A DNA stretch of 64,000 nucleotides from a virus. A model generated the notes under the pieces. It was not told the DNA's origin, did not search any database, and worked only from the letters and a program-made list of their open reading frames with translations. Each line of letters starts with the position of its first letter. Positions within the stretch are counted from its first letter, which is position 1. Position numbers and translations under genes: made by a program. The stretch lies in IMG/VR virus record IMGVR_UViG_3300032397_000005, positions 32,001 through 96,000 of that record; one strand, 5' to 3'. Positions 1 through 64,000 of this stretch are shown one piece after another.

Positions 1-27
1 GTCCATGTGGAGGGGAGACCACCTCCC

Positions 28-1095
28 ATGTCTGAGCGGAGCAAGAAGCTATCTCGGGCGGTGTCGTCCATCGACGGCTTTCAGCTCTGGTCCACGGTGG
101 AGCACCCGCTGGTGATGAGGTCACGCATCACCTCACTGAACCGGGCGATGAAGTGTGGTGGGATCCCTGGTGGGATGCTCGGGGTCCTCCACGGGCCTAG
201 TCAAGGTGGTAAGACGCTCCTGCTGGCGGAGCTGCTCTACGACGCCTGGCGGACGGGGGGATGGGGACTCTTTGCGGACGCGGAGTGCCGGGCGGTGGAC
301 CTCCGGTGGTTCCGAGCAATTTGCGGGGCCATCGAGGAGATTGCGTACTTCAAACCCCAGACGTTCGAGCTGGCGATATCGCGCATCCAGGAGTTCCGCG
401 GGAAGTTCCGCGCGGCCAAGAAGGCAAAGGACGTCCCGGAGAACGCTTTTCTAGTGATCGGCGTGGACTCCATCAACCGGCTCACTCCCGCGACTGAGCT
501 GGACGAGATCCTCGAGGGGAAGGTTGCGCCGCGGGGCTACCCGCTCCGGGCGCTCCTGACGTCCAAGTGGTTGGACAAGATCATACCAACGCTGGAGCGG
601 GACGAGGTGGTGGTCTTCGTTCAGCGGGAGGGGAGGAAGATGGACGTGAAGCCCGGGCAGAAGACGTGGACACTGAAGGGTGGGTCCGCAATTGCGTACG
701 ACGCCGGGTGGTCAATCCGCGTCACGGCGGCCGGGAGGCAGAAGTGCAGGGACGACGACAAGGGCGGCGCCCTGTGCGGGGAGAAGCACTCCATTGAGCT
801 GGAGAAGAACTCCCTTGGACCGCACCTGAACGAAATTGCCAACTTCTACTCCTCGACGGGGGCGGAGGAGGGGATGCCGCTCGGGCTTGACTTTGCGCGG
901 GAGGTGCGGGAGGAGACGATCAACCGGGGTTTTGCGGTCTATAAGAAGGGGACCGGTTACCTGTTTCGCGGGGAGGCGGTGGCGGAATCGAAGCGAGAGT
1001 ACCTGGCTTGGATTCAGGCGGAGGAGGACGGACAACCGCGCTGGGTGAGACTTCAGGGGGAGCTCGATGCAGATGAGCAAGTTGACGCGGAGTGA
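28..1095 (+). CDS. RecA/UvsX-like recombinase
   Basis: Walker A GPSQGGKT, Walker B VIGVDS, RecA-like order of motifs (..DAEC.., GGSAIAY, KN). ATG at 28 preferred over GTG at 7. Confidence 0.85.
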   Translation: MSERSKKLSRAVSSIDGFQLWSTVEHPLVMRSRITSLNRAMKCGGIPGGMLGVLHGPSQGGKTLLLAELLYDAWRTGGWGLFADAECRAVDLRWFRAICGAIEEIAYFKPQTFELAISRIQEFRGKFRAAKKAKDVPENAFLVIGVDSINRLTPATELDEILEGKVAPRGYPLRALLTSKWLDKIIPTLERDEVVVFVQREGRKMDVKPGQKTWTLKGGSAIAYDAGWSIRVTAAGRQKCRDDDKGGALCGEKHSIELEKNSLGPHLNEIANFYSSTGAEEGMPLGLDFAREVREETINRGFAVYKKGTGYLFRGEAVAESKREYLAWIQAEEDGQPRWVRLQGELDADEQVDAE

Positions 1096-1357
1096 CAGGC
1101 TGCGGACGTTCATCCGCGCCTGTTCCTTCCGGACGGCCTGCGTTGAGGATCCGGATCCGGACCGGATACTCGAGGTTATGAACCTGCTGATTCCGGACAT
1201 TGCGGGTCGGCCGGACCGCGTCGCGCTGAAGGCGGCAATCTGCACGGTCGCGTTCTTCCAGCAGATGAGGGAGTTACTCGCGGGGGAGGTGAGCTTGGAT
1301 TTTCGGGAGGAGGCCATCCTGGAGGCCATCCTGAAGCACCTGGAGGAGGTGTCGTGA
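1067..1357 (+). CDS. hypothetical protein
   Basis: ORF overlapping both neighbours, phage-like codon usage. Confidence 0.6.
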   Translation: MQMSKLTRSDRLRTFIRACSFRTACVEDPDPDRILEVMNLLIPDIAGRPDRVALKAAICTVAFFQQMRELLAGEVSLDFREEAILEAILKHLEEVS

Positions 1358-2130
1358 GAGTGCTGGTCACCGGGGATAAGCACCTGGGTCTGGTTTCGGA
1401 CGGGGTGAGTCGCTTGGAGGAGCAGGGGGTCATCCTGGAGCGCTGCGTGGAGCTACTGAGTCACTTCAACCCGGACGTGTACGTGGACCTTGGGGACATG
1501 TTCCACTCACCTCGACCGGGTCCGGACGCCTACGAGCTTGCGTTTCGGTACCTTCGGGATCTGGCGGCGTGGCGGTGGGAACGGAAGGGGCGGCACGCGT
1601 TCGTCCTGGCTGGAAACCACGACAAGTCCACGCGGGGGTGCAGCAACGCCCTCAGTCCGCTCCTTGGGTTCCAGAAGCTCCCCCAGGTGATCCTGGCCCC
1701 GATGGAGAAGGGTATCGGACTGGCGGACGGAGTTCCGCCGACGTCAACCTGGGGTGGGGCGCTATTCCTGTTCCTCCCGTTTGTGACGGAGTGGGAGGCT
1801 CGGACGGTGTTTGGCGTTGACGGAGCTCAGACGTTGCTGGATAACGCGGCGGCGCGCGCGCTGGCGGTTGCTACGAAGGACGCTCCGGTCGTTGTCTTCT
1901 CACACCTGGAGGTGCCGGGGGCGAAGCGGAACGACTGGGACGTCTCCCAGCGGGACGTCGGACTCCACGTCCCGGACGTTCTCCTCGATGACGATAGGGT
2001 GCTTGGGATCTACGCGGGTCACATTCACCGGCACCAGGTTCTGGGGAACGTGGTCGTGGTTGGTTCCGCAATTCACGTTGACTTCGGGGAGGCATCCGAC
2101 CAAAAGGGTGCCCTCCTGGTGGAGTTTTGA
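1354..2130 (+). CDS. Mre11/SbcD-like metallophosphoesterase nuclease, N-terminal catalytic part
   Basis: DxH (GDKH), GD (LGDMF), GNHD, SH, GHIH and GS..DFGE motifs; ends at KGALLVEF. Confidence 0.9.
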   Translation: MRVLVTGDKHLGLVSDGVSRLEEQGVILERCVELLSHFNPDVYVDLGDMFHSPRPGPDAYELAFRYLRDLAAWRWERKGRHAFVLAGNHDKSTRGCSNALSPLLGFQKLPQVILAPMEKGIGLADGVPPTSTWGGALFLFLPFVTEWEARTVFGVDGAQTLLDNAAARALAVATKDAPVVVFSHLEVPGAKRNDWDVSQRDVGLHVPDVLLDDDRVLGIYAGHIHRHQVLGNVVVVGSAIHVDFGEASDQKGALLVEF

Positions 2131-2131
2131 G

Positions 2132-2404
2132 ATGGATGAGTCTGTTCTCAAGCGGTTGAAGCTTCCTACGGGCGGGACCGGGGTTCAGCGACCGGCGCCT
2201 CTGGCGGAGCCGGACCGTGTCTGGGTCCAGGTGAGTAGGAAGGTGAATCTGGTGAAGTACGACATGCTGGAGGTGGGGTGCGGTGCCACGGTCTCCCTTC
2301 TCCCGGGGGAGACGCTGCGGGACGCCATCAAGCGCGCGGCGGAGGACGTTAAAGCGGAGCACGATGACCTCCTGGAGGTCCTTAGGGTGCAGGCTGGTGT
2401 CTAA
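2132..2404 (+). CDS. hypothetical phage protein lying between the two SbcD parts
   Basis: ATG at 2132 immediately after the SbcD stop (MDESVLKRL...). Confidence 0.65.
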   Translation: MDESVLKRLKLPTGGTGVQRPAPLAEPDRVWVQVSRKVNLVKYDMLEVGCGATVSLLPGETLRDAIKRAAEDVKAEHDDLLEVLRVQAGV

Positions 2405-2804
2405 GATCGCTCGCTGCACCTTCCTCCCTCTCCCGGCGGAACCGACGCGGGAGTTGGTCCTTGAACTCGGGGATGATTGGGACGGGGCGTGGGAGTTTGA
2501 CCCGGAGGTGGTTCGAGGGGCGCGGGTCAAACCCGTGGTCTACGTTCCGGAGGGACGGCTTGCGCTGCTGGATCGGGATGCCCTCAGGAAGGCGATCGTC
2601 GAGGCGGGTGCCACCTACTGTCGGACCCCAACGATCCACGTGAGCCGGTTACGGGAGAAGCGGGACGCTCGACACGACGCGGAGCTCCCGCTGGAGGAGA
2701 GCCTACGGATCTTTGGGGAGGAGACCCGGGCGCGGGACCTGGCGGAGAAGGTGGCGTTTGCGGCGGAGTTGGCTCGAGAGGCGGACGCCGGGGTGACGGA
2801 GTGA
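2397..2804 (+). CDS. probable C-terminal (capping / Rad50-binding) part of the SbcD/Mre11 nuclease
   Basis: GTG at 2397; 'CTFLPLP..TRELVL', 'GARVKPVV', 'LRKAIVEAGA' and 'LEESLRIF' resemble SbcD C-terminal features. Confidence 0.6.
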   Translation: MSKIARCTFLPLPAEPTRELVLELGDDWDGAWEFDPEVVRGARVKPVVYVPEGRLALLDRDALRKAIVEAGATYCRTPTIHVSRLREKRDARHDAELPLEESLRIFGEETRARDLAEKVAFAAELAREADAGVTE

Positions 2805-2989
2805 CGCGAGAGGACCGGGAGCGATTGCTGGAGATCCGCAAGCGCGGGAAGATGGGGCGCGTGCCGGTTTCCAAGGAGGAGCACAACTTCTGCACCGAGA
2901 TGTGGATGACGAATCCGAAGGAGTACGCGGAGGTGGAGGCGGAGATGACGGACTGGCTTCTCAATCGCCCGTGGTGGGAGTTTGTATGA
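2801..2989 (+). CDS. small hypothetical protein
   Basis: GTGA/ATGA overlaps with both neighbours. Confidence 0.55.
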   Translation: MTREDRERLLEIRKRGKMGRVPVSKEEHNFCTEMWMTNPKEYAEVEAEMTDWLLNRPWWEFV

Positions 2990-5205
2990 TCATCAAGCGG
3001 TTGACCGTGGAGAACGTGGGGCCCTTCTTTGGGTCGTGGGAGGTGCTCCTGGAAACGGGCGTCACCGTCTTCGTCGGGGAGTACGAGGGGGCGGAGGACC
3101 GGAGCAACCGGTCCGGGAAGTCTTGGTTGGCGGTGGACGTGCCCACGTACGCCATCTTCGGGGTCTTCCGCGGCGCGCGGGTCGAGGACCTGCCGCATCG
3201 CCTGGTGCGCGGGCGGGAGTCCGCGTGGGCGGAGGTGGAGGTGGAGTCGTCGGATGGGTTGGAGTGGGTCGTCAGACGCGGGCGGACCGCGGGAGGGGAC
3301 CCCATTCGGGAACTCAACGGATCTCAGATCTCCGAGAGAGACTTGGAGCGCGTGGTCAGGGAGGAGGTGGTTGGGCTCTCCTGGGAGGAGTACCTCCTGA
3401 CGCTTGGCGCGGTGCAGGGGGAGATGCACGCGTTCATGCGACTGACCGCCGGGGAGAAGCGGCGCGTGGTTAGTCCGTGGTTCTCCACGGACCGCTGGGT
3501 CCCGCGAGCTGACCTGGCGCGCGTCAGACTTTTGAGGGCGCAGTCCAAGTTGTGGGAGTTGACGGAGGAGGAGCGCGTCCTGAGGGAGATGTTGGCGGGG
3601 ATGTCGGATCTGGTGGACGCGGAGCGGTTGGCGCACGTATCCTACGAGGAGGCCAGCGCGCGATACGCCAGTTGCTTGGAGGCGCGGTTGGCGGCGGACG
3701 CTCGGTTCAAGGCGCGTGGTGAGCGGCGGGCGAAGTTCGAGCGGCTCTCCGCGGACGTGGCGCGGCTCTCGGCGGATGTGGCGGCGGAGATGTCCGCGGC
3801 GATTCGAGCGCACTCGTGCGCGGAGGATGGGTTGACTCTCGGGTACGCGGAGCTCCGCCGCGCTCAGGAGCGGGCTGAGTGCGCCCGGACGCTCGAGAGG
3901 CAGGAGGTGGAGCTCGAGGAGCGGCGCTCCCTGGTTGGGGAGGTTCTGGCGGGCGTGACTCGTCAGGAGGGGGAGGAGGAGAGCCACGCGCGGGAGCGGG
4001 AGGAACTCCTGACGCGCTACCGGGAACTGGAGCGGACCCGGACGGGTGTCTGCCCGATTTTGAGGGAGGGGTGTGACCGCGTGGTGCGGGATGAGGGGGT
4101 ACTCCGGAAGATGAAGGTCGAGGGGTTGGGCCACCGGCGGGCGTTTCTCCGCGCGGCGGAGTTGCTGAAGGAACTTCGCTGGAAGTTGGACATGTCCCGG
4201 GCGGACGTAGATCTGGCGGAAGCGTCTGTCAAGCAGCTCCGTGATCTCCGCGGGATGCGGACGGTGACGCAGGCGGAGGCGGACGTGGAGGTGCTCAAGC
4301 GGAACCGGGACGTTGCGCTGAGCGCGTTGAACCGCGTCAAGACCGGGCGGACGGAGGCGGCGCTTGCGCTCCACCGGACCAAGAAGGAACTCGCCCAGCT
4401 CTCGGGGGAGGGCGGGGATGGGGAGGGGCTCGATGAGTTGAGTGAGCTGAGTGAGCTGGTGGAGGAGTATCAGGCGGAGTGCCGGGAACTGGAGGAGGAC
4501 CTCGTCAACGCGCGGGCGGCCGTGGCGGAGGTTCGGCGGGCGGAGGAGCGACTGGTGGAGATTGTCAGCTCTCGGGAGGTTACCTCTGCGCACGTTGAGC
4601 GGCTGGCCTGGGCGTCCTACGCGTTTGGCGCGGCGGGGATCCCAAGCCGGGAGCTGGAGAACGCCTTTGGGGTGGCGGAAGACTCCATGAACCGCGTCCT
4701 CAGGGAGCTTCAGACGCCGCTCCGCGTGGCGTTTGCGCCCACTCGGGAGCTCCAGGACTGGGAGGCGGCCTGTCTGGGGTGCGGGACCGCGTTCCAGAAG
4801 GGGGAGCGCACGCACGTCTGCGCCCTCTGCGGGGCTCCGCGGAGGAGACGCCGGCGGGACGAGTTGCGCCTAGAGGTCCAGGACGGCGGGAACTCCGCGA
4901 GCTGGGAGGTTGACTCCGGCGGCGGGAAGGTGCTCCTGAGCCTCGGCGTGCGCCTGGGGTTGGCCGCACTACCGGGGTCGCGGAGGCGCGTGCGCTGTGA
5001 GTCCCTACTCATAGACGAGCCGGATGGCGCCCTGGATGAGCCGAATCGGGCGGCGCTCCACGCCCTCCTCATTGGGGGTCTTGGGTCTCTTGGGGTCAGG
5101 CAGACGCTCCTGGTCACGCACGCGGACGTTCGGCGGGAGTTCCGGAACGTGGTTGTGGTTCACCGCTGGGAGGCGGAGGATCGCTCCGGGGCGTGGAATG
5201 AGTAG
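2986..5205 (+). CDS. SbcC/Rad50-like SMC ATPase
   Basis: MIIKRLTVEN start, Walker A NRSGKS, Q-loop QGE, long coiled coil with central CPIL..GC, signature SGGGK, Walker B LLIDEP, H-loop VTH. Confidence 0.92.
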   Translation: MIIKRLTVENVGPFFGSWEVLLETGVTVFVGEYEGAEDRSNRSGKSWLAVDVPTYAIFGVFRGARVEDLPHRLVRGRESAWAEVEVESSDGLEWVVRRGRTAGGDPIRELNGSQISERDLERVVREEVVGLSWEEYLLTLGAVQGEMHAFMRLTAGEKRRVVSPWFSTDRWVPRADLARVRLLRAQSKLWELTEEERVLREMLAGMSDLVDAERLAHVSYEEASARYASCLEARLAADARFKARGERRAKFERLSADVARLSADVAAEMSAAIRAHSCAEDGLTLGYAELRRAQERAECARTLERQEVELEERRSLVGEVLAGVTRQEGEEESHAREREELLTRYRELERTRTGVCPILREGCDRVVRDEGVLRKMKVEGLGHRRAFLRAAELLKELRWKLDMSRADVDLAEASVKQLRDLRGMRTVTQAEADVEVLKRNRDVALSALNRVKTGRTEAALALHRTKKELAQLSGEGGDGEGLDELSELSELVEEYQAECRELEEDLVNARAAVAEVRRAEERLVEIVSSREVTSAHVERLAWASYAFGAAGIPSRELENAFGVAEDSMNRVLRELQTPLRVAFAPTRELQDWEAACLGCGTAFQKGERTHVCALCGAPRRRRRRDELRLEVQDGGNSASWEVDSGGGKVLLSLGVRLGLAALPGSRRRVRCESLLIDEPDGALDEPNRAALHALLIGGLGSLGVRQTLLVTHADVRREFRNVVVVHRWEAEDRSGAWNE

Positions 5206-5214
5206 GAGGGACCG

Positions 5215-6078
5215 TTGAAGCGGGTCTTGAAGCGGGTCAGGCGGGAGATCACGCCGGGGTTTGTCTGGGAGGACGTGCCCGGGGAGCACGTCCTGGCCTG
5301 CGGAGACGCCCGGGACGCTGCTTTCCTGAGAGAGGTCCTCGGGCGCGTGACCGGTCCGGTTGACCTCCTCCTGACGGATCCACCCTACGCGGTGTCGTCT
5401 GACGCGGTCATTGGGAACATGAGTGGGCATAAGGACCACGTCCTGAACGAACCCTGGGATCGACTCTCCGAACCGGAGTTGGAGGAACTCCTCGGCTCGA
5501 TCTGCAGGACCGCGGCGGAGCTCCTTCCCGGGGGGAACGTCTGGATCTGGACCTCCGACTGGTGGCTCTCCTTCCTCAAGCGCTGGATGAGGACGTTGGG
5601 TTACCAGGTCCGCTCGTCCTTCGTCTGGTGCAAACCAAACCCGGCTTGCTCCGTTCGGAAGCGGAACTTCGTCTCCGCCTGTGAGTTTCTGGTGGTTGCT
5701 CAGGGGGTGGGGGCGTTCTTTGACTTGGGCGCGATGCCACGTCAGCGAAACTACTTCGTGGCGCTCCCGGAGGGGGAGTGGGCGCCGGCGGTCTGCCCGA
5801 ACTGGGTCGAGCGCGGCGTGGTCTCCCAGGCGGAGCGGGTCAAGCGCGGGGACGGTGTGGACCTGAATCGAGCGCAGAAACCTCTGGACCTCACGGAGGC
5901 GCTGGTCCGGGCCGGTTGCCCACCGGGCGGTCTGGTACTGGACGTCTGCGGGGGGACGGGGACCACGCTCGTGGCGGCGGACCGGGCGGGGCGCCGGTGC
6001 GCTTACCTGGACGCGGACCCGGCGCAGGTGCGGGCGGCCGTCAACCGGTTGTTGCGGGATCGGAGGGCGCGTGCCTGA
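5215..6078 (+). CDS. DNA N6-adenine/N4-cytosine methyltransferase (beta-type motif order)
   Basis: DPPY catalytic motif, W.KP, QKP..L, SAM motif VLDVCGGTGTT. Confidence 0.88.
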   Translation: MKRVLKRVRREITPGFVWEDVPGEHVLACGDARDAAFLREVLGRVTGPVDLLLTDPPYAVSSDAVIGNMSGHKDHVLNEPWDRLSEPELEELLGSICRTAAELLPGGNVWIWTSDWWLSFLKRWMRTLGYQVRSSFVWCKPNPACSVRKRNFVSACEFLVVAQGVGAFFDLGAMPRQRNYFVALPEGEWAPAVCPNWVERGVVSQAERVKRGDGVDLNRAQKPLDLTEALVRAGCPPGGLVLDVCGGTGTTLVAADRAGRRCAYLDADPAQVRAAVNRLLRDRRARA

Positions 6079-6766
6079 GAAGCGACTGCGCAAGGCGGGG
6101 GACGCGGCGGCGATCATCGGGATTGACCAGTCCGCCACGGGGACGGCGGCGGTCGCGCTCGACGCGGGGGGGAAGCTCCTGGGCGTCCTCTTCTGGGCGG
6201 ACACAAAGACCTCCGCCAAGTTGCTTGCGGCGCGCGGCGCCCTCCCTCCGCGGGCGGTGAAGGCGGGGGATGAGGCGGGGCGGACGGCGCGGCTCGAGGA
6301 GCTGCGCGTCCGGCTTGGGGGGTTTCTCAGCGAGTGGACGCCGGAGTACGCGGCGCTCGAGGACTACGCCCTGGCGAGGATGGCGTACTCCCACCACCTT
6401 GGGGAGGTCGGCGCCGTGGTTCGCCTCCTCCTCTGGGCGCGGGGGATCCCGTTCCGAGTCTACGACGTTCAGGCGGTCAAGATGTTTGCAACGGGGAACG
6501 GGAACGCGGAGAAGGCGGAGGTGGTGCTGGCCTGCCGGGATAGGTGGGACCTCAACTTCCTCGAGTTCGGGAAGACCACGGGCGCCGGCGGGAACGTGGC
6601 GGACGCGTACGTCATCGCGCAGATGCTCCGGAGTGAGCTGGCGCTTCGGGAGGGAAGTCTGGTCATGGAGCGCATTCCGGAGGCGGAGCGGCGCGTCTTC
6701 CAGCGAACGACGAAGCAGCGTCCGGAGAACGTCCTATCAACGCCCTTTGCGGTTAGGGGGATCTGA
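6071..6766 (+). CDS. RuvC-like Holliday junction resolvase
   Basis: IIGIDQS, ALED, VK.FATG.G.A.K and ADA motifs. Confidence 0.85.
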   Translation: MPEKRLRKAGDAAAIIGIDQSATGTAAVALDAGGKLLGVLFWADTKTSAKLLAARGALPPRAVKAGDEAGRTARLEELRVRLGGFLSEWTPEYAALEDYALARMAYSHHLGEVGAVVRLLLWARGIPFRVYDVQAVKMFATGNGNAEKAEVVLACRDRWDLNFLEFGKTTGAGGNVADAYVIAQMLRSELALREGSLVMERIPEAERRVFQRTTKQRPENVLSTPFAVRGI

Positions 6767-7035
6767 TGGCTAATCGGTACCTTGACATGAGTTCCGCGGA
6801 TCAGGCGGAGTTCTCCGAGGTGGTTGGTGACGTCTTCCTGGCGAATCGGAGTGAGCGCGGGGGCCGAGGGGTCGCGGAGTGCGTTGCTGATGAACTTGGT
6901 CTCCGTGGGTGGGAGGTTTACCCACCATCTGAGGTGCGTAAGTTGTACGGCGCGCTACAAAGTGGGCGGAAAGTTGGAGATGAGACCTCTACAACGGTTA
7001 AGATGCCACGCGTCAAGAGAATGAAGGAGCGGTGA
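6766..7035 (+). CDS. hypothetical protein
   Basis: coupled ORF. Confidence 0.55.
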   Translation: MANRYLDMSSADQAEFSEVVGDVFLANRSERGGRGVAECVADELGLRGWEVYPPSEVRKLYGALQSGRKVGDETSTTVKMPRVKRMKER

Positions 7036-7036
7036 G

Positions 7037-7249
7037 ATGGACGTCGACGAGGCCGTGGAGATGTGCGACAAGATCCTCGAGGACCTGGACCTGCTCCCGG
7101 AGCGCGCGGCGGAGTTCTCGGACTCCGTGGCGGAGAAGGTTGGCGGGATGCGGGACTGGATCGAGGAGCACCAGGCCGTGACGGATCGTATGTCCACCGC
7201 ACTGGAGAACATCCGCGGGGGCGTTGACAAGTGGTTGGGGAACGCGTGA
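7037..7249 (+). CDS. hypothetical protein
   Basis: AAGGAG RBS, acidic helical ORF. Confidence 0.65.
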   Translation: MDVDEAVEMCDKILEDLDLLPERAAEFSDSVAEKVGGMRDWIEEHQAVTDRMSTALENIRGGVDKWLGNA

Positions 7250-7767
7250 CGCCGCTCCTGGCAAAGGCGCTCTACGCGTTGCTGTCCCTCCTGGAGTTGG
7301 ACGGTTCACTTGCGTTGTCCGCGGTCCGCGTCGACATTGGGCGCCTGAGCGTCTACCGGCCTGGTGACGGCTGGAATCTGGGGGAGCTGGCCTGCGGCGG
7401 GAGGTACACGTCGACACAGGTCCACCTGGCGCACCGTGAGTGGAGGAGGCTTGGTTGCGGGCGGTCCGTGTACGTCTGCGCGCACCTCACCGGGCGGTGC
7501 GTACTGACGCGAGTCATGGACGCCGGTCCCTGGGGGATTTATCGCGGACCCATTCGAAACGCGGTCCCAGACGGGCGCTGGCGGATCTGGGCGAACCCAC
7601 GACCGCCCAAGGGTTGGCGGTTTCGGGCGCTGGCGGATCTCTCCTGGGCCCTCTGGAAGCAACTTGGGCGGCCTCGAGGGCTCTCTGAGGTGACGCTGTA
7701 CATCCTGCCGCGCGGTTGGAGATCACCGGAGCTCCGGACCGTTGCGGGGTTGGGTGGTGAGCGGTGA
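7246..7767 (+). CDS. RlpA-like double-psi beta-barrel (lytic transglycosylase-like) protein
   Basis: hydrophobic N-terminus; LACG, AHR, G..V.V, 'RVMDAGPW' and 'DLS..L...LG' match the DPBB/RlpA pattern. Confidence 0.7.
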   Translation: MTPLLAKALYALLSLLELDGSLALSAVRVDIGRLSVYRPGDGWNLGELACGGRYTSTQVHLAHREWRRLGCGRSVYVCAHLTGRCVLTRVMDAGPWGIYRGPIRNAVPDGRWRIWANPRPPKGWRFRALADLSWALWKQLGRPRGLSEVTLYILPRGWRSPELRTVAGLGGER

Positions 7768-8084
7768 AGTTGCGGGACGTCAAGCTACGGCGCGGGACCC
7801 GAGCTGAGATTGTTGGGCTCGCGATGGCGGAGGAGGGGTTGCTGAATGCGGATCCGCGGGACTACGTGATACTGAACGGGTGTTCCATTATCACGCTCTT
7901 CGGGGAGTACCGCGTCACCTCCAAGCTGGATGGGCGGGAGGTGGACGCAACGAACGTGGGGGCGGACGGCGCGGTTGACCCCGGTGTGAAGCGGACCGTG
8001 GTTCACCGTCGGGTCCTCTGGCGCTTCCTGGGTTCCGTGGAGTCGAAGCGGTTCTGGAGATATGGGCACCGAACGCGGAAGTGA
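7764..8084 (+). CDS. hypothetical protein
   Basis: coupled ORF. Confidence 0.55.
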   Translation: MKLRDVKLRRGTRAEIVGLAMAEEGLLNADPRDYVILNGCSIITLFGEYRVTSKLDGREVDATNVGADGAVDPGVKRTVVHRRVLWRFLGSVESKRFWRYGHRTRK

Positions 8085-8499
8085 GGCGCGCGTGTACTGC
8101 AAGATGGACGTCGACGATGCGTTCTACCGGAGTGACGCGTCCCAGTGGCGCAAGCGGGCGTGTCGATGCGCGGTTCTCCCGGAGGTCCCAAGCGTCAACT
8201 TTGGTTGCCAGTGTCCCAAGTGCGGGAGGGCGTGTCTGCAGTGCCCCGGGTTTGGGTTTGCGTCGCCACCCATCCGGAGGTTCTGGCAGATCCTATCCAG
8301 CGTCCGGTCTCAACTGCGCCGGCGGCTTCGGCGGGGGAGCAACCTGGGGTTTGTCCGCCTGCCACTGGCGGAGATCGGGATCTTACTTCGGAAGCGGGAG
8401 GAGGAGGCGCCGGATCACTGGATCGTCCAGTACGTCGATCCTGGTCCTCCGCTTCGGATCTGCGACGTTTACGTAGTCACCGACAGGAGACGTGAATGA
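8062..8499 (+). CDS. hypothetical Cys-rich protein
   Basis: ORF fills the gap before the amidase; start uncertain. Confidence 0.45.
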   Translation: MGTERGSEARVYCKMDVDDAFYRSDASQWRKRACRCAVLPEVPSVNFGCQCPKCGRACLQCPGFGFASPPIRRFWQILSSVRSQLRRRLRRGSNLGFVRLPLAEIGILLRKREEEAPDHWIVQYVDPGPPLRICDVYVVTDRRRE

Positions 8500-9611
8500 G
8501 CATTGTTCACTACACACCCGCGGAGGCGCGGGACTTCTTCGAGCGGCTGGCGGTCTACTCCGCGGCCTTCGTCCGGGAGACGCTTCCCCACGTCCACTCC
8601 TTCTGGCCAAGCAAGAACCACTACGAGGAGTGGCGAGACGGCGCCCCGATCGGGAACGTCCTGCACTACACGGCGGGGACGCGCTTCGGAGGGACGATCC
8701 GGCACTTTGTCCTGGAGCACCGGGCCTCCGCCAACTGGGTGGTGGCGCGCGGTCTGGACCCGAAGTTTTCGGAGCTCCGGAGGCAACTGGAGCTGGACCG
8801 TGACCTCCGGGCGGACGTGGTGCAGGTCATCCCTCCGGATCAACCGTCCTGGCACGCAGGTTGGGTGAACCGCTTCCTGACCGGGATCGAGGTCCGGAAC
8901 GCCGGGATCCTCCGGGCGCACCCCAAGAAGATGGGGCGGCCGGGGGCGCTTGCCGGTGGGATGAGTCGAGACGACTTCTTCAAGTACGGGAATCTGGCGC
9001 GGGAGGACCTAGACTTCTTCTGGTGGCCGGACGGGTGGACGTCTAGGTTCGAGGGGGAGGTGACGCACTGTCACGGGAGCTGGTGGGAGACCTGGACCCG
9101 GGGGAGCGTGGCCACGGTTGTGACGCTCCTGCGCTACCTGAACGCCCTCTACCCCGGGAAGATGCGTCCGGAGTGGATGCTGGCTCACCACAACGTGCTC
9201 TCGACGAAGAGCGACTGTGTGTACGCTCCAGACCTGGCCTCCATCCGGAGCTCCGTCCTGACCTCCCGGGAGCACGTGGACAACTTGGAGTGGCTGTCTC
9301 TGCTAGACGACGCCGAGGACACGTTCGAGGACGAGGACGACCCGTGGATGCTCCGGGACCTCTCCGAGCGGCAGGCGGACCGCGCGGAGGAGGACGTGGA
9401 CGACTTTCACGTTGTGGACGGGCGCGTCGACCGTCCGGAGGAGGCGCGGGAGGCGCTTCGGCGGTTGGGGTATCACGTGGAGGGGGACGACTCGCTCCTG
9501 ACCAGCGTCCGGATCTACCAGCAGTCGCGCGGTTTGGACGTGGACGGGGACGTTGGGTCCCAGACCTACGCGGCGCTGGATAAGGAACTGAAGTCATGGA
9601 GGCTAAGGTAG
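8496..9611 (+). CDS. N-acetylmuramoyl-L-alanine amidase (Amidase_2-like endolysin) with C-terminal peptidoglycan-binding domain
   Basis: VLHYTA, WHAG, GIEV, AHH motifs; C-terminal 'LRRLGY...YQQSRGLDVDGDVGSQTYAAL' PG_binding_1 pattern. Confidence 0.85.
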   Translation: MSIVHYTPAEARDFFERLAVYSAAFVRETLPHVHSFWPSKNHYEEWRDGAPIGNVLHYTAGTRFGGTIRHFVLEHRASANWVVARGLDPKFSELRRQLELDRDLRADVVQVIPPDQPSWHAGWVNRFLTGIEVRNAGILRAHPKKMGRPGALAGGMSRDDFFKYGNLAREDLDFFWWPDGWTSRFEGEVTHCHGSWWETWTRGSVATVVTLLRYLNALYPGKMRPEWMLAHHNVLSTKSDCVYAPDLASIRSSVLTSREHVDNLEWLSLLDDAEDTFEDEDDPWMLRDLSERQADRAEEDVDDFHVVDGRVDRPEEAREALRRLGYHVEGDDSLLTSVRIYQQSRGLDVDGDVGSQTYAALDKELKSWRLR

Positions 9612-9615
9612 GGTC

Positions 9616-9879
9616 ATGAGCGAGCCAACCTACGTGAAGATCTACCGGGTCAGCGAGGCGTTTGAGGTGGAGGTGGATGAGGACGCGTTGGGTCCTCCCG
9701 GTCCCGGGGATGAACCCGGGCGACCTGCGCTCCGGGAGGCGCTCCGGATGGTTCGCGCTGGGGAGCTGGAGGGCGGTCCACCGGACGCTGAGTTCGTGGC
9801 CTTGGCCTGGGATGAGACGGCGCAGGTGAGTGCGGCCGCGCTGATGGGGCTGGAAGAAGTGAGGGGGAGGCGGCGATGA
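9616..9879 (+). CDS. hypothetical protein
   Basis: ORF in operon. Confidence 0.55.
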   Translation: MSEPTYVKIYRVSEAFEVEVDEDALGPPGPGDEPGRPALREALRMVRAGELEGGPPDAEFVALAWDETAQVSAAALMGLEEVRGRRR

Positions 9880-10502
9880 GGATCCTTGTGACGGGTGGCG
9901 CTGGATTCGTGGGATCCCACGTGGTGGACGAGTTGGTCTCCCGGGGTCACGCGGTCCTGGTGCGGGACGACCTCTCGACGGCGGAGCTGGAGGAAGACGG
10001 GAAGACGCCGCGCTGGTTTCGGAAGGGGGCTGCCTACGTTGACTGCGCGATGCCGTACATGAAGAAGGATCTGAATATCCTGGAGGCGGTCGTTCACCTG
10101 GCGCTCCGGCACCCGCTGGAGCGGGAGCGCGCGTGCTGGGTCGCCGCCTTCGACGGTTACGTTACGGGTGGGGTCAGACTCCTGATGGACCTCCTGAACG
10201 CGGGGGCTCCGCTGAAGCGATTCGTCTTCGCGGGTCCGGTTAACGTCCAGGGCGTGAAGAAGTCTGCGGAGTTCTCCATGGTGAACGGGCTAGTCGACTT
10301 GCTTGGGTACTGGCACCGTCCACCGATGTTGGCGGTTCATTGCCTGCGGCTTCCGGAGCTCTCCGGGGAGCGGAGGGCGGTCCCCATGCCGGACGGGGTG
10401 ACGGGTCAGCGCGTGGAGACGGCGGCAATGATCCTGGCGAACCTGGCGGACGGCACATCACCCCATCACTTACACGTTGAAGTTCACTACGGTGACGCGT
10501 GA
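9876..10502 (+). CDS. NAD-dependent epimerase/dehydratase-like (extended SDR) protein, short and divergent
   Basis: MRILVTGGAGFVGSH, DDLS and VVHLA motifs; no clear YxxxK. Confidence 0.7.
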   Translation: MRILVTGGAGFVGSHVVDELVSRGHAVLVRDDLSTAELEEDGKTPRWFRKGAAYVDCAMPYMKKDLNILEAVVHLALRHPLERERACWVAAFDGYVTGGVRLLMDLLNAGAPLKRFVFAGPVNVQGVKKSAEFSMVNGLVDLLGYWHRPPMLAVHCLRLPELSGERRAVPMPDGVTGQRVETAAMILANLADGTSPHHLHVEVHYGDA

Positions 10503-10849
10503 TGGACGGCTACGCGGTGGTGAGGAAGTCGACGTTGGCCTGGCTCCTCGAGCTCTATCGGGAGGCGGGGGAGCGGCCGGACCTCCCGGAGGAGGTGGCG
10601 CGTGACCTCCGCGTACAGGTGACGCGGGACGTGAGCGTGCCCGTTGACAAGGATCGCCTCCGGGTGGTTGGTCCGGTCCTCTCCGCGGAGGAGCACGTCC
10701 AACTCCTGGAGGCGTGTGATGACTTGGATCTCCCCCGAGAGAAGCAGGCCGGGGCGTTCTGGCGCCTGGTGGTTCAGGTGGTCCATGAGATGCTGCGAAA
10801 CGAGGGGGATGCGGTACTGAGACTCATTGGAGGAGAAGATGGCAAGTGA
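10499..10849 (+). CDS. hypothetical protein
   Basis: coupled ORF. Confidence 0.55.
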   Translation: MMDGYAVVRKSTLAWLLELYREAGERPDLPEEVARDLRVQVTRDVSVPVDKDRLRVVGPVLSAEEHVQLLEACDDLDLPREKQAGAFWRLVVQVVHEMLRNEGDAVLRLIGGEDGK

Positions 10850-11522
10850 GGGAAGTCTGCGCTCGATCAAGGTGGCGCGCAAGAAGAAGAAGGACTTCGA
10901 GGCGGAGGTGCGGGAGGGGTTGAAGTCGGCCTCTGAGCAAATTCAGCGCATCAACGAGCACCTGGCCAAGATATTCTCGACCCTGAAGGAGGTGGTCAAC
11001 GCCAACAACGCGGCGTCGCTGATCACGGCCTCCGTGGAGCGGTTCCTGGACGGGAAGCACCCGGGTTGGGACGACGGGATCCGGGACGACATCCTCCGGA
11101 GGCGAAACCTCCTAGCGGAGCGGAAGGCGCTCCATGCGGAGGCGGTGGCGCAGATGAAACCGGACGCGGAGATCCCTTGTAGTCCTCAAACGGTACTTTT
11201 CCGATCGGAGCGAAGGGTCGAGTTGGCGGATCGTCTGTGGGAGGTGGGGAAGGAGCTTGGGACGGAGGTTCAAGATGGTGCGATCTCCGTCTCTCTCCTG
11301 CTCAAGAGCAAGTTGCCGGAGCGGGCGGACGCCAGGATCAAGGAACTGCGGGGGATGACGCGGGAGACGACGCCGGAGATCTCTCCGGAAGGCAGGAACA
11401 AGGAACTGCGGGGGACGACGCCGGAGATCTCACCGGAACTTGAGGTGATATTCAAGAAGTTGGAGGAGCGGGTGGCGGAGGTGAGGCGCTCCGAGCGCAG
11501 GCCCGTTGTCCCCGGAGAATGA
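10839..11522 (+). CDS. hypothetical coiled-coil protein
   Basis: GGAGGAG RBS before ATG 10839. Confidence 0.65.
   Translation: MASEGSLRSIKVARKKKKDFEAEVREGLKSASEQIQRINEHLAKIFSTLKEVVNANNAASLITASVERFLDGKHPGWDDGIRDDILRRRNLLAERKALHAEAVAQMKPDAEIPCSPQTVLFRSERRVELADRLWEVGKELGTEVQDGAISVSLLLKSKLPERADARIKELRGMTRETTPEISPEGRNKELRGTTPEISPELEVIFKKLEERVAEVRRSERRPVVPGE
11339..11438 (+). repeat. imperfect in-frame direct duplication (KELRG..TTPEISPE x2)
   Basis: caaggaactgcggggga...gacgccggagatctc(t/a)ccggaa at 11339 and 11399. Confidence 0.85.
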
Positions 11523-11805
11523 CGCCATCAACGTGGTCGCCGCTTTGGGTGGAGGGGTAGGCTGGAAACTTCCGATCGCGGAGTCCCAACGAACGTGAAG
11601 CAAACACTCTCCGGCAAGCGACGGCAGTCCCTCCCACGGAGGATGGACTCCAAGGTTGCTCCGGGGACCCTTCTTGGGCGGAAGTTGACGGGTTGCTACA
11701 GGTGCGGCCTGGAGTTCACACCGGAGGAGCTCCGGACGTTTCCAACGGAAGCGACCGTGGACCAATCTCGGATCTACGTCTGCGCGGGATGCGCTGGAGG
11801 GGAAG

Positions 11806-12159
11806 ATGTCAAGGATCCTGACGCCTGAGGCGCTGGTGGACGCGGCGGTGTGTCGGTTCTCCCGGTGGACGGAGCGGGACGCGGAGTTCAAGCGGAGATT
11901 TGGGCGGTGGACGCGTCCAAGCTTTGCTAGGCGCTACCCGTTGGCGGAGATGAAGCGGCTCATCCGCTGGTCCACCCTGGATCCGGAGATCCTTGACTTG
12001 GCTCCGTTCATCAACGAGATGCTCAAGGAGGACCGGAGGATTGCCGGGGAGATCGCCCTCTTTGTCTTCGAGGAGTTTAGGGATGCCTTCGCGACGGACA
12101 AGACGCTCAACCTGTTCAGGCTCAGCTACCTCAGACGCCTGGATACCTGCGGATTCTAA
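11806..12159 (+). CDS. hypothetical protein
   Basis: GGAGG RBS, ORF just upstream of RNR. Confidence 0.6.
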   Translation: MSRILTPEALVDAAVCRFSRWTERDAEFKRRFGRWTRPSFARRYPLAEMKRLIRWSTLDPEILDLAPFINEMLKEDRRIAGEIALFVFEEFRDAFATDKTLNLFRLSYLRRLDTCGF

Positions 12160-12168
12160 GGAGTCAAC

Positions 12169-14877
12169 ATGTCCGACGCTGACGTCACCTGCGCTCAACC
12201 TGCGTCCGCATCTCGTTTCACATGTAAGTCCGGGGATCCGCGGCCGGTCCGCCACTTCTCCAGGGAGGGGGAGGACGTCTGGGACGCCGCTGGGCCGTGG
12301 ACGCGTAGGACGGCGCGGATCGAGGGCGCGGGGGGAGCGGCGCTCTTCGAGCAGGAGAACGTGGAGGCGCCGGCCAGTTGGAGTCAGATGGCCGTCGATG
12401 TGGTGGCGTCGAAGTACTTCCGCGGGCGACTTGGGACCGTAGGAAGGGAGTATTCCGTCCGGCAGTTGGTGGATCGGGTGAGTAAGGAGATCTCGTACTG
12501 GGGCGGTCAGGATGAGTACTTCGAGGACGTCCCGCTCCGGGACGTCTTCCGGGATGAGTTGACGGTCCTCCTCCTCACTCAGCGACTCTCGTTCAACTCC
12601 CCAGTCTGGTTCAACGTTGGGGTGGAGCAGACCCCCCAGTGCTCGGCCTGCTTCATCAACTCCGTCGATGACTCCATGGAGAGCATCATGGACCTGGCCA
12701 AGACGGAGGGTCTCATATTCAAGCGCGGGAGCGGGGCGGGCGTCAACCTCTCCGCGTTGCGCGGGAAGAACGAGCCGCTTAGTGGGGGCGGGACGGCCTC
12801 CGGTCCGGTTTCGTTCATGCGGGGATACGACGCCTTTGCGGGCGTCATCAAGAGCGGAGGTCGCACGCGGCGCGCGGCCAAGATCATCATCCTAAACGTG
12901 GATCACCCGGACATCCTGGACTTTATTCGCTGCAAGCCGGAGGAGGAGCGGAAGGCGCGGGTACTGGCGAGCGCCGGCTTTGGCTCCGGGTTGGACGGGG
13001 ACGCGTCCGTCTGCTACCAGAACGCCAACAACGCCGTGCGCGTGACGAATGCGTTCATGATGGCGGCGGAGCGGGGGGATGCTTGGAAACTGTACGCGCG
13101 CAAGACCGGGGAGGTCATGGAGACCGTGAATGCGGCGGATCTCTGGGACGAGATCGTCTCGGCCGCGCACGACTGCGGGGACCCGGGACTGCAGTTCGAC
13201 GACGCCGCGAACGCGTGGAACACCTGCTTGGTGGACGGTAGGATCAACTCATCCAACCCTTGCTCTGAGTTCACGTTCCTCGACAACTCCGCCTGCAACC
13301 TGGCCTCCCTGAACCTCCGAAGGTTCCAACTAGAGGACGGTTCCCTGGACGTGGCGGCGTTCTCCGCGGCCGTGGAGGTCTCCATCTTGGCGCAGGACGT
13401 CCTGGTCGATCACTCCAGTTACCCCACGTCGAAGATTGCGGAGAACTCCAAGCGGTTCAGAGCGCTGGGTCTCGGGTACACCAACCTGGGGGCGTTCCTG
13501 ATGGCGGCCGGTCTTCCGTACGACTCGAACGTTGGTCGAGCCTACGCGGCCTCGTTGACGGCGCTCATGACGGGCGTGGCGTACCGCAGCAGCGCGCGGA
13601 TTGCGCGGAGGAAGGGGTCATTCGAGGCGTGGCCGCGCAACTCTCGCGCCATGACGCAAGTTCTTCAGAAGCACCAAAACGCAATCCGAGGCATCGACGC
13701 CGGTCTAGCGCCGATGGCGGTCCTCGAGGCGGCGCGGGACGTCTGGGACGAGGCTCTGGCGGAGGGGGTGGCCGGGTGGAGGAACGCGCAGGTGACCCTC
13801 CTCGCCCCAACCGGGACGACTTCGTTCATGATGGACGCCGACACCACGGGGGTTGAGCCGGACTTCTCCCTCATCAAGCGGAAGCGGCTCTCCGGTGGCG
13901 GGGAACTCCTCATGGAGAACGGCTCCATTGCGCGGGCGCTGGAGCGGCTCCTGTACGACGGGGTGGAGATCGAGCTGACGCTGAAGCACCTCCGGGATAA
14001 GGGGACGCTGCAGGGTTCCGAGGTCCTACCGGAGGACCTCGCGGTCTTCGACTGCGCGGCGGAGGACGCGGCGGGTCGGAAGATCTCCTGGACGGGACAC
14101 GTCCTGATGGTGGCGGCGGTCCAGCCGTTCCTCTCCGGGGCGGTCTCGAAGACGGTCAACCTACCGGCGGACGCCACCCCGGAGGACGTTGGTCAGGTCT
14201 ACCGCCTGGCGTGGCGGGAGGGTCTCAAGGCGGTCAGTGTCTACCGGGACGGGTGTAAGCGGGTTCAACCACTGGAGCGCAAGAGCGGGAACGGGGGGAA
14301 CGGGAAGTCCGTGGGGTGGGTCGCGTCGGTCCAGGTGGAGCGGGCGGCCGGGAGGGAGCGGATGCCGAGGGAGCGGGACTCCCGGACGCACAAGTTCGAC
14401 ATTTCCGGGCACGAGGGGTACGTCACCGCGGGGATGTACCCGGATAGGCGGCTCGGGGAGCTCTTCGTGGTGATGGCCAAGGAGGGGAGTACGGTTCGGG
14501 GCCTCCTGGACGCCTGGGCAACCTCCGTGTCCATTGCCCTCCAGTACGGCGTGCCGTGGGACGCCTTGGCGGACAAGTTCCGGCGGATGAGGTTCGAGCC
14601 AAGCGGGTTCTCGGACAACCCGGATATTGGGGCCACGACCTCCCCACTCGACTACATCACGAGATGGGTGGATCTGCGCTTCCCGGAGGGGAGGTTCGCG
14701 GATGTTCCACCGAGGGAGGAGGCGCCGGCGGCGGTCCGGGATGTCATCCAGCGCGTGGCGGAGGTGCTCCGAGTTCACGACTCCGGACCTCCCTGCGTGT
14801 CGTGCGGCGCCATCACGGAGCCCAGCGGCGCTTGCCACCGTTGCCCAACATGTGGAACCAGCACTGGTTGCGGATAG
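12169..14877 (+). CDS. nrdJ: class II (adenosylcobalamin-dependent) ribonucleotide reductase with C-terminal TSCPD/Zn-ribbon domain
   Basis: FNSPVWFN, SACFI, GGRTRRAA, NPCSE, APTGT, SKTVN motifs; C-terminal CxxC..CxxCxxCG. Confidence 0.95.
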   Translation: MSDADVTCAQPASASRFTCKSGDPRPVRHFSREGEDVWDAAGPWTRRTARIEGAGGAALFEQENVEAPASWSQMAVDVVASKYFRGRLGTVGREYSVRQLVDRVSKEISYWGGQDEYFEDVPLRDVFRDELTVLLLTQRLSFNSPVWFNVGVEQTPQCSACFINSVDDSMESIMDLAKTEGLIFKRGSGAGVNLSALRGKNEPLSGGGTASGPVSFMRGYDAFAGVIKSGGRTRRAAKIIILNVDHPDILDFIRCKPEEERKARVLASAGFGSGLDGDASVCYQNANNAVRVTNAFMMAAERGDAWKLYARKTGEVMETVNAADLWDEIVSAAHDCGDPGLQFDDAANAWNTCLVDGRINSSNPCSEFTFLDNSACNLASLNLRRFQLEDGSLDVAAFSAAVEVSILAQDVLVDHSSYPTSKIAENSKRFRALGLGYTNLGAFLMAAGLPYDSNVGRAYAASLTALMTGVAYRSSARIARRKGSFEAWPRNSRAMTQVLQKHQNAIRGIDAGLAPMAVLEAARDVWDEALAEGVAGWRNAQVTLLAPTGTTSFMMDADTTGVEPDFSLIKRKRLSGGGELLMENGSIARALERLLYDGVEIELTLKHLRDKGTLQGSEVLPEDLAVFDCAAEDAAGRKISWTGHVLMVAAVQPFLSGAVSKTVNLPADATPEDVGQVYRLAWREGLKAVSVYRDGCKRVQPLERKSGNGGNGKSVGWVASVQVERAAGRERMPRERDSRTHKFDISGHEGYVTAGMYPDRRLGELFVVMAKEGSTVRGLLDAWATSVSIALQYGVPWDALADKFRRMRFEPSGFSDNPDIGATTSPLDYITRWVDLRFPEGRFADVPPREEAPAAVRDVIQRVAEVLRVHDSGPPCVSCGAITEPSGACHRCPTCGTSTGCG

Positions 14878-14957
14878 ACGTTCACTCCTAGTCAAATTTT
14901 GGTAAGGTTCCACCCACTCCATCCCTCATCTTCACCTACTCCCATCTGAGGTGGTAA

Positions 14958-15377
14958 ATGGATCGAGATCAAGTCAACTTGGTGGACCCCACCCTGGAGC
15001 CGACGGAGCTTGCGGCGCTCCGGGAGCTGGTCAAGGAACTCCAGGCGGAGGGGTGGGAGGTCATCTCCACGGCTGTTGTTGGGATGGACAGGACGCCGGC
15101 GGCGGTGGTCCTCCGGAGGGGGGCGGTCGAGCCGCTGCGGACGTTTGTGGCCGCGTGTCGGAGCTTACTCCGGGCGGCGGAGAAGGTTCGGCAGGTCCCC
15201 GCGCTCTCGGCGGAGGAGCACGAGACGGTTCAGGCGGCGCGGTTGACCTGTCGGATCATGGCGGAGCGCGCAACGGTCTCCGGGGCCTCGTTTGGGACGT
15301 TTGCCCACGCGGTCATGGCTTCGGCGGTCCGCGCATACGAGGATAAGAAGGATCAAGGGCAAGGAGAGGGAAGATGA
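14958..15377 (+). CDS. hypothetical protein
   Basis: GAGGTGG RBS. Confidence 0.6.
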   Translation: MDRDQVNLVDPTLEPTELAALRELVKELQAEGWEVISTAVVGMDRTPAAVVLRRGAVEPLRTFVAACRSLLRAAEKVRQVPALSAEEHETVQAARLTCRIMAERATVSGASFGTFAHAVMASAVRAYEDKKDQGQGEGR

Positions 15378-16183
15378 ATCACTCACTAGGCTGGCGGAGG
15401 GACCTCCCGGATCACCGGGACTACACTCAGACGCACCCAAGCGTTGGCCCAACGCTGGCGCTATCCAAGCCGCTCATGCAGGTCTACGTGTCCGGGAGGG
15501 CGGGTAAGAAGGACCTGCGGGCGTTCTGCTCCCCAATCGAGGATCAGGGGGAACTGGGGTCCTGCACGGCACACGCGGGCGTTGGACTCATGGAGTGGTT
15601 CCAGCGCCGGGCGTTTGGGAGGCACCTCGACATGAGTCGCCTGTTCCTCTACCTTGTTGCCCGGAGAATGGTTGGGATCCGGGGGGACGAGGGTTGCTAC
15701 CTCCGGACGGTGATGCAGGCCATGGTGATGTTTGGGGTCCCTCCGGAGCAATTCTGGCCCTACAAGACGGCGGACTTCGACCGGGAGCCGGACGCGTTTG
15801 TCTACTCCCTGGCGGATGACTTCAAGGCGTACAGCTACTACAGACTCACGCCAAACGCGGGGAAGTCTCAGTTGGAGGTCCTCCTCGACCACCTGGACGG
15901 CGGGCTCCCGTTCATGTTCGGGTTCACGGTGTTCTCCAACATCTCAAACAACGGTTGGATTCCGGAGCCTCAACCGGGAAACACCGTCCTCGGCGGTCAC
16001 GCCGTGGCGGCGTTTGGGTACGACGACAAGATGAAGGCGTTCCTCATTCGGAACTCGTGGGGGACGTCCTGGGGCCACGAGGGGTACGGGTGGCTACCCT
16101 ACTCCTACGTGGAGCGGGGCCTGGCGGATGACTTTTGGACGCTCATTAAGGCGAACTTTGTCAACACGGAGCTCTTCAAGTAG
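15374..16183 (+). CDS. papain-like cysteine protease (peptidase C1A)
   Basis: DLR, DQGELGSC (oxyanion Q, catalytic C), GGHAV (H), IRNSWG (N), WG..GYGWLPY. Confidence 0.92.
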   Translation: MNHSLGWRRDLPDHRDYTQTHPSVGPTLALSKPLMQVYVSGRAGKKDLRAFCSPIEDQGELGSCTAHAGVGLMEWFQRRAFGRHLDMSRLFLYLVARRMVGIRGDEGCYLRTVMQAMVMFGVPPEQFWPYKTADFDREPDAFVYSLADDFKAYSYYRLTPNAGKSQLEVLLDHLDGGLPFMFGFTVFSNISNNGWIPEPQPGNTVLGGHAVAAFGYDDKMKAFLIRNSWGTSWGHEGYGWLPYSYVERGLADDFWTLIKANFVNTELFK

Positions 16184-16192
16184 GAGGCGCGG

Positions 16193-16639
16193 ATGGATGA
16201 AGACGCGGATCTGAGATGCACCGGGAGCTTGTCTCCCGGATCTCAGGGGGGTCACCCGTCGAGGAGAGTGTGGTCACTCAGATCAGGAAAGGAACCGGAG
16301 GCGGTCAAGGAGGAGATTGAGGTGGAGGTGAGCCTGAAGATGACGGTTCGGAACGGCAAGGGCGGCCGGGCAATCTCGAGGTGGGTTGTGCTCAGTCACT
16401 TTGGGTTCAACGTGGATAGGCTCAGGGTGGCGGCGGATCCCGTTCTACTCCTGGGAGCGCAGCGGTCCCTACCGGCCACGCTGAAGGTGTTTGTCGATGG
16501 TCACGGGGGAACGATCTGCGAGCAGCTTCGGGACCTTCAGGTCCGCGTTGCGCGGGAGGGTATCGTCGAGGTGATGGTGGGTCCCGAGGAGGAGTTGAAC
16601 CTCACTTCACTGGAGAACGTAGATGACAAGGGAAGTTGA
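16193..16639 (+). CDS. hypothetical protein
   Basis: AGGAGG RBS. Confidence 0.55.
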   Translation: MDEDADLRCTGSLSPGSQGGHPSRRVWSLRSGKEPEAVKEEIEVEVSLKMTVRNGKGGRAISRWVVLSHFGFNVDRLRVAADPVLLLGAQRSLPATLKVFVDGHGGTICEQLRDLQVRVAREGIVEVMVGPEEELNLTSLENVDDKGS

Positions 16640-16913
16640 GCCAGATGTTCACGTTGACGGGACCTCCTTGATGGTGAACGGAGTCAGGATCCACCTCCAC
16701 TTCCTGGACGCGTTCCGGGAGCTCCCGGAGGGGGGAACGGTGCCGCTGGTCAAGGTCTACTGCCAGGGCTGTCGGAAGTACAAAGTCGTCTCCCGGGTTG
16801 GCCTCCGTCACATGGGCGGCGGGGTGGTTGCCCTCCAGTCGAACTGCCACGAGTGTCGGGGCGTCATGAACGCCAGGAAGGCGGAGGAAGATGGGAGAAG
16901 GGCCACTCGCTGA
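16623..16913 (+). CDS. hypothetical Zn-ribbon protein
   Basis: CQGC...CHEC. Confidence 0.55.
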   Translation: MTREVEPDVHVDGTSLMVNGVRIHLHFLDAFRELPEGGTVPLVKVYCQGCRKYKVVSRVGLRHMGGGVVALQSNCHECRGVMNARKAEEDGRRATR

Positions 16914-17763
16914 GAGACCCCTGATTGCGGCGGTTAGGGACGCCTTGTCGGAGGCGGAGCGGCGCGGGCGGGAGGCGGGGCTCCGGGAGCGGCTCCGGAT
17001 CCCAAGGCTCCCCTGGGATCAGTTCTTCATGCTCCACGCTCACCTGACGGCCACTCGGTCCACGTGTGATCGCGGGCCGGAGCTCCTCCTGGATCCCGGG
17101 CGGCACGGCGTGGGGGCGGTGATTGTCCGGGAGAACCGGATGGTGGCCGGGGGCTACAATGGGTCACCTCCTGGGGAACCGCACTGCTCGGATCTGGTTT
17201 GCGCCAATTGCGCCGCGGACTACGTGAGGGACCCCATCGACCCGTCTAAGGACGACCGTGGCTTTGCCCGGGCGGAGATCAATGCGGGGAGGTGCCCGAT
17301 CTGCGGCGGGAAGATCCTGGGTGGTCACATAATGCGGGATGGTCATTGCGTCAGAACACTGCACGCGGAGGAGAACGCCTTGCTCCAGTGCGCCCTGGAC
17401 GGGACCACCCCGGAGGGGGCCGCGATCTACACGTCCGCCTCTGCGTGCTGGGACTGCTCCAAGCGGATCCTGAGGGCCAAGGTGGCGCGCGTGGTCTTTG
17501 CGGACGTGTATGACTCGCGCTACGGGCTCTCACTTGACGCCGTGGAGTTGCTCCGGCGGAATGAGGTGCAGATTGAGTACCTGGACGTTCGAGATGCGCT
17601 TAGTTGGGCCAGAGCTTCCTCTTTCAAGGTAGTAGGGGCCCGGGGTCGCGTCCGGTCCCACCCAGAGCGACTTGAGCGAGGAGAGGACGGGGGTGAGCCA
17701 AAGCAGGAGACCAGGAAGGGTCATCCGGTGGTGAATAACTCACCCGGGGATTGGGATCCCTGA
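16891..17763 (+). CDS. dCMP deaminase (ComEB-like) with inserted Zn-ribbon
   Basis: RSTC.R, VGAVIV, GYNG, HAEENA and CWDC motifs. Confidence 0.9.
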   Translation: MGEGPLAERPLIAAVRDALSEAERRGREAGLRERLRIPRLPWDQFFMLHAHLTATRSTCDRGPELLLDPGRHGVGAVIVRENRMVAGGYNGSPPGEPHCSDLVCANCAADYVRDPIDPSKDDRGFARAEINAGRCPICGGKILGGHIMRDGHCVRTLHAEENALLQCALDGTTPEGAAIYTSASACWDCSKRILRAKVARVVFADVYDSRYGLSLDAVELLRRNEVQIEYLDVRDALSWARASSFKVVGARGRVRSHPERLERGEDGGEPKQETRKGHPVVNNSPGDWDP

Positions 17764-17969
17764 TGCCTCCCTGCGTCATCTGCCTGAAGCGACCGCGTAT
17801 TGGGAGCCTGTTGTGCGACGTCTGCGGGCGGAGCTACGACCGGGACCTGCGGATTGGGGACGGGACGATCGCCGGGGCGATCCGGTGGGCGGCGCGCCGG
17901 GCGCGGTTCTTCGAGCGGCGCAGAGCGAGCTTCATTCTGAGAGAAGGAGGGAAGCGTGACCAAGTTTGA
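17763..17969 (+). CDS. small Cys-containing hypothetical protein
   Basis: ATG overlapping the upstream TGA; CxxC..CxxC. Confidence 0.5.
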   Translation: MPPCVICLKRPRIGSLLCDVCGRSYDRDLRIGDGTIAGAIRWAARRARFFERRRASFILREGGKRDQV

Positions 17970-18450
17970 GATGGAACTGAGGGACCTCATTAACAAGCAC
18001 AGCCTGGAGAACGCAAGTGACACCCCGGACTTCATCCTGACCCAGTACATCACCGGGTGTCTGGTCAACTTCTCCAACCGGGCGCGGGAGCGGGAGGGTT
18101 GGTTTGGGAGGATCCGCTCGCGGGAGGACGGGGAGGAGCTTGCGTTCAAGGTTGGGGAGCCCCTGAATAACCCCCACCGCGTGGCGGAGGCGGAGGAGTG
18201 CGAGCTGCTCTCCGCGCTGGTTCAGATCTTCCCGGACGCTAGTCACCGGGCGGAGGCGGAGCGGCGTCTGGCGGACGCATGTCAACCGTTCCTGGTCTGC
18301 ATCAACGGGACCGGGACGCGGGCGCGGATCTCCGCGGCGGCGCAGGTTGTCCTGGATGAGATGCGGGCGGAGGGGAAGACGGACGTTCAGGCGGTGGTTT
18401 CGGCGGAGGGGCGGGCGTCACGCGTGAACCTGACGTTCCGGAAGGTCTGA
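17956..18450 (+). CDS. hypothetical phage protein
   Basis: AAGGAGG RBS. Confidence 0.65.
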   Translation: MTKFEMELRDLINKHSLENASDTPDFILTQYITGCLVNFSNRAREREGWFGRIRSREDGEELAFKVGEPLNNPHRVAEAEECELLSALVQIFPDASHRAEAERRLADACQPFLVCINGTGTRARISAAAQVVLDEMRAEGKTDVQAVVSAEGRASRVNLTFRKV

Positions 18451-19013
18451 TGGGTCCGGTCCTGACCAAGCGGGAGAACCTCCGGAGGATCGAGTTGGGA
18501 CTCTACGGCAACCGCCTGCGGACGTGGCGGACGCTCGGGGATCTCCGCGCAAGTGGTTGGGCCGGGTTGGTGACGATCCGGACCCTCATGGGGGGCGGCG
18601 GACCCTGCGTCTACGACGTACCGGCGCTCAGCGTGGGGTTCGTGGTTGAAGCTCTCGGTCTCCCGGAACGGGACGTGTACTTCAACCAGGGCGCGGTGGA
18701 CTCCAGCGTGATCATTCAGGGGGAGTACCTGAACGACGTGGTCCGCGTGGACGGGCGGACGTTTGACGGGGTCCTCCTGTTCTCCACCGTCAAGCTGAAG
18801 ATGCGGGACGCCCTCCGGGCGGAGTCTCGGACCGTCTACGGCCTGGCGGGTCAGACGGCGCTCCGGGCGGAGATGACGCCCTCCAGCTGGGCGGACTTCG
18901 AGGCGCTCCTGGAGCTCTACCCGAGTCACGTCCTGGAGGTCTCCGTCTACGCTGGGACGGTTGGGGACGTTCCGGGAAGAAACGCGGTGGTGTGGGAGGT
19001 TCGTAGGTATTGA
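18450..19013 (+). CDS. hypothetical protein
   Basis: coupled ORF. Confidence 0.65.
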   Translation: MGPVLTKRENLRRIELGLYGNRLRTWRTLGDLRASGWAGLVTIRTLMGGGGPCVYDVPALSVGFVVEALGLPERDVYFNQGAVDSSVIIQGEYLNDVVRVDGRTFDGVLLFSTVKLKMRDALRAESRTVYGLAGQTALRAEMTPSSWADFEALLELYPSHVLEVSVYAGTVGDVPGRNAVVWEVRRY

Positions 19014-19142
19014 TTGGAGGTGCTTGGTGATTGCGTACATCCTGGCGACGGTGGGAAGTTCCTGGTTCCGGACCTTTCTACTGGTCTTGACCATCGTCGG
19101 CGTGCTCCTGTACGCCCTGGTTCACCTAGAAGGGAGGGATGA

Positions 19143-19970
19143 ATGAGTAAATTTAGCATTTTGGAGGTTGTGGAACCGCACGCGTACCTTGTGGGGGAGG
19201 CGGGAAGCAGCCCGGAGACTTGGGCGGAGCGGGCACTTCTGCTCATCGAGGAGTGCGGGCGGGTCTCCCACAAGAGCGAGGGGCGGATCAAACCCGGGAG
19301 CGCGGTCCCGTTCGTGCGGAAGGTGGCCATCGAGTGGGGGCACGAGTCGATTCTGGAGCACGCCAGCCTGACGGTCTGCTTCGTGGGCTCCCGGTCGATG
19401 AGTCACCAGCTGGTTAGACATCGAATCGCCGCCTACACTCAGGAGTCCCAGCGATTCTGCGACTACGCGACGCCGGCACTTGGTCTGGACGAACAACCGG
19501 AGTGCGAGCGGGTGAGTCGACTGAAGGTGGTCGTCCCCCCGTCCGTCTCCGCGGACCTCCCGGCGGGGAGCCTGGTGTACCAAGATAACGTGCGGATAAC
19601 CGACGCTAATTGCGTCCTGGAACGCCTCAGCGTGAGGCGAAGTGAGGAGCTGCCTCCGGAGGGAGTAGACCTCAGATCCCCAGTCGGGGTCTTCCTCGCG
19701 TCCGTCATGAGCTCATACGCCACCTATCAGAAACTTCGGGAGCTCAACATACCGGCGGAGGACGCGCGGGAGGTCCTGCCAAACGCCACGAAGACGGAGG
19801 TGTACACCACCTTCAACCTCCGGGAGTGGCGCCACTTCTTCAAGATGAGACTGGACAAGCACGCTCAGTGGCAGATCAGGAAGGTTGCCCGGGAGGTCTT
19901 CAACTTCCTCCTGGCGGTCTGCCCTGTGGTGCTGGAGGGGTTGAGGACGCACTCCGGGGAGGTGATATGA
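19143..19970 (+). CDS. thyX: flavin-dependent thymidylate synthase
   Basis: GHESILEH, SR..SHQLVRHR....QESQR, AREVLP, N.REWRHF..R....AQWQIR. Confidence 0.95.
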   Translation: MSKFSILEVVEPHAYLVGEAGSSPETWAERALLLIEECGRVSHKSEGRIKPGSAVPFVRKVAIEWGHESILEHASLTVCFVGSRSMSHQLVRHRIAAYTQESQRFCDYATPALGLDEQPECERVSRLKVVVPPSVSADLPAGSLVYQDNVRITDANCVLERLSVRRSEELPPEGVDLRSPVGVFLASVMSSYATYQKLRELNIPAEDAREVLPNATKTEVYTTFNLREWRHFFKMRLDKHAQWQIRKVAREVFNFLLAVCPVVLEGLRTHSGEVI

Positions 19971-20191
19971 GGTTTGTCAAGTTCACCGCGGATAACGGCG
20001 ACCCAATCTATATCAACCCGGAGTCCGTGCAGCGGGTGAGTAGGCGGGACGTTCAAGGCGGGGGGAGCCTGGTGGTGATGACCTACGGATCCGCGTCCGC
20101 GCGTGTCACCGAGGAGCCGGAGGAGGCGGCGCGGCTCCTGGAGGAGTGCCCGCCCTGGCGGCACGTCGAGCCGACCAAGTTGCACCTATGA
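19967..20191 (+). CDS. small FlbD-like hypothetical protein
   Basis: GGAGGTGA RBS; 'FVKFT..NG.PIYINP..V...V.E..EE' pattern. Confidence 0.55.
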   Translation: MRFVKFTADNGDPIYINPESVQRVSRRDVQGGGSLVVMTYGSASARVTEEPEEAARLLEECPPWRHVEPTKLHL

Positions 20192-20228
20192 GGGTGCGGA
20201 CTTCCGCTGGATGACGGGATGAGGTACG

Positions 20229-20453
20229 GTGAAGGCGGGTGCTACTGAGGCAAGTGAGGAGCTGAGAACAGTGGATCATCGAAGAAGTGGCACCCACCTC
20301 GCTCCGAACGGAGGCGGCGTTTCCCTGGACGGGCGCTTCCTGAGCATCTGGTCCGACAAGACGGGCCCGGGCGCAATGTACTTCCGCGTGGGCGGTCGGT
20401 GGGTCCTCCTGCCGGACTGGGTGGCCAACCTGGTCCGGGAGCTGCGCTCGTGA
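20229..20453 (+). CDS. hypothetical protein
   Basis: GAGG RBS. Confidence 0.5.
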   Translation: MKAGATEASEELRTVDHRRSGTHLAPNGGGVSLDGRFLSIWSDKTGPGAMYFRVGGRWVLLPDWVANLVRELRS

Positions 20454-20580
20454 CGTCACGTACGTCCCTAGACGTCCCAGCGCCACCAGGGGGGCTCCGG
20501 GGCGCCAACCGGTGTCTAGGGTCGGGGGCGGCAACGGAGGGGCCTCGAGGGCCGGCCAACGCGTCCACGCGTGATGTGAG

Positions 20581-20853
20581 GTGAGGATGCCTTCCTACGT
20601 GATCTGCGTCGAGGCGGTGATCTCCCTGTCAACGGAGGTGGAGGCAACTTCCCTCGAAGACGCCGTCTCCGCGGCGCAGCGGCGTGGAGTCCGGGATCTG
20701 TGCCATCAGTGCGCCGGCGGAGACCCCGCCTCTGAGTGGGTGACCAGCGGTGAGCTCGACTGCGATCCCGCGATCTCCACCCTCTCGAGCGTCACCGTCG
20801 ACGGGGAGGACGTTGACCTGGGAGCGGTCCGCGCGTGCTGGGAAGGTGGGTGA
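20581..20853 (+). CDS. hypothetical protein
   Basis: ORF with RBS; ATG at 20587 is an alternative start. Confidence 0.55.
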   Translation: MRMPSYVICVEAVISLSTEVEATSLEDAVSAAQRRGVRDLCHQCAGGDPASEWVTSGELDCDPAISTLSSVTVDGEDVDLGAVRACWEGG

Positions 20854-20856
20854 CGG

Positions 20857-21717
20857 GTGACGTTCCTCATCGACGGCTCCGGCTTCGCCAAGGCGGCCTT
20901 CGTGCCCGGTCAGCAGAGTGCCCTCGCCCACCGCTTCCTCTCCCGGGTCTTCCAGCTGAACCTGCGCGGGCGCGGCCGGCCAATCGTCGTGGCCTGGGAC
21001 GCGCCGGACCACGTCTCCGGGCGCCGGGCCCGCTTCCCGGCCTACAAGGCAAACCGCGGTCTCCGCCCAGATCCGTTCGGGGGCGAGTACGCGGAGCAGG
21101 TTGCGGAGCTCCGGTCCCTCCTCCCGTCCCTGGGCGTCCACCAGGCGCTCAGTCCAGGTTGGGAGGCGGACGACGTCCTGGCCACCCTGGCTCGATCCGC
21201 GCCGGGGGAGGTGCTCGTCCTGACGCGGGACCGGGACATGATCCAGCTCGTTGATGAGCGGGTCTCCGTCCTGCTCAAGGTGGGCTCGAGGGAGCACCTC
21301 CTCGGGGAGCGGGGCGCGGAGAAGTTCCTCGGCTTCTCACCGCACGTCCACCGAGATTGGAAGGCGCTGGCGGGCGACTCCGGCGACGGCGTGCCCGGGA
21401 TGCCGGGGATCGGGGAGAAGACGGCCACGGCGCTCCTCGAGTTCCGCCCCACGCTCGTTCCGGACCTCCTCGGGGGCTCCGTCTACTACGGGCCGAACGG
21501 GCTCCAGGAACTCGAGCCGCGGGTCCGGACCGCCTTCCTGGGACTGCTCAAGCCGGAGGCGCGGGACCGACTCGAGCTGATGCGCTGGCTGGTCTCGCTT
21601 CACGAGGTCCCAATCCAAGTCCTGCGCGGGCGCCTGGACCTGGTGGAGGCGCGGACCTTCTTCTCCGCCTCGGGACTCCGGCTCCTTGGGTCTCGACTCC
21701 CGGAGTGGTCAAAATGA
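20857..21717 (+). CDS. 5'-3' exonuclease / flap endonuclease (T4 RNase H / PolI N-terminal-like)
   Basis: LIDGS, WD, YKANR, EADD, DRD, ALAGDSGD..PG..GIG.KTA. Confidence 0.92.
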   Translation: MTFLIDGSGFAKAAFVPGQQSALAHRFLSRVFQLNLRGRGRPIVVAWDAPDHVSGRRARFPAYKANRGLRPDPFGGEYAEQVAELRSLLPSLGVHQALSPGWEADDVLATLARSAPGEVLVLTRDRDMIQLVDERVSVLLKVGSREHLLGERGAEKFLGFSPHVHRDWKALAGDSGDGVPGMPGIGEKTATALLEFRPTLVPDLLGGSVYYGPNGLQELEPRVRTAFLGLLKPEARDRLELMRWLVSLHEVPIQVLRGRLDLVEARTFFSASGLRLLGSRLPEWSK

Positions 21718-22040
21718 GCAACGTCTGGTTCGTCTACCTGGTCCGCGCGGCGGACGGTTCCCTCCACTGCGGGATCTCCACGGACGTCGAGCGGCGGGTC
21801 CGGGAGCACAACGAGGGCTGGCGCGGCGCCAAGTGCCTCCGGGGGAAGCGGCCGGTTTCCCTGGCCTGGCGGAGCGCGGGGATGACCAAGTCGGCCGCCC
21901 TCCGACTCGAGGCGCGCCTCGAGCCACTTCACCCGCACTGGAGCGAGCGCCTGGCCGCGGAGTGGGCGGAGGTCAACGACCGATGGGGAGGAGTGGAGGA
22001 GTGGAGGAGTGGAGGAGTGGAGGAGGTTCGCCGCCGTTGA
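21714..22040 (+). CDS. GIY-YIG nuclease (YhbQ/UPF0213-like)
   Basis: FVYLVRAADGSLHCG.STDVERR..EHN.G.GAK; ALRLE; C-terminus runs into an 8-bp repeat. Confidence 0.8.
   Translation: MSNVWFVYLVRAADGSLHCGISTDVERRVREHNEGWRGAKCLRGKRPVSLAWRSAGMTKSAALRLEARLEPLHPHWSERLAAEWAEVNDRWGGVEEWRSGGVEEVRRR
21991..22022 (+). repeat. (GAGTGGAG)x4 tandem repeat
   Basis: read directly. Confidence 0.9.
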
Positions 22041-22385
22041 TACCTTGGTGAGTGAGCTGCCCGTCTTGGCCGTCCTGGCGAAGAGGGGTCCAACGTGACG
22101 GCTAATGACCTGGTACTCTTCAGGAAGGTTCGTGATCCTCATTGGGGCACCACTGGTTCGAGCTGGCGCTATCCAAGCCGTCCTGGCGAATGATCCGTAC
22201 TGTGGCTCCTTTACTCAGGAATTTCACATTGAGATGCAGCGAGTCGGTCCCCCGCTCGAGGTTCGTACACTTCCCCTGGGTAGTGTACATGAAAAGGCGA
22301 GGGGATCCCGAGGGCGGGCGGGGCGGCGGGCGCGGGAGGGGTCCCTCCCGCGTAAGCGGGCGCCCTCCTGGGAGGGGCTGAATGT

Positions 22386-22403
22386 CTGCCTACATGTAGG
22401 CAG
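22386..22403. promoter_or_regulatory. perfect 18-bp palindrome CTGCCTACATGTAGGCAG, putative protein-binding site
   Basis: read directly; related sites at 29912 and 31248. Confidence 0.6.
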
Positions 22404-22472
22404 GAGGGGGGTGGGGGGCGGTCCGGGGTCGGGGGGCGGGTCGCTCCGGGCGGGGCTGACTCGCGCCCCGGG

Positions 22473-22589
22473 CGGGACCCAAGTTGGGACCAACTTGTTA
22501 TCGTTCAGAAACGGGACCCAAGTTGGGACCAACTTGTTATCGTTCAGAAACGGGACCCAAGTTGGGACCAACTTGTTATCGTTCAGAAA
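22473..22589 (+). repeat. 3 x 39-bp perfect tandem repeat, each unit with an internal inverted repeat (CAAGTTGG-ga-CCAACTTG)
   Basis: unit cgggacccaagttgggaccaacttgttatcgttcagaaa at 22473, 22512 and 22551. Confidence 0.95.
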
Positions 22590-22626
22590 CGGGGTTCAGA
22601 AATGGAGTCCCGGTTTAGGTCCAACG

Positions 22627-22845
22627 CTAGGCCAGTCTCTTGACGCGGGCGACGTGACCGGACGCGTTCCGGACGCTCCGGGAGTACGCCCTTGGGGACC
22701 ACCCCTCGGCGTCCACCTCCCGGACGACCCACATCGAGCCGACGCGGGTCCCGGGCAGCCTCCCGTCTCGGATTGCGTACAGGACGCAGACGCGGGTGAC
22801 GCCCCGCAGCGCGGCAACCTCGGACACCGACAGGAGCTTGTCCAA
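22627..22845 (-). CDS. excisionase-like / HTH_17 DNA-binding protein
   Basis: LLSVSEVAALRGVTR..V...IRDGRLPG.RVG..W.V pattern. Confidence 0.8.
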   Translation of the reverse strand: MDKLLSVSEVAALRGVTRVCVLYAIRDGRLPGTRVGSMWVVREVDAEGWSPRAYSRSVRNASGHVARVKRLA

Positions 22846-22872
22846 CTCGAACCTCGCTCTCTCTCTCCCTAT

Positions 22873-22901
22873 ATCTTAGCGAACGAAAGGTCTCCCGTCC
22901 A
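22873..22901 (-). promoter_or_regulatory. sigma70-like promoter of the HTH gene (TGGACG-N17-TAAGAT)
   Basis: reverse complement of 22873-22901; same -10 hexamer as the cassette promoters. Confidence 0.6.
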
Positions 22902-22990
22902 TCACTTTTCACTCCCAATCGGTAACGAACTGGCAACGCTCCCGGGCTTCGAGTCGGCGGAGGTCCGCCTCGGGTCTGAGGTGGTCGACG

Positions 22991-23755
22991 TTGGCGCGGA
23001 CGGATCGGTCCGCGTTCGCCCGGAGTGAGGCGTCCGTGGACTGGATCCTGCGGACGATGGAGGACCTGGTGGTCACGCTCCCCTCCGGTGAGAGGGTGGA
23101 GGCGGCCTTCCGGAGGCCGTCGACGTCCGGACCCACCTCGCTGGCCGCCTCCGTCCGGTCCTGGCGCGGGGCCACGGTCTCCCTGGGGGACGGTTTCATG
23201 ACGCTCACCCTGGGTCGCGCGATCCTCCGCGTGAGGACGCGTCCGGTCTCGATCCAACGTCCCCAAGTGCCGGCGTACTTCCGGACGGGTTCCATCCACG
23301 TTGTCCTCGGGGATCCCGGGTGGATCCTCCTGCGCGTTGAGGGGCGTACGGTGGCGATCCTGCGGGCGGATCTGGCGCCGTGGGCGCCGGTTGTGCGCTT
23401 GGTGGTCCCGGATCCCGGGGTTGAGGCGCTGCTGAATGCGTCCGCCGGTCCGGCGCGTTTCCTCCCGGCGATTAGAACTGGTACCGGGGTGCTACTGTCC
23501 GGCGTTCGCTGGGTGAACGCGGGCGGGGCGGTGGTCCCGGTGGACTTCCTGCGGGCGCTCCCGGTTGGGACGGTCGTCTCGGTGGCTGAAAACGTCCTGC
23601 GGGCACCCGGGTTTGGGGCGGTAACCGGAACGACGGACTTCCTGGCGTGCGTGGAGGAGGAGACCGGGGTGCTCCCGCCCTCCCGGACGTCCTACTGGAC
23701 TGATCTTCTCCTCTTCTTATTTCCCTGGACATATTCTTTCTACGTGGTAAGATGA
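22991..23755 (+). CDS. hypothetical protein (start uncertain; 3' end runs into promoter element 1)
   Basis: long ORF with phage-like codons. Confidence 0.5.
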   Translation: MARTDRSAFARSEASVDWILRTMEDLVVTLPSGERVEAAFRRPSTSGPTSLAASVRSWRGATVSLGDGFMTLTLGRAILRVRTRPVSIQRPQVPAYFRTGSIHVVLGDPGWILLRVEGRTVAILRADLAPWAPVVRLVVPDPGVEALLNASAGPARFLPAIRTGTGVLLSGVRWVNAGGAVVPVDFLRALPVGTVVSVAENVLRAPGFGAVTGTTDFLACVEEETGVLPPSRTSYWTDLLLFLFPWTYSFYVVR

Positions 23756-23762
23756 AAGTATG
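23716..23762 (+). promoter_or_regulatory. repeated promoter element copy 1 (TGGACA-N16-TAAGAT-N6-ATG)
   Basis: -35 at 23726, -10 at 23748, ATG at 23760. Confidence 0.8.
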
Positions 23763-24404
23763 ACAAACAACGCGGTGATTGAGACCACCTTCCAGCTCCT
23801 GAGCGTTCGCGACGTCCGCCCGGTGGACTGGTTCTCCGGTGAGCGGGTTGCAATCCCGGATGGTGAACTCCCGGAGTGCGCGCGCTGTGGGCGGCGCCAC
23901 GCCGTGGTCTGGACCCTCCGGGAGCTCCCATCCGGCGGGACGGTGACGGTTGGCTCCGGTTGCGGGCCCAAGCTCCTGGCGGAGGGGCTCCTCCCGGGTG
24001 TGGACCTCCACGCGGTTGCGGCGGCCAAGAAGGTCGCGGCGGCGGAGGTCAGGGCGATCCGGCGCGTGGGCGCGGAGGTGCGGGCGCGGGAGCTGGCGGA
24101 GCTGGCCCGGGCGGCGGATCTGGCGGCGGGTGACCCACCGGCGCCGGTCTGGACCGCGGACGTGTACGGGCGGGCGGAGTTCGTGACCGTGACCGTCGGC
24201 GCCGTGGTCCGCTGCGCCGTCGCCCGCCAGCTGGACCGCGTGGCGCTCGAGCGGATGGCCGCCTCCCAGTGGCGGGACGAGGTCCGGATGGCCGCGGTCG
24301 TCGCCGCCGGCTGCCCGCGCGGCGCGCAGCACGCGGTGGTCCGCCTGGCGAACGCGGAGACCGAGGGGACCCTCCGGGACGCCGCGGCCGCCCTCCTCGG
24401 GTAG
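23760..24404 (+). CDS. hypothetical protein with Zn-binding motif (CxxC..H..C)
   Basis: first gene after element 1; CARCGRRH...TVGSGC. Confidence 0.7.
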   Translation: MTNNAVIETTFQLLSVRDVRPVDWFSGERVAIPDGELPECARCGRRHAVVWTLRELPSGGTVTVGSGCGPKLLAEGLLPGVDLHAVAAAKKVAAAEVRAIRRVGAEVRARELAELARAADLAAGDPPAPVWTADVYGRAEFVTVTVGAVVRCAVARQLDRVALERMAASQWRDEVRMAAVVAAGCPRGAQHAVVRLANAETEGTLRDAAAALLG

Positions 24405-24407
24405 TGA

Positions 24408-24499
24408 GAAAAAAAACGCACGCGGCTCGTCTTTTCCCTGTACATATTCTTTCTGCATGGTAAGATGAGAGTATGAGCAAGACGACGGAGAGCAAGATG
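24408..24499 (+). promoter_or_regulatory. repeated promoter element copy 2
   Basis: A-tract, TGTACA at 24439, TAAGAT at 24461, ATG at 24473, encodes MSKTTESKM. Confidence 0.85.
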
Positions 24500-24676
24500 G
24501 CAAAGCGGAACGGACGCGAGGTGATGGAGCGGCTGGACGCGGAGCGGACGGACCGGATGCTCCGGGAGCTGGCCTCGGACCTGGCGGACCTCGTCGCCTC
24601 CGGTGACCTGACGGAGGCGGAGGCGAACGAGTGGATGACCCGGAAGCAGGACCAGTGGAACGGGGGTGACCGGTGA
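24473..24676 (+). CDS. small hypothetical protein
   Basis: starts within element 2. Confidence 0.7.
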   Translation: MSKTTESKMAKRNGREVMERLDAERTDRMLRELASDLADLVASGDLTEAEANEWMTRKQDQWNGGDR

Positions 24677-24912
24677 CCGCTAAGAAGGACCCGCGCGCCG
24701 CAATCCGCGCCGCGCTCGAGGTGGCGATGGCGATCGCGGATGCCATCCGGGAGCTGGGGACGGTCCCGTCGGGCGTGCTCTACGCCCAGGTGGCGTCGGT
24801 CCTGACGCTGGAGGACTTCCTCTGCGTCGTCCGGAACCTGAAGGAGGCGGGCGTCGTCGCGGAGGCGAACCACGTCCTCCGCTGGACCGGACCCGCGTGG
24901 GGTGGCAAGTGA
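24673..24912 (+). CDS. small hypothetical winged-helix-like protein
   Basis: coupled ORF. Confidence 0.6.
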   Translation: MTAKKDPRAAIRAALEVAMAIADAIRELGTVPSGVLYAQVASVLTLEDFLCVVRNLKEAGVVAEANHVLRWTGPAWGGK

Positions 24913-25298
24913 CCGCCCGGGTCTCCTGCGCGTCGGACGTCGCCGCGGTCTCCCGCCCGGTCTTCCGTCGCTGGCGGTGGGAGCAGGAGGCGTTCGTGGT
25001 CCTCCTCCTCAACGCGAAGCACGACGTCATCGGGCGCCCGGAGGTCTCGGCGGTCGGGACGGTCACCTCCGTCACGGTCCACCCGCGGGACGTCTTCCGG
25101 GCGGCGGTCCGCCGGAACGCGGCCGCGGTCATCGTCGCGCACTGCCACCCGAGCGGGGACGTGGCGCCCTCCGCGGACGACCTCCTCCTGACCCGGCGCC
25201 TCCGGGAGGCCGGGGAGCTTCTCGGGATCCCGCTCCTGGACCACGTCATCGTCGGCCGGGACGCCCTCCGGTCCCTGGCGGAGACCGGGCAGCTGTGA
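24909..25298 (+). CDS. RadC-like JAB domain protein
   Basis: QE.F.VLLLN, VHPRDVF, AHCHPSGD..PS.DD and LLDHVI motifs. Confidence 0.9.
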   Translation: MTARVSCASDVAAVSRPVFRRWRWEQEAFVVLLLNAKHDVIGRPEVSAVGTVTSVTVHPRDVFRAAVRRNAAAVIVAHCHPSGDVAPSADDLLLTRRLREAGELLGIPLLDHVIVGRDALRSLAETGQL

Positions 25299-25386
25299 AA
25301 AAACGCACGCGCCCTCATTTTTCCCTGGACAGATTCTTTCTGCATGGTAAGATGAGAGTATGAGCAAGACGACGGAGAGCAAGATG
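25297..25386 (+). promoter_or_regulatory. repeated promoter element copy 3
   Basis: TGGACA at 25326, TAAGAT at 25348, ATG at 25360. Confidence 0.85.
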
Positions 25387-25539
25387 ACGAAGACGACGAA
25401 GACGGTCCACGTCCTGTCCCTCGGCGGGGAGCCCATCCACTTCGAGACGGCGGCCGCGGCGCGCCGGTTCCTGGACGCCCTCCCGGCCGGGCGACGCTGC
25501 GAGTGCGCCTACCTCGGGACGGTCGAGGTGCCCCGATGA
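25360..25539 (+). CDS. small hypothetical protein (59 aa, absent from the ORF track)
   Basis: MSKTTESKMTKTTKTVHVLSLGG..., translated by hand. Confidence 0.65.
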   Translation: MSKTTESKMTKTTKTVHVLSLGGEPIHFETAAAARRFLDALPAGRRCECAYLGTVEVPR

Positions 25540-25754
25540 CGCGCCCGGGCCGCTTCGAGGACACGACGATCTACATCTACTTCCGGCAGTTCCGCGTCCG
25601 CTGCGCGGTCACCGGCCGCGTGGAGCACGGGTGCGCGGCGGCCGGGCCGGCCAAGAAGATGCTTCGGGAGCTGGGCTGGGACTACCTCCCGCGCCAGGGC
25701 TGGGTGAGCCCGGAGGGTCTCGAGACGCTGAGGAAGGAGAGCACCAATGGCTAG
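25536..25754 (+). CDS. small hypothetical protein
   Basis: ATGA coupling. Confidence 0.6.
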   Translation: MTRPGRFEDTTIYIYFRQFRVRCAVTGRVEHGCAAAGPAKKMLRELGWDYLPRQGWVSPEGLETLRKESTNG

Positions 25755-26007
25755 GTTCAACGAGGGCGCGATGGCGGAGCTGCTGGCGGAGGTCCTCGGG
25801 ACGCCGGAGGCGGCGGAGCTGGTGGAGGAGATCCTCGGCGCGCAGGCGGCGGTCTCCTCCACCTCCTTCCGGGAGGCGGGCGTCCTGACCAACAACGCGG
25901 GCCTGGTCGTTCGCGTCGGCCGCCGGGAGTTCCAGCTCACGGTGGTCGAGAGCACGCCCTCCTACCTCCGGGAGGACGACGGGGAGGATGACGATGACGA
26001 TGAGTAG
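25747..26007 (+). CDS. small acidic hypothetical protein
   Basis: AAGGAG RBS. Confidence 0.65.
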   Translation: MARFNEGAMAELLAEVLGTPEAAELVEEILGAQAAVSSTSFREAGVLTNNAGLVVRVGRREFQLTVVESTPSYLREDDGEDDDDDE

Positions 26008-26272
26008 GCGCAGGCGGTTCCGCCCGGAGGGTCTCCTCCGCGTCCGCGTCCTCCAGGGCGCGCGCGGCTTCATCCAGAAGTTCCTCGAGCACGAGCTTTG
26101 GTACGGGGGAGCGGAGGAGCAGGGCTTCGCGGACGGCTCGACGGTCTGGCAGGTCTACTTCTGGACGCGGCTCGAGGCGGCGGACGTTCAGGAGCGGATC
26201 TGGGCGCAGAACGGCGGCGGCTGGTGTGAGGTCGTCGAGGTGGACCCGGAGACCGGGGAGGTGGCGCGGTGA
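26000..26272 (+). CDS. hypothetical protein, paralog of 28634-28900
   Basis: shared G.A.GST.WQVY..T...A..QE.IWA.NGGGWCEV. Confidence 0.7.
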   Translation: MSRRRRFRPEGLLRVRVLQGARGFIQKFLEHELWYGGAEEQGFADGSTVWQVYFWTRLEAADVQERIWAQNGGGWCEVVEVDPETGEVAR

Positions 26273-26511
26273 GAGGTCGCGACCGGATCCCCTTCGAGCG
26301 GAGCGCTGACCTCCGTCTCCTCCTCCCCGGGGGCTGGGAGGCGTTCGCGCTCCCGCGGACCGAGTTGGCGGCGCTCGAGGAGACCTTCGGAGCCGGGGCG
26401 GGTCCGTGGATAGGTCAACAGGCGGAGGCATTCGGAGGCGGTGAAAAAAACGCACTGAGTTCATCTTTTCCTATGGACAGATTCTTTCTGTATGGTAAGA
26501 TGAGAGTATGA
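26269..26511 (+). CDS. hypothetical protein reading through element 4
   Basis: GTGA coupling; C-terminus is encoded by the repeat. Confidence 0.4.
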   Translation: MRGRDRIPFERSADLRLLLPGGWEAFALPRTELAALEETFGAGAGPWIGQQAEAFGGGEKNALSSSFPMDRFFLYGKMRV

Positions 26512-26534
26512 ACAAGACGACGGAGAGCAAGATG
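26443..26534 (+). promoter_or_regulatory. repeated promoter element copy 4
   Basis: TGGACA at 26474, TAAGAT at 26496, ATG at 26508 (MNKTTESKM). Confidence 0.85.
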
Positions 26535-26714
26535 AACCGGATCGAGATCGTCTCCTCCCGCAGCGCCAACACCGTCTCCATCGTTGACGGCCTGACGGTC
26601 GTCAACATCATCCGGTTCCCCTCCGGGAATTTCTTCAAGACGTCCACCAAGTGCGCGTCCGTCGAGCGGGCGCGCGCGCTGGCCGCCTCCCTGGCGGCGG
26701 AGGAGGTGCTCTAG
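26508..26714 (+). CDS. small hypothetical protein
   Basis: starts within element 4. Confidence 0.7.
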   Translation: MNKTTESKMNRIEIVSSRSANTVSIVDGLTVVNIIRFPSGNFFKTSTKCASVERARALAASLAAEEVL

Positions 26715-26947
26715 TGGGGACCGCGCGCGTGAACTTCACCCTCCCCTCCTACCCGGGCGGGGAGGCGCGGCTGGACGAGATCGCGCACCGGCTGGTGGAG
26801 GACCTCCCGGCGCACATGCGGCGCGGCGCGGTCCTGGTGGTGGCTCAGGACTGGGACGGGCGGACGATCTGCTGGACCTCCCTCCGCTGCGGGGAGAGCC
26901 GGCCCAACCACCTGGCGTGGGCGCCCGCGTCCATGCCCTGGGAGTAG
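26714..26947 (+). CDS. small hypothetical protein
   Basis: GGAGGT RBS before GTG at 26714. Confidence 0.55.
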   Translation: MGTARVNFTLPSYPGGEARLDEIAHRLVEDLPAHMRRGAVLVVAQDWDGRTICWTSLRCGESRPNHLAWAPASMPWE

Positions 26948-26956
26948 GAGAGGACG

Positions 26957-27268
26957 ATGAAGGTCTCCCTGGAGTGCACGAGCCTGGCCGCCCTGGCGGC
27001 CGCCCTGACGGACCGGATGCTGAAGCACGCGGACTACGCGGCGGAGATGTGCGCGGACGGCGACGAGCCCGGGGACGCGGCGCGCTGGATCGCCTTCGCG
27101 CGGCTCCTCCGCCGCGGCGGGTCGGTGGAGGTCAACGCCTCCCTCGAGGCGGCGCTCGACTGCCTCATCGTCGAGCAGGAGACCCTCCCGCCCTGTCCCC
27201 GCTGCGGCGGGCAGCGGGACCGGGACCCGGGCGGGGAGGTCTACTGCACCGAGTGTCACCCGGGGTAG
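26957..27268 (+). CDS. hypothetical protein with C-terminal Zn-ribbon
   Basis: AGGAG RBS; CPRC..CTEC. Confidence 0.65.
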   Translation: MKVSLECTSLAALAAALTDRMLKHADYAAEMCADGDEPGDAARWIAFARLLRRGGSVEVNASLEAALDCLIVEQETLPPCPRCGGQRDRDPGGEVYCTECHPG

Positions 27269-27356
27269 AAAAGCGCACGCGGCTCATCTTTTCTCTGGAC
27301 ATATTCTTTCTGCATGGTAAGATGAGAGTATGAGCAAGACGACGGAGAGCAAGATG
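27268..27356 (+). promoter_or_regulatory. repeated promoter element copy 5
   Basis: TGGACA at 27296, TAAGAT at 27318, ATG at 27330. Confidence 0.85.
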
Positions 27357-27524
27357 AAGACCGCCACCGAGTACGGGATCCGCTGGTTCGAGTTCGACCG
27401 GAGCGACCGCCGGGTCCAGCGGGAGAAGTTCTTCAAGACGGAGAAGGCGCGCGCAGCCTTCGCGGCGCGGCTGGAGACCAAGGACAACTTCGCGGGTGAC
27501 TTCACCTGGAGCGAGGAGGCGTAG
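27330..27524 (+). CDS. small hypothetical protein
   Basis: starts within element 5. Confidence 0.7.
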   Translation: MSKTTESKMKTATEYGIRWFEFDRSDRRVQREKFFKTEKARAAFAARLETKDNFAGDFTWSEEA

Positions 27525-27812
27525 ATGGCCAGCAAACGGAAGAAGGCGGCGCCGGAGTACCTCCCGCCGGCGGAGCGGATCCTGGCGGCGAAGTTCCTGG
27601 CGACCTCGAACCTGGGGCAGCCGGAGCCGCGGAGCGCGGACCCGTTGGCGAGCAGCTGGTGGACGGGCGCCCGTCCACGGTCCGTGGGCGGAGATGTGCG
27701 TCTCCTGCCACGCGCGCGTTGGGCTCGGTTTTGGGCTCGGGCGGGGTCAACTCTACCAGTTGGCTCCGGACGGAACCTGGGTGAAGGTGCGGCGAACGTG
27801 AGGGATCCCTAG
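27525..27812 (+). pseudogene. chimeric/truncated gene: N-terminal 40 aa paralogous to 28890, then out-of-frame remnant of another gene
   Basis: homology to 28890 stops at ..SADP; the other frame reads GPWAEMCVSCH..GLGFGLGRGQLY. Confidence 0.5.
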
Positions 27813-27831
27813 GTGTTGGGAGGGCGCGAAT

Positions 27832-27935
27832 AAAAAGCGCATGAGCTTATCTTTTTCCCCTGGACATATTGTTTCTATCTGGTAAGATGATAATATGAGA
27901 ACCGAGAGAGAAACCCAGACCAAGGAGACGAAGAT
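27832..27935 (+). promoter_or_regulatory. repeated promoter element copy 6 (subtype B)
   Basis: TGGACA at 27861, TAAGAT at 27883, GATAAT, ATG at 27895. Confidence 0.85.
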
Positions 27936-28302
27936 GAACTCCCAGACCGTGACCTTCCCCGTCCGTTCCATCCCACTGACCATCAGCGCCAGCGCGGCGG
28001 CGGCGCTCCTGAACGTCTCCACGGACTTCGAGCTGGTGGTGAGGTTCCTGGGCTACGGCTCGGACTACTCCCGCCTGATGACGGGTGCCGAGAAGGACGT
28101 CGTTCGCTACCTGGCGGACGGCTTCGGGACCCTCACCGCGGCGGACGCGGTGGAGACGGACGAGCACCAGGACCTCCTCCGCGACTGGAGCCACGTCCGC
28201 GACTCCTCGCCGGAGGCGGTGGCGAACATGGCGGCGGCCATCCGCGCCTTCTTCGCGGCGCACACGGTCCAGGATGAGGAGACCTTCCTGAGCGGTTACT
28301 AG
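27895..28302 (+). CDS. hypothetical protein
   Basis: starts within element 6. Confidence 0.7.
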   Translation: MRTERETQTKETKMNSQTVTFPVRSIPLTISASAAAALLNVSTDFELVVRFLGYGSDYSRLMTGAEKDVVRYLADGFGTLTAADAVETDEHQDLLRDWSHVRDSSPEAVANMAAAIRAFFAAHTVQDEETFLSGY

Positions 28303-28353
28303 AGACGTCGACCCTGGGGGAGCTCCTCCCGGGGTCTTGGGAGGAGGTGCGCG

Positions 28354-28572
28354 ATGCTGATTGAGGCGACGGATCCGCGGGAGGCGGCGCTGGGGATCCT
28401 CCGTCGGGACTTGACGGGGGACGCGCGGGGGGCGCTGGCGTACCTCCTGAACAACGCCCTCTGCCCGCTGGTCTGCGATCTCTCGTTCGACGACGCGGCG
28501 CTCAACCTGGGGTACGTCCGGGACGCGGTCATGCAGCTCCGGGCGATGGTTCTGGAGATCGTTTCTGGGTGA
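28354..28572 (+). CDS. small hypothetical protein
   Basis: GGAGGAGGT RBS. Confidence 0.65.
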   Translation: MLIEATDPREAALGILRRDLTGDARGALAYLLNNALCPLVCDLSFDDAALNLGYVRDAVMQLRAMVLEIVSG

Positions 28573-28573
28573 T

Positions 28574-28640
28574 AAAAACGCCTCCCCCCACTTTTCCCCT
28601 GGACATATTGTTTTTATCTGGTAAGATGATAATATGAGAA
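28574..28640 (+). promoter_or_regulatory. repeated promoter element copy 7 (subtype B)
   Basis: TGGACA at 28600, TAAGAT at 28622, ATG at 28634. Confidence 0.85.
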
Positions 28641-28900
28641 CAAAGAAAGCAACCAAGAAGCTCCTCAGGATTCGGATGGGTCAGGCGTTCCGCGGGTTCC
28701 TGCTGGGCGTTTGCCAGGAACTCCGGCTCGAGGTGGAGTCCACGGGGTACGCGGAGGGGTCGACGGCGTGGCAGGTCTACGTGCGGACGGAGATCCCGGC
28801 GGACGTGATTCAGGAGACGATCTGGGCGCGCAACGGCGGCGGGTGGTGCGAGGTCAATGAGATCAACGGTCAGGACAACGGAGGGAGAGATGTCAAGTAA
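28634..28900 (+). CDS. hypothetical protein, paralog of 26000-26272
   Basis: shared WQVY and IWA.NGGGWCEV motifs. Confidence 0.7.
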   Translation: MRTKKATKKLLRIRMGQAFRGFLLGVCQELRLEVESTGYAEGSTAWQVYVRTEIPADVIQETIWARNGGGWCEVNEINGQDNGGRDVK

Positions 28901-29171
28901 GAAGAGAGCGAAGCAGCCGGTCTTTATCCCGGAGGCGGAGCGGGACCTGGCGGCAAAGTGGTTGGCCACCTCGAACCTGGGGCAGCCGGAGGCAGAGACG
29001 GCGGACCCAGAGGCAATTTTGCGCGCATGGGAGGCGTGCGTCCGGGCGCACGGGGACGAGGGGATCGACGTGATGCCGGAGTTCAGGGGTTGGAAGCGGG
29101 ACATTGCGGCGGGTGACGCCTTCTGCGCGGAGGAGTGGGGGAAGTTCAAGGCTCAGAAGGAGGTGCGTTGA
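28890..29171 (+). CDS. hypothetical protein (AAKWLATSNLGQPE family)
   Basis: GGAGGG RBS; paralog of the 27525 N-terminus. Confidence 0.7.
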   Translation: MSSKKRAKQPVFIPEAERDLAAKWLATSNLGQPEAETADPEAILRAWEACVRAHGDEGIDVMPEFRGWKRDIAAGDAFCAEEWGKFKAQKEVR

Positions 29172-29407
29172 TGGATCACGCGGCGGTTGTGAGGGCGGCG
29201 ATGATGTGGTGCGCGGAGCTCCTTGAGGCGGCGCTCGAGGGCCTGGTGACCCGGAGGCGAGGGAGGTCTTTCTGGCGGACGCTACGGGTCTGCGGGACCG
29301 CCAGGAGGTGGTCTTTGTGACGTACCTCATTCGGCACCAGATCTGCGAGCTCCGTGCCCGGGCGGATGTGATGGGGAAGAAGGTTTGACGGGTACCTCCT
29401 GATACGT

Positions 29408-29500
29408 GAAGAAAACGTCACCTCCCCTCATTTTTCCTCTGGACAAATTGTTTCTATCTGGTAAGATGATAATATGAGAACCACGAAGGAGACGCAGATG
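29408..29500 (+). promoter_or_regulatory. repeated promoter element copy 8 (subtype B)
   Basis: TGGACA at 29440, TAAGAT at 29462, ATG at 29474. Confidence 0.85.
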
Positions 29501-29692
29501 ACGAAGACGATGAAGGCGGTTCGGAAGTTCACGGCGGGCCTGGCGGTTGGGCGCTCTGACCTCAACCGGAACGGTTACGCCTGGATGGCGCGGAACGTGG
29601 CGACGCTCATCCGCCTCACCAAGGACGAGCCCAACTGGCTCCGCGGTTACCGCGCGGCGCTCGAGGACGCGCAGGACGGGGAGGTGCTTTGA
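29474..29692 (+). CDS. small hypothetical protein
   Basis: starts within element 8. Confidence 0.7.
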   Translation: MRTTKETQMTKTMKAVRKFTAGLAVGRSDLNRNGYAWMARNVATLIRLTKDEPNWLRGYRAALEDAQDGEVL

Positions 29693-29910
29693 TGCGGAAG
29701 AAGGGCGTGCGTGGCAGCGTGGTCTCCGCGCTGCGGCTCCTGCGGGACGCGCGGCTCCTCCTCCGCGGGGAGGTGGAGGCGGGTGAGTGGGGGGACGCGG
29801 ACGCAATCGAGCTCTCCCAGCGCCTCGCGGAGGTGACCGCGGAGACGCTCACGCTGCGGCGGGAGCTGGCGTCCTGGTTCCTATTTGTCCGTCCGGCGGA
29901 CATTGACTGA
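29692..29910 (+). CDS. small hypothetical protein
   Basis: GGAGGT RBS, TGATG coupling. Confidence 0.6.
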   Translation: MRKKGVRGSVVSALRLLRDARLLLRGEVEAGEWGDADAIELSQRLAEVTAETLTLRRELASWFLFVRPADID

Positions 29911-29953
29911 TGCGCCTATATGTAGGCGCCTGACACTTTGGAGGAGGTGAAGG

Positions 29954-30208
29954 ATGAGTGAAGTCATGTTTAAACGCGGGGACCCGGTGGAGGTCATGAT
30001 CGGCGGCGCGTGGAGGGCGGGTCGAGTTGCTTACGCGAGGATGCTTGGTCCGGAGTACAGGAGGGTCGCCGCCTACTCCGTCGTGCTGCATGATCTCGAG
30101 CTGAAGCCGGGTTATATGGGGACAAACATCGTGTCCGTGTGCTGCTCAGGCGTGATGGTGTCCGTGGAGTTCGTTCGCGCGGTGACGATTGACGGAGGGT
30201 TGAAATGA
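29954..30208 (+). CDS. small hypothetical (SH3/KOW-like) protein
   Basis: GGAGGAGGT RBS; FKRGDPVEV. Confidence 0.6.
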   Translation: MSEVMFKRGDPVEVMIGGAWRAGRVAYARMLGPEYRRVAAYSVVLHDLELKPGYMGTNIVSVCCSGVMVSVEFVRAVTIDGGLK

Positions 30209-31197
30209 GAAGAATGGTGCTTGCGCTGCTCCTCCTCCCCTCACTGAACGCGGTGGGGGATCCGCTGGTTCTTCCGCGGGACTTCCGGGTACGCTGCTTC
30301 CCGAGGAACCTGAGGTTCAAGCCGGATTGCCTGGTGCCATGCGAGCGTGCAGGGCGGGAGGGACGGGCACTGGACGAGGTCCTCCCCCTGGATGCCCTCC
30401 TGACCGCGGGAACCGGGTCCCACGCCACGGAGACCTTCGCGGCGGTGTGTTCATCTAGGTGGCAGGAGCTCATCCCTCAGGAGGCGCTGGCGCGTCTGAG
30501 TCGATGCAACCCGCGGCGGGACGTGATCCAGTACGCCCTCGAGCTCCGCCTGACGCACCTCCGGAAGACGCGGGGTAAGGTCCCAAACTACGTCGCCCCG
30601 GATCTCGACGGGACGCCACCGGTGGTCAAGGGCTCGATGGCGGCAAGTAAGCGGGCTTACATCAACAGACACCTCGCGCTCCTGGCCGGGGTCCTAGACT
30701 GTCCCCTCATCTCGGACGCGGAGGGCGTGCGGACCGTTGCCCTGGAGCTCCGGGACCGCGCGAGGGAGAAGTTAGTGGCGATTGAGCGGGAGGCGGCGGA
30801 GGAGGTGGAACGCGCGACCAGGCGGGCGGAGTCGATCGCGCGGATCCGGGCGGAGCTGGCTCCCCTCCTCCGGGGGGCGGTGGGTTGCCCGCGGTGCTCG
30901 GTCGACGCCGTCTGGGAGGCGCATGAGTACGCGGAGGCGATCTGCGGAGCGATCCAGAGTAGAGCGGAGGCGGTTGCGGAGCTCGCCAGGCTCCGGCGCT
31001 ACGGCGCTCGCCACGGCGTGGTGGACCTCTCGGACCTCAAGGACCAGTCAGACGCCATCCGGGAGGCGGAAGACAGCATCCGCGGGAATCGGAGCGAGTT
31101 CCTCAGGGTGACCAAGCGGGTGTTCAGTCCGGGTTGCTGCCGGAACCTCCCGAATGTTGCGGAGCGGCTCGAGGCGGCGTCCAACAAGGTCAGGTAG
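30205..31197 (+). CDS. putative exported Cys-containing protein
   Basis: signal-peptide-like N-terminus MRRMVLALLLLPSLNAVG. Confidence 0.6.
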   Translation: MRRMVLALLLLPSLNAVGDPLVLPRDFRVRCFPRNLRFKPDCLVPCERAGREGRALDEVLPLDALLTAGTGSHATETFAAVCSSRWQELIPQEALARLSRCNPRRDVIQYALELRLTHLRKTRGKVPNYVAPDLDGTPPVVKGSMAASKRAYINRHLALLAGVLDCPLISDAEGVRTVALELRDRAREKLVAIEREAAEEVERATRRAESIARIRAELAPLLRGAVGCPRCSVDAVWEAHEYAEAICGAIQSRAEAVAELARLRRYGARHGVVDLSDLKDQSDAIREAEDSIRGNRSEFLRVTKRVFSPGCCRNLPNVAERLEAASNKVR

Positions 31198-31945
31198 GCG
31201 CGAGCTGCTTGACGCGCGGCGCGCGCGGTTCCGCGGGGATTGGTTCTTGCTTATATGTAGGCAACTGGAGTGACGCGTCAATCACCTTCCCACCCTCCTC
31301 CACCGGTTGCGTGATGCGGCGGAGGACGGCGCCAACCGTTCCCTGGAGGCGTTTCTGGGGATCCGCTAGGTATGCCTGGAGACCGGTCACCTCCTTTGAT
31401 AGGTGAACCTGGAGCTCGGAGATGGACATCGAGCGGATGTCCACGTGCCCGTGGATCTGGAGCTCCCGGGCGGCGCGCTTGATGACCCCCAGCTCCTGCC
31501 CGACCTTGATGATCTGCTCCAGGATGCTGGACCGGGCCTTGATCGCGGTGGTGAGTGCGGCAAACTGCTTCGACCCGCGGAAGATCTCCGCCATGTCCTG
31601 CAGTTCCTTACAGCAGAGCATCTGCTGCTCCCGGTACTCCGCAAACAGCAGCGTGGAGTCCGCGGAGTCCCACATGCGCCGGTATTCGTCTCGGCTCGTG
31701 CGCTCCACGCTCATCAGGCGCTGCAGGCTCCAGCCGGTTTCCTGGAGGATCTGGTCACGAGACCACATCAAGGAAATACAGGCTCTGTACTGAGTGATGT
31801 CGCGTCTATCTCGGCGGATCTCCTGTGATTCCGTTAGGTCTTGGATACCAAACTTGGCTAGGTTCCTAGTTCTGGCCTTGGCGCCTGCGCACCCGGACGC
31901 GACGTCCGAGAGTTCGAGTTCCTTGGCGTTTGAGTGCTGTGACAT
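31190..31945 (-). CDS. probable terminase small subunit
   Basis: N-terminal HTH-like segment, helical oligomerisation region, C-terminal 'LQIHGHVDIRSMSISEL'; adjacent to TerL; GGAGG RBS. Confidence 0.6.
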   Translation of the reverse strand: MSQHSNAKELELSDVASGCAGAKARTRNLAKFGIQDLTESQEIRRDRRDITQYRACISLMWSRDQILQETGWSLQRLMSVERTSRDEYRRMWDSADSTLLFAEYREQQMLCCKELQDMAEIFRGSKQFAALTTAIKARSSILEQIIKVGQELGVIKRAARELQIHGHVDIRSMSISELQVHLSKEVTGLQAYLADPQKRLQGTVGAVLRRITQPVEEGGKVIDASLQLPTYKQEPIPAEPRAPRVKQLAPT

Positions 31946-32052
31946 CCGCTCCCTCCTCCCCCCATCTTAGCAACTGTTCCGGTTGCGGACTAGGGTTCTC
32001 TGCGCTCATCTCACTGGGGACGCTTCAAACTAAGCGATAACTTTACGGTCAG

Positions 32053-33603
32053 GTGTCAAGATCTCATCATCAGATGTCGGCGGATGATCTCCGGCGGGAA
32101 CTGGAGACGGTCTACCAATCTAAGGCGCACCTCCAGAGAAAGTTGATCCTGGAGGAGCGGAGGTTGGACGTCCTGGCGACGGTCCTGGGCTACGTTGTCC
32201 TGCCGTTTCACGCGCTCCTCATCGAGGCCAAGCGGCGGATGCCCGGTCCGTGGCGGTTGTACCTGGCTCCACGGGGGAGCGGGAAGTCTACGATCATCAC
32301 GGTCGTGGACTCCGTTCTCCAACCCCTCCTCGATCCCAACGTGCGTATCCTCATCGGATCCCGCGTGAAGGATCAGAGCAAGGACATCCTGGCGGAGATC
32401 CAGGGTTGCTTTGCCGTGGACCGCTTCTGCGAGCTGTTCGGGGACATTCGCGGTGAGAAGTGGGGGACCGGGGAGGCCACGGTCAAGACTCGAATGCGGC
32501 AGTTTAAGGAGCCAACGTGGTTGGCCGCGGGCGCCGACGGACCCGTCACCTCCAAGCACTTCGACGTCGTGAAGGCGGACGACCTGGTCGACGAGAAGAA
32601 CAGCCGGACGGACGGGGAGCGGGACCGCATGTACACGTTCTTCTACAAGACGCTCGTCCCCACGCTGATGATGGTCCGGAAGGACGGGACGCCGGGGGAA
32701 CTGGATCTCCTGGGGACGCGGTATCACCCCGACGACGTCTACGCCCGGGCGGAGGAAGTTGACCCCAAATTTCGAGGGAATGTCTGCGAGATCCCGGCGC
32801 TGGTGGATCCGGAGACCGGGGAGCGGGCCTCTGACGGCGTGTCGATCGTTCCGGAGCTTCTCCCAACCGAGGACCTGAAGTGCCTTCGCATCTCGATGGG
32901 GTCGGCACACTTCGACTCTCAGTACCAGCAGAGTACCAAGCGGTTGAAGGGGGACATCTTCCGGGATGACATGTTCTCCTACTATGACGAGTCTCCGGAG
33001 GATCTGATCAAGCGGTTGGAGCTCAAGGTCTGGAGCGCGTGTGACCTGGCGATTGCGGAGGAGCAGGAGCAGGATGAGTACGCGGACGCCGTTATCGGGG
33101 TGGACGATCGGGACGGTGACACAAACCTCAGAATCTACCTGCTGGACCTCTACCACGGGCGGATCCCCTACTTGCTCCAGATTGGGAGGGCATCCTACAT
33201 CTTCGATCGGTGGGACCCCATCAGGTTTGGAATCGAGGCCAACGCGTTCCAGAAGAGCCGGCTTTACTCCGTGTACCGGGAGCTTGGTTCGGAGATTGGG
33301 GATCGGTGCGTGCCGGTTATGACGCTCACGGACAAGGTGACGCGGGCTTGGAAGTTGGCGGCTCGCTACGAGGCGGGGCGGGTTTTCCACCGCAAGGGAT
33401 CCTTTCACCTCGAACTCGAGGACCAGCTATGCGGGTTCCCAAGGGGGAGGTTTGACGACATCTTCGACGCCGTGGATCTTGCCGTGACGCTTGGTTGCGT
33501 CACGCGTGCGAGGCGCAGCAGGAAGCGAAAGGTCGGGTTGTTCGGCGGGCAGAGATCGCGCCGGCAGGCCAATTTAACAATTACGTCAGGAGGAGTCAAG
33601 TGA
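32053..33603 (+). CDS. terL: terminase large subunit
   Basis: APRGSGKS Walker A, KADDLVDE Walker B, GTRYH.DD, F..QYQQ, nuclease CDLA ... DDIFDA. Confidence 0.93.
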   Translation: MSRSHHQMSADDLRRELETVYQSKAHLQRKLILEERRLDVLATVLGYVVLPFHALLIEAKRRMPGPWRLYLAPRGSGKSTIITVVDSVLQPLLDPNVRILIGSRVKDQSKDILAEIQGCFAVDRFCELFGDIRGEKWGTGEATVKTRMRQFKEPTWLAAGADGPVTSKHFDVVKADDLVDEKNSRTDGERDRMYTFFYKTLVPTLMMVRKDGTPGELDLLGTRYHPDDVYARAEEVDPKFRGNVCEIPALVDPETGERASDGVSIVPELLPTEDLKCLRISMGSAHFDSQYQQSTKRLKGDIFRDDMFSYYDESPEDLIKRLELKVWSACDLAIAEEQEQDEYADAVIGVDDRDGDTNLRIYLLDLYHGRIPYLLQIGRASYIFDRWDPIRFGIEANAFQKSRLYSVYRELGSEIGDRCVPVMTLTDKVTRAWKLAARYEAGRVFHRKGSFHLELEDQLCGFPRGRFDDIFDAVDLAVTLGCVTRARRSRKRKVGLFGGQRSRRQANLTITSGGVK

Positions 33604-34109
33604 ACAACGACCTAGTGGAGCTCAAGAAGGCAATCAAGTCCGGGGGACGCCTCTCGGATGAGAACGTGCGGAAGCTTGCGCAGCTTCGGCGAAGCGCCAA
33701 CGCGGACCGTACGTTCGTTCGGGTTGGGAAACTTGCCCTCCAGGAGGGGGAGGAGCTGATGGAGTTCGTCTGGACAATGATCTCCGCGGTTCAGACGGAT
33801 CGCATCATCCTGGCGGACGGTTCCCTTGACGCCTGGTTGGAGGGGATCTTCGATGATCACATCATCGTTCGGGACGGGAACACCGGGCGGTTGTTCCGCG
33901 CGGACTTCGCGCGTGGGGCGGACGGTTCCATCGCGTTTGCGGAGCCGGTGGAGGTGCGCGTCCAGTTTGTCCCCATCTCACAACCGGGAGCTTCGGAGGG
34001 TGACGGGACGGTGAAGTCGGTGGAGAAGCGGGCGCCGGATCAGATTGTTGAGATCAAGAAGGCGGAGTCGAAGTGGTCCTTCCTACCCGCGTCACTTCGG
34101 GGGAGGTGA
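33600..34109 (+). CDS. hypothetical protein
   Basis: AGGAGGAG RBS before GTG at 33600. Confidence 0.7.
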   Translation: MNNDLVELKKAIKSGGRLSDENVRKLAQLRRSANADRTFVRVGKLALQEGEELMEFVWTMISAVQTDRIILADGSLDAWLEGIFDDHIIVRDGNTGRLFRADFARGADGSIAFAEPVEVRVQFVPISQPGASEGDGTVKSVEKRAPDQIVEIKKAESKWSFLPASLRGR

Positions 34110-34113
34110 CCAA

Positions 34114-34512
34114 ATGGCGGCCGTGACCCCAGTTGGGCGCGTTCCAAGCGCGCCAAACCTGTCAATCTTCCGTGAGGTGTCCGCAAACGACGCGGCGCTC
34201 CCCACCGCGAAGAAGGCGGGTCTGAACTGCTCGGAGTTCGATGAGATCGTCGTGGTTGCCACCCCGGTGGCGCCGTGCACCGGGGCGAACGTCGAGCCGC
34301 ACTTCTGGTCCGAGGCGCTGTCCGGGACCCCAAATGGGGGTTTTGTTCCGGAGGCCACGCCCGTGATCTTCGCGATGGGAACCGGGGGGCGCAAGATCTT
34401 CCGCGTGGCGCATGCGGAGTCCGTCTTCTTCGAGGTGACGGCAATCGCCGGGGGTGGGGGTTCGGTCCGTCTCGAGGTATATGGCGTCCCAATCTACGGG
34501 AAGGTGGGCTAG
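34114..34512 (+). CDS. hypothetical (possibly virion) protein
   Basis: GGAGGTGA RBS. Confidence 0.65.
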   Translation: MAAVTPVGRVPSAPNLSIFREVSANDAALPTAKKAGLNCSEFDEIVVVATPVAPCTGANVEPHFWSEALSGTPNGGFVPEATPVIFAMGTGGRKIFRVAHAESVFFEVTAIAGGGGSVRLEVYGVPIYGKVG

Positions 34513-36597
34513 ATGAGCGAGCGTCAAGCGGCGGAGGTCCAGATCCAGCGCGACTTCGCGGACAACCCTACCGTCGCGGAGATCAAGAAGCGCAACGTGA
34601 ACGTGTTGCGGGCCACCGTCCTTGGCTTGGCGCGGATCCGGGAGGAGAAGCTTTCCCGGCAGAGGGAGGCGGATAGACCCGCGTCCGGGACCGGGACCTC
34701 CGCTGGGGAGAGCAAGGCGCTACTGAACGACCCCATCTCGGTCCTCATGCAGAGCGGTCAGGTGGTTGCTCCACCGTTCGACCTCCTCACCCTGGCGGTG
34801 ATGCCGGAGAACAGTACGGAACTCGGCCCTTGCATCGACGCGATGGCCGTGAACGTGGAGGGGTTTGGCTGGCGGCTCGAGTCCCGCGTTCCGGTCAACG
34901 AGCGGACGCCGGTGGAGGTTCTCCAGATTCTGGAGGAGGAGCAGGTCATAGCGGAGAACTTCTTCAGCAACTGCTGCCCGGACGGGGAGTCCCTCGAGGA
35001 CCTCCGGGATAAGCTTCGGCGGGACCTGGAGGCCACCGGGAACTGCTACGTGGAGTTCGTGGAGGTTCCGGGGACGGGACGCCTGGACGGGTTGAATCAC
35101 CTCCCCTCGTGGACGATGCGTATTGGGCGCGTGGAGCAGGAGTCCACGGAGTACGTGGACCTGGGCGTGGAGAAGATGGTCCGCTTCGTGGAGCTCCCTC
35201 CGGAGCCGAAGGAGTCGACGGAAGTACCTGAACTCGCTGACGAGGAATTCTCTGCGGATGAGGATGGGATCTCCGGACCTCCGCTGAGGCACGTTCAGGA
35301 GGCGGAGGGGGAGCCGATCCGAATCCAGAAGCAGTCGACCTTCGAGACGCAGGTCACCTACGAGCTGCGGGAGCAGGTGCGCTTCAAGCGGTTTCGTCGG
35401 TACGTCCAGCTGCGGGAACGTCAGGTCATCTGGTTCAAGGAACTGGGGGATCCGCGCCTCATATCCAACCGAGACGGGCACGTGGTGACGCGTGAGGAGC
35501 TCCTGAGGGAGGAGAACGGCGGGGAGCAGCTTCAGCGGTTCACGCTCCTCGGGGACCGCGTGACGGTTGCGCTCGGGATTCGGGGTTTTCCGGTCCGGGA
35601 CGCGGCCAACCCGGTTCGTCATAAGCGACTCTACTCCACGCGCTCGCCCTACGGGCTCCCGCGGTACACCGGGCACCTGTTCTCCATCTTCGGTTCCCGG
35701 GCGGCGGAGGAGATCAACTTCACGACGTTCAAGAACAACAACGTTCCCTCTATGGTCATCACGGTGTCCAACGGGAAGATGGACGACGAGTCCGTCGAGC
35801 GGATCGAGGAGTTCGTGGAGGCCACGATTGCGGGGGATGACAATTACAGCAAGTTCCTACTCTTGGAGGCGGAGCCGGTTCTGGAGGGGATGCGGGACCC
35901 GGGGTCGATGCGCATCGACGTCAAGCCGCTTACGTCTGAGCAGCACACGGACGCGATGTTCGTCAACTACCAGAACTCGAACGATGAGCGCGTTCGGCGG
36001 GCCTGGCGATTCCCACCCATCTTCGTCGGGAAGTCGGATGACTTCACGGGCAAGACGATCGAGGCCAGCCGGAAGCTCGCGGACGAGCAGGTCTTCGGGC
36101 CGGAGCGGGGGAAGGTGGACCGCTTCTTGACCCGGGACGTCCTGCTCCGAATCGGGGTGGTCTGGAGCGTGTTCCGGTCCAACTCCCCGAACGTGACGGA
36201 GAACGCGGACCTGGTCAAGCTCCTGGCTCAGGGCGAGAAGACGGGCGGGCTCACACCGCGCATTGCGCGGAGACTCATCGGGCGGATCGTGAACGAGGAT
36301 CTGGGGGAGATTGACACGGATCTCCTCCCTCCGGATCAGCCGTTCTCCCTGACGTTGGCGGCCATCATGAAGACAAACTCGGCCACCGAGGCTCCCGGGG
36401 GCGGGGAACCGACGAGTCAGGGGCGGGCGGGGTTACAGGTTGCCGGTCCACCGAAGGAGTCCATCGCGGAGAGTGCGGACGACGGTGAGGTGTTCTCGTC
36501 CCTGGCGGGGATGATCCGCGCGGAGGCGGCCATGCGCTTTGGGGGGTTTGTCCCGCCCGCGCTGAAGGACGAGCCGGAGGAAGTGGAGCCGGACTGA
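34513..36597 (+). CDS. portal protein (PBSX/XkdE-like)
   Basis: PPFD...L, D.EATGN.Y.E, YGLP, F.NN..P, F..Y, PPI..G motifs; position after TerL. Confidence 0.88.
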   Translation: MSERQAAEVQIQRDFADNPTVAEIKKRNVNVLRATVLGLARIREEKLSRQREADRPASGTGTSAGESKALLNDPISVLMQSGQVVAPPFDLLTLAVMPENSTELGPCIDAMAVNVEGFGWRLESRVPVNERTPVEVLQILEEEQVIAENFFSNCCPDGESLEDLRDKLRRDLEATGNCYVEFVEVPGTGRLDGLNHLPSWTMRIGRVEQESTEYVDLGVEKMVRFVELPPEPKESTEVPELADEEFSADEDGISGPPLRHVQEAEGEPIRIQKQSTFETQVTYELREQVRFKRFRRYVQLRERQVIWFKELGDPRLISNRDGHVVTREELLREENGGEQLQRFTLLGDRVTVALGIRGFPVRDAANPVRHKRLYSTRSPYGLPRYTGHLFSIFGSRAAEEINFTTFKNNNVPSMVITVSNGKMDDESVERIEEFVEATIAGDDNYSKFLLLEAEPVLEGMRDPGSMRIDVKPLTSEQHTDAMFVNYQNSNDERVRRAWRFPPIFVGKSDDFTGKTIEASRKLADEQVFGPERGKVDRFLTRDVLLRIGVVWSVFRSNSPNVTENADLVKLLAQGEKTGGLTPRIARRLIGRIVNEDLGEIDTDLLPPDQPFSLTLAAIMKTNSATEAPGGGEPTSQGRAGLQVAGPPKESIAESADDGEVFSSLAGMIRAEAAMRFGGFVPPALKDEPEEVEPD

Positions 36598-36598
36598 C

Positions 36599-38776
36599 TT
36601 GGACCTCGACAGCAAGACAGCCACCGGAATCACGCCGGAGTTCCTGGCGGAGCTCTCCCACGGGGAGTTGATCTTCCTGGCGGACGTCGTGTCTGAGCGG
36701 ACGCTGGAGCCGGTCCTCCGGGAGGACGAGCGGGATCGCGCCCTGGAGACGGAGCTGGCGGAGGGGTTGGACGCGGACTGGACGGCGGACTACGAGCCGG
36801 CGTCGGAGGCGGCGCTTGCGGACCTCCCGGAGGCGGACGTGTCCGTTGAGGAGGTGGACGCGGCGCTCGGGAGGATTGGGGCCAGTCTAGACAAGCGGGA
36901 CACGTCCGGAGCGCGGAAGTTGTTGCTTGGGGCGTTGACCGCGGTGGCCCTCCTGGCGCGCGGGCGGACCCGGGACCGGGTCCGCGTAAAGGACCCCAAG
37001 GCGGCGGCGCAGGTCTCCACTTCCCTCTCCCAGGCGGACAAGGGGGCGATTGAGGCAACTACCAAGGCGCAGCTCTGGTGGATCGGGGACCTCTGGGGGC
37101 AGCACCTCTCCCGGGTGATCCTGGAGACGGTTCGCCGGGAGGCGTTGGTCCGCGGGCTGGGGCGCGCGGACGTGGGGAAGGTCATGGACGGCGTCATCAA
37201 CGCAAAGGTCCCGGCGGCCTTTGTTCCGGATACCTGGAGGGGGAGCAAGGAGGGGTACTTCCGGATGCTCTCCGGGACGGTCAGGTGCCGTGAGAGTACG
37301 TCCAGCGCCCTGTACTCCCTCCGGGAAGCGGGGTTCTCCCGGTACAGGTTCGAGGCGGTCATGGATGAACGCACCTCGGACGTCTGCTTTCGCGCGGGGA
37401 CGCGGGTGTTCTGCGCGGACGGGGAGCGGGACATCTCGGAGGTCCGGGTTGGAGACACCGTTATTTCCGGGCTTGGAGCGCGGAGGAGGGTGCTCAGGAC
37501 CTGGTTGAATGAAGCGGAGGACTGGAGGGTCATAACGCTGACGTCCGGTCGTACGGTTACGGTAACCTCCAATCATCGGTTCCTCACGGTCCGCGGGTGG
37601 CGCCGCGCGGGGGACCTGGAGATTGGAGAGGACCTTGCCGCGCAGGAAGCACGTCCTGAAGAAACTTGCCGGGGTCTGCGAGCACTGCGGGAAGACGTTC
37701 CCCTACACCCCGTCGAAGACCAAGCCGGTCCGGAAGTTCTGCGGGCTTGCATGCTACCACGCCCGCAAGGGCGCGGAGAAGCGGGTCGAGCGAAAGTGCC
37801 TTCAGTGCGGGGAGACCTTCCACCCGTACCGGACTCACGCGGAGCAAGGGCGGGGACTGACCTGCAGCACCGTATGCCGCCGGAGGTTCTTCCGTCGGGG
37901 GCTCCCGCCGGAGGCGCTCGACCGGATCTGCGAGACGTGCGGGAAGACGTTCAGGGTCCGGCCGCTGGAGCACCTTACCGGGAAGGCGCGTCGACACTGC
38001 TCCAACGAGTGCCGGAAGCGGCGCGGATTGATCGTCTGCGAGACCTGCGGGGTAGAGTTCGAGGCAAAGCTGACGAGCGGAGGGATTCCAAGGCGCTTCT
38101 GCTCCCGTCACTGCTACCACTCCCGGAGGACCGCAACGCGGCCGGAGGTGTTCGTTCGAGCGGTCCTCGAGGAGGCGGGTCTGGAGTTCCGCGCGGAGGA
38201 GCCGCTGGGGAGTCTTTTCCTAGACTTCTTTGTTCCGGCGCTCTCCTTGGGGATCGAGGTGGACGGGACGTACTGGCACTCTCGGGAGAACTCACGGGAG
38301 CGGGATTATGCCAAGGAGGAGGCGGTGCGGCGGGTCGGGATTCGACTCCTGCGGATCTCGGAGGAGAACACCCAGGCGCCGGACGCGGAGAAGCGGGTCC
38401 TGCGGAGTATCTTGCGCGCGCTGTTGGAACCGTCCGCGTTGTCTCAAATGCTCCGCTCCGCGTCGTAGACTTCTCCTACAACCTCTCAGTGGACGGTGAC
38501 CCGACCTATGTAGTCGAGGGGGTGATTGTCCATAACTGCCGGGAACTTCACGACCGCGTGTTCGTCGTTAACGACGGCATCGACCTGATGGAGCGGGTGA
38601 ACGTGGCGGACAACCCGGACGCGGTGAAGGACCTGGCCGGGTGGCGAACCGCGGACGACGTTCGCGGGATCATCGGGAAGCAAGATGCGGAGGGGGCCAG
38701 GAAGTCCCTGACGGAGTCCGGGATCATCTGGCCTCCACTCCACGCCAACTGCCGGAGCGTCATCACGCCGGACTGA
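36599..38776 (+). CDS. MuF / SPP1 gp7-like head morphogenesis protein interrupted by an intein
   Basis: Y.FEAVMDERTS.VC..L...VF after intein removal; C-terminal PPLHANCRS. Confidence 0.85.
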   Translation: MDLDSKTATGITPEFLAELSHGELIFLADVVSERTLEPVLREDERDRALETELAEGLDADWTADYEPASEAALADLPEADVSVEEVDAALGRIGASLDKRDTSGARKLLLGALTAVALLARGRTRDRVRVKDPKAAAQVSTSLSQADKGAIEATTKAQLWWIGDLWGQHLSRVILETVRREALVRGLGRADVGKVMDGVINAKVPAAFVPDTWRGSKEGYFRMLSGTVRCRESTSSALYSLREAGFSRYRFEAVMDERTSDVCFRAGTRVFCADGERDISEVRVGDTVISGLGARRRVLRTWLNEAEDWRVITLTSGRTVTVTSNHRFLTVRGWRRAGDLEIGEDLAAQEARPEETCRGLRALREDVPLHPVEDQAGPEVLRACMLPRPQGRGEAGRAKVPSVRGDLPPVPDSRGARAGTDLQHRMPPEVLPSGAPAGGARPDLRDVREDVQGPAAGAPYREGASTLLQRVPEAARIDRLRDLRGRVRGKADERRDSKALLLPSLLPLPEDRNAAGGVRSSGPRGGGSGVPRGGAAGESFPRLLCSGALLGDRGGRDVLALSGELTGAGLCQGGGGAAGRDSTPADLGGEHPGAGRGEAGPAEYLARAVGTVRVVSNAPLRVVDFSYNLSVDGDPTYVVEGVIVHNCRELHDRVFVVNDGIDLMERVNVADNPDAVKDLAGWRTADDVRGIIGKQDAEGARKSLTESGIIWPPLHANCRSVITPD
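37385..38536 (+). mobile_element. intein (384 aa) in MuF
   Basis: block A CFRAGTRV, block B TSNHRFLT..GW..AGDL..G, block F/G YNLSVDGDPTYVVEGVIVHN followed by +1 Cys. Confidence 0.92.
37635..38468 (+). CDS. Vsr/DUF559-like endonuclease with four treble-clef Zn-finger repeats, encoded in the +1 frame inside the intein
   Basis: 4 x CxxCG..F...CS/GxxC; PE...L, DF, IEVDGTYWH, RD..K, G..LLRISE; GGAGAGG RBS before TTG at 37635. Confidence 0.85.
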   Translation: MPRRKHVLKKLAGVCEHCGKTFPYTPSKTKPVRKFCGLACYHARKGAEKRVERKCLQCGETFHPYRTHAEQGRGLTCSTVCRRRFFRRGLPPEALDRICETCGKTFRVRPLEHLTGKARRHCSNECRKRRGLIVCETCGVEFEAKLTSGGIPRRFCSRHCYHSRRTATRPEVFVRAVLEEAGLEFRAEEPLGSLFLDFFVPALSLGIEVDGTYWHSRENSRERDYAKEEAVRRVGIRLLRISEENTQAPDAEKRVLRSILRALLEPSALSQMLRSAS

Positions 38777-38786
38777 GGAGGAGTAC

Positions 38787-40433
38787 GTGAACAAGCAGGT
38801 GACGGTACAGACCCTGATCTTGGCCAAGGAGACCTTCCCAACGGCGGCGGATGCCACAAAGTGGGTCACGGATCACGACTTTAAGGTCAAAGACGGTGCT
38901 CCGGACGAGACGGAGAGCTCCTGGCGCTACCGTCAGCGGGAGCCGGGTGAGTTCCAGGAGGGGACCTTTCGGACCATAGACATGACGGATGGCGTCCAGG
39001 CCGTGGTCGGACGCCTCAAGGAGGAGAAGATGAGAAGGAACGAGGAGTCGGTGGCGCGCGGGAACGCCCTCCTGCTTCCGCTGAACCTGTCCGTCGACAA
39101 CGTCCACGACCTTGAGTTCGCGGTGGATAAGTTCCGGCAGGCATCTGCGGCCAGGGCCTGGGCGGAGAATCACGGGATGGTTCCGCGGGAGGTCAAGGTC
39201 CGGGCGGACGCGATCTTCGCGGAGATCCTCCCGGCGGATGCATTTGTCTTTGCGACGCTTCGCCGGGAGAAGGTCACCAGGGACGTCTTTGCGGTGGTCG
39301 GGGATCGCGTTGCTGAGATCAATGCTCTCCACGTGGTTCCGGACGCCGACGCTTCGATGGAGGAGAAGCGGGATGTCCAGGAGGTGGATGATCCCTCCCC
39401 GGTGAGGAAGCGAGCGGAGCTCCACGTCCTGAAGGCTAAGGATGCGGCGGATCCAATGGCGGAGGTCCGGATGTTTGGGATCGTCATGAAGCCAGACGTC
39501 CCGGACATCGAGGGGGACGTTACGTCTGTAGAGGAGATCATACAGGCGAACGACCTGTTCATGCGGGAGTTTGGGACCGTTGGCTTCATGCATAAGAAGG
39601 ACGTGACCGAGAAGGTCTCCATCATCCAGAACGTGATTGCTCCGATCGACTTCGACTTCCCGATCGACGACGGGGGGAGCAAGTCGATTGGGAAGGGAAC
39701 GTGGTATCAGGAGCTCTACACGGCAGATGCGGAGCTGGTCAAGCGTATCCGGGAGAGGAAGTTAAACGGGCTCTCCATCGGGGGCTTTGCGCGGCGGGTG
39801 TCGGTGGACGGGGAGGGGGAGGTTCAGGAGGCGGTGGGGAAGCGGTCTCCGGAGCACCTGGGGAAGGCAGAGGGGGACACCCCAAAATCACGATTTGTCA
39901 ACCTTCGCGTCGAGGAGGTGTCCATCGTGGACGCAGCCGCCAACGAGGAGGAGTTCTTCATCATCAAACGGAGGAAAGACATGAGTACGAATCAGGAAAC
40001 GCAGATGGCGGTGGCGCTGGTGGAACAGGTGGGGGCGGTCATCCTACCGGTGACGCCCACGTCACCGGTTGTTCCGGTGGCGGCGGCCGCACCCGCGGCG
40101 GTCACTCCGCCGACTCCGGCGGTCACTCCGCCGACTCCGGCGGTCACTCCGCCGACTCCAGCTGTTCCGGTGTCGGAGCCGGTGGACGTGGCAAAGGCGG
40201 TCCAGTCGGCCGTGAGCTCGGCCGTGGAGAAGGGTATCGCCCCGATCGTGGAGCGGCTCGACGCCGTCGAGAAGCGGCTCAGTGAGCAGGCAACGATCCG
40301 GGCGGCGGCCAAGGGGGAGTCCGTTCCGGAGACCACGGCGCGTCCGGCGGAAGCACCGGCGCAGAAGTCGAAGTGGGCGGGGACGGCGGTTCACAACGTC
40401 GTATCTCGCGCGCAGCAGAGGAAACCCGCCTAG
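38787..40433 (+). CDS. XkdF-like prohead protease / scaffold protein
   Basis: GIV..PD..D.EGD, MH, GTW, GLSIGG and EVSIVD.AAN motifs; Pro/Ala-rich C-terminal scaffold. Confidence 0.8.
   Translation: MNKQVTVQTLILAKETFPTAADATKWVTDHDFKVKDGAPDETESSWRYRQREPGEFQEGTFRTIDMTDGVQAVVGRLKEEKMRRNEESVARGNALLLPLNLSVDNVHDLEFAVDKFRQASAARAWAENHGMVPREVKVRADAIFAEILPADAFVFATLRREKVTRDVFAVVGDRVAEINALHVVPDADASMEEKRDVQEVDDPSPVRKRAELHVLKAKDAADPMAEVRMFGIVMKPDVPDIEGDVTSVEEIIQANDLFMREFGTVGFMHKKDVTEKVSIIQNVIAPIDFDFPIDDGGSKSIGKGTWYQELYTADAELVKRIRERKLNGLSIGGFARRVSVDGEGEVQEAVGKRSPEHLGKAEGDTPKSRFVNLRVEEVSIVDAAANEEEFFIIKRRKDMSTNQETQMAVALVEQVGAVILPVTPTSPVVPVAAAAPAAVTPPTPAVTPPTPAVTPPTPAVPVSEPVDVAKAVQSAVSSAVEKGIAPIVERLDAVEKRLSEQATIRAAAKGESVPETTARPAEAPAQKSKWAGTAVHNVVSRAQQRKPA
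40097..40159 (+). repeat. 3 x 21-bp coding repeat (AVTPPTP)
   Basis: ggcggtcactccgccgactcc x3. Confidence 0.9.
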
Positions 40434-40496
40434 CGACCGGCGAGGTCCGCGGGCACCAACCGTCCGGCAACGCCGGCATATTTAGGAGAAGAGGAA

Positions 40497-41690
40497 ATGA
40501 CGAATGAGGAGCTGGTTCAGAAGGCGATCATCACGACCGCTGACATCGCTTCCGCGGGGAAGCTCAACGACCTGCAGGCGGACGTCTTCATCGACTTCGT
40601 GATCGACGTCACGGAGCTCAAGGGATCCGTCCGCGTTGTGCGGTTCCGAAACGAGTCGATGGCCATCGACAAGATTGGCGTTGGTCAGCGGGTATCCGTC
40701 CCGAAGGAGGAGGCCAAGGACCCGGGGCTGCGCCGGGGAGTCACCACCTCGAAGATCAACTTGACCCCGAAGGAGATCATGACCCCCTTCGAGATCTCGG
40801 ACAACTTCGCGGAGCTCAACATCGAGGGGGAGGCGGTTGAGGACACCGTCGTTCGCCTGATGGCAACGCAGACCGCAAACGACATCGAGGAGGTGATGGT
40901 CAATGGGGACGTCCTTGGTCCGGCGCGGATCGAGGCGGATCTCCTGAACGGCGGATCCACCACTCAGGTCATCAAGGATACCTTCGTGGCCCTGTTTGAC
41001 GGGTGGCTCCGTCTCCTGGACGCCGGGAACATCTACGACGGGCTCGGCGCCAACATCTCGAGCAAGATCTTCTCCTCGATGATCAAGAAGATGCCGGTGA
41101 AGTTCCGGCGGACGCGGCGCAACCTGCGCTTCCTCATGTCACTCGACATGGAGCAGAACTGGCGGGAGAAGATCGCCTCCCGCGCCACCGCCGGCGGAGA
41201 CGCGGCAATCACCTCTGCCAGCGCGATCCCGGTCTTCGGGGTCCCGATGGTTCCGGTGCCCCTCCTTGAGCCGGACCCGCGCGTGGTCCAGCACCTGGTC
41301 TTCGGGGCGGCTCCGGTCACGGTTGCCCTTCGCTACAACCACATCGGGACGGAGATGAGCATCGTCCTCTCGACGCTCGGCGCCTCCCCAACCACCCCCT
41401 ACATCGAGAACACGGACTATACCGTGGACCGGACGCTCGGCACGGTGACCAACGTGGCGGGGCAGGCGATGGCCGCCGGTGGGACCTACAAGGTCACCTA
41501 CCGGAGCGGCTCTCAGATCATCCTCTGTGACTTTCAGAACCTGATCCTGGGGATCGGGCGGGACATCCGGATCGAGTCGGATCGGGACATCTACAAGGGG
41601 ACGAATCAGTTCGCCATCACGACCAAGATCGCCGTCCAGGTGGAGGAGGTGACCGCGACGGTCAAGGGCATCAACATCGGGCTCGACTAG
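40497..41690 (+). CDS. major capsid protein (HK97 fold) with inserted beta domain
   Basis: GKLN..QA..FI, NIEG..VE, D.E....NGD, DGWL motifs; strong RBS; position after protease. Confidence 0.88.
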   Translation: MTNEELVQKAIITTADIASAGKLNDLQADVFIDFVIDVTELKGSVRVVRFRNESMAIDKIGVGQRVSVPKEEAKDPGLRRGVTTSKINLTPKEIMTPFEISDNFAELNIEGEAVEDTVVRLMATQTANDIEEVMVNGDVLGPARIEADLLNGGSTTQVIKDTFVALFDGWLRLLDAGNIYDGLGANISSKIFSSMIKKMPVKFRRTRRNLRFLMSLDMEQNWREKIASRATAGGDAAITSASAIPVFGVPMVPVPLLEPDPRVVQHLVFGAAPVTVALRYNHIGTEMSIVLSTLGASPTTPYIENTDYTVDRTLGTVTNVAGQAMAAGGTYKVTYRSGSQIILCDFQNLILGIGRDIRIESDRDIYKGTNQFAITTKIAVQVEEVTATVKGINIGLD

Positions 41691-41705
41691 GCCGAGGGCG
41701 AGAAC

Positions 41706-41729
41706 CGCGGACCGGGGATCCCGCGTTTT
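41706..41729 (+). terminator. possible intrinsic terminator after the capsid gene
   Basis: cgcgga...tcccgcg stem followed by TTTT. Confidence 0.4.
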
Positions 41730-41766
41730 GACTTGACGCGGGTCACTTGCCCGCACGGAGGACCAG

Positions 41767-42093
41767 ATGACCAAGAACCACATCACTACGCGCCGGACGT
41801 CACCGCGGACCGATGCGGCGGAGGAGATGGCAAAGGTCACGTCCACCGAGTCTAAGGTGGTTGAGCCGAAGTTGAAGCGGATCGTTCCGGAACCGGAGGT
41901 GGTTCCGGAGGAGGCGCTGGCGGCGCCCCAGGTGGTCCGCCCAATGACCGTGGAGCTCGTGGAGGGATCCTCCTATGAGCTCCGTGGTGTTCGGTTCTAC
42001 GCCAAGAGACCGGTGGTTGTGGTCGACGAGCGACTCCTCTCCGAACTGAAGTTCAACTCACGGTTCAAGGTGACCGGCGTAGGAGGGGACTAG
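41767..42093 (+). CDS. hypothetical head-associated protein
   Basis: GGAGG RBS. Confidence 0.65.
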   Translation: MTKNHITTRRTSPRTDAAEEMAKVTSTESKVVEPKLKRIVPEPEVVPEEALAAPQVVRPMTVELVEGSSYELRGVRFYAKRPVVVVDERLLSELKFNSRFKVTGVGGD

Positions 42094-42546
42094 ATGAACA
42101 GAGCAATCGTTACGCTCCGCTCTGCTCCCTCGGTGTCAATCGACATCCCGGCGCAGGAGGAAGACGCGAAGCAGATTCAGCGGAGCTGCTTCGGGGCCAT
42201 CCGCCTGTTTCCCGGGGTACCGAAGGCAGTCACGAAGGACGAGCTGGATCACATCAAGGCGACGATGCCGGAGGTCTTCCTCCGGCTGACCATCCAACCG
42301 TACGTCGAGAGCAAGCGTGTGGACCTGCGGGGGGTGGCCGAGGCGGACGTCTCCAAGCTGGCCGCGGAGGAGGGGATCGAGCACCTGAGTCACGCTCGGC
42401 AGGTGGATCTCCTGAGGGAACGCGGGCAAATCGCGAGACCGGCGCATCGAGGCGTTCAGTCTCAGGACCACGACGTCACCGAACAACCGGTGGTAGTCAG
42501 GAAGCCGGTGGCCAAGCGCGTCAGGTCCGGGAACGGCAACAAGTAG
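42094..42546 (+). CDS. hypothetical protein
   Basis: GGAGG RBS. Confidence 0.65.
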   Translation: MNRAIVTLRSAPSVSIDIPAQEEDAKQIQRSCFGAIRLFPGVPKAVTKDELDHIKATMPEVFLRLTIQPYVESKRVDLRGVAEADVSKLAAEEGIEHLSHARQVDLLRERGQIARPAHRGVQSQDHDVTEQPVVVRKPVAKRVRSGNGNK

Positions 42547-42555
42547 CTTCGGCAC

Positions 42556-42903
42556 TTGCTCTACGTCAGCCTGCGCAACGGGACAACAACGTCCTTTGAC
42601 TTGGGAGATCCGGACGGGTTCCGGGCCTGGGAGATCCTTGCCTCCGACCCGTCCGGTCTGACCGGACTGGCGTTGTCCGCGGACGGGTACCGGGCGGATC
42701 TCCCGCTCCCGAGGAGGTTCCGGGAGCTCCGCTTCTCGGCGGAGGTCCTCCGGGGCGCGGACGGGGTGGCCACCGCGGAGAGGATCCTGGCCGTGGCGGA
42801 CGGGGTGGTCCTCTCCCTCACAATGCGGCTAAACGGGCGGGTTGGTAGGTTTAGAGTTGATCTGGACAAGCGTGGGAAGGCACGCTGGGTTCCTCCCTCA
42901 TAA
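42556..42903 (+). CDS. hypothetical protein
   Basis: ORF in operon. Confidence 0.5.
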   Translation: MLYVSLRNGTTTSFDLGDPDGFRAWEILASDPSGLTGLALSADGYRADLPLPRRFRELRFSAEVLRGADGVATAERILAVADGVVLSLTMRLNGRVGRFRVDLDKRGKARWVPPS

Positions 42904-42974
42904 TGGTAACCACCCACCCCGTCTCGGTCCTACCCTAGAATCAATCGCTTGTTAAAATCTAAACGGAGAGTGAA

Positions 42975-44690
42975 ATGACCGTTTCCAGGCTTCGTCAGGA
43001 GCAGATGCACACGGAGGGGTCCGCCATCAACGACGCGTTGACCCCGACCGACCACGACGCAAACGCGGTGGACCTTGCGGACACCGTCAGTCACCTGGCC
43101 TCCCAGATTGCGGACATCACGGGGGAGGCCACCTGGGAAGCGGCTCCGGACGCCACGATTGCCGCGATTGTGGCCAAGACGTTCCTCGATGAGAAGTTGG
43201 CGGACCGGGAGCTCCAGCTGCTCACGGACATCACGATTGCGAACGCGAAGAACTACAAGATTCTGGTCGTGGCCACGAATGAGTTGCCGGCGGGTGGGTT
43301 GAACAAGAAGGCGATTGCCACGACCGTGACGGGACTCGTGTCCGCGGAGCACGGTGGGAGCTTTGGCGCGGCACACTCCCTGCTGGAGATCGCCGGGGAT
43401 AACGCGATCAACCCGGAGAACCTCTTGGCGGTGGTGGACGCCAGCACCGGTGACCCCATCTTCTCAGACGGGCGCATTGTCTGGGGTCTCCTCCAGCACG
43501 AGGCCGGCGCGACGGACGCGGCCGCGTTCACGGATACCACGCCGGAGCGGGCTCAGCTCTCCCTGGTGAGGGTGAACGCCACTCACGACGACCTCGAGGC
43601 GGCGGCCGTGGCGGACGTTGAGGACAAGGTCATCAACGTCGCCTTCACGGACCGGAAGTACCTGGATGACTGGACCCGGATGAGCTTCCTCCGGAGGTCC
43701 CCGTTCGTCGACGTGGGCGCCGGGGCGGTGGTCAACACCCTGAACACGGCCATCGACAACCAGGGCGCAACGCCGGCCACTCAGGCCACGGCGGTCTACT
43801 GGCGCATCGCCGACGCCGTGGCGCTGGTCTTCGAGACATCCGACGGGGGCGTGGACCTCCTCTCCCTCTCTCCGGCGGCGGCCGGGGACGCGGTGGCCAT
43901 CAACTGCAACTCCCTGGACATCAACGTCGGTGCCAGCGGAACCGCGGACGTTGACAACGGGATCACAGTCGACTCCGGCGGGACCCCGATCAACCTGGGC
44001 GTGACTGCGGGGCAGATCGACGCGGGGGCGGCGGGCATCACGGTCCTTTCCTCCGGGGCGGTGGCCAGGTTGGACGGCGTGGGCGTGACCCTGGACGCAA
44101 ACGCGGGGAACGTGGTGGCGGACGGCGTGGTCCTGGACGTGGACGTGACGGACGCCTCCCACATCATCCAGGCGGCAAACTCCGCGGACGCCAAGTCGCT
44201 CACGATTGCGTCGCGGAACGCCGGGGCGGGAGTTGGGCACCTGGTGCTTGAGGCGGATGAGAACATCACGTTTGAGACCAAGAATCAGGCGGCGGCGCTC
44301 CCGCTGGACGACGACACCGCCGGGGCGATCTCCGCGCTGGCGGGCGGGCCCCACGCGTCCATCGCGGCGGCCATCAAGTACGCCATACTGAGCGGAGGCG
44401 TTGGTCTGACGGGGGCCTTCCTGTTCGTCTCCGGCGGCGCGTACGCCATGGGAGCCAACGTCCCGGCGGCCACGTTCGACCAGACCGGGTACACGATGAC
44501 AATGGGTTCCGGCGGGGCGGTGTCCGCGACGATGATGGTGTTCCTCAACGGGCGGCTCCTCCGTGGAGGGGCGGCCACTGGTACCGGGGACGTCTACCCG
44601 GGGACCACACCCGCTTCTGGGGACGTGAAGTTCGACTTCCCCAAGGGCATCAAGACGGGAGACATCATCCTGTCGCTTGGGTTCTCTTAG
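42975..44690 (+). CDS. Ala/Gly/Thr-rich virion structural protein (fibre/decoration-like)
   Basis: composition; C-terminal VFLNG..L...DVY..GD..F...GD motif. Confidence 0.65.
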   Translation: MTVSRLRQEQMHTEGSAINDALTPTDHDANAVDLADTVSHLASQIADITGEATWEAAPDATIAAIVAKTFLDEKLADRELQLLTDITIANAKNYKILVVATNELPAGGLNKKAIATTVTGLVSAEHGGSFGAAHSLLEIAGDNAINPENLLAVVDASTGDPIFSDGRIVWGLLQHEAGATDAAAFTDTTPERAQLSLVRVNATHDDLEAAAVADVEDKVINVAFTDRKYLDDWTRMSFLRRSPFVDVGAGAVVNTLNTAIDNQGATPATQATAVYWRIADAVALVFETSDGGVDLLSLSPAAAGDAVAINCNSLDINVGASGTADVDNGITVDSGGTPINLGVTAGQIDAGAAGITVLSSGAVARLDGVGVTLDANAGNVVADGVVLDVDVTDASHIIQAANSADAKSLTIASRNAGAGVGHLVLEADENITFETKNQAAALPLDDDTAGAISALAGGPHASIAAAIKYAILSGGVGLTGAFLFVSGGAYAMGANVPAATFDQTGYTMTMGSGGAVSATMMVFLNGRLLRGGAATGTGDVYPGTTPASGDVKFDFPKGIKTGDIILSLGFS

Positions 44691-44772
44691 GCCAACCTTT
44701 TCACCCCGGGCGGGATGATCTAGGGTTCCTCCCAACGAGTCACCCGCCGAGGTGACGGATAGGAGGAGGATC

Positions 44773-45396
44773 ATGCCACTTAAACTCATTGCGCAACTCG
44801 ACGCCGCGTTCGTCGACCTTGGTGACTTCAGGAGGGAACTGGCGGGGGTGCCAATCTACCTGGATCGGGCGGAGACATCCGCGCGCGTGTTCCGGGAGAT
44901 CCGCGGCAAGCTGGCGGAGGTTGCCCCGAACCTCTACGAGCTGAAGGGCGTTGCGGCTGGTTTGCGGCAGGCGGAACCCGTGGTCCGGCAGTACTCCGAG
45001 ATTGTCAAGCAGGGGATCAAGGACGAGAAGTTTGACCCGGCGCTTGGGAAGGAGTTGATCTCGATCATTTCCCGGGCGGTGGACTCCCTCCGGGAGGTGG
45101 CGGAGTCTCGGAGCATGGAGCTGAGTCGAGTTGCCGGGAAGGTGGACGGGCTCTACCTGGCGGCCAAGACCGCTTTTTCGGAGCTGACAAACGTCATTGC
45201 GGCGAACCACCGCGCGGTGGAGGTGGAGAAGGACGCCGAGGACGGCGACTGGAGCGGACGTGGGACGGAGAACGGTCAGCGACCGGTGGGGACCTCCGGC
45301 GGGAACGGTGACCTGGGGAACGGAGCGCAGGTGGTTCCAATCAAGGCCAAGAGACAGCGGTCCACGCGCGTCAAGCGCGCATCCCCGGAGGCGTAG
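44773..45396 (+). CDS. hypothetical coiled-coil protein
   Basis: AGGAGG RBS before ATG at 44773. Confidence 0.65.
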   Translation: MPLKLIAQLDAAFVDLGDFRRELAGVPIYLDRAETSARVFREIRGKLAEVAPNLYELKGVAAGLRQAEPVVRQYSEIVKQGIKDEKFDPALGKELISIISRAVDSLREVAESRSMELSRVAGKVDGLYLAAKTAFSELTNVIAANHRAVEVEKDAEDGDWSGRGTENGQRPVGTSGGNGDLGNGAQVVPIKAKRQRSTRVKRASPEA

Positions 45397-45398
45397 GA

Positions 45399-46340
45399 AT
45401 GGGCGTCACTCCGGACAGGTTCCCCGGACCTACCGTTGAGGACGAGGAGGTACTCCTCAGCGAGCAGATAACCGGCGCAACTCCCACCGCGGCGGGGGCG
45501 TTCCTCTACGTAGATGGGGCGTTCAAGTTTCGGGACGGGCTTGGGAACTTCGACCCGCGGGACGGCATTGCCGGGATTGCGATCCCGACCCTACTTGACA
45601 AGAGGTTGGTCTGCCTGGTCACGGACTCGGACTTTGACAAGGCGACAAACTCCACCATCAGCGCAACGCCGGCGTTTGGGAGCTACGTCCAGGTCATGGT
45701 CAACGGGGTTCAGGCGGACCTTGGGGACGGCGTGAAGACCAAGGATTGCTACTTCTCCGGGGACGCCGGGACCACGGCGCGGGCAATCGAGGACGTGGTG
45801 GCGGGGGACACGATTCACTGGGTGGGGTCCGTGGCGGGATTCGAGCTGGACGCGGACGATCGGCTCGACTTCAACTACGTTGCGGTTGGGGCGGGCTCCC
45901 AGATCGTGGCTGTGGAGGTGGTGGAGGCCAGCCAGCCGTCCGCTCTGCTGGCAAACGGCGTGCGGTACGTTCCGTTGGTCAAGGGCGAGACGGACTGGGT
46001 CCAGTTTCAGTTCCTGGTCCCGGCCTTCGTGTCCACCGTCACCCTGCACGTCCACTACCACATGAGCGCGGCGAACGCGGGGGACGTGGAGCTCCACCTG
46101 GACACGCTGGCGGTGTCCCCGACGGACGACCCCACGGCGGCGCTGGTTGGCGGGGACGAGTTCGTGGTCACGCCCGGGAACGACGTCCTGATGCACGTCA
46201 TCAGCGACGGGGACGACGCCTCCCTAGCCATCGACGTGATGCCCGGGGACCTCTTAATCTGCAAGCTCCAGCGGACGGCGGACGCGCAGGACACGCACAC
46301 CGGGGACGTTCGGATCACCGGCATCTCGGCGGAGGTGTAG
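45399..46340 (+). CDS. putative virion structural protein
   Basis: beta-rich acidic ORF in the structural region. Confidence 0.6.
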   Translation: MGVTPDRFPGPTVEDEEVLLSEQITGATPTAAGAFLYVDGAFKFRDGLGNFDPRDGIAGIAIPTLLDKRLVCLVTDSDFDKATNSTISATPAFGSYVQVMVNGVQADLGDGVKTKDCYFSGDAGTTARAIEDVVAGDTIHWVGSVAGFELDADDRLDFNYVAVGAGSQIVAVEVVEASQPSALLANGVRYVPLVKGETDWVQFQFLVPAFVSTVTLHVHYHMSAANAGDVELHLDTLAVSPTDDPTAALVGGDEFVVTPGNDVLMHVISDGDDASLAIDVMPGDLLICKLQRTADAQDTHTGDVRITGISAEV

Positions 46341-46342
46341 CC

Positions 46343-46930
46343 GTGCTGTCCACCGCCGGTGTGCGCCCCAAGGTGTCGCTGACCAAGAACCTGATCTCGG
46401 ACCAGACGCTGGCGGGTCTCCACAAGCTACTCAACACCGCCGGTCTGGCGTTCGACGTCGTGGAGGGGCTTGGGACGGGGGCCAGCGCCACCTCGTCGAT
46501 TGTCTTGGTCGGGGTGGGGGGCTTTGCGGACCAGAGGATCGAGGCGGACCTGAAGTGGGTTGCTCCTTCTGACTCCTCAACGCACGACGTCGGGGTGATC
46601 GCGCGCGTCCGAACGGTCCACTCCGGGGCGGAGGTGGACTACCTATGGGCTCGCCTGGACGGGGGCGTGGCGAAGATCTGCAAGGTTATTGCGGGGAGCT
46701 TCACCACGCTGGCCCAGAACGCCTTTGTGGTCCCGGCGGACACGGTGGTAACGGTCTCCCTCTCGTGCGTCTCAGACACCGTCTCCGCGACGTTCACCTG
46801 CGCCGGAGTATCCGGTTCCCCACTCACGCTGGGCACGACCAACAGCGACGTTCCAGCGAGTGGGTTGATGGGGATGAGGTCCTACGGCAGCACCGTTTGG
46901 ATGCGGTCCTTCACGGCGGAGGAGATGTGA
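46343..46930 (+). CDS. putative lectin-like beta-sandwich virion protein
   Basis: GGAGGT RBS before GTG at 46343. Confidence 0.6.
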   Translation: MLSTAGVRPKVSLTKNLISDQTLAGLHKLLNTAGLAFDVVEGLGTGASATSSIVLVGVGGFADQRIEADLKWVAPSDSSTHDVGVIARVRTVHSGAEVDYLWARLDGGVAKICKVIAGSFTTLAQNAFVVPADTVVTVSLSCVSDTVSATFTCAGVSGSPLTLGTTNSDVPASGLMGMRSYGSTVWMRSFTAEEM

Positions 46931-48381
46931 TCGACGCCAGGTCACACCGCTCGGCGCGGAGCAGCGGGATTGTCTGGTACGACTCCGGGAACGGTGTCCT
47001 GCGGAGTCCCATTGACAACGCCTTTGGTCCGCGCAAGTTCAACCCGCACGTGGAGACACTGGGGTTCGACTACGACTGGCATCGAGGGATAGACACCCAG
47101 CTGGAGGAGGGGGAGCAGATCTACGCTCCGTGCGGGGGCGTGCTGACCAGGCTGCACCGGTCCCACTTTGGGTTCGAGAATAACTCCCAGCTCGATTACT
47201 GGGAGGAGGACCAGGACGGCGGGGGCTCCTTCGCCACGTTTGTCCGCAGCGGATCCAACCTGGTGATCACCGGAACGCGGGCCGGGGAGGAGCTGTTCCC
47301 CTTTGTACCTAAGTTCAAGGCGTGGCCGGAGCGGGTGGGGTTGGCGACTAAATTCGAGATGCGGGTGAAGCTCGGCGCGGTGGGGGCGCTGGCCGCCGGG
47401 CAGTTTGGGTTTGCCGTCCTGGATGAGTACTACGGGGAGTTTGTCGGGCTCGAGTGGAACGGGGCGGTGGCCACCGCGTGCGGCCGGGACTCCGACGACT
47501 ACATGACGGAGCACGGGACGACCCTGGCCGTGACCACGGAGACCTGGCTGCGGTTCATGATGTCCTCCGGGACCCTGTACTGGCAGGTGTCCTCCAACGC
47601 CCGCAACTGGAGCACCGTTGCCTCCCAAGCGATGCCCGCCATGACCTCCGCAGTCAAGGACCTGGTACCGATGCTGTACTGGCGGGCAACGGACGTCGAC
47701 ACTCCCCCGGTGGAGATCCTGGTGGACAGCGTGGCGTGGGTCGACGCGGACGGGATCGGGCGGTTCGGAAACTGGCTGTTCCTCATCCACGGCGGGCAGA
47801 GCTCCAAGTTCATGCTGGCCCACTTCCGGGATCTGGCGGTGGAGGTTGGGGAGGTGGTGGAGGCGGGGCAGGCGCTGGGCATTGCGGGCTCGACCGGGTT
47901 CGACGAGCGGTCCGGTCCCATACTGGACACTCACTCCCACGTGGAGTACCTCCCAACGGACTCCGCGCTGTACGACAACGACGAGCCGGTCAACCCGCTC
48001 TCCCCCGGAGTGTTTCCGCGCGCGGACGTGTCGAGCAACGTGACCGTCACGCGGAGCACCGCCAACGACCCGGATGGGGTGACGTCGTGGAAGCTCCGCA
48101 TTCAGGTTGCGCGGGCGGACAGCGACTTCGACCTGAACTCCGTCTCCCTGACGGGGAACACCGCGACCCGGACGATTGACTTCGACACGCGGTCCGGACT
48201 CAACTCGGACTCCGACGTCCCAAAACAGAGCGGTGTCTACATTGTCCCGGATGAGTTCGATGCGGACAGTCCGGAGTTTGTGGTGGACGTCTACTTCAAT
48301 AAGGTGATCTTGGGTTCCACCTTCGTCTCCGCCTACGTGAAGGACACGGAGGGCGTGACTCTGTGGAGTGAAGTGGTATGA
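46927..48381 (+). CDS. M23 family peptidase with an inserted beta-sandwich domain
   Basis: HRGID..YAP..G at the N-terminus; GN....H, AH, V.VG..VEAGQ..G..GSTG and HSHVE about 200 aa later. Confidence 0.8.
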   Translation: MIDARSHRSARSSGIVWYDSGNGVLRSPIDNAFGPRKFNPHVETLGFDYDWHRGIDTQLEEGEQIYAPCGGVLTRLHRSHFGFENNSQLDYWEEDQDGGGSFATFVRSGSNLVITGTRAGEELFPFVPKFKAWPERVGLATKFEMRVKLGAVGALAAGQFGFAVLDEYYGEFVGLEWNGAVATACGRDSDDYMTEHGTTLAVTTETWLRFMMSSGTLYWQVSSNARNWSTVASQAMPAMTSAVKDLVPMLYWRATDVDTPPVEILVDSVAWVDADGIGRFGNWLFLIHGGQSSKFMLAHFRDLAVEVGEVVEAGQALGIAGSTGFDERSGPILDTHSHVEYLPTDSALYDNDEPVNPLSPGVFPRADVSSNVTVTRSTANDPDGVTSWKLRIQVARADSDFDLNSVSLTGNTATRTIDFDTRSGLNSDSDVPKQSGVYIVPDEFDADSPEFVVDVYFNKVILGSTFVSAYVKDTEGVTLWSEVV

Positions 48382-48890
48382 TCCCAATCAAGCAGGTGTC
48401 CGGGGGCGGAGTAGACACCACCGCAATTCACGACAACGTGGACGACGAGATTGTGGCGGTGACGGAGAAGGTGACCCCGGTGGACGCGGACGTCCTCCTG
48501 ATCGAGGACAGCGCGGCGTCGTACGCTAAAAAGCGCGTCCAGATCGGGAACCTACCGGGTGGGGGCGGCGGGATCTCCGAGGCGGACCACAAGATTCTCC
48601 GTCAGCTCATCCACTTCATCGACAACGGTCCGGCGGAGGGGTTTGCCTCCGCTGCATACCGAACCGTGACCGGGACCGTGTTCCCGACCGCGATCATCTG
48701 GTACGATAAGGCAACCGCAGGTAAGGTCAAGATCGTGGAGAAACTGATCTCCTGGACGGGCGTGAACCCCACGACCATTGCGTGGAAGGTCTACGACGCG
48801 GCGGAGGCTCTCATCGCCACCGTGAGTGATGCCGTATCGTACACCGGGGTATTTGAGACATCACGGACCAGGACGATAACTATAGCGTAA
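48378..48890 (+). CDS. putative virion protein
   Basis: coupled ORF. Confidence 0.6.
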   Translation: MIPIKQVSGGGVDTTAIHDNVDDEIVAVTEKVTPVDADVLLIEDSAASYAKKRVQIGNLPGGGGGISEADHKILRQLIHFIDNGPAEGFASAAYRTVTGTVFPTAIIWYDKATAGKVKIVEKLISWTGVNPTTIAWKVYDAAEALIATVSDAVSYTGVFETSRTRTITIA

Positions 48891-48899
48891 GGAGCTGAC

Positions 48900-49262
48900 A
48901 TGGCGGATGGACCGGCAGCAATCCTCCACGACACCAGCGGGAATGAAAAGGGCGTAACAGCCAACCCGGTGACCGTCGTGGTTGTCCCGGCGGCAACGCC
49001 CGCCTGCACCAATGTGTCGGCGGCCGTGGCGGACACCGTTATCCTGGCGGCAAGTTCCACCCGATTGTGGAGCGCCATCTTCAACGACTCCGTGGCCACC
49101 CTCTACCTGAAGCTCGGGACCGGGGCGAGCACGACCTCGTTCACCATCGCCCTCGGGCGGTACGACTACTACGAACCCCCCGCGCACTACACCGGGGCGA
49201 TCAACGGCTACTGGAGCGCGGCCTCGGGGAGCGCGCGGGTCACCTCGCTGTCGATTGCCTGA
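48900..49262 (+). CDS. putative virion protein
   Basis: AAGGAG RBS. Confidence 0.65.
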   Translation: MADGPAAILHDTSGNEKGVTANPVTVVVVPAATPACTNVSAAVADTVILAASSTRLWSAIFNDSVATLYLKLGTGASTTSFTIALGRYDYYEPPAHYTGAINGYWSAASGSARVTSLSIA

Positions 49263-49954
49263 TGCCCCCACGCCGCAACATACTGGAGGGTTGGAGGAAC
49301 CCAGATCACGGCTACGTGCCGCAAGCAGATCGGTCTAGGTTCTACTTCTGGGATGACTTTGACGGGGGGAACTGGGACCAGCGGTGGTGGCGGACGGGCG
49401 GAGGGCCTGGGTACTCCTTCTTCACGATGGACACCATCACGACCGGGATTGCCGGTGTCCTCCGTGGGATCGTCTCGTCCACGGCAACGAGGACCTCCTA
49501 CATCGACCAGAACACGGTCAAGGGCTTCAGCCTGAATAGCGCCGCTGACATCGCGAGGCTCGACCTCACGTGGCGGGTCCAGCTCGTGCTGGTGACCTAC
49601 CTCTCCTTCACGATGAGCTTCTACATTGACGCCACTCACTTTGTGGACATCCAGCTCGACACCGCCGTGGGCGTCAACTGGCTCATTCGTTCCTACAATG
49701 GCGCTTCCAACACCACGACGGACACGGGGGTTGCTCCGGCGGCGGCCACTTGGTACAAGCTCCGGATCACCGGGCTCAAGGACGGGAGTGGGTTTGACTT
49801 CTTTGCGAACGGGGTGCTGTTGGGGACCATCACAACCAACATCCCGACGGGGGAGGCGGGCATCCAGATCCTGGTCACCCGACGGACGGGGGGCTCTGGG
49901 ACGAGGACGTGGTACATGGACTGGGTTCAAGCGACCGGGGCGAGGGTAGCTTAG
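49262..49954 (+). CDS. lectin/ConA-like beta-sandwich protein, paralog 1
   Basis: DDF...TW...DTGV...W..L.I...NG...T.TTNIP...DWV. Confidence 0.65.
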   Translation: MPPRRNILEGWRNPDHGYVPQADRSRFYFWDDFDGGNWDQRWWRTGGGPGYSFFTMDTITTGIAGVLRGIVSSTATRTSYIDQNTVKGFSLNSAADIARLDLTWRVQLVLVTYLSFTMSFYIDATHFVDIQLDTAVGVNWLIRSYNGASNTTTDTGVAPAAATWYKLRITGLKDGSGFDFFANGVLLGTITTNIPTGEAGIQILVTRRTGGSGTRTWYMDWVQATGARVA

Positions 49955-50596
49955 ATGCCCCTCATCCGCAGGCTGCGCCAGCGTCAGGACCTCGACCGGT
50001 TCTACCTGTACGATGACTTCGCAACCTGCATGGACCCGGGCGAGACCCTCCAATACTGGGGTACGGCAAAGTCGGCAAGCTCAACGGTGCTGCCCATATC
50101 CGACGGGTCGTTGGAATTCCACGTGGCCAACGGGGACGCCGCTGGGTTTGCGACCCTCCACAAAATGCACAAGGGTCAGTACTCCGTCGCCAAGCGCGCC
50201 CAGATGAGAGGGCGGTTCAAGCTCAGTCGCGCCACGGACATCAATTGCCAGATCGCGTTCTACGGGACCGCCGCCAACGCCCTTGTGATGCTGACCTATG
50301 ACACCCAGATCAGCGTAGTGGACCCGACCCACTGGATCTTCATCACGGACAACGCCTCCGGCAACGAGAAGCACGACAGTGGGGTTGTGGCGACCCCCAC
50401 CGTCTGGCACGAGTTTGAGATCAAGTGCCTGGCGTCGAACAAAGCGGAGCTGTGGCTCGACGGAGCGTTGATCTGCACGAACACCACGTACATCCCGACC
50501 CAGGTCATGGAGCCGTCGTTCACGGTCAGCACCTACACGACCACGGGACCGTACATGTACTTGGACTGGATAGAGTTGGAAGGGGACAGGCTCTAG
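49955..50596 (+). CDS. lectin/ConA-like beta-sandwich protein, paralog 2
   Basis: DDF...DSGV...WHEF...DG...TT.IP...DWI. Confidence 0.65.
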   Translation: MPLIRRLRQRQDLDRFYLYDDFATCMDPGETLQYWGTAKSASSTVLPISDGSLEFHVANGDAAGFATLHKMHKGQYSVAKRAQMRGRFKLSRATDINCQIAFYGTAANALVMLTYDTQISVVDPTHWIFITDNASGNEKHDSGVVATPTVWHEFEIKCLASNKAELWLDGALICTNTTYIPTQVMEPSFTVSTYTTTGPYMYLDWIELEGDRL

Positions 50597-50597
50597 C

Positions 50598-51206
50598 ATG
50601 CCCCTCCGTAAGTTCGACCCCGCCTCCGCCGTGGGCGGTCACCAGTGGATCACCGATGACTTTGGCGGGGCCCTGTATGATTGCTACATGTGGGGCTTGG
50701 TTGGGGGCTCTGGGTCCATTCCGGTTGTGGCCTCCGCCGTCGGCGGGCTGATCGTGGTCAGAGCGGACGCCAGCAACTACTACGAGCTGGCCGCGCTGTA
50801 CCCGCAGTTCACGGTGGCCAGGAACTTCCAGATCACCTGGCGGGGCAAGCTCGGGTCCCTCACGACCAGCCGGGCGGCTTGGGGGTTGCAGACGGACGTC
50901 AACAACCGGGTCGAGTGGATCTACGAGGCGGCGCTAGGGGCGAACTGGCGATGCCGATCCGTGGCCAGCTCAACGGACACGGTCGTGGCGTCCGCCGTTG
51001 CTGCGGATACCGCCTTCCACGAGTTCACGATGGTGAGCGCCACGGGCTTGGTTCACTTCGCCCTGGACGGCGTTCCCATCACCACCATCACGACCAACCT
51101 CCCAACGGGGGCCCTTGGTCCGTTCATCCGCTCGACCAGCACCGCGGCCGGTACGCGGGACGTGACGGCGGACTGGGTCGAGGCTTTCTGCGACAGGACG
51201 GCATGA
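50598..51206 (+). CDS. lectin/ConA-like beta-sandwich protein, paralog 3
   Basis: DDF...TW...FHEF...DG...TITTNLP...DWV. Confidence 0.65.
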   Translation: MPLRKFDPASAVGGHQWITDDFGGALYDCYMWGLVGGSGSIPVVASAVGGLIVVRADASNYYELAALYPQFTVARNFQITWRGKLGSLTTSRAAWGLQTDVNNRVEWIYEAALGANWRCRSVASSTDTVVASAVAADTAFHEFTMVSATGLVHFALDGVPITTITTNLPTGALGPFIRSTSTAAGTRDVTADWVEAFCDRTA

Positions 51207-51292
51207 CATGGCTCGTAAAGACCCATTGCGGGAACGACCTCGGTCTCGTATGGTACGTTTGAGTGGACACAATACTGATAAGGGGAAAGCTC

Positions 51293-51454
51293 ATGTTATT
51301 ACTACTGATTCTGGTCCTGCTACTCGCACTAGCCGTTATCCTGCTCGGCTCCCCGAGCTGGAAGAACCCGCCGGTGGGCGTGGGAATGGCGCTTGCAGCC
51401 ATCGTGGCTGTGGTCTGCATCTACCAGATGCTGGTCGGGTTTGGGCATAGGTGA
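51293..51454 (+). CDS. small two-TM membrane protein (holin candidate)
   Basis: two hydrophobic segments. Confidence 0.45.
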   Translation: MLLLLILVLLLALAVILLGSPSWKNPPVGVGMALAAIVAVVCIYQMLVGFGHR

Positions 51455-51906
51455 GCGAGAAGTCGCTACGGGAGTTGTTCCTCCACCTACTGAAGTTAAT
51501 GGAGCGGGTTGAGGAACGGTTGGCGATGATGGAGGCCAACTCCACGCTCCTCCACAACGCCATAGCGCGTCACGGGAGGTCGATAGAGGATCTCAACCGA
51601 CGGTGTATCGAGCGGCTCGGGAAGATCTGCCCGATGAACGGACTGGATAACCGGAGTCAGGAAAACGGAGGTAAAACGGTGGGAGCTCCGCTTGTAGAGG
51701 CAATTGGGGACGTGGACGGGGTCAACCGGGACTTCAACACGTCCACCCCGTACGCACCGGGGTCACTCCAGATCTTCCGCAACGGGCGCCTTGTGACGCG
51801 GGACCTGGATGACGGGTACGAAGAGGTGGATCCGGTGAACATGACCTTCCGGATGAAGGTCGCCCCGAAGGGCGGGGACGTTCTCTTTGCGTTCTGGGTG
51901 GAGTGA
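51451..51906 (+). CDS. coiled-coil plus small virion beta domain; internal GTG start at 51679
   Basis: C-terminal half paralogous to 51910. Confidence 0.6.
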   Translation: MSEKSLRELFLHLLKLMERVEERLAMMEANSTLLHNAIARHGRSIEDLNRRCIERLGKICPMNGLDNRSQENGGKTVGAPLVEAIGDVDGVNRDFNTSTPYAPGSLQIFRNGRLVTRDLDDGYEEVDPVNMTFRMKVAPKGGDVLFAFWVE

Positions 51907-51909
51907 GAG

Positions 51910-52293
51910 ATGTCGTACGCTAGGATCACGCAGGCGTTGGGTCCCGTCAACGGGGTCAACCGGGACTTCAACTCTCCAACTCACTTTCGCCCGGGCTCCC
52001 TCGTTTGTTTCCTGAACGGTCAGCAGCTCAAGCGGACGCTAGACAATGGTTGGGAGGAGGTGGACCCAACTCTGGGGATCTTTCGGATGAAGGTTGCTCC
52101 GGTTGGTCCACGGCCGGGCGCGCTGGATGACCCGGGGGACGTGCTCTTTGTCTTCTACGACACCGAGGCCAGCTCGTCCACCGGAGGAGCGGATGGCGGG
52201 ATCCCAAACTTGGTGGCGTTGGACGTGGTAATCCCGCGGATGACGGAGGCGGTGGACCTTCACCCGAACTTAGTCAACGCGGAGGAGATCTGA
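51910..52293 (+). CDS. small virion protein
   Basis: GVNRDFN...PGSL..F.NG...EEVDP...FRMKVAP...GDVL. Confidence 0.65.
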   Translation: MSYARITQALGPVNGVNRDFNSPTHFRPGSLVCFLNGQQLKRTLDNGWEEVDPTLGIFRMKVAPVGPRPGALDDPGDVLFVFYDTEASSSTGGADGGIPNLVALDVVIPRMTEAVDLHPNLVNAEEI

Positions 52294-53276
52294 TGGCAAC
52301 GATCAAGCTGACGATCACGGTGGACAAGCTCACGAACGTCCTGAGTCTGTTTGACCACATCAAGGTCTACAGATCCGTGCTTGAGGCGGGACCGTACGCG
52401 GAGATCACCATCCCGGTGACGCGGATCAACCTTACCGCGGGTCAGGTGGTCTACTACTACGACGACGTGGCGGGGGATCCGGCGTGGTTCTACAAGACGT
52501 CGTACTTCAACTCCATAACGCTGCTTGAGTCATCCCTCTCTGACTCAATTCAGGGGGAGGCGGATCCGCTCTACGTCTCCGTGCAGGACGTCCGGGACGA
52601 GGGGATCTCCGTTGCGACCGCCAGCGACGCTCGCCTCCTGATGCTCATCTGGACCTGGCAGCAGTACGTGGAGCGGGCCTGCCGTCAGTGGTTTGTACCG
52701 CGTCAGATCACCTGGGACTTCGACGGGAACGGAACCACGCTAGCGCAGTTCCCCGTCCCCATCATCTCCGTCTCCGAGCTGCACGTCAACGACGACTTTT
52801 CCTCCGCGATTCCCACCGCGGATTACAAGGTCTACACGGACCGGAGGAACCCGCGCATCAAGCTGGTGACGCGGGAGACGTCGATCTTCGAGGGCGTTGG
52901 TCCGGTAAACTACGAGCGGCTCTCCTTCCTCGTGGGGGAGAAGAACCAGCGGGTCGTCGGTTCCTTTGGTTACGTGGAGGCGGACGGGAGCACGCCATCG
53001 CCCATCCAGTACGCGGTCAGGAAGCTCGTCTGCGGTCACGTGGGGCCAATGGGTGCCTCCGCAATTGGATCCACACCCGCGGGACCGGTGATTGAGGAGG
53101 AGACGGATCGACACCGTCGGAGGTGGGCGGATCCCTACGTGGGGGCCAAGGTGTGGTTCACGACCGGGGACGCGGAGGTGGATCAGATCATTGCCTTCTA
53201 CCGGGCACCCATCTCAATGCGAGCACCGCGGACGATGTTCCGGCGGCTCAACGGTGGGTCCATCTACCCGTACTGA
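52293..53276 (+). CDS. head-tail connector/adaptor protein
   Basis: YVSVQDVR, YVERAC.Q.F, DGNG, PI.SV, FGY and P.PI..A motifs. Confidence 0.7.
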   Translation: MATIKLTITVDKLTNVLSLFDHIKVYRSVLEAGPYAEITIPVTRINLTAGQVVYYYDDVAGDPAWFYKTSYFNSITLLESSLSDSIQGEADPLYVSVQDVRDEGISVATASDARLLMLIWTWQQYVERACRQWFVPRQITWDFDGNGTTLAQFPVPIISVSELHVNDDFSSAIPTADYKVYTDRRNPRIKLVTRETSIFEGVGPVNYERLSFLVGEKNQRVVGSFGYVEADGSTPSPIQYAVRKLVCGHVGPMGASAIGSTPAGPVIEEETDRHRRRWADPYVGAKVWFTTGDAEVDQIIAFYRAPISMRAPRTMFRRLNGGSIYPY

Positions 53277-53285
53277 GGAGGGAAC

Positions 53286-53735
53286 GTGCAGCCAAACTTG
53301 ATCCACCCGATTCCCGTGATCATCCAGCGGATGGAGCGGGCAATCACGGTCCTGGACCCGGTGGCGCGGGAACCGGTCCGGCAGATCTGGCGAAACGACT
53401 CCGGACCGGGAACGGGCGCGTCCATTCAGCTCGTGGCTCAGGTTAACTGGAATGAGGGGACGATTGCGCGACCCACCTTCCGCGCGGGGGGCGTGGAGGA
53501 GGCGTGGCGTGGGTACCTTCTCTTCAGGATCTTCGATCTGGTCCTGGCGGGTGTGGCGACGGAGGTTGCGGACGGGACGGTGGAGGTTGCGCTGGCGCGC
53601 GGGGATCGGGTTGTCCGGATCGGAAGGCGGGAGGTGAACCTGTACCTCCTCTACTTTCGGGACGTGGCCTCCTACACGGATCAGGGTGGGTGCACCCTCC
53701 TCGAGATCCGCTTCGACGACCGAATGGCCGCCTGA
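53286..53735 (+). CDS. head closure / neck protein
   Basis: position; DPV.REP and GDRV motifs. Confidence 0.55.
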   Translation: MQPNLIHPIPVIIQRMERAITVLDPVAREPVRQIWRNDSGPGTGASIQLVAQVNWNEGTIARPTFRAGGVEEAWRGYLLFRIFDLVLAGVATEVADGTVEVALARGDRVVRIGRREVNLYLLYFRDVASYTDQGGCTLLEIRFDDRMAA

Positions 53736-53736
53736 C

Positions 53737-54348
53737 GTGGGTGCCAAGCTGACGTTGAAGGGGGCCTGGAACTCCCTCTTGGACTTCCTAGACCCGACCC
53801 ACCTTCAGGCGCGGCTCCGCGTGGAGCTCAAGCGGAAGATGGCGCAGCAGGTTCAGTTACTCCGCGCGGACGTCATCCGGTACATTGACCAGGAGCGGCA
53901 CGGGATCCCTAACTCACCGCTGACGATCCTGGTCAAGGGGAGCTCCAGACCGCTGGTGGACCGCGGGGACCTCCGTCAGAGCATCAGCGCGTCGGTGGAG
54001 GTTTACGGAGCGAACGTCCGCGGGGCGGTGGGGGTGATGCGGTCCGCGCGCGGGAAGGGCGGGAAGGGGTTGGTCAGCGTGGCGGCGGCGCTCCATGAGG
54101 GGTTCACCATCAAGGTGACGCCCAAGGTGAGGGCGGCGGTCTTTGCGGAGATGCGGAAACGGCGTGGGAAGGTGGGGAAGGGTAAGAAGCGGCGGGGCGC
54201 AACGATCGACACCTCCGGGCTCTCCGGAGCGGGCGCGCGGGTCTGGCACGTTCGTGGCCGTCCGTTCATCCGGCAGCCACTCGATGAGGCAACCCAGCGC
54301 ATTGTCATGGCTCTCGGTGACGGGGTGTCCCTTACCCTCAAGAAGTGA
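53737..54348 (+). CDS. tail completion / virion morphogenesis protein (HK97 gp10 / Mu gpG-like)
   Basis: PLVDRGDLRQSI, HEG and RPFI motifs. Confidence 0.7.
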   Translation: MGAKLTLKGAWNSLLDFLDPTHLQARLRVELKRKMAQQVQLLRADVIRYIDQERHGIPNSPLTILVKGSSRPLVDRGDLRQSISASVEVYGANVRGAVGVMRSARGKGGKGLVSVAAALHEGFTIKVTPKVRAAVFAEMRKRRGKVGKGKKRRGATIDTSGLSGAGARVWHVRGRPFIRQPLDEATQRIVMALGDGVSLTLKK

Positions 54349-55691
54349 CAACGTGCCGCCTCATAACGGAACTCTCCTGGGAACCCGGGCAGGGGTTTGA
54401 CCCAAGATCCGCTACCTCCTTCTCGGATGCTAACATGGTTCGACTTGACCCGACTGACGACCGGGTCAAGCTCAGGCTCCAGCCCGGGTTCATTTTTCCG
54501 TTGGATGTGGATCTCTCCGTCAGAACGCGGGTCGCGCGTCCGGAGGCGGTCCGGCGGCTCCTCCTACTCCAACTCGACGCGGAGGTCCCGGAGGGGACCT
54601 CCGTTGGACTGCGCCTTCACGACGGGACGGGGGAGCTGTGGTGGGACGGCGCGGCCTGGACCACTCCCGCTGCCGGGGAGTGGAACACGGTCGCGGAGGT
54701 GAACGTTCACGTCACCACCTTCCCGGTAACCACAAATCGGGCGTTTGCGGTGGTCCTCAACCTCCTGACGACGGACGAGAAGGTGACCCCCACCGTGAGT
54801 GAGGTCCTGGTCCTGTGGGAGGGGGACGTGGACTGGGTTGCGGACGCCCTCCTCGACTCCTTGACGGCAACCTTCCAGGAGGACGCCACGTTCACCGCGG
54901 ATCTGGCGCTCCCTCCGCTCCCGACAACGGTCACGTCCATTGACCTCGACGCCTACCGAGACGAGGCGGAGCTCACCTTCGCGGGGGCGGAGGCGGTCTA
55001 CGACCACGCGGCGGATCCGGAGCACCTGATCAACCTCCTCTCCTCCTATAACCCGACCACGCGCGTCCTCACGCTCACCGCACCGGGTATCCTGGCAACG
55101 GGCGTGCCGTTCCTCAGAATGCGGGCGCGTGCTCAGGTGGCCTGGGACACGAATCAGGACTGGGCGGAGGTTGGGAAGTTGCCCCAGGTGGTGCTTAGGG
55201 ACGCGGAGACGCTCATCTCATCTTCGTACCCAATGTCGGCCGCTAGGGGTATCATTCGAGAGGATACGGGGGCGGGTGTCCTCATTCCGCCCCCAATGAG
55301 GACAACTTACCGAATCACGATGGAAGTGCGGATCAACCGGAGCAGGGAGCAGGCGCGGCTCCTCGAGAGTTTGACGCGGCTCCTGACCGTCGGCCCCACC
55401 GGGGAGGTTGGGCCGTTCCTGAGGGTTCGGTCCACGGACGAGCGTTACCGGATATGGCTCGTGAGTCAGTTCAACGCAATGTCTCCAGGACTTGAGGACG
55501 GAGACGTGCGTTCCTTCCAGATGGACTTCAGGATCGAGGACGTTCGGGCGCACCTGAGACCGGCCGAGGATCGTCCATCTGTCCAACGGCTCAAAATGAA
55601 CTGGGCGCAGACATCCTCGGAGGCCGAACAGGACGCGCTGCTGCGCGGTTCACCGGTCCCGAGTACGGCGCCGGAGACCTACGAAACGTAG
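54345..55691 (+). CDS. putative tail terminator / neck protein
   Basis: position immediately before the sheath. Confidence 0.5.
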   Translation: MTTCRLITELSWEPGQGFDPRSATSFSDANMVRLDPTDDRVKLRLQPGFIFPLDVDLSVRTRVARPEAVRRLLLLQLDAEVPEGTSVGLRLHDGTGELWWDGAAWTTPAAGEWNTVAEVNVHVTTFPVTTNRAFAVVLNLLTTDEKVTPTVSEVLVLWEGDVDWVADALLDSLTATFQEDATFTADLALPPLPTTVTSIDLDAYRDEAELTFAGAEAVYDHAADPEHLINLLSSYNPTTRVLTLTAPGILATGVPFLRMRARAQVAWDTNQDWAEVGKLPQVVLRDAETLISSSYPMSAARGIIREDTGAGVLIPPPMRTTYRITMEVRINRSREQARLLESLTRLLTVGPTGEVGPFLRVRSTDERYRIWLVSQFNAMSPGLEDGDVRSFQMDFRIEDVRAHLRPAEDRPSVQRLKMNWAQTSSEAEQDALLRGSPVPSTAPETYET

Positions 55692-55705
55692 ATAGGAGGA
55701 CATCA

Positions 55706-58700
55706 ATGTCGGTTCGTCGATTTGGCCCAGTACTGGGAGCCGGAGTTCAGGTGGAGGAGAAGGAGGGGGATCAGCAGATCAACCCGGCACCCCTTGGCGT
55801 GAGCGTCATGATTGGGGACTTCGAGCGCGGCGTCCCCGGTGAGCCGGCATTCCTCTCCGGCGTCCTTGACCTGAAGAGAAGGAACGGGGGGAGGATCCCG
55901 CTGTCCGACGCACCCCAGGCGGCGCTCGACTTCTACAAGTTGGGGCGGGGAGCCGGGGAGCTGATCACCTATCGGGTGACCGGAGGGGACGAGCGGCGCG
56001 CGGAGTTGACCCTCCACACGCGCCAGGGGACAACCGCGTCCGGGGCAAGTTCCCCCAGCAAGGCGTACGTCCTGGGCTCCGTGGTTGGACCGTGGCCGCT
56101 GGCGCACAACGGGACCCTTGTTGGTGCCGTGGATCACACCGCGGAGGACATCGCGACGATCGCCGCAATCTCCGCCACCCTCCAGAACGGGGCGGATGAG
56201 AACTTTGCCCTGTCGAACAACATGACCCTGACCGTCAAGATCGACCGCGGTCCGGTTCAGACCATCCTGTTCCTCACCGGGGAGTTCGTGAGCATTGCGG
56301 CGGCAACGGCGGAGGAGGTGGCGGCGGTCATTGCCAATAAGATCTCCGGCGCGAGCGTGAGCGTGACCTCCGGTGGGAAGCGCGTCACGATCACCTCGGA
56401 CACTCAGGGGACGGACTCCTACATCGAGGTGACCGGGGGGACGTCGAACACGGCGCTCCTGTTCCCCACCGCGGAGACGGCCACAACCGCCTCCAACGTG
56501 GCGGATGTGACGCAGGTCACCTCCGCGGAGCTCAAGACGATCCTGGAGGCGGCCTGGAACAACTCCGCGGGCATCACCGTGACGGCTCCCGGGGGGTACC
56601 TCCGGATCGAAACCAACCTGGCCGGTGCGGGCGGGTACATGCAGGTCATCGCCACCTCCACGCTCGACACAATCCTCGGGCTCGACAATTCTGAGCACCA
56701 GGGGTCCGCCGGGGCGGCGGCGGCGCTTTCCTCCGGGCGGAAGGTCCTGGGGAAGCTGTACGCCAAGAACGGCGGGAAGTGGGGCGGGCAGCGGAAAACG
56801 CACGTCGATACGCTCACCGGTTCCGGGGACATCACCGCGACCACGCTCGACACCGGGGACACGCTGGTGGAGAACGAGTGGGCGGGTGGGACCCTGGAGC
56901 TCAAGAAGGTCACGACCAAGACCTACCGGATCACCGGGAACACCGTGGCCGGGGTGGTCTCCGTGGAGGGGGACCAGAACCTCCTCGCGGACTGGACCGC
57001 GGGCGCGGGGACGCCGGCACTTCGGTACGTCCTGACGCGTGAGAACGTGGATCACCTTACGAAGGACAAGCACCTGGCGGTCGTCCTGGGGAACGGGAAC
57101 GAGAACCCCACCACGGAGTTCTCCCTGAAGATCTACGTGGACGGAGCCAGCGTCGGGAAGGGTTATAACAACCTCTCAACGGACCCGACCAAGGCCAACT
57201 ACTGGGTCAAAGTCATCAATGACGACCCGTCCAACCGGGAGGTGACCGCCACGGACCTCTACGTCGGGGATAAGACGGTGGCGGCGGTCCGGGCGGCAAA
57301 CTTCTACGGTCTGAGCAAGGTCCTGACGTCGCTGACCCTCACGCTCCCGGATCCGGACGTGACGGTGACGTCCCCGGGTCTTGCCAACCCAACCGTCGTC
57401 TTCGTGAAGGGCACCGCCGTGCGCTCCCAGATCCTGACCGGGACCGTGCAGGGCGGCGGGGCGCACATCATCTGGACAACCAGCATCGGGACGCTCTCCG
57501 TCCTCCAGACCACGTTCACCGGGGTGGCAACGAACCTGGGTCCGGAGATCGGGACCGTGACCCTGACCAACGGGACGACCGTCCTATCTGCCGGGGACGT
57601 GGTGACGCTGGAGATCCTGGCACTTGTCACGAATGAGGCCAAGGGTGGGACGCTCTGGCCGAGCGTGGTGGCTAAGCCGAAGCTGGGCTTCTACGTCGAC
57701 TCAAACACGCGGACAACGGTCTCCGTGCGGACCGGGCTGGACCTGACGGACGGGGCGACTATCGTGGCCGGGACTCCCTTCATGCTGGCGTTTCAGGAGG
57801 AGTTCGGGCTGGGGTGCAACGGGGGACCGCTGGCGGACGCGGACTTCCTCCCGGCGCTCGACGCCAACCTGTCCACGCTCCGGAGGATCTTCGGCCGGAA
57901 CAAGGGCATGGTCAAGCTGGCCGTCCCGGGGGTGGTCTCCACGGTGGTTCAGCGGGCGGCCATCGAGTTTGCGGCCGCGATGAACTGGGGCTTTAAGGTT
58001 CAGATCCCGGACACCATCCTCACGGAGGCGGACGCGATCGACTACGTCAACGGGACGATCGGGCGCTCGGACTACGCCTCGACTCACTTCCCTTCCTACG
58101 GGTCCGTTCTCGACCCGGACGCCACCCCGGGTGCGGGGGACGTCCCGCTGAAGCAGCAGACCTTGGTGGGGATGATTCTCGGGCGAGAGGCGCTGGTGGC
58201 GCGGCAGTACGACGGCTACCACAAGGCGCCGGCTGGGATCGACGTCACGCTCCCGGACGTCATGGAGCTCCCGACCGGGAACCCGGAGGAGCAGATCGCG
58301 CTGAACGAGGAGATGACGAATCCGCAGGGTTTGAACCTCGTTAAGTTCCGCCAGGGGGTCTGCATCCTCTGGGGGGATCGGACCCTCTCCCCGACCTCGG
58401 AGTGGAAGTGGTTTCACCAGCGCTGCCAGATGAGCCACTACGAGAACCTCATTCGGGAGAATTTCGACTGGATCGTCTTCGCCATCAACAACCCGACGGC
58501 GTGGCAGCGGGTGGCGACGACGCTCCGGGCCTTCTTCCTCCCGGAGTGGACGAAGGGGGCGCTTCGGGGCAAGACGTTCACGGAGGCGTTCAAGCTGAAG
58601 CTGGACGAGGAGAACAACACGGATCTGACCCTCTCCGCCGGGGACCTGAACGCGGAGCTCACCCTGAAGCTCGCGGACACGGTGGAGCGGTTCAAGATTG

Positions 58701-58738
58701 TTCTCGGGAAAGCCGGCATCTTCGACGCGGTGGAGTAG
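55706..58738 (+). CDS. contractile tail sheath protein (large, with inserted domains)
   Basis: GV.V.E, G.FERG at the N-terminus; KAPAG, N...N, ILWG.RTL, VF..N, LRG and E at the C-terminus. Confidence 0.92.
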   Translation: MSVRRFGPVLGAGVQVEEKEGDQQINPAPLGVSVMIGDFERGVPGEPAFLSGVLDLKRRNGGRIPLSDAPQAALDFYKLGRGAGELITYRVTGGDERRAELTLHTRQGTTASGASSPSKAYVLGSVVGPWPLAHNGTLVGAVDHTAEDIATIAAISATLQNGADENFALSNNMTLTVKIDRGPVQTILFLTGEFVSIAAATAEEVAAVIANKISGASVSVTSGGKRVTITSDTQGTDSYIEVTGGTSNTALLFPTAETATTASNVADVTQVTSAELKTILEAAWNNSAGITVTAPGGYLRIETNLAGAGGYMQVIATSTLDTILGLDNSEHQGSAGAAAALSSGRKVLGKLYAKNGGKWGGQRKTHVDTLTGSGDITATTLDTGDTLVENEWAGGTLELKKVTTKTYRITGNTVAGVVSVEGDQNLLADWTAGAGTPALRYVLTRENVDHLTKDKHLAVVLGNGNENPTTEFSLKIYVDGASVGKGYNNLSTDPTKANYWVKVINDDPSNREVTATDLYVGDKTVAAVRAANFYGLSKVLTSLTLTLPDPDVTVTSPGLANPTVVFVKGTAVRSQILTGTVQGGGAHIIWTTSIGTLSVLQTTFTGVATNLGPEIGTVTLTNGTTVLSAGDVVTLEILALVTNEAKGGTLWPSVVAKPKLGFYVDSNTRTTVSVRTGLDLTDGATIVAGTPFMLAFQEEFGLGCNGGPLADADFLPALDANLSTLRRIFGRNKGMVKLAVPGVVSTVVQRAAIEFAAAMNWGFKVQIPDTILTEADAIDYVNGTIGRSDYASTHFPSYGSVLDPDATPGAGDVPLKQQTLVGMILGREALVARQYDGYHKAPAGIDVTLPDVMELPTGNPEEQIALNEEMTNPQGLNLVKFRQGVCILWGDRTLSPTSEWKWFHQRCQMSHYENLIRENFDWIVFAINNPTAWQRVATTLRAFFLPEWTKGALRGKTFTEAFKLKLDEENNTDLTLSAGDLNAELTLKLADTVERFKIVLGKAGIFDAVE

Positions 58739-58792
58739 TCCTCCGCGGAAAGATAGGAACGGAACAATCAACTCTCAACGGAGGACAAGAAA

Positions 58793-59104
58793 ATGGGTAG
58801 CGGAATTGCAAGGATCGTGACCGGAATCTACACGGGGAGCGGGGCGGCAAAGAGCATCATCGGGGACAAGGTTGGCTTCAAGCCGAAGCGGGTGATCATC
58901 AGCCGGATGACCACCGCCATCGACCAGGGGGAGCACATCGAGGGGATGGCGGCGGCCTCCTTCATCCAAACGGTTGGGGCGGACGGGATCCGGACGCTCG
59001 TGACCACGGAGGGCATCACCCTACAGGCCACGGGGTTCTCCCTGGGGACGGACGCCCACATCAACAACTCGGGGGACACCTACCGCTTCGTGGCGGAGGA
59101 GTAG
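58793..59104 (+). CDS. small virion protein
   Basis: YTG.G...VGFKP..V; GF..G...N.SG.TY. Confidence 0.65.
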   Translation: MGSGIARIVTGIYTGSGAAKSIIGDKVGFKPKRVIISRMTTAIDQGEHIEGMAAASFIQTVGADGIRTLVTTEGITLQATGFSLGTDAHINNSGDTYRFVAEE

Positions 59105-59145
59105 ATCCGGCGGGGATCGATCCCATCGCCAGGAGGAGGATTTAA

Positions 59146-60129
59146 ATGACGAAGATCACCAAGGAAAAGTATCACGGAGGACGCGACGTCTCGACCGGGG
59201 AGCTGGCGGATGACCTCCGAGACGTCGCAGACGACCTCGCGACGGTGAAGGCGGGGGCATCCATCACGGCCTCGGCCGTTTCCGCCACGGCGGCGGCCGA
59301 CATCGCGGCGCTGGTGGCGCCCGCCCCAACGGCGGTTGCCGCCACGGACATCGCGGCGGTGGCCGCGGGCGCTCCCGCCGCAACGGTCGTGGTCGACGTG
59401 GGCGAGACCTACGGCGTGGCGGACGGCTTGGTCGCGGGGGTACCAACCACAGCGAGCACTCAGGCAGTCGATCCCGCGGCGCTCCTCGAGTGGAACGTGA
59501 ACATCCCCGCCGGGTACGCCTTCGCCAACGCGGTCGGCATGTACTGGGCGGCTCAGGTCGACTTCAAGGTATCCACCGGCGCGAAGCGCATGGACATCGC
59601 CCAGGCCATGTACGCCTGGATCGTGATCAAGGAGAACGGCGCGGGCGTGGTGGCGATGCACGTGGTCCTGGGAACGGCGGCCGCTCTCGGGGCCGAGGTC
59701 ATCCCGAATGACGCCGCAATCGACGCCAGCGTGACGCACGCTCGTTGGTGCAAGCTGGCCCTCTGCCACGCGAGCCGGACGGCGGACGCCGTGGTCGCGT
59801 GCACTCAGGATCCGTCCTTCATGAAAAAGTGGGGCGGGGCCGGAACGACCCTGATCAACGACCTCAAGGCGAAGTACAACGTGGCCGTGACCGCCATCGC
59901 GGAGCTGCGTGTGTTGGCCGGGACGGTCCTGACCATGGTCAACGAGAACAAGTCTAAGTTCAACATTGGCGTGACCGCCATCGCGGAACTCCAGACCGTC
60001 GGAGCGACCATCCGCACCCTGGCCAACGAGGTGAAGGCGGACCTCGCCGAGGCGCGGGCGATCGCCAACGAGGTCAGGACGGACTTGAACGCCCTGGGCG
60101 GTGTGACCCTGAAGACCACCAAGGGCTAG
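59146..60129 (+). CDS. Ala-rich fibre/decoration-like protein with coiled-coil C-terminus
   Basis: AGGAGG RBS; repeated N(E/D).K.K.N heptads. Confidence 0.65.
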   Translation: MTKITKEKYHGGRDVSTGELADDLRDVADDLATVKAGASITASAVSATAAADIAALVAPAPTAVAATDIAAVAAGAPAATVVVDVGETYGVADGLVAGVPTTASTQAVDPAALLEWNVNIPAGYAFANAVGMYWAAQVDFKVSTGAKRMDIAQAMYAWIVIKENGAGVVAMHVVLGTAAALGAEVIPNDAAIDASVTHARWCKLALCHASRTADAVVACTQDPSFMKKWGGAGTTLINDLKAKYNVAVTAIAELRVLAGTVLTMVNENKSKFNIGVTAIAELQTVGATIRTLANEVKADLAEARAIANEVRTDLNALGGVTLKTTKG

Positions 60130-60161
60130 TCCTCCGCTCTAGCGGAGGAGAGGAGAAGCAG

Positions 60162-60602
60162 ATGAAGGGCATCATCCTACCGGACCACATCCCGGTCAAC
60201 AACTACCAGATGATCATCGTGGGTGGACCGCCGTTCATCACGTTCACGTCCATCGACGGGCTGGAGGAGGAGCTGGAGACGGTCGACCTCCCGGATCGGA
60301 CCGTGGCAAGCGGGGGGAATACCAAGAGCCTGGAGTTCACGGCGGCGCATCCCAAGCACCACGCGGCGGAGGACATCTTCCTCGAGCTCTGGTTCATGAC
60401 GTGCCAGGATCCCGTGCTCCCGATCTACAAGAAGGCGGCTACACTCCTGGTTCAGAGCATCTCCCGGATGCAGACGCGGTCCTACAACCTCATCGGGCTG
60501 TTCCCGTCGAAGCGGAAGACGCCGGACCTGGAGATGAACAACGAGGGGGAGCTATTCACCACGGAGTGGACGTTCAAGTGTGACCGGCTCATTCCGGTCT
60601 AG
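60162..60602 (+). CDS. tail tube protein (T4 gp19-like)
   Basis: size and position; F..I.GLE.E, W, YNL..LFP and DL...EW.F motifs. Confidence 0.8.
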   Translation: MKGIILPDHIPVNNYQMIIVGGPPFITFTSIDGLEEELETVDLPDRTVASGGNTKSLEFTAAHPKHHAAEDIFLELWFMTCQDPVLPIYKKAATLLVQSISRMQTRSYNLIGLFPSKRKTPDLEMNNEGELFTTEWTFKCDRLIPV

Positions 60603-60720
60603 CGTTCGGGCGGTGACGGAGGCGCGCCAACAGACCGTCGGATCTCCGGTGGTAACTGGGGCGGCCGGATAGAGGGACGAGGACCTCACAACGACCCAGA
60701 TGGGTCCACTTGGAGGAGTC

Positions 60721-61632
60721 ATGCAGACCCAGGAACAAGTAGAGAAGAACCGGACCGGGGACGCCCGTCTGCCCGTCGTTCCCCCGGACCTTGCGGCGCT
60801 GGACGGGCAGCAGACGGGGGACGTGGAGAAGCTCCCCTCCCTGGCGGACGTGGGGAAGTTCCTCCCGCTCGGGTTCCGGGACCAGACCGGAGCCATTCAC
60901 CGGGACTTCGATCTGGTGGAGTGGACGTACGAGTTGGAGGAGCAGCTTGGGGAGCTGGCGAGTCAGAATCAGGAGATGACCATCAACGTGTACGTCTCGG
61001 AGATCATCGCGCATGGTCTGGCTCGAGTGGGGACGATAGACGTCTCGAAGATGCGGCGGTCCGAGAAGCGGCTCCTAGTCCGTAACATGTTCTTCTCCGA
61101 CGCGCTGTACGTCTACATCTGGATCCGGATCGGAGCACTTGGGCCGGTACTGAAGCTCAAGTCGTTCCGGTGCTCCTCCTGCGGGAAGACAATCGAGGAG
61201 TTCTCCGGGGACCTCCGGACGCTGGAGGTCCGGACGTTCGACGGGAAGGTCCCAAGCAGGTCGGTCACCCTTGATCAGGGGGTGCTCTACGCGGGGAAGC
61301 GACTCGCGGAGTTCACCGTGGGTCCGGTCAGGTGGGCGTTCATGGAGACGGACGACCCAACGATCCTCTCCAACCCGGCGAAGTTCAAGCTGGCGAGCAT
61401 CCAGCAGGGGGTGGTTGCTCTGAAGGGAGCTCCGGAGGGTCCGGTCTACCTGACCGCGGAGCACCTCCGGTCGATGCAGCCGCGGGAGATCAACGTCCTG
61501 GTTCGGGAGATTGACCAGTGCGGCGGCGGGCCGGTGATGGAGATTCGGGACACCTGCCCGAAGTGCAGACGGGAGTTCCGGCAGGCCGTCAACTGGAGCT
61601 ACGAGGGTTTTTTCGCACCTTCTTCCCAGTGA
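60721..61632 (+). CDS. tail assembly chaperone (G-type) with CxxC pairs
   Basis: between tube and tape measure; ends just after a slippery heptamer. Confidence 0.7.
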   Translation: MQTQEQVEKNRTGDARLPVVPPDLAALDGQQTGDVEKLPSLADVGKFLPLGFRDQTGAIHRDFDLVEWTYELEEQLGELASQNQEMTINVYVSEIIAHGLARVGTIDVSKMRRSEKRLLVRNMFFSDALYVYIWIRIGALGPVLKLKSFRCSSCGKTIEEFSGDLRTLEVRTFDGKVPSRSVTLDQGVLYAGKRLAEFTVGPVRWAFMETDDPTILSNPAKFKLASIQQGVVALKGAPEGPVYLTAEHLRSMQPREINVLVREIDQCGGGPVMEIRDTCPKCRREFRQAVNWSYEGFFAPSSQ

Positions 61633-61832
61633 CGCCTCGGGACGTTCTCTGGGAGGAGGAGTTCGCAATCCTGGTTGGGAGTGAGGGGGCCTACCGGGCG
61701 GCGGACGTGTGGCGGATGACGCCGGAGAAGCGGGTCTGGGTGCTCCGGAGGATCCGTAGGATGCAGGAGAGGATGCGCCGAACGTCAAGTGGCGTCGCCG
61801 GGGGAGAGCCCAAGATCCCGCGACGTCGGTAG
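61605..61832 (+). CDS. -1 frameshift extension of the tail assembly chaperone (GT-type)
   Basis: G GGT TTT at 61605-61611 in X XXY YYZ phase; -1 frame open to 61832 (..VWRMTPEKRVWVLRR..). Confidence 0.75.
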   Translation, partial: GFFRTFFPVTPRDVLWEEEFAILVGSEGAYRAADVWRMTPEKRVWVLRRIRRMQERMRRTSSGVAGGEPKIPRRR

Positions 61833-61843
61833 GAGGAAACCAC

Positions 61844-64000
61844 GTGAGGAAGTTCGGACTCGCCGCCATCCTGGAGTTCATTGACAAGGGCGCCACCGCG
61901 GGGATGGGTCGCGTGGGCCGAGCGGCAATGGCGCTGAAGGCCAACCTCCGGGGTCTCCAGTCCGGCGTCGGGATGATGGGGAGCGGACTCCAGTCCGTGG
62001 CGATGGCCTCCATCCCGGTTGGCGGCGCCTTCGCCGTGATGGTCAAGGACGGGATGAAGTTCGAGCAGTCGATCGCCAACCTGAAGGCGGTCACGCTCGA
62101 CACGACCGGGGCCTCGACGGAGGCGCTCCGACAACTGGCCAAGACCCTCGGCGCAACCACCAAGTTCACCGCGTACCAGGCGGCGGACGCCATGACCACG
62201 CTGGCACGCGCCGGTCTGAGCGTTGATGAGATCATGAAGGCAATTCCGGGGACGCTGAACGCGGCGGCCGCGGAGGGGATCGACATGGCCACTGCGGCGG
62301 ACCTGGTGGCCTCCAACATGCGGGCGTTTGGGTTGAGTGCGGATGAGGCGGGGTCGATTGCCGGCACGTTGGCCCTTGTCTCCGCTCGAACAAACACCAA
62401 CATGCTGTCGCTCCAGGAGGGGTTGAAGTTCGCCGCTCCGGCGGCGCACATCCTGGGCTGGAACCTGAAGGAGACCGCGCTTGCCCTGGGCATGCTGGGG
62501 GACATCGGGATCAAGGGGACCCTGGGTGGGACCGCGCTGCGTCAGGCGATGGTGCGTCTGACGAAGCCAACGAAGGAGACCATTAAGGTATTTGGGGGTC
62601 GGGATGGTCTGAACAAGATCCTGATGAACACGGATGGAACCATCCGCCCGCTGTCAGACGTGATGATGGACTTCGTCTCCCTCATCCAGAAGCAGCCAAA
62701 CGTGGTGAAGAAGGCGGAGATCGCCACCAAGATCTTCGGCGTTCGGGCGCAGTCCCTTGGTGGGGCGTTCACGTTCACGAAGGAGCGCATGGAGGCGTTT
62801 CGCGCTAAGCAGGCGGAGCTCCGGAAGGAGACCGGGCAGACCGCGGAGACAATGCGGGACATCCAGATTCAGACATTCTCCGGTCAGTGGCTCATCCTGC
62901 GGTCCTCGATTGAGGGCGTGAACATCGAACTCTTCAGCCTGTTTGCGGGGTTTACGGGGAAGGGGATGATTGCGGCGTCCGACGCTCTCAATGACTTGAG
63001 TATTGCGCTCCGCGTGGTCCGCGGGGAGGTCATCGTTGATCCCAAGTCACTTCAACTCCTGGGGAAGATGCCGCTGGTGATGCTGGAGGTGGCCTCCGGG
63101 ATCATCCAGGGGTTCGAGGCGGCGAAGCGGACCATCTTAGAGGTCATCGACTCGCTCGGTTCACTTGGGCGTTGGTTTGGTTCCACCGGGAACAAGAGCG
63201 TGGCGGAGACCACGAAGATGATCACGAAGTTTGTGATCCTCCTGGCGGCCATCGGGCCCGTCACCCTGGCGCTCTTCATTGTCACGAGTCTGGTGGGCGG
63301 ACTGGTCAAGATGTTCTGGGGCGCGGCGAAGGTGGTGATTTCCCTGGTCCCGCTCCTTGGGAACCTGGGCAAGGCGTTCATCGGACTCCGGTGGGCCATC
63401 CTGGGACCTCTTGGGGTGCTGGCGTACCTGGTCTACAAGTGCGTTGACTTCGGGGCCATCTGGGAGGGGATCAAGAGCACGCTATCGGAGTACGGAGTCA
63501 TCGACGAGTTCTGGAAGCAACTCAAGGGACTGGGGGATGAGTTCGGGAATCTCCTGGCCGCGATGTTCAACGTTCAGGGGAGCGCGGAGGGCTGGCGGGA
63601 GTTCGGGGTGGCGGTGGGGGAGGTCCTGAGTCGCCTCCTCTGGCTCATCACGAAGATCATCGAGGGTTACCGGGAGCTGTTTGCCCTCATCAACGAGTTC
63701 CGGCGGGAGGGGTTGGGGGGCGTTGGGGGTGCCATCTCTCAGACGTTTGGGGGCAAGGGGTTCCACCAGGGAGCTCCGCTCGATAAGACCGCGATGGCGA
63801 CGGAGAACGCGGCGCGGCTCGCCACCCAGATGGCGGACCTTGCGCAGCGGGGGGTCAAGACGGTTGGGGCCGGGGGTCCGGCGCTCACGCAGGAGTACGC
63901 AACGGGGCGGCTCCTGGCCTTCCTCAAGACGCAGAATCTGACCCAGCCCCAGATTGCGGACATCCTGACCAGGTTGAACGCCACGCTCTCCAAGATCCCA
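61844..64000 (+). CDS. tail tape measure protein (TP901 family), 3' truncated by the window
   Basis: AGGAGG RBS and GTG; FEQ.IA.LKAV, LGATTKFTA.QAA.AM..LARAG, GIKG..GGTALR. Confidence 0.9.
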   Translation, partial: MRKFGLAAILEFIDKGATAGMGRVGRAAMALKANLRGLQSGVGMMGSGLQSVAMASIPVGGAFAVMVKDGMKFEQSIANLKAVTLDTTGASTEALRQLAKTLGATTKFTAYQAADAMTTLARAGLSVDEIMKAIPGTLNAAAAEGIDMATAADLVASNMRAFGLSADEAGSIAGTLALVSARTNTNMLSLQEGLKFAAPAAHILGWNLKETALALGMLGDIGIKGTLGGTALRQAMVRLTKPTKETIKVFGGRDGLNKILMNTDGTIRPLSDVMMDFVSLIQKQPNVVKKAEIATKIFGVRAQSLGGAFTFTKERMEAFRAKQAELRKETGQTAETMRDIQIQTFSGQWLILRSSIEGVNIELFSLFAGFTGKGMIAASDALNDLSIALRVVRGEVIVDPKSLQLLGKMPLVMLEVASGIIQGFEAAKRTILEVIDSLGSLGRWFGSTGNKSVAETTKMITKFVILLAAIGPVTLALFIVTSLVGGLVKMFWGAAKVVISLVPLLGNLGKAFIGLRWAILGPLGVLAYLVYKCVDFGAIWEGIKSTLSEYGVIDEFWKQLKGLGDEFGNLLAAMFNVQGSAEGWREFGVAVGEVLSRLLWLITKIIEGYRELFALINEFRREGLGGVGGAISQTFGGKGFHQGAPLDKTAMATENAARLATQMADLAQRGVKTVGAGGPALTQEYATGRLLAFLKTQNLTQPQIADILTRLNATLSKIP

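Follow-up and report, generated by a model that had tools for sequence, protein, structure and literature searches.

Does a phage gene that holds an intein, with a nuclease gene lying out of frame over the middle of that intein, carry a single mobile element with two maintained reading frames, or is one of the frames an accident? We addressed this question for a MuF-like minor head or head-morphogenesis gene in a window of 64,000 nucleotides (positions 32,001 to 96,000 of the IMG/VR record IMGVR_UViG_3300032397_000005) from a 105-kb uncultured sediment phage with a GC content of about 65%. The gene (36599–38776, plus strand) is a single unbroken open reading frame (ORF) of 725 aa, located between the portal gene (34513–36597) and the protease/scaffold and capsid genes. 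Intein-less MuF homologs of 339–357 aa align end to end with its exteins; based on the ORF and these homologs, the N-extein comprises 262 aa (36599–37384, plus strand) and ends in MDERTSDV, and the C-extein comprises 79 aa plus the stop codon (38537–38776, plus strand), with the +1 Cys as its first residue (CRELHDRVF...). The empty site in the intein-less alleles is DERTSEQ/CRELH (eight of these homologs read DERTSEQCRELH or close variants), and relative to this site the insert in the window, 384 aa between DERTSDV and CRELH, is exact. The closest intein-less allele (P0019, 70% identical) matches PF04233 (Phage_Mu_F) over the insertion point, scoring 34 bits (cut-off 29.6). Neither extein half of the window gene scores alone against PF04233 in Pfam, the PHROGs gave no annotated MuF match for the split exteins, and a blastn search of the gene against a phage GenBank collection gave no match. 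By way of the intein-less allele and the gene neighborhood, an indirect route, the window gene appears to belong to the Phage Mu F-like head morphogenesis proteins (PF04233).

The insert is a contiguous class-1 intein (37385–38536, plus strand; 384 aa) in frame with MuF, as indicated by its splicing residues and the exact insertion. Cys1 is encoded by TGC at 37385–37387, and CAT AAC/TGC at 38531–38539 encodes His-Asn followed by Cys+1 (38537–38539), in agreement with the coordinates given for a complete intein in a preliminary description of this DNA. Cys1, T61-x-x-H64 of block B, and His383-Asn384 are invariant in an alignment across five homologous inteins, each with a Cys at +1. The N-terminal splicing region with blocks A and B (37385–37633, plus strand; intein aa 1–83) and the C-terminal region with blocks F and G, ending in VIVHN (38438–38536, plus strand; aa 352–384), both fold into beta strands in the AlphaFold2 model (pLDDT 75–89 and 62–89, respectively), and have dN/dS values of 0.12 and 0.10 against L001, an 81% relative. 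Pfam matches to Hint and Intein_splicing are found only at these two ends (precursor aa 262–350, and up to aa 646) and lie below the gathering cut-offs (Intein_splicing 31.2 bits, cut-off 35.8; Hint_2 22.4 bits, cut-off 28.4; E 2e-7 to 2e-4). Between the ends extends an R/G/A/P-rich linker (37634–38437, plus strand; aa 84–351), which had been described as open yet motif-less; this holds, as the linker lies in the unbroken ORF, has no Pfam match, and is disordered in the model, with a pLDDT of 26–39 and essentially no secondary structure; low confidence thus extends over two thirds of the intein model. On the same two observations, from Pfam and the model, we rejected a canonical intein, in which the endonuclease domain would be in frame.

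The +1 frame over this DNA encodes zinc fingers and a nuclease of the Vsr/DUF559 type, as had also been claimed: Pfam, profile, and Foldseek searches agree on it, and HMM searches of both frames place Hint at the ends of the intein frame and DUF559/Vsr in the +1 frame. The gene (37623–38468, plus strand) encodes 281 aa from a TTG at 37623 or 277 aa from a TTG at 37635, with a TAG at 38466–38468; the 277-aa form (P0001) had already been predicted by a gene caller. A Shine–Dalgarno-like GGAGAGG (37625–37631, plus strand) lies 3 nt upstream of the second TTG, its GGAG core 6 nt upstream, and may serve as the ribosome-binding site. The preliminary description had assigned the gene its own ribosome-binding site and the start at 37635; motif and codon are indeed present, but both TTGs and the intervening GGAGAGG are conserved in L001, so that the sequence does not select the true start from the two. 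Four C4 zinc fingers of the FCS type (37677–38114, plus strand; nuclease aa 19–44, 59–85, 103–130, and 139–164) form a presumed DNA-binding array. Their cysteines are invariant or nearly so in 11 family members, matches to zf-FCS and zf-FLZ occur in relatives, and the nuclease profile matches FCS, MYM, and YacG zinc-finger structures weakly.

The array is followed by an EDxHD/Vsr-like nuclease domain (38115–38417, plus strand; aa about 165–265, with D201, E212, D214, H219, and D228), giving the order of a predicted N-terminal DNA-binding region and a C-terminal nuclease. Pfam identifies MTES_1575, DUF559 (29.4 bits, cut-off 20.6), and Vsr in the +1 ORF, and most of 18 nuclease homologs carry DUF559/MTES_1575. 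The best profile match of the domain is 3r3p, the catalytic domain of I-Bth0305I (E 7e-15), with Vsr (1cw0) at 4e-5; Foldseek with the AlphaFold2 model (mean pLDDT 82.5) returned the same two structures at the top, 3r3p first (E 5e-5, TM 0.75 on the target) and then 1cw0 (E 8e-4). In the motif IEVDGTYWH...D, which aligns with 3r3p, conservation at E212, D214, H219, and D228 is complete or no lower than 90% across 11 sequences. By catalytic motif and predicted fold, the +1 product is a putative homing endonuclease of the EDxHD/Vsr-like type.

The same layout was found in five further loci, L001, L002 (=L035), L003 (=L004), L052, and L046, where both frames are likewise open, a check proposed in the preliminary description. 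Precursors from clusters at 50% identity (P0030, P0037, P0043, P0047, and P0073) also align to the linker frame. The nuclease is always in the +1 frame and begins 76–79 aa into the intein in four of the five; the host ORF is unbroken also in L001, L002, L003, and L052. Each of the five nuclease ORFs has its own stop codon, and those of L001, L002, and L052 have their own start codons, headed by an upstream purine-rich motif (TTG in L001, ATG in L002, and ATG after AGGAG in L052). The nucleases have diverged to 25–37% identity with the layout persisting, and the layout is therefore old. In the overlap, comparison of the window with L001 gave a dN/dS of 0.24 for the nuclease frame versus 1.28 for the intein frame. 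Outside the overlap, substitutions between the two are most frequent at the third MuF codon position; inside it, the maximum shifts to the first MuF position, the third of the nuclease codons.

We consider it very likely that the locus is a dual-coding mobile element in a MuF-like gene, consisting of an intein and an independently translated, overprinted nuclease that would drive homing. In this reading a class-1 mini-intein was inserted at the conserved DERT../C motif of MuF, and a once free-standing homing endonuclease gene came to overlie its central part in the same orientation, with the reading frame shifted by one base. Ribosomes in the MuF frame would traverse the nuclease gene, so that a disordered linker of about 270 residues joins the Hint halves; self-excision of the intein, linker included, would then yield a MuF protein of 341 aa. 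The nuclease would be made separately, through internal initiation at a TTG beside the Shine–Dalgarno-like GGAGAGG, and would most likely cut intein-less MuF alleles, with repair copying in the whole element.

There are signs of mobility. In the extein tree, whose supports are SH-aLRT values from quick searches and which has many long branches, intein-less alleles surround the pair formed by the window and L001, and are interleaved with intein-bearing ones. Synonymous divergence between the window and L001 is 0.39–0.42 for intein and nuclease versus 0.84–0.99 for the exteins, that is, about half (Fisher P 4e-4, third positions), which could reflect constraint, not recent transfer. As the exteins of the window and of L001 are sisters in the tree, this pair may have inherited its intein vertically. 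An alternative is that the nuclease gene, although intact, has ceased to drive homing, being domesticated or not yet decayed, and that intein and nuclease are inherited vertically with MuF. The sister position of the two exteins, the age of the layout, and the vertical-looking inheritance of some VSR-like intein groups (bioRxiv 10.1101/2025.01.02.630785) are in line with it; the low dN/dS of the nuclease frame and the conserved E/D/H/D residues, which show the enzyme to be still maintained, speak against it, as do the interleaved intein-less alleles and the halved intein dS. We regard this alternative as unlikely.

It could also be supposed that the intein frame is open as a side effect of high GC, and that the locus is really a fractured gene with a split intein, or a dying gene, that lacks a stop by luck; the GC content of the window and the abundance of long spurious ORFs in its other frames would fit this. 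The stop counts make it very improbable. In the overlap of the window the intein frame has no stops versus 4.4 expected by synonymous permutation (P 0.005), or 6.1 expected from the codon usage of neighboring genes (P 0.0016), whereas the third frame has six stops, matching expectation. No stops were found in the intein frames of the relatives either, with 5.6–7.2 expected in L001, 6.8–7.0 in L002, 16.6 in L052, and 7.3 in the partial L046; the permutation P is 0.005–0.0002 for each high-GC locus, and the third frame, as control, has 5–29 stops across the loci, again as expected. The layout is moreover found in phages of 44–50% GC, with no stops versus 17–37 expected (L003, in a phage of 44–46% GC, has none versus 29–37), and both intein halves share one frame in 6/6 loci. 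The intein frame is thus selected to stay open and the nuclease frame is under purifying selection, both as had been proposed; the dual-coding layout is kept by selection, and the linker, with its dN/dS of 1.28 and without stops, is maintained only as an open frame.

Equally improbable is that translation of the nuclease depends on programmed ribosomal frameshifting out of the intein frame, which would give a fusion of MuF-N, intein-N, and nuclease. Both candidate starts are weak TTG codons, and a promoter scan near them found no sigma-70-like site (two terminator-like matches are at chance level), which would suit frameshifting; the start codons with purine-rich motifs at the heads of the nuclease ORFs in L001, L002, and L052 do not, and no slippery site was noticed. 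Free-standing members of the nuclease family (230–350 aa) are also complete proteins without an N-terminal fusion. The least probable explanation, an in-frame endonuclease domain displaced by two compensating indels in assembly or sequencing, has in its favor only that such errors are a general possibility in metagenome assemblies, and is opposed by contigs from four independent sediment runs, which cover 37555–38650 with both junctions without inserted or missing letters and bear out the absence of such indels, by the same frame offset in the five other loci from different samples, each nuclease ORF with its own stop, and by the sole indel relative to L001 inside the intein being 12 nt. Stop counts, third-frame control, and independent contigs together were taken to rule out both a chance open frame and assembly frameshifts.

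The preliminary description had presented the dual-coding element as a third arrangement beside in-frame and fractured ones; this novelty is not supported, as inteins with an endonuclease in an overlapping ORF were already described in preprints of 2025–26. Gosselin, Arsenault, and Gogarten (bioRxiv 10.1101/2025.01.02.630785) reported inteins of actinobacteriophages whose homing endonuclease is encoded by an overlapping ORF of its own, with minor capsid proteins among the hosts, and proposed the invasion of the intein by a free-standing endonuclease gene as their origin. Like the window intein these are contiguous, with an unstructured in-frame filler as middle and the endonuclease ORF over the same DNA. 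Their VSR-like (probably EDxHD) endonuclease, however, is antisense, and the one enzyme they place on the same strand is endonuclease VII-like and in "frame 3," whereas the VSR-like/EDxHD nuclease of the window is on the sense strand, in +1, with an N-terminal FCS-type zinc-finger array; their phages are PhagesDB isolates, ours an uncultured sediment virus of 65% GC. The dnaX intein of cyanobacteria, whose LAGLIDADG endonuclease is out of frame (Phillips, DeSimone, and Gogarten, bioRxiv 10.64898/2026.09.14.751524), was, as cited in that preprint, first noted by Gorbalenya (1998), who is credited in both preprints. It shares with the window a same-strand overlapping endonuclease ORF in a contiguous intein, a low dN/dS in the endonuclease frame with a high one in the intein frame, and coexisting intein-less alleles (mini-intein alleles also occur at dnaX), but it resides in a cellular gene and has a LAGLIDADG enzyme in the +2 frame.

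In fractured genes, a free-standing Vsr-like or GIY-YIG endonuclease gene lies between the halves of a split intein (Dassa et al. 2009, PMC2677866). The Vsr-like family (later EDxHD) and the position between blocks B and F are as in the window, and these cases too are mostly in phages; the host gene, however, is in two ORFs joined by trans-splicing, and a fractured gene was rejected here given the single ORF of 725 aa, whose intein frame is unbroken and selected open. I-Bth0305I, the prototype EDxHD homing endonuclease with which this motif was defined (Taylor et al. 2011, PMC3239194; PDB 3r3p), is the best profile and structural match to the C-terminal domain, conserves the E, D, H, and D residues, and also has its DNA-binding region N-terminal to the nuclease; it is encoded in a group I intron and contacts DNA with NUMOD/HTH motifs, whereas the window enzyme belongs to an intein and presumably binds through its zinc fingers. 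In ShiLan, a phage methylase gene likewise has an in-frame insert, free of stops, over which a hidden out-of-frame HNH endonuclease is written (Arsenault et al. 2025, PMC11855218), but this insert lacks a splicing domain and is retained as a loop of the host protein.

The window intein is therefore a new example of a published layout and not a new kind; a sense +1 VSR-like/EDxHD nuclease in the intein of a minor head protein is new as a combination only. It is a statistically strong natural case of two proteins on the same DNA, with one frame selected for its sequence and the other only for the lack of stops. For annotation it is a warning that large inteins that seem to lack an endonuclease may have a nuclease gene concealed in a different frame, and the zinc-finger array with a compact dimerising nuclease may be of interest to enzyme engineers. 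The finding also supports the model of intein evolution in which the splicing element comes first and the endonuclease invades later. MuF inteins host EDxHD/Vsr-like nucleases in no fewer than four forms: as a free-standing gene, in antisense, on the sense strand in +1, and joined to one half of a split intein; a split relative exists (L081), and +1 is the only sense-strand offset seen among the six loci. Tentatively, and with more doubt than confidence, we suggest that the sense +1, antisense, and split in-frame nucleases of MuF inteins might trace to a single, ancient event in which a MuF mini-intein acquired a zinc-finger EDxHD homing endonuclease gene that later flipped or shifted within it, with +1 perhaps favored since changes at third positions of nuclease codons alone can clear the overlapped frame of stops. 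If so, this would be a long-lived mobile element of two partners with a predictable rule of overprinting, and not a transient accident.

The virus record that holds the window (105,443 bp, complete according to CheckV, GC about 65%) comes from sediment metagenomes. Downstream of its portal gene (34513-36597, phrog_12) lies an intein-interrupted ORF of 725 aa for a MuF-like head protein (36599-38776), followed by a protease/scaffold gene (38787-40433), whose product contains three tandem copies of the peptide VTPPTPA (window ~40100-40200) in Ala/Pro/Thr-rich surroundings with GC up to ~0.71, and by a capsid-sized ORF (40497-41690). P0019, a 70%-identical intein-less database allele, scores above the cut-off for Pfam Phage_Mu_F, the match running across the insertion point. 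MuF residues 263-646 are exactly absent from ten homologues (339-357 aa), in which the empty site reads DERTSEQ|CRELH, as against DERTSDV-[384 aa]-CRELH in the window. The intein (37385-38536), the only one in this phage, begins with Cys (37385), contains T61-x-x-H64 and closes with His-Asn (38531-38536), Cys being the next residue, so that the boundaries and splicing residues are those of the preliminary description. Matches to Hint-family profiles are confined to the two ends and score under the gathering cut-off; these ends (residues 1-83 and 352-384) are modeled as confident beta structure (pLDDT 62-89). The middle of the intein frame, described beforehand as open and motif-less, indeed gave no family match in the profile search (residues 84-351) and is predicted to be disordered (pLDDT 26-39).

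The +1 frame over this linker encodes the only DUF559-type nuclease of the phage (37623-38468). Two TTG codons, at 37623 and 37635, flank the sequence GGAGAGG, and all three elements are kept in the closest relative. The protein expected there, four zinc fingers joined to a Vsr/DUF559-type nuclease, was borne out: four C4 fingers (aa 19-44, 59-85, 103-130, and 139-164) carry the F/H-C-S signature of FCS-type fingers, and the C-terminal domain matches MTES_1575, DUF559, and Vsr. A profile of the nuclease family matches 3r3p, the I-Bth0305I catalytic domain (E 7e-15), as well as Vsr (E 4e-5); the AlphaFold2 model (mean pLDDT 82.5) has 3r3p and 1cw0 as top structural matches, and E212, D214, H219, and D228 are counterparts of the EDxHD motif defining that homing-endonuclease family. 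The observation of a nuclease gene overlying the intein frame is thereby confirmed.

To compare the frames, we aligned the window with L001, a related locus whose nuclease is 81% identical, and estimated dN/dS by Nei–Gojobori. Changes are most frequent at the third position of MuF codons in the two exteins and the two splicing regions; in the overlap their maximum falls on MuF position 1, the third position of the nuclease codons. The dN/dS values are 0.36 and 0.14 for the N- and C-exteins (36599-37384 and 38537-38776), 0.12 and 0.10 for the N and C parts of the intein, and, within the overlap, 0.24 in the nuclease frame versus 1.28 in the intein frame; indels are multiples of three only. The nuclease sequence is therefore conserved, as had been anticipated for the +1 frame, and the linker is free to change provided no stop codon appears. 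L001 also has a 24-nt (8-codon) insertion in the N-extein at window 36999, a variable Pro/Gly-rich part of MuF whose longer form is found in several intein-less alleles. In the extein tree the window and L001 are sisters and share a clade of good support with seven intein-less alleles, far from the other intein-bearing hosts (L002, L052, and L003), and dS is 0.39 in the intein N part and 0.42 in the nuclease versus 0.84-0.99 in the exteins (third-position difference, Fisher P 4e-4). Tree and dS pattern fit transfer of the element between diverged MuF alleles; constraint on synonymous sites may also account for the low dS of intein and nuclease.

An open intein frame exceeds chance. With synonymous codons shuffled within the nuclease gene, or redrawn from the codon usage of neighboring genes, 4.4-6.1 stops are expected in the window's intein frame and none is present (P 0.005 and 0.0016); six lie in the third frame, matching expectation. 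Relatives were collected from viral and metagenome contigs by nuclease protein query, irrespective of the other frames, and in five of these loci a MuF-type ORF containing the N- and C-terminal Hint regions runs uninterrupted over the nuclease ORF. All five lack stops in the intein frame: L001 (5.6-7.2 expected), L002 (contig also sampled as L035; nuclease 37% identical; 6.8-7.0), L052 (50% GC; 16.6), L046 (partial, cut by the contig end and retaining only the C-terminal Hint region; 7.3), and L003 with L004 (nuclease 37% identical; 29-37), with 5-29 stops in their third frames. Since the frame stays open in low-GC loci as well, down to 44-46% GC in L003, high GC is ruled out as its cause. The nuclease lies in the +1 frame of its host in all six loci, starting 76-79 aa into the intein and ending 22-39 aa before its end in the window and three others. 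The overprinted nuclease of L003 (3665-5077; also L004) reaches up to 470 aa, with about ten zinc-finger modules, in an intein of 557 aa, so the finger array grows and shrinks with both frames staying open. Frameshifting assembly errors are excluded by contigs of four independent sediment runs over 37300-38650, which cover both junctions with no letters inserted or missing, a single contig reaching across 37555-38650. Logan contigs of all four runs end within 37537-37570 in the intein N part, a stretch with the palindromes GACGTC, CGTACG, and GGTTAC/GTAACC; the breaks may stem from the assembly graph or from co-existing variants.

The same nuclease family occurs in other settings. Free-standing genes adjoin terminase, polymerase, and other phage genes, and at 17 loci (L006, L037, L038, L040, L041, L045, L047, L048, L055, L056, L058, L060, L061, L062, L071, L076, and L080) the nuclease is antisense inside MuF-type inteins that occupy the same DER(T/V)|C site as the window's. 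Their hosts are long MuF-type ORFs with Hint N- and/or C-terminal matches; the four translated (L037, L041, L047, and L048) give DE(R/L)(T/V)|C. This antisense form, an arrangement published in 2025, is more frequent than the sense +1 form in the sampled loci. L081 (1-2956; metagenome contig Ga0123519_10028133, 37% GC) is a split intein: MuF N-extein, intein N half (first residue apparently Ala), and zinc-finger/EDxHD nuclease share one frame that ends in a stop, and the C half (...GIAVHN|CRC) comes from a short overlapping ORF (2705-2956), the insertion lying at another conserved MuF motif (N|CRC), not DERT|C. In the nuclease tree, intein-nested forms and eight unclassified loci make up one clade (SH-aLRT 90), within which the window, L001, L002, and L052 group (87); with long branches and a quick search, this grouping is only suggestive. 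MuF precursors from no fewer than five additional clusters (50% identity) can be aligned with the linker frame of the window (E 1e-8 to 1e-9), as would be expected if they carried the same overprinted gene.

The category, an intein with its endonuclease in another overlapping frame, is already published, which leaves the presentation as a third arrangement unsupported. Gosselin, Arsenault, and Gogarten (bioRxiv 10.1101/2025.01.02.630785) report actinophage inteins with the endonuclease in a separate ORF, among them antisense enzymes (LAGLIDADG and, in minor capsid proteins, VSR-like and probably EDxHD) and a same-strand one (endonuclease VII-like, in "frame 3"), over an unstructured in-frame region, and propose that free-standing endonuclease genes invaded inteins. 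Phillips et al. (bioRxiv 10.64898/2026.09.14.751524) show a +2-frame LAGLIDADG in the dnaX intein, where dN/dS differs between the frames in the same way, and credit first notice to Gorbalenya 1998. A Vsr-like nuclease lies between split-intein halves (Dassa et al. 2009, PMC2677866), and an HNH enzyme is hidden out of frame in an insert that does not splice (Arsenault et al. 2025, PMC11855218). What sets the MuF intein apart from these four reports is its combination of features: an EDxHD nuclease that lies at +1 on the sense strand and carries a zinc-finger array. Stop depletion, frame-specific dN/dS, and recurrence in five further loci support its interpretation as a dual-coding element, for which splicing, internal initiation, and empty-site cleavage are predicted, and we infer homing by the nuclease.
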